A program made the position numbers and the translations under genes. The notes beneath the pieces were generated by a model. The model was not told where the DNA came from. It did not search any database and saw nothing but the letters and a program-made list of their open reading frames with translations. From Salpingoeca rosetta (taxonomy: Eukaryota; Protista; Choanoflagellata), in NCBI GenBank assembly GCA_033442325.1, contig JAWQFM010000018.1, positions 574,617 through 638,616 on the forward strand: DNA of 64,000 nt, in the 5' to 3' direction. Shown here piece after piece: positions 1-64,000 of this stretch (its first letter is position 1; each line of letters begins with the position of its first letter).

Positions 1-263
1 TGTCAAAATAAAGATACCAATCACATCCAGCAGACACATAGGGTAACAACAAGTGGACCCAAACAAATGGCGTCACCCAGCACAAACAGCGAGCAGCGAA
101 GAGAGAGCGCGCACACACATAAACACACACACACACACACACACTGGCATCCACACACACACATAACACACACACTGGCATCCACACACACACATAACAC
201 ACACACTGGCATCCACACACACATAAACACACACACACACACACACACGCACGTATGCTGGCT

Positions 264-806
264 CTATTCGCGCTCATCTGCCTCCGGGATGCGGATGTCA
301 ATGTTGTAGGTGTTGCCCTGCCAAGAAAAGAGGGTGGCGTCAGACCCAAACACCATGCGCCGGCTGAGCTTGATGGCCAGCGGTGATGCCACGAGATACA
401 GCTCCTTGCCGTCCGGCGATGGGTGATACAAGCGCGCCGTCTCTGTCATGCACAGCTTGTCTGGTTCGAAAGGCCGCCGCAGGTTGCCAGCGTACACGAG
501 TTCCCAGGGCTCGTCGCTCGCCTGGCCAGTGCCCGTGGCTGTTTCAGAGGAACCAGGGTTGGCGTCGCCTTGCTCGGCGCTCTTGATGTACTGGTCCAAC
601 TGGTCCTTATCAGAGACGAGGGAGCCATGCGGCGGCAGCAACGTGTGGTACACCAGCGGCGTGTCGTCGCAGCGCAGAAAGTTGAACTCTCGGCCACACC
701 GTGATAAGAAAGGAAACTCCTCCTCATACCGCCCAGTCGTATTGGGTTCCACCCGTTTGAAGAAGAAGTCCAGGAATGGCTTGTCTGCGATAGTGTGTGT
801 GCATGC

Positions 807-876
<70 letters not shown>

Positions 877-1356
877 CAAGGATGGTCAAGAGGCACAACC
901 AACGAGTGTAACAATATACAAGCAACATTGCACGCTTCCCCCTGCACCCCGTTCGCACGCACCAGGAATGCACACACACACGCATACACACACATACACG
1001 CATATGCACGCGTATGGCTCACCTTTGAGGCAGGATGTAAAGTTCTTCATCATGCTGTCGTCAAGGAAGAGAAAGCCGTTGTGATCAATGTAGTAGAAGT
1101 ACTCGCGTCGGCCTTTCACCGTCTGCCCTTGCGTGTAGTTCAAGGAACTGCGGTTCACCCTCGAACTGGCCGCCGTCGTCGCTGATGCTGCATCTGTTGC
1201 ACGTGCTGCTTGACCTGTAGTGTTCGATGAGCCTGATGCACTGCTTGCAGCGCGATAACAGGCAACTCGCGAAGCAGCAGCAGCAGTGGTAGCAGCGGCG
1301 GCGGCAGCGGCAGCGGCAAGTGTCGTTGGCCGCAACCCAGCCAACCTCATCATCAT
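264..1356 (-). CDS. UPF0598 / C8orf82-like protein (DUF4505), 2 exons (1356-1023, 784-264)
   Basis: Motifs REYFYYIDHNGFLFLDD..KNFTSCLK and FLDFFFKR...FPFLSRCGREFNFLRCDDTPLVY join in frame across a GT..AG intron (1022-785). Ala/Arg/Ser-rich N-terminus resembles a mitochondrial presequence. Confidence 0.85.
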
Positions 1357-1466
1357 CAAGTTCTGCTGTGCGTTCCGTTACTGACTTTTATGGTGTCGGT
1401 TACGAAAAGACAAGTCGCCAAAGCTTCCAGCAGCCACTCCACCATCACCTCGATCACCCATCACAA

Positions 1467-1729
1467 TCACCCACCACCCTCCTCCTGCCCTCGACCACCG
1501 CCGCCACTGTTTCCGGCCGCAGGGCGCTTCTGTGCGAGGGCGTGCAGGCGCTGCTGTGCGCGCTGGAGGGCCATGAGCTGCTGCAGTGGGTCCTGCGAGC
1601 CGGCCTGCCAGTCCACGTGCGATCGTCGTTGGCGTCGGGGCTGCTCGTCCCTGTGTCGCTGAGATTGGGGTGTGGGTTTGCCGGATGCCGACAAAGACGA
1701 GGACGCAGATGGTGTGCGATCACGTGGCG

Positions 1730-1773
<44 letters not shown>

Positions 1774-3413
1774 GCTCGCTGCTGTGTACCTGTAGTGCCG
1801 ATGTCCACATCACGGGCATCAACGCCAACACCAACACTGGTACCACTCGTCTCCCTCATGCCGCCAGCAGCCTGTCCTGCAGACGACGCTCGCTGCTGTC
1901 TTTCCTCACCTGCGTTATCATCATCACTATCATCATCATCATCATCATCACCATCACCATCATCATCATCGTTGTGATCGCCGTTATAAACACGTGTCCG
2001 TTGCACTCGTACGTCACTGCCAGTCGCACAACGCCCCCTGTCGCCCGACACCGCGCCTTCTCGCGTACGCGCGCACGCCGCTGTCACATCCACTTCAACC
2101 ACTTCCTCCTGCTCTTGCTGCTGCTGCTCTTGCTGCTGCTGCTGCTTTTGGACGCGCTTGTAGTTGGCCAGCGTGGCTCGCGAGAGGCCCACGCGCGTGT
2201 TCATCACCGCCGCCTTTCGAGAGTCGCTCAGCGACTCAAGTTGCGCAAGGTCGCGGGCATACCACCCGCACTTTTGCGACATGCCGTGCACAAGCGCATA
2301 CAGCACACCGACAGCCATGTGCTCCCGCCGCTCCCGCACGCTCTCAGACGAAACAGCTGCACCCCCGCCACGTCTGCTGCCGTGCTGGCCCGCCACCGGC
2401 GTTGCCGCTGCTGGTGGGGTCATCCACCCCACAACGGTGTCAAAGAGGTTCGGTGCCGTGACGCTGCCGCACAGCTTGCGCACCTCCGCAGGCTCGTATG
2501 CGGGCTGCTGGTTGTCCGAGGGCTTGCCAAACGCTTTGAGCATCGCCGCCTTCACCGCCTCCACCTGTGCTGGGATGTCCGCCTGCTGCGCAATGCGCCG
2601 CTCCACTTGTGAGATGGCCCGCCACGATACAATCGGGCCAAGCGGGGTGGCCGGTGCAAGCTCGCCCAGCTGCTGGTCTGCGCTGAAAACGAGGCGCCGC
2701 CGCAACAGGTCCGGGTGGAACTGCTCCACCATCGTCCGCGGCATCAGGTACACATCGTGCGTTGGCAGGTATCCCACGTGTCCCAGACTGGAAGCATGTA
2801 CCTCCACACTATTCAACGCCAGCGGTGCTTGTTGTCGCCGTTGTTGCTGTTGGGGCTGCTCTTGCTGATGTTGGGATTGTTGCTGTTGCTGTTGACCTTG
2901 CTGTTGCGGTGCTTGCTGCTTTCGGTGTGAGGGTTGCTGTGATGATACACTCGCAGGTGGCCGAGATGCTGACTTGGAGGGACTCGAAGTGGAGTATGTG
3001 ACAGCACCCTGCTCGGAACTGTCCGACAGCGGCTGTAACAGCTCCAGCGCAGATGTAAGCGTCGTCTGTGCCACAACGTACCGCTTCCTCAGTGACTCCC
3101 GCTTCGCACGCTTTGTGGGAAGCCCAGTGTCCTGCTGCAAGCCTTCTTGCTCCTGCTGCACCAACTGTGTCAGTTGTTGTTGTTGCTGCTGCTGCTGTTC
3201 TTGAACGATGGCCGATACGCGACTGGCAAAGTCCTCGCCAAGCATGCCCAGCACCCGCTGGCGAGCCTGCTCCCTCCTTGCTCGCTCGTCTCCTGCGTGG
3301 ATGTTGACCAGTGGCACCTCGCCCTCATCGTCAGCTGCTGCCACCGACCCTTCACTGCTTGCAAGGGCGTCTGCCAGCCGAGCCACCACCTCAGCCACAA
3401 CCCGCTCAGCCAT
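1467..3413 (-). CDS. Intronless 648-aa Gln-rich protein of unknown function with a central globular region
   Basis: Uninterrupted ATG-initiated ORF with poly-Q and poly-D tracts flanking a ~200-aa complex segment (PTHDVYLMPR...GLSRATLANYK). Confidence 0.7.
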
Positions 3414-3509
3414 CGAACTTACTGTCTTTCGTTGGCTGTTTTGGTTTGGTGCGATTGTGGAAGATTTGTGGACATTATCATACAGATTTCAGCATGACGG
3501 CGGAACGTG

Positions 3510-5619
3510 ATGACCAGCTCAGTCAATCTTGAGTCGTGCTTGTGGGTTGTGGAGCGGGGTGGTCGTCGTGTTGACGTTGAGGATGCAACGACTGATGTCA
3601 GCCCCGAAGCACCCGTGCATGCATCCTTGAGTACATCCGTGAGTGCGGTTGAAAGGGTGTTGCAGTACTACTGCATACCACCTTCGGCAGTCGCCACAGC
3701 CATCGCTGAGGTGCGAACAAGCGTGTGCATGTGTGTGTGTGCGTGTGTATGTGTGTGCATGTGTGTGTGTGCGTGTTTGTGTGTCAAGAAGTTGCGTGCA
3801 TACTTGCTGCAACCTCAACCTCATGAATGTACGTACACTCATGTTCCAACTGTGTTTCAGGTCGCTGCACTTCTGAATCAAGTGGCTGGGTCCGTTGTGT
3901 GCTCGCACGCCACACCATACTGGTGTGCTCCAATTCTCCTCGCTGCGTGAGTTCAACTCCCCAAGCCAATACAGCGTGTGTGTGCACTTGTGTGGCTTTG
4001 TGCGTGTGTTTGTGCCTGCTTTCGTGGGTGCGTGTAAGGAAAAGGAGCATTCATCACCGACTATCAGAACCGGCTTCCACGATCAGCTTCCACAGCCGCA
4101 TCACTCACGTGTGGCTTGTGTCGTCCAACCCACCCAAAAAGGTGTCAAGAAGCTGGGTGCACGTTCAGCGCAGCAAAGCAGGGTGAAGCATGTGACACGG
4201 CCGTGTACGTGACCGATGCCCCGAGTCATCGAGATGACTTGTTGGGAACAGTGACGCTGGTGGCGGAGGAGGCAACCCCACAGCGTGCAGACATGCCACA
4301 GCCGTCTTCGCCTTCTCAACAACACGTGTCCAGCATCACCGCAATATTGCACCTCTACCGCCCAGCTCGGTCCGAGCCAACTCAACACCAGCCTGAGCCG
4401 TATTTATATCGGGTGCCCACATCAGGCACAAGCGGCGCTCCAAAGATTGTCTCTGGAACATACACCACCATCGCCACAGTCATAAACGACATTCAACAAT
4501 ACGCTGGTGAGCACATGTGTATTTGTGTGTATCTGACAACATCTTTTGCTGGCTCCATTACTGTGTTTTCATTGCAATCACACGCACCAAATGCTTGCCA
4601 TGGCCAGAACTGAGCTCGGACGATGTCGTTGCTGTCATGTCACCGCCCACGTTTGACCCCCACGTGCTGGACGTCTTCCTTGCGCTCCGCACCGGCGCCT
4701 CCCTCGTCCTCCTCCACCCCTCCATCCCCGTGAGTCGGCAGCGAGACGCGCAGCCCTGCACAATGTGCTGACGTGAGTGAGTGAGTGTGTGTGTGTGTGT
4801 GTCTGTGTGTCTGTGTGTCTGTGTGTGTGTCTGTGCGTGTGTGTGCAACAGTCTTGCGCTCAAAGCAGAACAGCGTCGCCCGCACTTCACGTCTTCAGAT
4901 GGCCGGTGACTTGCTGCTGGAGGCATTCACTGCTCTGCGCGTCACATACGCGTGTATGGTCACCACCGTCTTCACAGAGTCAGTTCCAATCGATGCTGGA
5001 CAACACTGTGCATGTGCTCGTTGACCAACTGACACGTGCCATCGCAACAGGCAAACAAATGTCACATGGCACCAGCTACCCAGGCTTCCACACATCCACC
5101 ACACTGTGCAATTCATCCCTCACACAGCCACACGCACACGATCACATGATCCACATTATCGTCATTCCCCATTTCGTGCAGGCTGTTGCAATCGCAATCC
5201 ACACCAGCAGCGCCAGCTGTCGGCGAGGGCACGAGTGCATTTCCACCTTCTTCTTGTCATCTGCGCCATCTCTTTGTTGGTGGAGAAATGTTCCCATCGC
5301 CCACCGCGCTCCTCCCGGCCTGGAACTGGTCGCACCGCTGTCGTCTCTGGAACATCTACGGCATCACAGGTGTGCGCATGTGTGTGTGTGTGCGTTGTGT
5401 GTGTGTGTGTTGTGTGTATTTGTGCCTGTGTATGAACATCGCATGATACGTGTTCTAACACGGGCTTACATTACGTTCAACACACACACACATACGACAC
5501 GTACAGAGCGTGCGGTGTGGCAGTTGTTATGCCCTGTGACCAGACCTGTTGTTGAGAGGTGCATTGCTATCAACACGGCCCTGCCAATCGGTTTTCCTCT
5601 CCCCAGCGTCACAGCACAG

Positions 5620-5685
<66 letters not shown>

Positions 5686-8600
5686 TTGTGTCCTTGCAAG
5701 TGCATGAATCCGCGCTCTCCCCACGCCACGCACTTTCAGAGTTGACTTGAGCACATCTGTTGTCCACATGTGATTGTGTGTGCTTCCAGTTGAACGATAA
5801 GGGCGTCCTGTTTGTCGGCGGTGAATACCGCAGCTGTCTCGTCAGTGATAACAACAACAACAACAACAACAACACACCACCATCAACGCATCACGGGTAC
5901 ACTGCACACATACTCAAGTATGCAATGTACGACCCCTAGCCACCCCACACGCTACCTTCTGTGCATATCCCTTCTCCAACCCGTTGTTCGCACACACATT
6001 CACACATGCACACACACACGTGCGTACGGTTGCATTGCAGGTTGTGGTCGACGGGCGACGTGTGCGCGCGTGTCGCTGATGCCGAGCTGCTGCGCCGCCT
6101 CCTCGCCGCTGCGAGGACAACCGGACCGTTCTTCCAAATCTTGGGCCGCAGCGATGATATGGTCAGCGAGGAGTGGGGATGAGGGGTGTTACGGTTGGTG
6201 GCTGAAGATCTGGACGTGAAGTGTGACTGTTTGTGCCATGCACATGACTCACACACACGCACACGCACACGCCTGTGCACATGATGACTCACACACACAC
6301 ACGCACACGCATCTGTGCACATGAACACGTTCCTGCACGCCAGGTGAAAGTGCGAGGGAAGCGGGTGTGGCTGGACGCGGTAGCGCGATGGCTGAAGGTG
6401 CACTGGCCCAACACGCGCCATGCCGCCTGCCTCCGTTACCAGACTGCAGGCAGCGTTGCTTGCAGGCATCGGCTTGTTGGTGTCTGTGCCACCGACACTG
6501 AAACACCGCACACAGCAGCAGCGACAGCGACAGCAACAGCGGCACCGAACGAACACGTCGTCACAGGCGCAGGTGTGTGCGTGTGTGTGTGTGCGTGTGT
6601 GTTTGTGTATCTGCGCCAAACTAACATACGTCGTTGTTTCCATTTCATCGCCCAGCTGCTTCTCATCCATCTCCCCCTTCACGCTCGCACACACACACGA
6701 ACAGCCCTGTCTGCGCTCAACCGCCGCTTGCGAGAGATTTTTGGTGTCGATGTTGATGCCATTGTAACAACACCAACGCTGACAACCACCTCCCACGGCA
6801 AGGTGCAATGATGACGCGTTTCTCCTTCATATTTATCCATGATGACCTCACGTGTGGGACTGTCGATTGCAGAGATTACGGCCATCTCTCGCAAGTCTCA
6901 CATGCACGCGTGCTGCTTGTGGATTCCAGCTGTGTCAGCGCCACTACGCATCGCTCGTGGAGAAGAACATGGCTACACACAAGCACGCAGCTGCCCATCA
7001 TGTGAGTCAAACAAGGGTGCTTTGGTGTCTTGATAGAGCAAGGGTGCTGATCATGTCGTGCACATAATCTCACTCACCACACACACACATACACTCTCAC
7101 ACATACACACACATTGCAGTCGTGGACGCTATTGCGAGCGAAGGAGGTGTTGCAGTGTGCGATGGAAGCAGCGGGCGTGTGCGTCCCATCACCACTGGTG
7201 GCCGGCTGGGGTGCAGTGTCGTTTGCAAGCGCTGGTGGAGACTCGCTCGCGGCTGCAGATGTGTGCAGACAACTGGAGGCCGTGCCCGGTGTTGTGTACG
7301 CGGCCATGCTGCACTCCCTCATGAACGACACGCTGGACGCGTGCGCCCACAAACTGCTTGCCATGGCGACGCCTGCTGACCACCGCGGTGCTGGCAGTCG
7401 ATCGGATGTGACGCGGAGTGCTGACCAAGTGGCTGCATCCTCCAACATCAAGCGCCAACAACAGCAACAACAACGAAGCGAGGCAGCATCGGTGTTGGAT
7501 TCACCACCACCACCCAAGCAAGCCAAGATGCAACGAGGTCGTGCGACTGCACTCAACAATACCACATCAAAACACACGGCACCAACAGACAGCACACCAA
7601 CAGACACAACACCAGCAGCGTCAGTGGTGTTGTCACCGCTCCCACCGTCACTGCCGCCTGGACGTGTCATATCCCGCGTGTGGCACGCTCGCACTGCACC
7701 CACCACACATGATGATGACAACCAGGGCGCCCACAACACAGCAAATCAAGGCGTTTGGGCCTGCGAGAACGTGACTGTGGTGAGAACCAGATCCAGGCAC
7801 CCTCCTACACCCACCCAGACACAGACCCACACCGCGGCTGACACCGTCGCTGGCCCGGCCACGTCGCCAGCTGCTTGTTCGTGCCACGTGCGGTGGACGC
7901 AGGACATGGGTGCGTGTGTGGATGCAAGCCCAACCCTGCACGTGTGCGATGACGATGAGACGGGCACACATCCGCAGCGCCGCGTGTACATTGGCAGCCA
8001 CGCCGGCATCTTCGCGTGCCTGGACGCAGCGTCCGGTGCCGTGCTGTGGAAGGACACCTTTGACGGGCGCATTGAATCCGCGGCGTGCATTTCCTCATGC
8101 GGGCGGTTCGTGGCGGTGGGCTGCTACACTGGCGAGGTGCGCGTCTATGGCGGCGTCACGGGCGAGCGCTGGTTTTCCACGGCGCTCCCTGATGCAGTTC
8201 GATCGCCCATCCGCTACGATCTGGGGTCCCGCCTCTTCTTCGTCGCGTGCTATGACGGGCGCCTGTATGCACTTGATCCCAACCGCCGCACGTGCTTTGC
8301 ATGCCGCCATCCAGCGCCAACCACTCAAGGTGGCCCCCTCGCCGCCCCGCCGTGCTTGCTCAGATGCTTGCAAGCACCGGGCGAGGAGGGGGAGAGGGAT
8401 TATGAACGCACTCACATGGACACAGCCGTCGTCGAAGAAGGAGTAGCAGCCATATTGCGCAAACAAACAAGCAGTCCACGACACGGGTCTTCCCCTGTCA
8501 CCAGCAGCAGCACCAGTACCAGCAGCAGTCGAGGGACAATGGCACTGTGCATCACAGCATCGCTGCGGGGTCACGTGACGTGCTTTCAGTATGACTACGA

Positions 8601-9357
8601 GGGCGATGGGAAACCTGGAACTGGCGGAGATGGCAGTACTTGCACGATGCTGGAGCACCTGCTTTGGAGACACAAGGCCACCCACCCCATATTCGCTGCG
8701 CCGGTTGCGCTGGCACACGCGGGAAGCAGCCCGCCGCGTGTGCTCATCTGCCTGGTGAACGGGGTGGTGATGTGCATGCACGCAGTGCAAGGACAGTTGC
8801 TGTGGCGCTTCAATGCGGACGCAGACGTCTTTGCCGCGCCCCTCGCCGCTGTTGTTATGCCGCTGCGCTCATCTTCATCTTCCCGTGAAGACCCAGACAC
8901 ATCCACAGCACCAGCACCCGTGCCCTCAAGAGACAGAGACGAACACGGCAATTGTCGCGCGAGTGCCGTGACCACCACCGGCCAGTGGCTCATCATCGTG
9001 TGCACCAAAGCCGGGGCAGTCATTGCACTCAGTGGCCACGGGGATGTGCTGTGGCGACGTGCTGTTGGCGAACACAGCATCACCGCCAACGCCACGATCG
9101 TTTATCCCAGTGGAGATGATGATGATGTTCATGATGTGGCCCAAGTTGCCGTCGTGACGACAGACGGGCACTTGTTCTTGCTGCCGCTGTTTGAGGAGGA
9201 GCTGGGCCAAAGGGATGGCAAGCGAGGTTGCAGCCGTTCTGTGTGCCAGTTTGGCAGCCATGTGTTTGGCACGCCCTCGTGTGTTGAAGACAGCATGTTT
9301 CTTGGCACTCGGGATGACATGGTCATGCGGTGCGACATAACAAGGTTGTGTGAGTGA
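3510..9357 (+). CDS. AASDH: AASDH/ACSF4-like beta-alanine-activating NRPS-like enzyme (adenylation + carrier + PQQ-type beta-propeller), multi-exon
   Basis: Adenylation motifs across exons: YRVPTSGTSGAPK (~4400-4445), TFDPHVLD, GGEMFP, NIYGIT|E, WSTGD, GRSDDMV|KVRGKRV, TSHGK. Carrier motif GGDSL (~7235-7250). C-terminal propeller motifs VDASP, IGSHAG, GRIESAA, VGCYTG, VACYDG, LGTRDD. Start codon uncertain. Confidence 0.85.
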
Positions 9358-10020
9358 AACGGTGGCATGTAGTGTGTGATTGTGTGATTGTGATGTCGTG
9401 ACGAGGAAAATAAATGGAACGTTGTTAGCAATGTGTTGTGTTGTGACTTCGGTTTCCAAACACATTTTGTGTCGACACACCAGCGAAGCGGAAGTGAATG
9501 CGTTGTAGCCCGCATCATCAGGTCGGCATTTCACTTGTGTACAGCGTCACTGCAGCAGCTGAACGATTTACACGACTGTTGTACATGCACACGTGCAGCA
9601 TCTCATCTTGCAGGAATGCAAGATCAATCAACAAGAGGCTGCGCACCCTGTTGCGTCACCGCAGCGAAAGTGCCAACGACTGCAACTGGAAGTTCCTTTT
9701 ATTCTCGACGCGACAGAGATGAAGCAGTTGCTGGATGAACATATGGAGGCAAGAGAAGTGACGTGGGAGTGGGGATACTCTTCATGGTGCTGCTTTGGGG
9801 TCGGAAAGAGCGTGACGTTGTGTTGATCTTTGCTTTTGTGGACGGTTGTACAATGGTCAAGGGATCGAAACGGATGTATTGATGAGGATGAAGCAGAACG
9901 AGAGAGTCGACGCGAATGGTATTGAACGCAGGAGGACAGAATGAATGAGAACTACGACGGAGAAGTGAAGCACGAAATTGAACAATACTCAAAGCAACAA
10001 CAGCGTCACACACACAGTGG

Positions 10021-13000
10021 TCAGGCGTTTTCCTCATGAAATGACCGCTGCCATTCGCGCGTGTTGACACAAATATTGTGCCGTTCACCAAGGGTGCCCT
10101 CAGCTGCTGCTCGCAGCGGCTCCAGGTCGCTGTCGGGTGAAAGGTACGGCAGGTTGCTGCCTTGTGGGCAGTTTGATTTCAGCCAATGGATGAGGCCTGG
10201 TCCATCCAGCCTGCGGGTATCTGGCATCTCACAGCTGGTGGCAAGGCTGCTCATTTCCGCATCATTCAGGTGGCGGATCTCGTGCTCAATGTCCGCCAGC
10301 ATCTTCGCTGTCTGCTTCGCCTTCGGGATGTTCTTCTCTTTCACAAGCTCTGGGTCGGTCAGCAGCGTGAGCCAGTGCTCATGAAAGTACGCGAGCCTCA
10401 ATGAGCCAGAGTCTCCATCCCGGAATACCAGCTTCGACTGCTCCAAGCGTCGAACGTAAAGTTGATGCTGTTCCGGTGCTACGCCTGCGGGAGCAGTAAG
10501 TCGTTCCAAAGCCTCACTTGTCGACTTCACCGCCGTGTGAACAGCCCGTGTTGTGACGTCACGTTTCAGCAACACGTGGTGTTCTCGTTCGTGATCATCG
10601 GCACCGGCGATCAGTAGGCAGCGCTTCTGGAGTCGAAGTGATGGAAACTGTTTGTGCAGAGCGTCTACAACCACGAGCATGGCCAGATGAAGCAGAAATG
10701 AGTCAGCGCCCACCGCGACGACGTCCAGCACACGTCTGTGCTTGACATCCGTCACACATGTGGCCAGGTAGCCGTTGTCGCTCATCTTTGCCACAAACAT
10801 GCCCTTGCTCAAGTGCAACGGGTCTCCATTCAGCTCCTTCACAACATCAAACAATTCCTTCACCACGGCCGGCCAGCACGTTGGCGGCAGAAACTGCAGC
10901 TCGTCCAAGCACTGCAGACGACGTCCGGCAATGCCAGCGCCATGAGCATCGGCACGAGCGTTGAGTCGCTCGACGATCTTGCCATGCACACGTTTGCGCG
11001 GCAGCAGAGCAGGGAAGGTGTATCGCTGGCCATCCAGGCGAAAGCAAACACCGAAGGACGCCAGAAATGGAAGCAAACCCTCCTCATGCTCAACCGGAAC
11101 GTACACACCACGGCATGACAGCACACCTGCGGCTTCGGCACCCTCAACGCCAGGCAGGAAAGTACGGTCGCTTGAATCATCCGCAGCGCACGTCATCCTC
11201 AGACCATGAAGCGGGTGCAAGAGGAAAGCCATCAGCTTGCTCAGCCACGTGACTGGTTTGAGCACACACTCATCTTCATTAGAGGGGATACGCCGCAAAA
11301 CGCCAGCATCGTGGAGGAAGCCAAGAATCAGGTCACGGTCCTTGTCTTTGACAGCAATCTTGGATGCTGAAACAACGGGCCACCCCTTCACCTCCTCACA
11401 CTTCGCCAGCTTTTCCACGCCCTCCTTGATCGCCATGTACGCCTTGGCACTTGGAAGTACGGCACCCCTTGCTTGCGCAGTGCCCACAGCTCTGCATCCA
11501 GCGCGGTCAGATCTCCGCCACCTGGCTCGTCGTAGCGCGTGGCGAAGCAGCGGCTTCCAAGGTCAAACCGCTTGCCGACACGGCGCTGAAGTGTTTGCAG
11601 CAGATGCTGCAGGCCCAAATCCTCACGCGCACAATCGGTCTTGGTGGCGACAAGCCGCACTTGGATGGCATCTGCAGCACCATCACCGTTGTATGGAAGG
11701 CATGCCTTGAGCAGGTCCAACCAAACGTGAATGCGAGCATGTGCATGCTTGAAACCCTTGGAGGCATCGAACACCAGAATGTACACGGCCATGTGCGAGG
11801 CCATGAAGAGCTGGTGGGCAGGGAAGAACTCAAGCTGGCCAGCAAAATCCCACAAGTCGAATCTGGTCGTGCTTGTGGGGTCGTCCTCATGGTGTGTTTT
11901 TGAAACGCGCCACTCATCCACGTGAACGCCCTCTGTCCACACGTGTGGGATTTGGAGCAACAGCTGAAAGGGTCGCCTCCGACATGAGTGCAACGTCACG
12001 TCTTCGGCAAGCAGAAACCGGTGCACATCCGCGAGCTTTCGCTGCACACGCTTCACTGCCTGCCCTCGGCTCTCACTGCAGAAGATGTCGTCCTTCAGCT
12101 CCTGCTTCGAACGCGTCAGGAAATCCTCGCCCGTGACGCCGCGTGCGTCGAGAAAGTGCTTGTCGAAGAAGCCATCCTCTTGCGCAAGGTCCTTGTCGAT
12201 CCAGTGCCGAAAATCGGCCAGCCTTGACGATGGAGGGCGGTGGGTAGGCGATGGGATCGAAGCCGAAGCGGATGTTGGGAATGTGTTCGGTGTGGAGGAA
12301 GTCCGTGGTCAGGACGGTTATGCCGCAAGAGTCAAGGCTGTTGTTGCCGCGCAAGAGAGCACGGGTTGCATGTTTATCAAAACTATCGCAAGTGAAAGAC
12401 AGCAGTGTGTGTGTGTGTGTCTGTTTCACACAGCAGACGCAATTCGTGCCCAACACAGGAAGACCGCAACGTGGTCATGGACAGGCATTGTAATCACAAG
12501 AAGAAATGAGACTACAGGTGTTTGTGCAGCTGCACTGGGACATGTACATAGTTCACACCAACAGACACGTGCCTGAGTGACTGAAGGTTCTGCAGCTGCC
12601 CAAGTACTGGTACAAGTGCTCTCAGTCTCATGCCGTCAGATCCAAATATGTTACCACGCAAGCTGTCCAAGGCGAGGGTCACAGCCGTGCGTAGCGACAG
12701 GGATTGGGCAAGAACTATGAGCACAGCCGAACAAGGAACCGTTTGCACATGTACGCAAGCATCAACATGTTGCAAACATGATGCTGTGCGCACGTCGACA
12801 CAAGCACAACAAGCACACACACACACACACACCACACACACACACAACGCATCTGTACACAAGGCACGTGACATACTTGAGGGACTGTAGACGCTGAAGC
12901 TTCCCGAGTGCTGGTGCAAGTGCTCTCATGCCGTCAGGTCCAAATGTGTTGCCACTCAAACTGAGTGTTACAGCCGCATGTTAGGGGACTGACAGGATCA

Positions 13001-13563
13001 GCCAAGGGCCATCACACACAAGCACAACTTAGCGATGAACCATCAGTACAGCTCTGTAAAGAATTGGACATAAACATGAAAAGGTTGCAAAGGTGATGTT
13101 GTCAGGTACCAACACCTGAGCGGCAAACACAGCACACCTCAAAGTCCGAAAAAGGGATGGGTTTCTCAGTAGAGCCGTGGCAAGGTCTTGGCACGTCTCT
13201 TGCGACAGTCCGGCAGCAATTAAGCTTCCAGCACAGCATGCACATTGGGCAATGAATTACATGATGTAAGAGAAGAAGAGAGAAACAGCAATGATGAGCC
13301 AAACAAATTTGCTTGTGAGCTGTGCAGACCACCGAATGCATATCCAAGATAAGGCAAGAGGGCAAAACGGGAGGCACCATGTGCGATTGTGAGCATGAAC
13401 ATCTGAACATGCGGTTACACCAAGCAAGACAGCACAAGAAGCTAAGAAGAACTCACTTCACTGTATCTCCGCAGGATCCATTCTCGATGGACTGGATCAC
13501 GTTTTGAAACCAGATAGGAAACGTGTCGTCCTCCAGCGGCCCATCTTGACTTTGTGAGTCCAT
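10021..13563 (-). pseudogene. ROCO-family gene (RI-like LRRs - Roc GTPase with SAM-like insert - COR - C-terminal DED-like domain), disrupted in this sequence
   Basis: Exons 13563-13457, 13224-13138, 12960-12877, 12662-12573 (GC donor), then 12337 onward. LRR exons LSGNTFGPDGMRALAPALGKLQRLQSL and LRGNIFGSDGMRLRALVPVLGQLQNLQSL. Pre-Roc YPPPSIVKAG. Roc motifs TEGVHVDEW, RFDLWDFAGQ, VYILVFD, LVATKTD. COR motifs VP.AY, FLHDAGVL, WLSKLM, YTFPALL. No GxxxxGK P-loop; frame breaks at ~12218 and ~11445. Confidence 0.8.
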
Positions 13564-13624
13564 CGTACTCGTGTGTGTTGTTGTTGTTGTTGTTGTTGGA
13601 GTGTGTGTGTGTGTGTTGTTGTTG

Positions 13625-13689
<65 letters not shown>

Positions 13690-13837
13690 TGCTTCCTCTG
13701 TCTCCTTTTTTTCCTTCTTCCTTCTCCCCTTTTTTCCTTGGAGTGGCTGTTGCGTTTTGGCGGACGAAAGAAAATTCGCGACCACACTCGCCAGTCGGCA
13801 TCAGTTGCCTGCAAGCAAAACAAGCCAAAAGACGAAG
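13564..13837. promoter_or_regulatory. Putative shared bidirectional promoter/5'UTR region of the ROCO and DED-PNP genes
   Basis: Only 274 bp separate divergent ATGs at 13563 (-) and 13838 (+); about half is (TTG)n/(TG)n microsatellite. Confidence 0.55.
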
Positions 13838-21919
<8,082 letters not shown>

Positions 21920-22307
21920 TGTGCATGCATCTCCACTGCCACTTGTGTCATCATGCTGTCTTATTGTCTTCCTCTCTTGTTGTCATGCTTTCCACTGCAC
22001 TGCAATGCTTGCGTGAGTCTTTGCGTGCGTGTTTCGGTTTGAGCGTTTGTTTACTTGTTGTTGTGCATGAACAAGATGTGTGACATTGTGATACAAAGCA
22101 ATACATCAAATCAACAAAGCTATCCTTGTGTGTGCGCGACACACTGCCCTCATTACCATTCGTCTCTCTCTCTCTCTCTCTGACAATGCCAGCGTTCATG
22201 TACACACCCAAAACCCCGCTCTCGTCTTTACACACAGCTGTTCATTCACCATAGTCAGCCCAGCAAACACACTCCGCTTCTGAAACCCCTTTCACCTCTC
22301 CCGCCTC

Positions 22308-32316
<10,009 letters not shown>

Positions 32317-33713
32317 TAATGAGTATGAGTATGCGTGTGCGTGTGTGTGTGTGTGTTGGATGAGTGGATGGGTGTGTCAGTATGTGTGTGTGTATGCAAA
32401 CAGTTACACGCATGCGTCAGAGTGTGACTTTGACAACTGCAAAACACATGACTCACATCACTGTCTGCGCAGGTGCCGCCACTATGGAGCGACCTGTTTG
32501 GCGTGTGCGTGTGTGTGGGTGCGTGGTGTCAGCAGCGTGAGTTTGAGCACAGCGAAGATCGAATGCGCAGCCACGCAACCAGCTCCCCACTCGCCCTTGC
32601 CCCAACCACAAAACAACAACACACAACCACAGCGATGCAAACATCACCACACTCGTACGACGCACATGTTGGTGTGGATGTAGCGGGGAGGGGGTACTGC
32701 CTCTCCCTTGCTGTCTTGCTGCCGTGCTCCCTTGCTGTCACTCTCTCTCTCTCACACACACACTCTCCTCGTACTCACTCACTGACTCACCCACGCACTC
32801 ACGCACACACTCCCTCACCCACTGCTGACAAGTTCACCGCCTCCCTCGCTCACGGGATTCCCCTTATCTCCGTCGGCAGGCTGTTGCAACTTTGCGCACC
32901 CCAAGCACCGAGCACAAGCAAAACAAGTGCTTGAATTGCGCTCCCCCGTTGTCTTCGTCGCTCCCACTCGCTTGTCCTCCGTGCTCCGTGCTCCGTGCTC
33001 CGTGCTCCGTGCTTCTTGCGGCTTGCTTTTGCGTTTGACGGTGTGGCGTGTGTGTTGCTTCTTGGATGCTCTCGACACTCGGCAACAGAGCAGTTTGCGA
33101 AGCAAGCAGAGTACTGTGTGCGCGCACCAGCAAACGCCACCTCTCCTTCCCCTTCGCCACTCCACTTCGCTGCCCCACGTTAAACTTGCGTCGTATCAAC
33201 CCGCACCGCCTGCCACGAAACGAAACAATCGGGATTCCATGCACCTCTAACGAAGCTGCAGATGAATCGCGAACATCTCCCACCACAAATCGTCTCACAC
33301 ACAAACATCAGCCTCCAGCCAGCCATCACACTATTCTTTTTTTGGCTGAGAGAAGCAGTCAGTCAGTCAACGCAACGCTTTCCCTTTCCACGAGCAAGCA
33401 AGCCAGGAAGACGAACAAGGAAGACGACAGCGAGGTGAGGGAAGGAGAAGCGCGGTCGCCCCTGAGTTCAGGGGGTTGGTGTTGTCGTTGGTGAGGTTGG
33501 TGAGGTTGGTTGGTTGGTTGGTCTATCTGGTTGGTTGGTCTATCGTTTCCCATTACATTGTCGCACTTCGTTTGGGAGCGTCGTGCGTTGCCAGTTTCCT
33601 CTTCCTGTCGTTGTGTGTGCTGTTGAGTGTGCTTCATTCTCATCGCACAAACCGCGCGCGCTTGCACAGGTGCATCCAACAATTACACACACACACACAC
33701 ATCCACAACAACG

Positions 33714-35867
33714 ATGGCCAAGTCAAGTGAGTGCGTGTGCAGCTGCTTTCGTGTCTGCTTTCGTTCGATGCGTGCACATGTGCGTGTGGATGTGTGTGTG
33801 TGTGTGGGGGGGGATTTGTGGGAATATGTGGATGCACATGTGCGTGTGGATGTGTGGATGTGTGGATGCACATGTGTGTGTGTGTGGATGTGTGGATGCA
33901 CATGTGCGTATCGCATTCGTGTGAGTGTGGAAGCCGCGGTGGCAAACAGCTAGCTCGCCCCAATCGATTGACGTGTGCATCGTGAACCGTCTGCCTGTCC
34001 TCTTTTTTTTTTTTTTGTGTCAAGAAGGGTCTGACCGCCCTGGCGGTCCCATGGTTTCCGAGGCGGGAAAGGACCACGTCATCTTCTCCAAGAAGCTGCT
34101 CCTCTCCATCGGTATGCGCGCGTGTGTGTTTGCGGATGTGCGTGTGGATGTTTGCAGTTGTTTGTACGTGTTTGTACGTGTGTGTGTGTGGATGTTTGCA
34201 GTTGTTTGTATGCGTGTGTGGATGAGTGCGTGACGTTCTTTGTTTGCATTTGCGATGCTGTACTTGTTGCAAGCGGAGTTGTTTTGCTGTCTACACGTCA
34301 CCTCACGTGTTCACACGATACAACCACACACACACGCACACGCACGCACACACACACACGCACATGCACATGTCACACACGCACATGTCTCACACACACT
34401 TACACACACACACACACCCACCCACACACACGCTACCCCCTCCCCCTCTTTTCTTGTAGCGGTGGTGCTGATTGTGACTGCGTTTCTGTTCTTTACGGTG
34501 GAGCAATCGCGGATTGCGGGGAACATTGCCAAGAGCAAGAAGGCGCTGGAGCAGAACGCGGCCGTCAAGGACGCAAACACCAAACTGGAACAGGCAAAGA
34601 ACGAGCTTCAGGCAGAAGAAGACGAGTGAGTTTGGAATTGGAAGCGCAGACAATGCACGCGTGCATGCTTGCATGCTGCGTCGTGGCGGATGTGTATGTA
34701 CTGGGTGGTTTGGGGGGGGGAAGGAGCGGGGGAAGAGATGGACAGCAGCGACAAGCAGCGACAGCAGGAGCGCCCTGTGTGGGCACACTTTGATGCACGT
34801 TGCATGCACGCAAGAGTGCGCGAAAAGAGATCTGGCTCGCTCACGTGGATCCATTTTATTCACACACACACACACACACAATCACACACATCACACACAC
34901 ACATATCATCACATTGTGCCCTGCGCCCTGCTCACACACACACACACAACCACACACAACCACACACATCACATACACACATATCACTGCACACTGAATC
35001 CTGCACACCAGACTGGTGAATCTGTATTCGCAATGGCTGGACGAGGACAGCACGGAGCTTGAACTATCACAGGAGCAGCTGGCACAACTCAAGGCGCAGC
35101 TCAAGTCGGTCACGGAACGCGTCTCGGACAACAGCGCCCAGCTCGACGCCAAGTCGTCCACCCTCCAGGAGAAGGAGGAGAGGCTGGCGGTGTGTTTTCC
35201 AGCTGCACAGCAAGCAGCAGATCGTTTTTGCCTTGTTTTTATTTTTATTTCTTTGCGGGGAAGGGGTGGCGAGAGACACGGGAATGGAGGGAGTGAACAG
35301 AGTGTGAAGTGGAGGCTGGTGTTGTCGTTGTTTGTAGTTTGATGTGTGGGACTTGATGCATGTGCTGCCATCTCTCCCACTTTGCCTCATACGCAACACA
35401 CACACGCACGCACACACACACAGGCGTACCAGTTTAAGATCCAGCAGAAGCAGGCGTTTATTGAGCAGCTTGCGGACATTTTGGCGCAGCTCAACTCGTC
35501 TGTGCCGAAGAAGGGCATTGCCATTGATGAGCAGGTCGATGACCTCATCTGGGACGACGAATTCGAGGTGCGTGTGCGTGGGTGTGAGGGGTTGGTTTGC
35601 TTGTGTGTGTGTGTGTGTGTGTGCGTGTGTGTGTGTGTGTGTGTGCGTGTGCGTGTGTGTGTGCTGCGGGCCATCGTGGCTGTTTACATGCACGACGATA
35701 GTGCATGTGCGGCCACTGTACTTCTCCAGCATACCCCGCTCACCCATCATACCCTTGATCACAACACGTAACACACACACACGCGCAATCAGGCTGATGA
35801 TGACTTTGCGTATGACGAGTTCTACGCGGGCGATGATGACTGGCTCGATGATGGCACGGAATGGTAG
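33714..35867 (+). CDS. Small type-II membrane coiled-coil protein with acidic aromatic C-terminus, ~6 exons
   Basis: MAKS | ...HVIFSKKLLLSI | AVVLIVTAFLFFTV (TM) EQSRIAGNIAKSKKALEQ... | heptad-rich exons | ADDDFAYDEFYAGDDDWLDDGTEW*; GT..AG introns. Confidence 0.7.
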
Positions 35868-36465
35868 ATGGAATGATGACAAATCAGGGAGCAACCTCCT
35901 GCAAACCCCAAAGGGAGCGGTTAACCTTTCCACGCTTCCTCTCGCCCCATTAGCACGCATGTCGCTGGTCCCGTTCTTTTTGTCTTTTTTTTTTTTGTGT
36001 GTGTGTGTGCGTGTGCGTGTGTATGTGTGTGTGTGTCGTCGTTGGTTTGTCTCTTTTTTTGTCCTTTTATCGTTTGTCGTTTAGTGTGGTCTGTTTGCGG
36101 TGTTTGTTCCTTTGCTTCAACCCTCCTTTGTTGTACCTTTGTTCTGCTCGTCTGCTCGTCTGCTCGTCTGGCATTTGCTTGCTTGCCAACTTGCTTGCCT
36201 GTCCACCTTCCTTGTCCCTTCCCAGCATTGACTCGTTTGTTTCTTACCTGTGCTGTGCGATAGGCCGCAGGCACTCATGTGCAGGGATTGGTTGTGTGTG
36301 CGTGTGTTGTTTGTCGTTGTCATTTCATCTGTGTGTGTGTGTGTCTGCATGCGTGCGTCCTGTGCGTGTGTCTGTATGCGTGTGTTTGGTGTTGTTCCCC
36401 CCTCCTCTTCTCCTTCTCTCATTCGTGCAATTTGAAAACAACACCAGAAGAAGCAACTGCAACGC

Positions 36466-36516
<51 letters not shown>

Positions 36517-38219
36517 GCAACAACAACAACGCCGTCGTCATTGCTGCTGTCTACTGGCTGGCCACCTTCCCCTGCGCACACTGCCCGCCCCAAACACGAC
36601 CAATCCAACCCATATCAAAACGGACAACCCAAACAACCCCACCACAACACACAACAACGATCACGTCTTGCGCCTGCATCGTGCATGAACCGTTGCAACT
36701 GCCGGTGTTGCTGCTGCTGCTGTTGTTTGTTGTTGCTGCTGGTGTTTGTTGTTGTGGACACAACCAACCGCAGCAGCAGCAAAACACACCAACCGTTGTT
36801 GTTTTCTCACATCCATCAATCAAGCAACACAACCCAAAACAAAGTTTTGGTTTGATGGCAGGCCGTTTGCTTCACAGCCACAAACAACAGCAACACGCAC
36901 AAACAGCAGCAACAGCAGCAACACGCACAACGGTTTCCTGTTGTTTTTTTCCTGGTGCTTCGCTGTGTTGATCGTGCTTTTTTTTTTTTTTTGCTTCGCC
37001 ACGCTGAATGACGTGTGTTTTGCTGCTTCGACACTTGTTTGCTTGCACTTTCACACACACACCACCTCTCGCACGACATGCCTGCACACGCTACCCCCAT
37101 CCCCCAAACAAAAAAAAGCAAAACACCTTCTCCGATGTGTCCCACCTGTTTTCCCCCCCCCCCCAAGCCACCGCAACAGAAAGCAAGAAAGCAAGACGTA
37201 TCGCCGCCATAATTTCGCATCAGCAGCAGCAGGTGGCTGTTGTGGTTGTGTCCGTCTTTCCGTTCGCGACTGCGGCGGCAAGTATTGCGTCTGCAAGCAC
37301 GAGTGGCGTATGCCCCACTGCCACGTTCGCGTCGAAACGTGATTTTGGCATATCTTCCATAAAGTCCCGGTGCACCATTTCATCATCCGCACTGCTTGCT
37401 CATGTGACGCACTGGCGTTGTTTGTGCCCAAGCAACAATAACTGCAGCCAAAGGCGCTAGGCACAGCAAAACCGTCCCACTGTTTTTGTGCGCGCATGTG
37501 TGCCCGTACGTGGTAAGTGCCTTGTGTATGTGTATGTGCGTTTCCCCTGTCTTGCTTTTGCTTGGAGGAATCAGCAGATTATTTGCCTTTCGTTCTTGCT
37601 TGCTTGCATTGCTAGTGGGAGGCGTTGTGTGGGAGTTGCGGTTGCTTCATCATCGTGCTGCTATTTTTCCCCCCTTTGTGCGGTGTTGGTTGGTTGTGCG
37701 TGTCGTCTCTGTTTCGTTGGTTGGTGCGGTTGGTTTGGTGTGTTTGTGCCACTTTCTCCCTTCCGCAAACAAACACCAAAACACCCCCTTGTGTGTGCCT
37801 CCACCACCACCGCTTACAGTGTCGAGCAACACCACCAAGCGAACCCCCCTCTCCTTTCTTCTTCTTCTCCTCCTCCCCTCCCTCACCCTCGCTTCTCTCT
37901 TTGACCAACGCGGTTCTCAACACCGCACGACCACCACCACCACTTTGCCGTGGGTTCGTGACCCTGTCATCGTCGTCAGAACCTGACTACTCCTCCACCG
38001 TCGACCATATCCATTGTAAGAAGCAAAGCAACACACACACACACGCACACGCACACACGCAGACCAACACACGACACGAACCACCGCCAAACAAGTGCCA
38101 TTGTTGCATCGCGCTTTCCATTTGTTCACCCATGCGTGCGTGTCGCTTTCACCTTTGTTTGCCTTTCCCGCCTCCTCTTTCCCACCGTCCCACCGCCATC
38201 ACCATCCTGTCCGAAGCTG

Positions 38220-38252
<33 letters not shown>

Positions 38253-38777
38253 CTCTCTTGCCTGCCCTTGCTGTTGCCTGCACGTTCATGTTCATGCTGC
38301 ACACACACACACACACACAGACAAACAGATAGACAGACAGACAGACAGACAAACAGAACAAGCAGCTTCCTGGCTCATTTCAGCTGTCAACCAGCCTCGT
38401 TGCAACTACACAAACGAGAAAGGTAACGCACCGCCTAAGCATCATCAGCACCACCACCACCTCCACAAACCCAGCAGTGCCCATTGCGTTCGTCTCCTGC
38501 TGTGCACCTCCCTCCCTTCCTTCCTTCCCTTCTTGACTTGCTTGTTTGCTGCGCCTTTCCATGCAAGGGGTTTCATTTTTTTCTCTTGAACCAGTCGTCG
38601 TGCACTTCTTTCTTTCTTGGTCGTGCGTGCCCCCAACCACGCCACCACCCCTTGCCCTCGCATACCGCCCTTCCATCGCATCTCATCTCATCTCCACCTC
38701 ATCTCATTTCATCTGTCGATTTCCCCCTCACGCCTCTATCCACCACCAATCCTCGTGCACCACACACACACACACAT

Positions 38778-39101
38778 ATGCCCAGAACCAGCAACATGGA
38801 TACGTTTGCGCTCAACAGCAAGGGCAGCAAGATCCACATCACATACGCGGTATGGCTGACTTGCTTGTTGATGATGTATCCTTGCATGCATGCTTGATTC
38901 CTGTGGTTTGTGTGTGTGTGTGTGTGTTGCTGCTTGCTTTCCTTTGAGCTGGCTGCTTGTCTGTGTCTGTGTGTCTTTTCGGCTTGTCGTTCTACCTCTT
39001 GCTGCCTCCGAAAGTAGCCCCTTGCGCGCTCTCTTGCACTCTCACATGCACACACACATTCACACTCACATGCACGCACACACACACATTCACACTCACA
39101 T

Positions 39102-39162
<61 letters not shown>

Positions 39163-39564
39163 GCCTGATTGCGCTTGCGCTGCACACAAGCGAGACGGGT
39201 GCGCTGCGCACGGCACAAATCTACTCGTTTGTGCGCCGCGGCCTGCCCTTTGTGCAGTCCAAGAGCACCAAAGGGTTTGAGAACTCAGTGCGCCACAACC
39301 TCTCCATGCGCACCAGCTTCTACCAAGAATCTGGCGCCAACGGGTCGTTTGCCTGGAACCACGACTCGCCGCACCCGGAGCACAGGCCGGGCTTGGGCGG
39401 ACTCTGGCGCCTCAGAGACACAGACAAGCTGCCCGTTCACGGCAGGCGCCTGCTCGAGCTCTACCAGCACCTCGAACGCACCACCCAGATGGAGGTCGAC
39501 GACTTTTTCACCGCGTACGTCGACTGTCTATGCACGCATGCAACCAAAAAGGGGCAATTCAACC

Positions 39565-39635
<71 letters not shown>

Positions 39636-41732
39636 CAACTTGTGTTGTGCCTGTGATCTTGGGGCTGCGCGGTTTTTCTTTCTGTTGCGTTTCCACTACC
39701 CACTGACCTGGCCTACATTGGACCCCCATTTCTTCCCACCCTCCCAGCCACACACACTGCCCGCAACATGAAGCCCTCTTCCCTTTTTTCACACAGCCCT
39801 CACGCTCAACCTATCTGCATCATCATCATGCCACAACATCACCCTCCTTTGTCTGTTCTGTTTGTCTTTGTTTGTGTGCAGGATGCACTTGACACTGGTG
39901 GCCGGCACTGCGGGCGCGCAGAAGGCCCGCTCCGGCATCCCCATCATCCACCACCCGGATGGAACCACAGAACTGGCCACCCGCCCATCCACCACCAGCA
40001 AGTTCATCGCAGCCGCCATGGTCGACTCCACAATCCCACCTCCACCGCCAACAGCGGCGGCAGCAGCGGCGTAAGTCAAATCAACCCACCCCTTCACGCA
40101 TAACAAACCAAACAAACACAAGCAAAAGTCGCAACCAACGTGTTTGTGCCAACACTGCGACATCTCCTTTTCCTTTCCTTTTTTTTTTTTCGCCACACAC
40201 ACACACACACAACGCAACACAACGCAACGACTTGCGCCCATCTTGCTTTGTCATCATTTTCGATCATCATCACCACCTGTTTGCCCCAAGTCCTCCACAT
40301 TGCATCAACCACCAGACGGGCAAACGACACGCCCGCCCTAATTTGTTGTGCTTTTATCGTGTCGCTCACACCATTTTCAATGTATTTTGTGCTGTCGTTT
40401 TCTCCAAAATTTTCCTGGTTGGCCTGCGCTGACTTCTCCCCCCTTCCTCTTCCTCTTCCTCTCCCTCTTGCCCTCTTGCCCTCCCCCCTCTCTCTTCCAC
40501 CTCACTTCTGCAGTGCCGGCCTGAGCAAGCGCTCAAACTCAAACTCCAGCACGGCCTCCTCTGCGTCATCGGCGTCACTGTCGGCATCGGCATCATCAGC
40601 AAAGGCATCGTCAGCCATGGCCCGCTCACCACCGCACCAGCCGCTCGGAGAGGCAAGCAACGCCGCAAGCCCCAGCGCCTCCTCCACTTCTTCCGCTTCC
40701 GCTGCATCCCACCACGGCACAGAGCACCGCAGCAAGAAAAGCAAGAGCAAGAGCAAGAAGCAGCACAAGAGAAAGCACCGCCACCGCTCCCCAGAACAGC
40801 GCAACACCACCACCACCAGCTCCTCCTCCTCCACCGCTGTCACCGCCACCAACTTTCAGCCAGACCACCTCCACACCAAGCATTCGCACCACCACCACCA
40901 TCACCAGCACCAGCACCAAGGGCAAGGCGTGGCGCTCTTGGAGGACCACGACGGGCCTTCCTCGGGCTCCCGCTCATCCCCAAACGACTCCCCTCTCATG
41001 CACCATCGCAACCCCAACAGCTTGAGCTCCACCGACGCACACAGCCCGCCACAGAGCATGCCACACCTCACCGCTACGTCACCCGCCGGCATCAGCAACG
41101 CCTCGGCCGTCACCACGCCATCCACCGCCGCACCACACTCCCACGTCTTCCCAACGCTCCCCATGTTCTCGCAAGCGCTCATGAACCCCCAATTCCAGCA
41201 CATGCTCATGCTTCAGCAGCAACAGCAGCAGCAGCAGCGCGGTGCCAAGATGCCCGGTGGCATGCGCTTCAGTGCACCGTTTGATGCGCAGGCCATGGCC
41301 ATGACCGAGGAGCATGGCGGCGCCCTCCCCACCAAGCGCGCAAAGGTCGCACATCACCGCCAACACCAGCACCGCCGCCCAAGCGAAGAGCACCCGGGCC
41401 AGCAGAGCCATGCTGGGTCGGACGAGGACGACGCCTCCCAAAACAGCTCCCGTCCTTCCAGCGCAACCGGGCGAATGACCGCAGCACCGTCGCAGCTGCC
41501 ACCCCTGCCCCAGCAACAGCAACAGCAGCAGCAGCAGCAGCCGCAGACGCTGCCGGTCAGCGGTGACCTGTCCAAGGCCATGCCGTTTGGCTCAAACATG
41601 TCTGCGCCCTCGCAGTACCTCGCCTCCTTCTCCCACAACTTCGCCCCGAACATGCTCATGTACAACACGGCCGTCTCGCAGGCTGCACCCGTGGCCCCTT
41701 CCACGCACGCACGCACCGCTTTCACCCACTGA
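38778..41732 (+). CDS. Forkhead-box transcription factor with long Ser/His/Gln-rich C-terminus
   Basis: Spliced forkhead domain KIHITYA|GLIALALHTSETGALRTAQIYSFVRRGLPF...GFENSVRHNLS...F...GLGGLWRL. Exons ~38778-38849, 39162-39513, 39882-40070, 40513-41732. Confidence 0.85.
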
Positions 41733-43578
41733 ACAAACGGGGGCGATGGCAATCTCGGCAGCTCGTGACTTGCCGTGCGTAGAGCCGACCCAATCGTCAT
41801 TTTCCCTCAACCTAACACCCAAACCTTCAACCTTCACTTTCCTTTCTCCGGCATTACTCGCTGCCGCCTTTCTTTTTCACACACCCTCCATTCTTTCCTT
41901 TTATTCATCATGCCAAGCCTTCTTGGAACTCGTACTCCCCCATAATTGGCGTTTCTCCCCCTTCTCTCTTTGACCGGTTCCTTCCCCATCCATTCCGTTC
42001 TTCGTTCTCCCAACACACAAGCAAGTGAAGTGCACCCCCCTTTCACTTTTTCTCTTTCTTCTTCTGCTACACTAGGTTGTTGTCATTATCCCTTCCCCTT
42101 CCCCCCCTTTCCACGTCTCTTCTGTTGCTTCCATAATAGGGTGAGCTTGTGCTCAATCAATTTCTTTTCAGCGTGCTGGCTGGTGGTGGTGTTTTGCGAT
42201 GCTGCTGTCCTCATGGCGGTGTGGACACAGTGCGCATTCGTGTCACCACCATGTTTGCTTGCTCGCTGCTTTTATTTTTGTTTCCTTTCTTCTTTCGGCC
42301 CTTAGGAATGTAGCTGTTTAACTGGTGTCCTCTCCCCCTTTCGTTGTTGCTGTTGCTGTGATTTGTGCGCGTGTGTGTGCGTGTGTGTATGTAAGCGTAT
42401 GTGAGCGTGAGCAGCTGGGGCGAAGGCTCAGGCGTGCCCTGTGTCTTTCATTGTTCGGACTTGCCGGCATTGGCTGCGTCATCGGCACGCGTGGTGTGTG
42501 CGTGCGTGGTTTTGCTTCACAGCGTGCTTGTTGTGTATTCGCTGGTCGACCACTCTGTGGGTCTCTTCCACGCTGTAGCCGCAAAACACGCGTGCTTGCT
42601 TGCATGCAGCCTGCTGTTCAACCTGCATGCTCGTGCACGTGTTTGGTGCACTCTGCACGCTGCTTGACTTGGTTGTTCAGACGCTGTGTCCCGGGCTTCC
42701 CGTTGCCCCTCGCTTGTTGTGCTGCTTTTTTCTTCATGTCGTTGATCAAGCGTGCGTGGTCTAATTGGTTACATGGATGGATGGATGGTGCTTCTGCGAC
42801 ACCCATCCCTGCCTTGTGGCCCTGTACTATGCCCTCGTTGTGTCTCGTGTGCAGCGTGCTGCTTTACAGCTGCATACGACGAACGACGCGTTTTTGTTGT
42901 TGTTCGTTTCTTCTTATCTTTCGTGTTTGTGTTGGATGTTGTCGTTTGTAGTTGATGAACATCAACGCAACCAACCAACTGCCTCTTGTTTTTTTCCTCT
43001 CCCCCTCTCCCTCCGCCTCTGTTGTGCCCCGCCAACCCAGCCGACACATGGACTGTCCCGCTGCGTCGCCTGTACCCAACTGTGCAAGCAGCAGACCTCC
43101 TTCCTTTCTTTCCTTTCGTCAACCACGTTTTCCCGATTCGACTTACAACTCCTTGCGTCTTTGTTGATGCCACACGCTTCCGTGTTGGTTGCTCTCTTCC
43201 TCGTTCCCTTGTCCTCCTTGCCTTCCTTCCTTCCTCCCAAACCACACAACCACCTCCTTTTCTGTTGCCATTGTGTTTGTTTGTTGGCTCGCACACTCTT
43301 TTATTGCGCGGTGGTTGTGGCTCTTGAGGCACGAGTGGGGAGATGGGTTTTGTTGCTGCCGTTGATTAAACGCATCATCGTCACCTTACATTTCCAGCGA
43401 ACGCGCTAATGCAAGCAAGAGAGAGGGCGAGGGGTGGGGACAGAAGGGATGGCTGGAGCATGCGTCACGAAAGCCTACGAAACTTCACAAACTGCAAGGG
43501 CAACGAGTGACATGGAATGCAAGTTGTCGAGAGGAAGCAACACCTGTGTCATGGATGGTGTTTCAGCGTGGTGTGATG

Positions 43579-64000: not shown

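Follow-up and report, generated by a model that had tools for sequence, protein, structure and literature searches.

A probable decaying copy of a candidate ROCO-nucleosidase gene pair with a shared death-fold-like domain in Salpingoeca rosetta

Among ROCO proteins, DAPK1 has a death domain at its C-terminus, and plants have divergent pairs of sensor and executor NLR genes in which immune genes stand head to head. Among the closest described systems are bacterial ones: conflict systems include PNPases with a fused Death-like domain (Kaur et al., eLife 2020, PMC7159879; eLife 2021, PMC8195603), and Death-like adaptors together with PNPase effectors have been traced to them (PMC8195603). Under the "EAD principle," one adaptor occurs both on an NTPase and on an effector that has its own gene (PMC7159879, PMC8195603); the adaptor is small and helical, the effectors are encoded next to the NTPase core and include PNPase and TIR, and the coupling is proposed to be homotypic. 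In holozoans, DDAN of the sponge Amphimedon queenslandica is a Death-PNP protein with measured ATP/dATP nucleosidase activity (Rousset et al., bioRxiv 10.1101/2023.01.24.525353), and in fungal NLRs with an N-terminal PNP_UDP this domain is the effector of NTPase receptors, in cis with NACHT or NB-ARC (PMC4986451).

Here we describe a gene pair in a 64,000-nucleotide stretch of the genome of the choanoflagellate Salpingoeca rosetta, referred to below as the window, in whose coordinates all positions are given unless stated otherwise. The ROCO gene PTSG_06832 and the PNP/MTAN-like gene PTSG_06833 stand head to head, and the divergent starts claimed in a preliminary description are indeed present, with ATGs at 13564 on the minus strand and 13838 on the plus strand and 273 nt between them (Table 1). 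Our preferred reading, to which we assign a probability of roughly 0.55, is that this pair is a young, decaying duplicate of a genuine S. rosetta two-gene module made up of an LRR-Roc-COR gene and a domain-nucleosidase gene. As modelled, such a module would combine an LRR-Roc-COR GTPase ending in a DED-like domain of ~90 aa with a divergently transcribed gene that places 1-2 copies of the same domain on an MTAN/Cap17-like nucleosidase.

Table 1. Features of the ROCO and PNP genes and of the inserted element, in window coordinates.
Feature	Position	Strand	Description
ROCO gene PTSG_06832	10021..13564	-	LRR remnant, Roc, COR, predicted DED-like domain; based on ORFs, Pfam Roc and COR-A, P0009 mapping, ~44 RNA reads
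C-terminal DED-like domain of ROCO	10024..10320	-	same ORF as COR; profile match at P0009 residues 626-717
COR region	10321..11447	-	COR-A E 0.008, weak, below curated cut-off
1-nt deletion, CCC to CC	11448	-	shifts frame between Roc and COR; nucleotide alignment with the C18 paralogue
Roc GTPase domain without G1 P-loop	11449..12219	-	Pfam Roc PF08477 E 8.7e-10; DFAGQ and TKTD present (motif scan)
Scar of 206-bp deletion	12214..12220 (about 12219/12220)	-	P-loop (GDGGVGKT region) removed, frame shifted
RNI-type LRR exon array	12221..13224	-	short: ~1 kb versus ~3.4 kb in paralogue; ORFs
ROCO intron 1	13225..13456	-	GT..AG on minus strand (CT..AC on plus); joint 13224/13457, 6 reads in run X21
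ROCO exon 1	13457..13564	-	starts MDSQSQDG; conserved in the C18 paralogue
Intergenic region	13565..13837	.	273 bp, common to both genes; rich in (GTT)n and (TG)n; putative bidirectional promoter
PNP exon 1	13838..14190	+	predicted DED-like domain (13838-14128) and acidic linker; donor AA/GTATGT; exon structure as in PTSG_05953
Former intron 1, 5' part	14191..14245	+	ends in target-site duplication AGCTC (14241-14245)
Ty3/gypsy chromovirus-type LTR retrotransposon	14246..20549	+	6304 bp; LTRs 14246-14995 and 19926-20549; gag 14841-15896; pol 15815-19897
Assembly gap (N)	16660..16759	.	inside a 24/45-nt tandem repeat of the retrotransposon gag-pol region, outside both host genes
Former intron 1, 3' end	20550..20572	+	second copy of the target-site duplication (20550-20554); acceptor CACAG/T
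PNP exon 2	20573..20755	+	lysine-rich linker; holds annotated start ATG 20635
PNP exon 3	20932..21919	+	MTAN/PNP_UDP_1-fold nucleosidase domain, ORF intact

The proposal that the ROCO C-terminus and the PNP N-terminus carry the same domain is borne out by direct comparison: the two copies share 17 of 42 aligned residues (BLASTP, E 1e-7), and their local BLOSUM62 score of 79 was reached in none of 5000 shuffles, which averaged 25.3 +/- 4.7 (z 11.5). Each window copy retrieves its counterpart and ~12 further copies in the S. rosetta genome, and the family comprises at least 14 genomic copies. The modelled domain is a compact antiparallel bundle of ~80-100 aa that resembles solved DED, DD, PYD or CARD structures, with five helices assigned by DSSP (residues 3-16, 22-31, 40-49, 67-77 and 82-95) and, at 50-66, a long loop that is conserved. 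The best matches to the predicted fold are death-fold proteins, DEDs ahead, and the Foldseek search of this small domain against the PDB returned no significant E-value; we treat the domain as a predicted death-fold of DED-like type. Pfam DED, Death, CARD and PYD matched none of 14 domain members at E up to 10, and the domain profile found no PDB chain at the same limit. Searches of the S. rosetta genome with the Pfam DED and Death HMMs, for which the control was uninformative, gave no match, and ESM Atlas structure and feature searches with the domain yielded nothing useful. Compared with the tandem-DED proteins FADD, caspase-8, cFLIP, MC159 and PEA-15, the domain lacks a sequence-profile match, RxDL is not seen, there are five DSSP helices and a long loop in place of six helices, and there is no caspase partner.

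A search of 1.84 billion representative proteins with the domain profile gave 15 matches. The top eight are all from S. rosetta: four ROCO proteins, of which two also have TIR, a PNP with two copies of the domain, one STAND-like NTPase, one SMC-like protein, and one small protein whose C-terminal helices are hydrophobic. A further genomic copy lies ahead of a WD40 STAND-like ORF, and Microstomoeca roanoka has a transcript-derived domain-PNP protein. The recurrence check put forward in the preliminary description thus gives a positive result: ROCO proteins carry the domain at their C-termini, and STAND-like NTPases (two), all PNP paralogues and the SMC-like protein carry it at their N-termini. 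PTSG_09165 (Roc-COR-TIR-domain) has an effector in direct fusion with its core. We set aside PTSG_02681, annotated as Roc-COR-TIR-3x-domain-PNP, as a rosetta-stone fusion; its model excises helix 1 from two of the domain copies and the N-termini of the remaining PNP paralogues line up with a Met that is in frame, and it is probably a merged model of two tandem genes. The helical stretch at the N-terminus of P0005, a metagenomic PNP protein, is unrelated to the domain (hhalign probability 0.1). Separately, a protein carrying a related domain three times in tandem is encoded on a metagenomic contig that is low in GC, dense in genes and giant-virus-like.

A ROCO gene lies next to a PNP gene at four loci, namely the window pair, its inverted duplicate on the same contig (C18), PTSG_05954/PTSG_05953 on C15 (41-50% aa identity, ~496 bp apart head to head), and the tandem genes on C4, so that the anticipated linkage does recur, three times head to head and once in tandem. 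These loci have at most three origins and may derive from one ancestral pair, and they are therefore not independent events. The domain copies cluster by position (ROCO-C, PNP-d1, PNP-d2) and not by locus, so the arrangement predates the paralogues.

At each of these four loci, the same adaptor is present on an NTPase core and on an adjacent effector, as in the bacterial EAD systems. The S. rosetta case differs from those systems in that the genes are eukaryotic and bear introns, the core is an LRR-Roc-COR GTPase, and the genes are divergent or tandem with no operon; the S. rosetta adaptor family also gives no Pfam sequence match to the bacterial EAD/bDLD families. With DDAN and the eukaryotic Cap17-like ATP nucleosidases it shares a holozoan setting and an immune-like architecture in which an N-terminal death-fold precedes a PNP_UDP_1-type nucleosidase. 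The sponge protein, however, has a canonical Pfam Death domain, whereas the S. rosetta domain is cryptic and DED-like, the nucleosidase is a predicted one, and a paired gene encodes a ROCO sensor; no sponge protein came up among the sequence matches. DAPK1 and similar ROCO proteins likewise follow Roc-COR with a C-terminal death-fold domain, but the S. rosetta ROCO has no kinase or ankyrin part and its nucleosidase partner is encoded next door; the fungal NLRs, unlike S. rosetta, do not place PNP in a separate, adaptor-linked gene. To our knowledge, this would be the first ROCO-to-nucleosidase pairing, and we found no mention of these genes in the literature searched. The design as such, of which the preliminary description knew no described ROCO-to-nucleosidase pathway, is preceded by DAPK1 as a ROCO protein with a death domain, by the EAD principle (PMC7159879, PMC8195603) and by the sponge Death-PNP protein (bioRxiv 10.1101/2023.01.24.525353).

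If the module works as its architecture suggests, then in an intact pair such as PTSG_05954/PTSG_05953 the LRR-ROCO protein would sense a ligand and oligomerise, and the ROCO C-terminal domains, once clustered, could draw in the nucleosidase by way of a death-fold interaction. Induced proximity would then activate the enzyme to cleave the N-glycosidic bond of an adenine nucleotide, which is most likely ATP or dATP, and the infected or damaged cell would be arrested or killed. An alternative is that the shared domain does not act as a sensor-to-effector adaptor but gives both proteins a parallel common property, such as binding to the same third partner or small ligand, or a common cell location. 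The two domains within a pair are only 27-34% identical and group by position, the domain also sits on the SMC-like and the small hydrophobic-tailed proteins, and the complex prediction for the two window domains was not positive (ipSAE 0.01, a value obtained with alignments not used and the partner's fold uncertain, and evidence neither way). We nevertheless consider this alternative unlikely, since the domain occupies the exact termini that death-fold and EAD adaptors use on NTPase switches and enzymatic effectors (PMC7159879) and the ROCO-PNP linkage is tight and conserved in two different orientations.

Whatever the intact pairs do, both genes of the window pair are damaged. The LRR-Roc-COR gene claimed on the minus strand is recognisable by its Roc and COR-A matches, and COR directly follows Roc, although the 1-nt frameshift separates them; over 475 aa the COR region shares 41% identity with residues 648-1117 of paralogue P0010, and COR-A reaches E 9.2e-17 and 2e-14 in paralogues P0007 and P0012 (Pfam). 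The preliminary description did not notice, however, that the P-loop is deleted, the frame is shifted and the LRR part is short. The P-loop of Roc is kept in P0010, P0007 and P0012, whereas the G1-G4 set is incomplete in the window gene, where paralogue positions 13404-13609 have no counterpart, residues 330-394 of P0010 find no match in the window, and a motif scan finds GxxxxGK[ST] nowhere in the ROCO gene. RNI-type LRR-like exons are visible, none of which individually attains the Pfam LRR threshold, in contrast to the strong LRR matches of P0010. We considered whether the 206-nt and 1-nt deletions, 207 nt in total, restore the frame between them and rejected this, because the Roc segment that lies between them is out of frame and runs into a stop. 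We conclude that PTSG_06832 is probably a pseudogene.

On the other side, a young Ty3/gypsy retrotransposon has inserted into what was a 73-bp intron of the PNP gene and parts the adaptor exon from the catalytic exons. Its LTRs are 99.8% identical over 593 bp, its hallmarks are complete (TG..CA ends, PBS, PPT, 5-bp target-site duplication), and it encodes in order Gag, zinc knuckle, RT, RNase H, integrase and a chromo domain. The repeat peptide TPKTQG is in the ORF frame on either side of the assembly gap and each repeat unit has a length divisible by 3, so continuity of the ORF across the gap is plausible; another full copy of the element, on contig C6, is gapped at the same place. With the element removed, intron 1 is bounded by GT..AG, the intron positions agree with those of PTSG_05953, and the spliced PNP coding sequence of 1524 nt (507 aa) is free of stops. 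The public model of PTSG_06833 starts within exon 2 and does not include exon 1, and no RNA-seq read falls on exon 1; depth is very low (~44 reads on the ROCO gene among reads placed over 9900-14250), and this absence is therefore weak evidence.

The working sensor/effector pair that had been proposed for this locus is thus degenerate on both sides, and the module here is most likely non-functional. The lesions could be assembly errors, although the old public gene models do have to pass over the same sites. One could argue that the window pair still functions, its lesions being assembly errors or bypassed by splicing and the 6.4-kb retroelement intron being spliced out to give a full adaptor-PNP protein. 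We regard this as quite unlikely. The PNP frame is indeed intact over all 507 codons and a 488-aa ORF spanning COR and the adaptor is intact in the ROCO gene, which is transcribed and has its intron 1 spliced; in addition, 0.29-0.34 of the words sampled from PNP exons 2-3 occur in probable RNA runs of 2011, although these runs are unlabelled and their word shares cannot separate RNA from DNA. Against this stand the loss of the GxxxxGK[ST] motif throughout the ROCO gene and a frame broken twice. To cross these breaks, the public model has to invoke two introns that are implausible, one having a GTCACT donor and one of them passing over the frameshift at 11448, and RNA reads lie within one of these "introns," while PNP exon 1 has none.

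The nature of the enzyme bears on the preferred reading, that of a decaying copy of a genuine module. PNP_UDP_1 (Pfam PF01048) matches the window gene weakly (E 0.002) and is above the cut-off in P0007 and P0022 (5e-6), and the fold of the PNP domain matches MTAN by Foldseek with E 2e-10 and probability 1.0; the PNP family profile found no match among PDB sequences. The motifs YEFE, GMIGVCGG, DMEA and VSD are conserved across the S. rosetta and M. roanoka copies, and we read the conserved columns as putative equivalents of the MTAN Glu12, Glu174 and Asp197 motifs. The nearest neighbours in the Atlas are structures of bacterial PNPs that carry a fused Response_reg, EAD1, Cap17-like_N, TIR or WD40, at TM 0.60-0.65, a score that plain MTAN equals in the same comparison, and PADLOC gives a candidate-defence match, PDC-M60C, at E 4e-8. 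The Pfam PNP_UDP_1 search also matches a separate locus on contig C35, possibly a housekeeping PNP. That the window PNP is an ordinary nucleoside-salvage enzyme, its proximity to ROCO a historical accident spread by segmental duplication, is very improbable: although the solved structures that match best (Foldseek) are those of housekeeping MTA/AdoHcy nucleosidases and the linked loci may all stem from one ancestral pair, every PNP paralogue bears the adaptor domain, the family is lineage-specific with fast turnover (pseudogenes, transposon insertion), conflict-system PNPs are among the nearest Atlas structures alongside the PADLOC match, and the C35 locus may encode a housekeeping PNP.

A broader proposal, which we hold to be doubtful, is that S. 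rosetta has a working death-fold network homologous to animal DEDs, in which the DED-like adaptor joins ROCO/STAND sensors to ATP-nucleosidase/TIR effectors and the triple-domain protein of the giant-virus-like contig could be a vFLIP-like decoy. If this were true, then the logic of death-fold signalosomes would predate the origin of animals, of which S. rosetta is a close unicellular relative, and a choanoflagellate family of death-fold-like adaptors running from ROCO/STAND switches to nucleosidase/TIR effectors would form a bridge to bacterial conflict systems. The window copy mainly illustrates the rapid birth and loss of such genes, and the intact pair PTSG_05953/05954 is the best place to study the module. 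S. rosetta can be transfected and edited, so that ideas on how the cell-death and innate-immune signalosomes of animals arose would become open to test.

The C-terminus of the ROCO protein PTSG_06832 and the first exon of the PNP gene PTSG_06833 carry the same small domain, as had been proposed: the two window copies match each other at E 1e-7 (BLASTP), with a local alignment score 11.5 standard deviations above 5000 shuffles. Either copy retrieves the other and about 12 more in a six-frame search of the S. rosetta genome, and across some 90 aligned residues the copies share a conserved pattern. A profile searched against 1.84 billion representative proteins found only 15 matches, the best 8 of the 15 all from S. 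rosetta, and we found no sequence-level link of the domain to any Pfam or PDB family. An AlphaFold2 model from a 14-sequence alignment (pLDDT 88) shows five helices plus a long loop that is conserved. The preliminary description called this domain death-fold-like, and the predicted fold is indeed closest to the DED of PEA-15 (best true TM in Foldseek, 0.59-0.68), but the Foldseek E-values are not significant; a death fold is likely, at a probability of roughly 0.7.

Profile searches place the domain both at ROCO C-termini and at the N-termini of STAND-like NTPases and PNP enzymes. The ROCO arrangements are LRR-Roc-COR-domain (PTSG_05954), Roc-COR-domain as annotated (PTSG_06832, window), and Roc-COR-TIR-domain (PTSG_09165 and the first part of PTSG_02681), while one or two domains precede PNP in PTSG_06833, PTSG_05953, the second part of PTSG_02681, and P0022, a protein of Microstomoeca roanoka. 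The domain is followed by an SMC-like coiled-coil protein in PTSG_07399 and by a STAND-like NTPase in PTSG_12916 (NPHP3_N match) and in an unannotated copy on contig C15, an exon that starts MERGSADANAALADV and lies upstream of a long ORF whose helical region and WD40 repeats form a STAND/NWD-like architecture, in a locus read in part as N. In PTSG_09016 (275 aa, contig C29) it precedes hydrophobic helices that are probably membrane-spanning, and from its sequence this protein could be a membrane-acting effector in the same network. Three tandem copies of a related domain (hmmsearch E 2e-6; hhalign probability 75%) occur in a 326-aa protein, P0016, on a 17.4-kb metagenome contig from ENA (L049), which has a GC content of 22-27%, dense intron-less genes, and almost no Pfam matches (DUF5771, Hint). 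The contig looks from its sequence like that of a giant virus, and P0016 is conceivable, by analogy and as a candidate only, as a vFLIP-like viral decoy with tandem domains.

Neighboring ROCO and PNP genes occur at four S. rosetta loci, so the linkage anticipated in the preliminary description does recur, but not through independent origins. In a tree of the domain, copies tend to cluster by position rather than by locus (first PNP copies 83/90, second PNP copies 92/97, ROCO C-terminal copies closest to each other), and therefore the arrangement is older than the paralogues. The duplicate on C18 is about 86% identical to the window pair in amino acids and 90-93% in nucleotides, and also takes in part of the Q-rich gene beside the PNP gene. 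Both C15 genes are apparently intact. The C4 locus is annotated as a single 1593-aa protein, PTSG_02681 (Roc-COR-TIR-domain-domain-domain-PNP). We set this fusion aside as probably two genes in tandem that gene prediction has joined, because the model removes helix 1 from two domain copies and because an in-frame Met lines up with the N-termini of the paralogues. The upstream part closes with a hydrophobic tail followed by a stop, and the downstream part has that Met as its own.

Features of the window and of the related loci (positions without a prefix are in the window, C18:574617-638616; C-numbers are contigs of the Salpingoeca rosetta genome)
Feature	Position	Strand	Details
Long ORF	7114-9357	plus	747 aa
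PTSG_06832 (ROCO)	ATG 13564, stop 10021	minus	Roc PF08477, E 8.7e-10; COR-A match weak
ROCO intron 1	13225-13456	minus	GT..AG; supported by RNA-seq reads
PNP exon 1	13838-14190	plus	353 nt, opened by ATG 13838
Ty3/gypsy chromovirus-type LTR retrotransposon	14246-20549		6304 bp, between PNP exon 1 and catalytic ORF
Assembly gap	16660-16759		inside element, in 24/45-nt tandem repeat of gag-pol linker; outside both host genes
PNP exon 2	20573-20755	plus	second intron links it to exon 3
PTSG_06833 catalytic ORF (exon 3)	20932-21919	plus	
Q-rich gene	22308-23906		
Locus 1, window pair	C18		head to head
Locus 2	C18:494800-501900		inverted segmental duplicate, about 90 kb from window pair
Locus 3, PTSG_05954/05953	C15		head to head, about 496 bp; 41-50% aa identity
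Locus 4	C4:943500-948900		tandem, same strand: Roc-COR-TIR-domain, then domain-domain-PNP
Unannotated domain exon and ORF	C15:316800-323300		
P0016	L049:8001-8981		

The two window genes start divergently, as first described, with 273 nt rich in microsatellites between their ATGs. The public model of PTSG_06833 (369 aa) begins at ATG 20635 and leaves out the exon at 13838. With the retrotransposon removed, exons 1 and 2 would flank a 73-bp GT..AG intron, and the spliced coding sequence runs stop-free for 1524 nt (507 codons). Because both introns fall at the positions found in the intact paralogue PTSG_05953, and because the order domain-linker-PNP recurs in the transcriptome-derived P0022 (452 aa), we read the exon at 13838 as the original first exon, recently severed by the element. 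The element has TG..CA ends, PBS, PPT, a perfect 5-bp target duplication (AGCTC), and LTRs of 750 and 624 bp, whose main difference is a CT repeat and which share 99.8% identity over 593 bp. It has a single long gag-pol ORF, and its coding capacity takes in gag, zinc knuckle, RT, RNase H, integrase, and chromodomain; it is young and apparently coding-competent, and near-identical copies or fragments lie on C3, C6, and C12. On either side of the assembly gap the repeat peptide keeps the frame, and the other long copy, on C6, is gapped at the same place. Exon 2 is strongly basic and lysine-rich where the C15 and C4 paralogues have a second copy of the domain, and could encode a nuclear-localization or nucleic-acid-binding segment.

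Relative to its C18 paralogue, the window ROCO gene has lost 206 bp, including the P-loop region of Roc, with a shift of the reading frame; three paralogues keep a GxxxxGK[ST] motif, but this gene has none. At 11448, ahead of COR, the loss of 1 nt causes a second frameshift, and from COR through the stop there is a single 488-aa ORF. The public model bridges both lesions with unlikely introns. The LRR array spans about 1 kb; that of the C18 paralogue, at about 3.4 kb, is about three times longer. That sister ROCO keeps its P-loop and carries a 2-nt frameshift, and the sister PNP gene, PTSG_06809, is a truncated pseudogene with no ATG left, a frameshift, and a PNP domain missing its first 113 residues. 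In about a quarter of each of three RNA-seq runs, about 44 reads fell on the ROCO gene and none on PNP exon 1. From these lesions we regard the window pair as decaying. Just downstream of the ROCO 3' end lies a long plus-strand ORF whose repeats suggest a beta-propeller.

Modeled with AlphaFold2 (pLDDT 70), exon 3 resembles MTA/AdoHcy nucleosidases in structure (E 2e-10), and we read conserved motifs of the PNP-family alignment as corresponding to the catalytic Glu, Glu, and Asp of MTAN. The predicted ESM Atlas structures closest to this nucleosidase include bacterial PNPs fused to response-regulator receiver, EAD1, Cap17-like_N, TIR, and WD40, which are conflict-system architectures, and a plain MTAN scores equal to these fusions. 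PADLOC matches the nucleosidase to the candidate defence protein PDC-M60C.

Among ROCO proteins, DAPK1 has a death domain. Under the EAD principle, an NTPase core and the effector next to it bear one and the same small adaptor, and the effectors joined to bacterial Death-like domains include PNPase (Kaur et al., PMC7159879, PMC8195603). ATP/dATP nucleosidase activity has been demonstrated for a Death-PNP protein of a sponge (Rousset et al., bioRxiv 10.1101/2023.01.24.525353), and PNP_UDP N-terminal domains occur in fungal NLRs (PMC4986451). A literature search found no paper mentioning these PTSG gene identifiers. Compared with the known systems, the new elements are the organism, a ROCO protein as the sensor, the arrangement in two genes, and a cryptic DED-like family that would escape surveys based on Pfam.

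By architecture and analogy, the ROCO sensor would oligomerize, its death-fold domains would recruit the nucleosidase, and proximity would activate this putative adenine-nucleotide nucleosidase; binding, substrate, and immune role are all putative. The proposal of a sensor/effector module for immunity or cell death stands in part as a description of the gene family and falls as a working module at the decaying window locus. The proposed mechanism is best examined in the intact pair PTSG_05953/05954.
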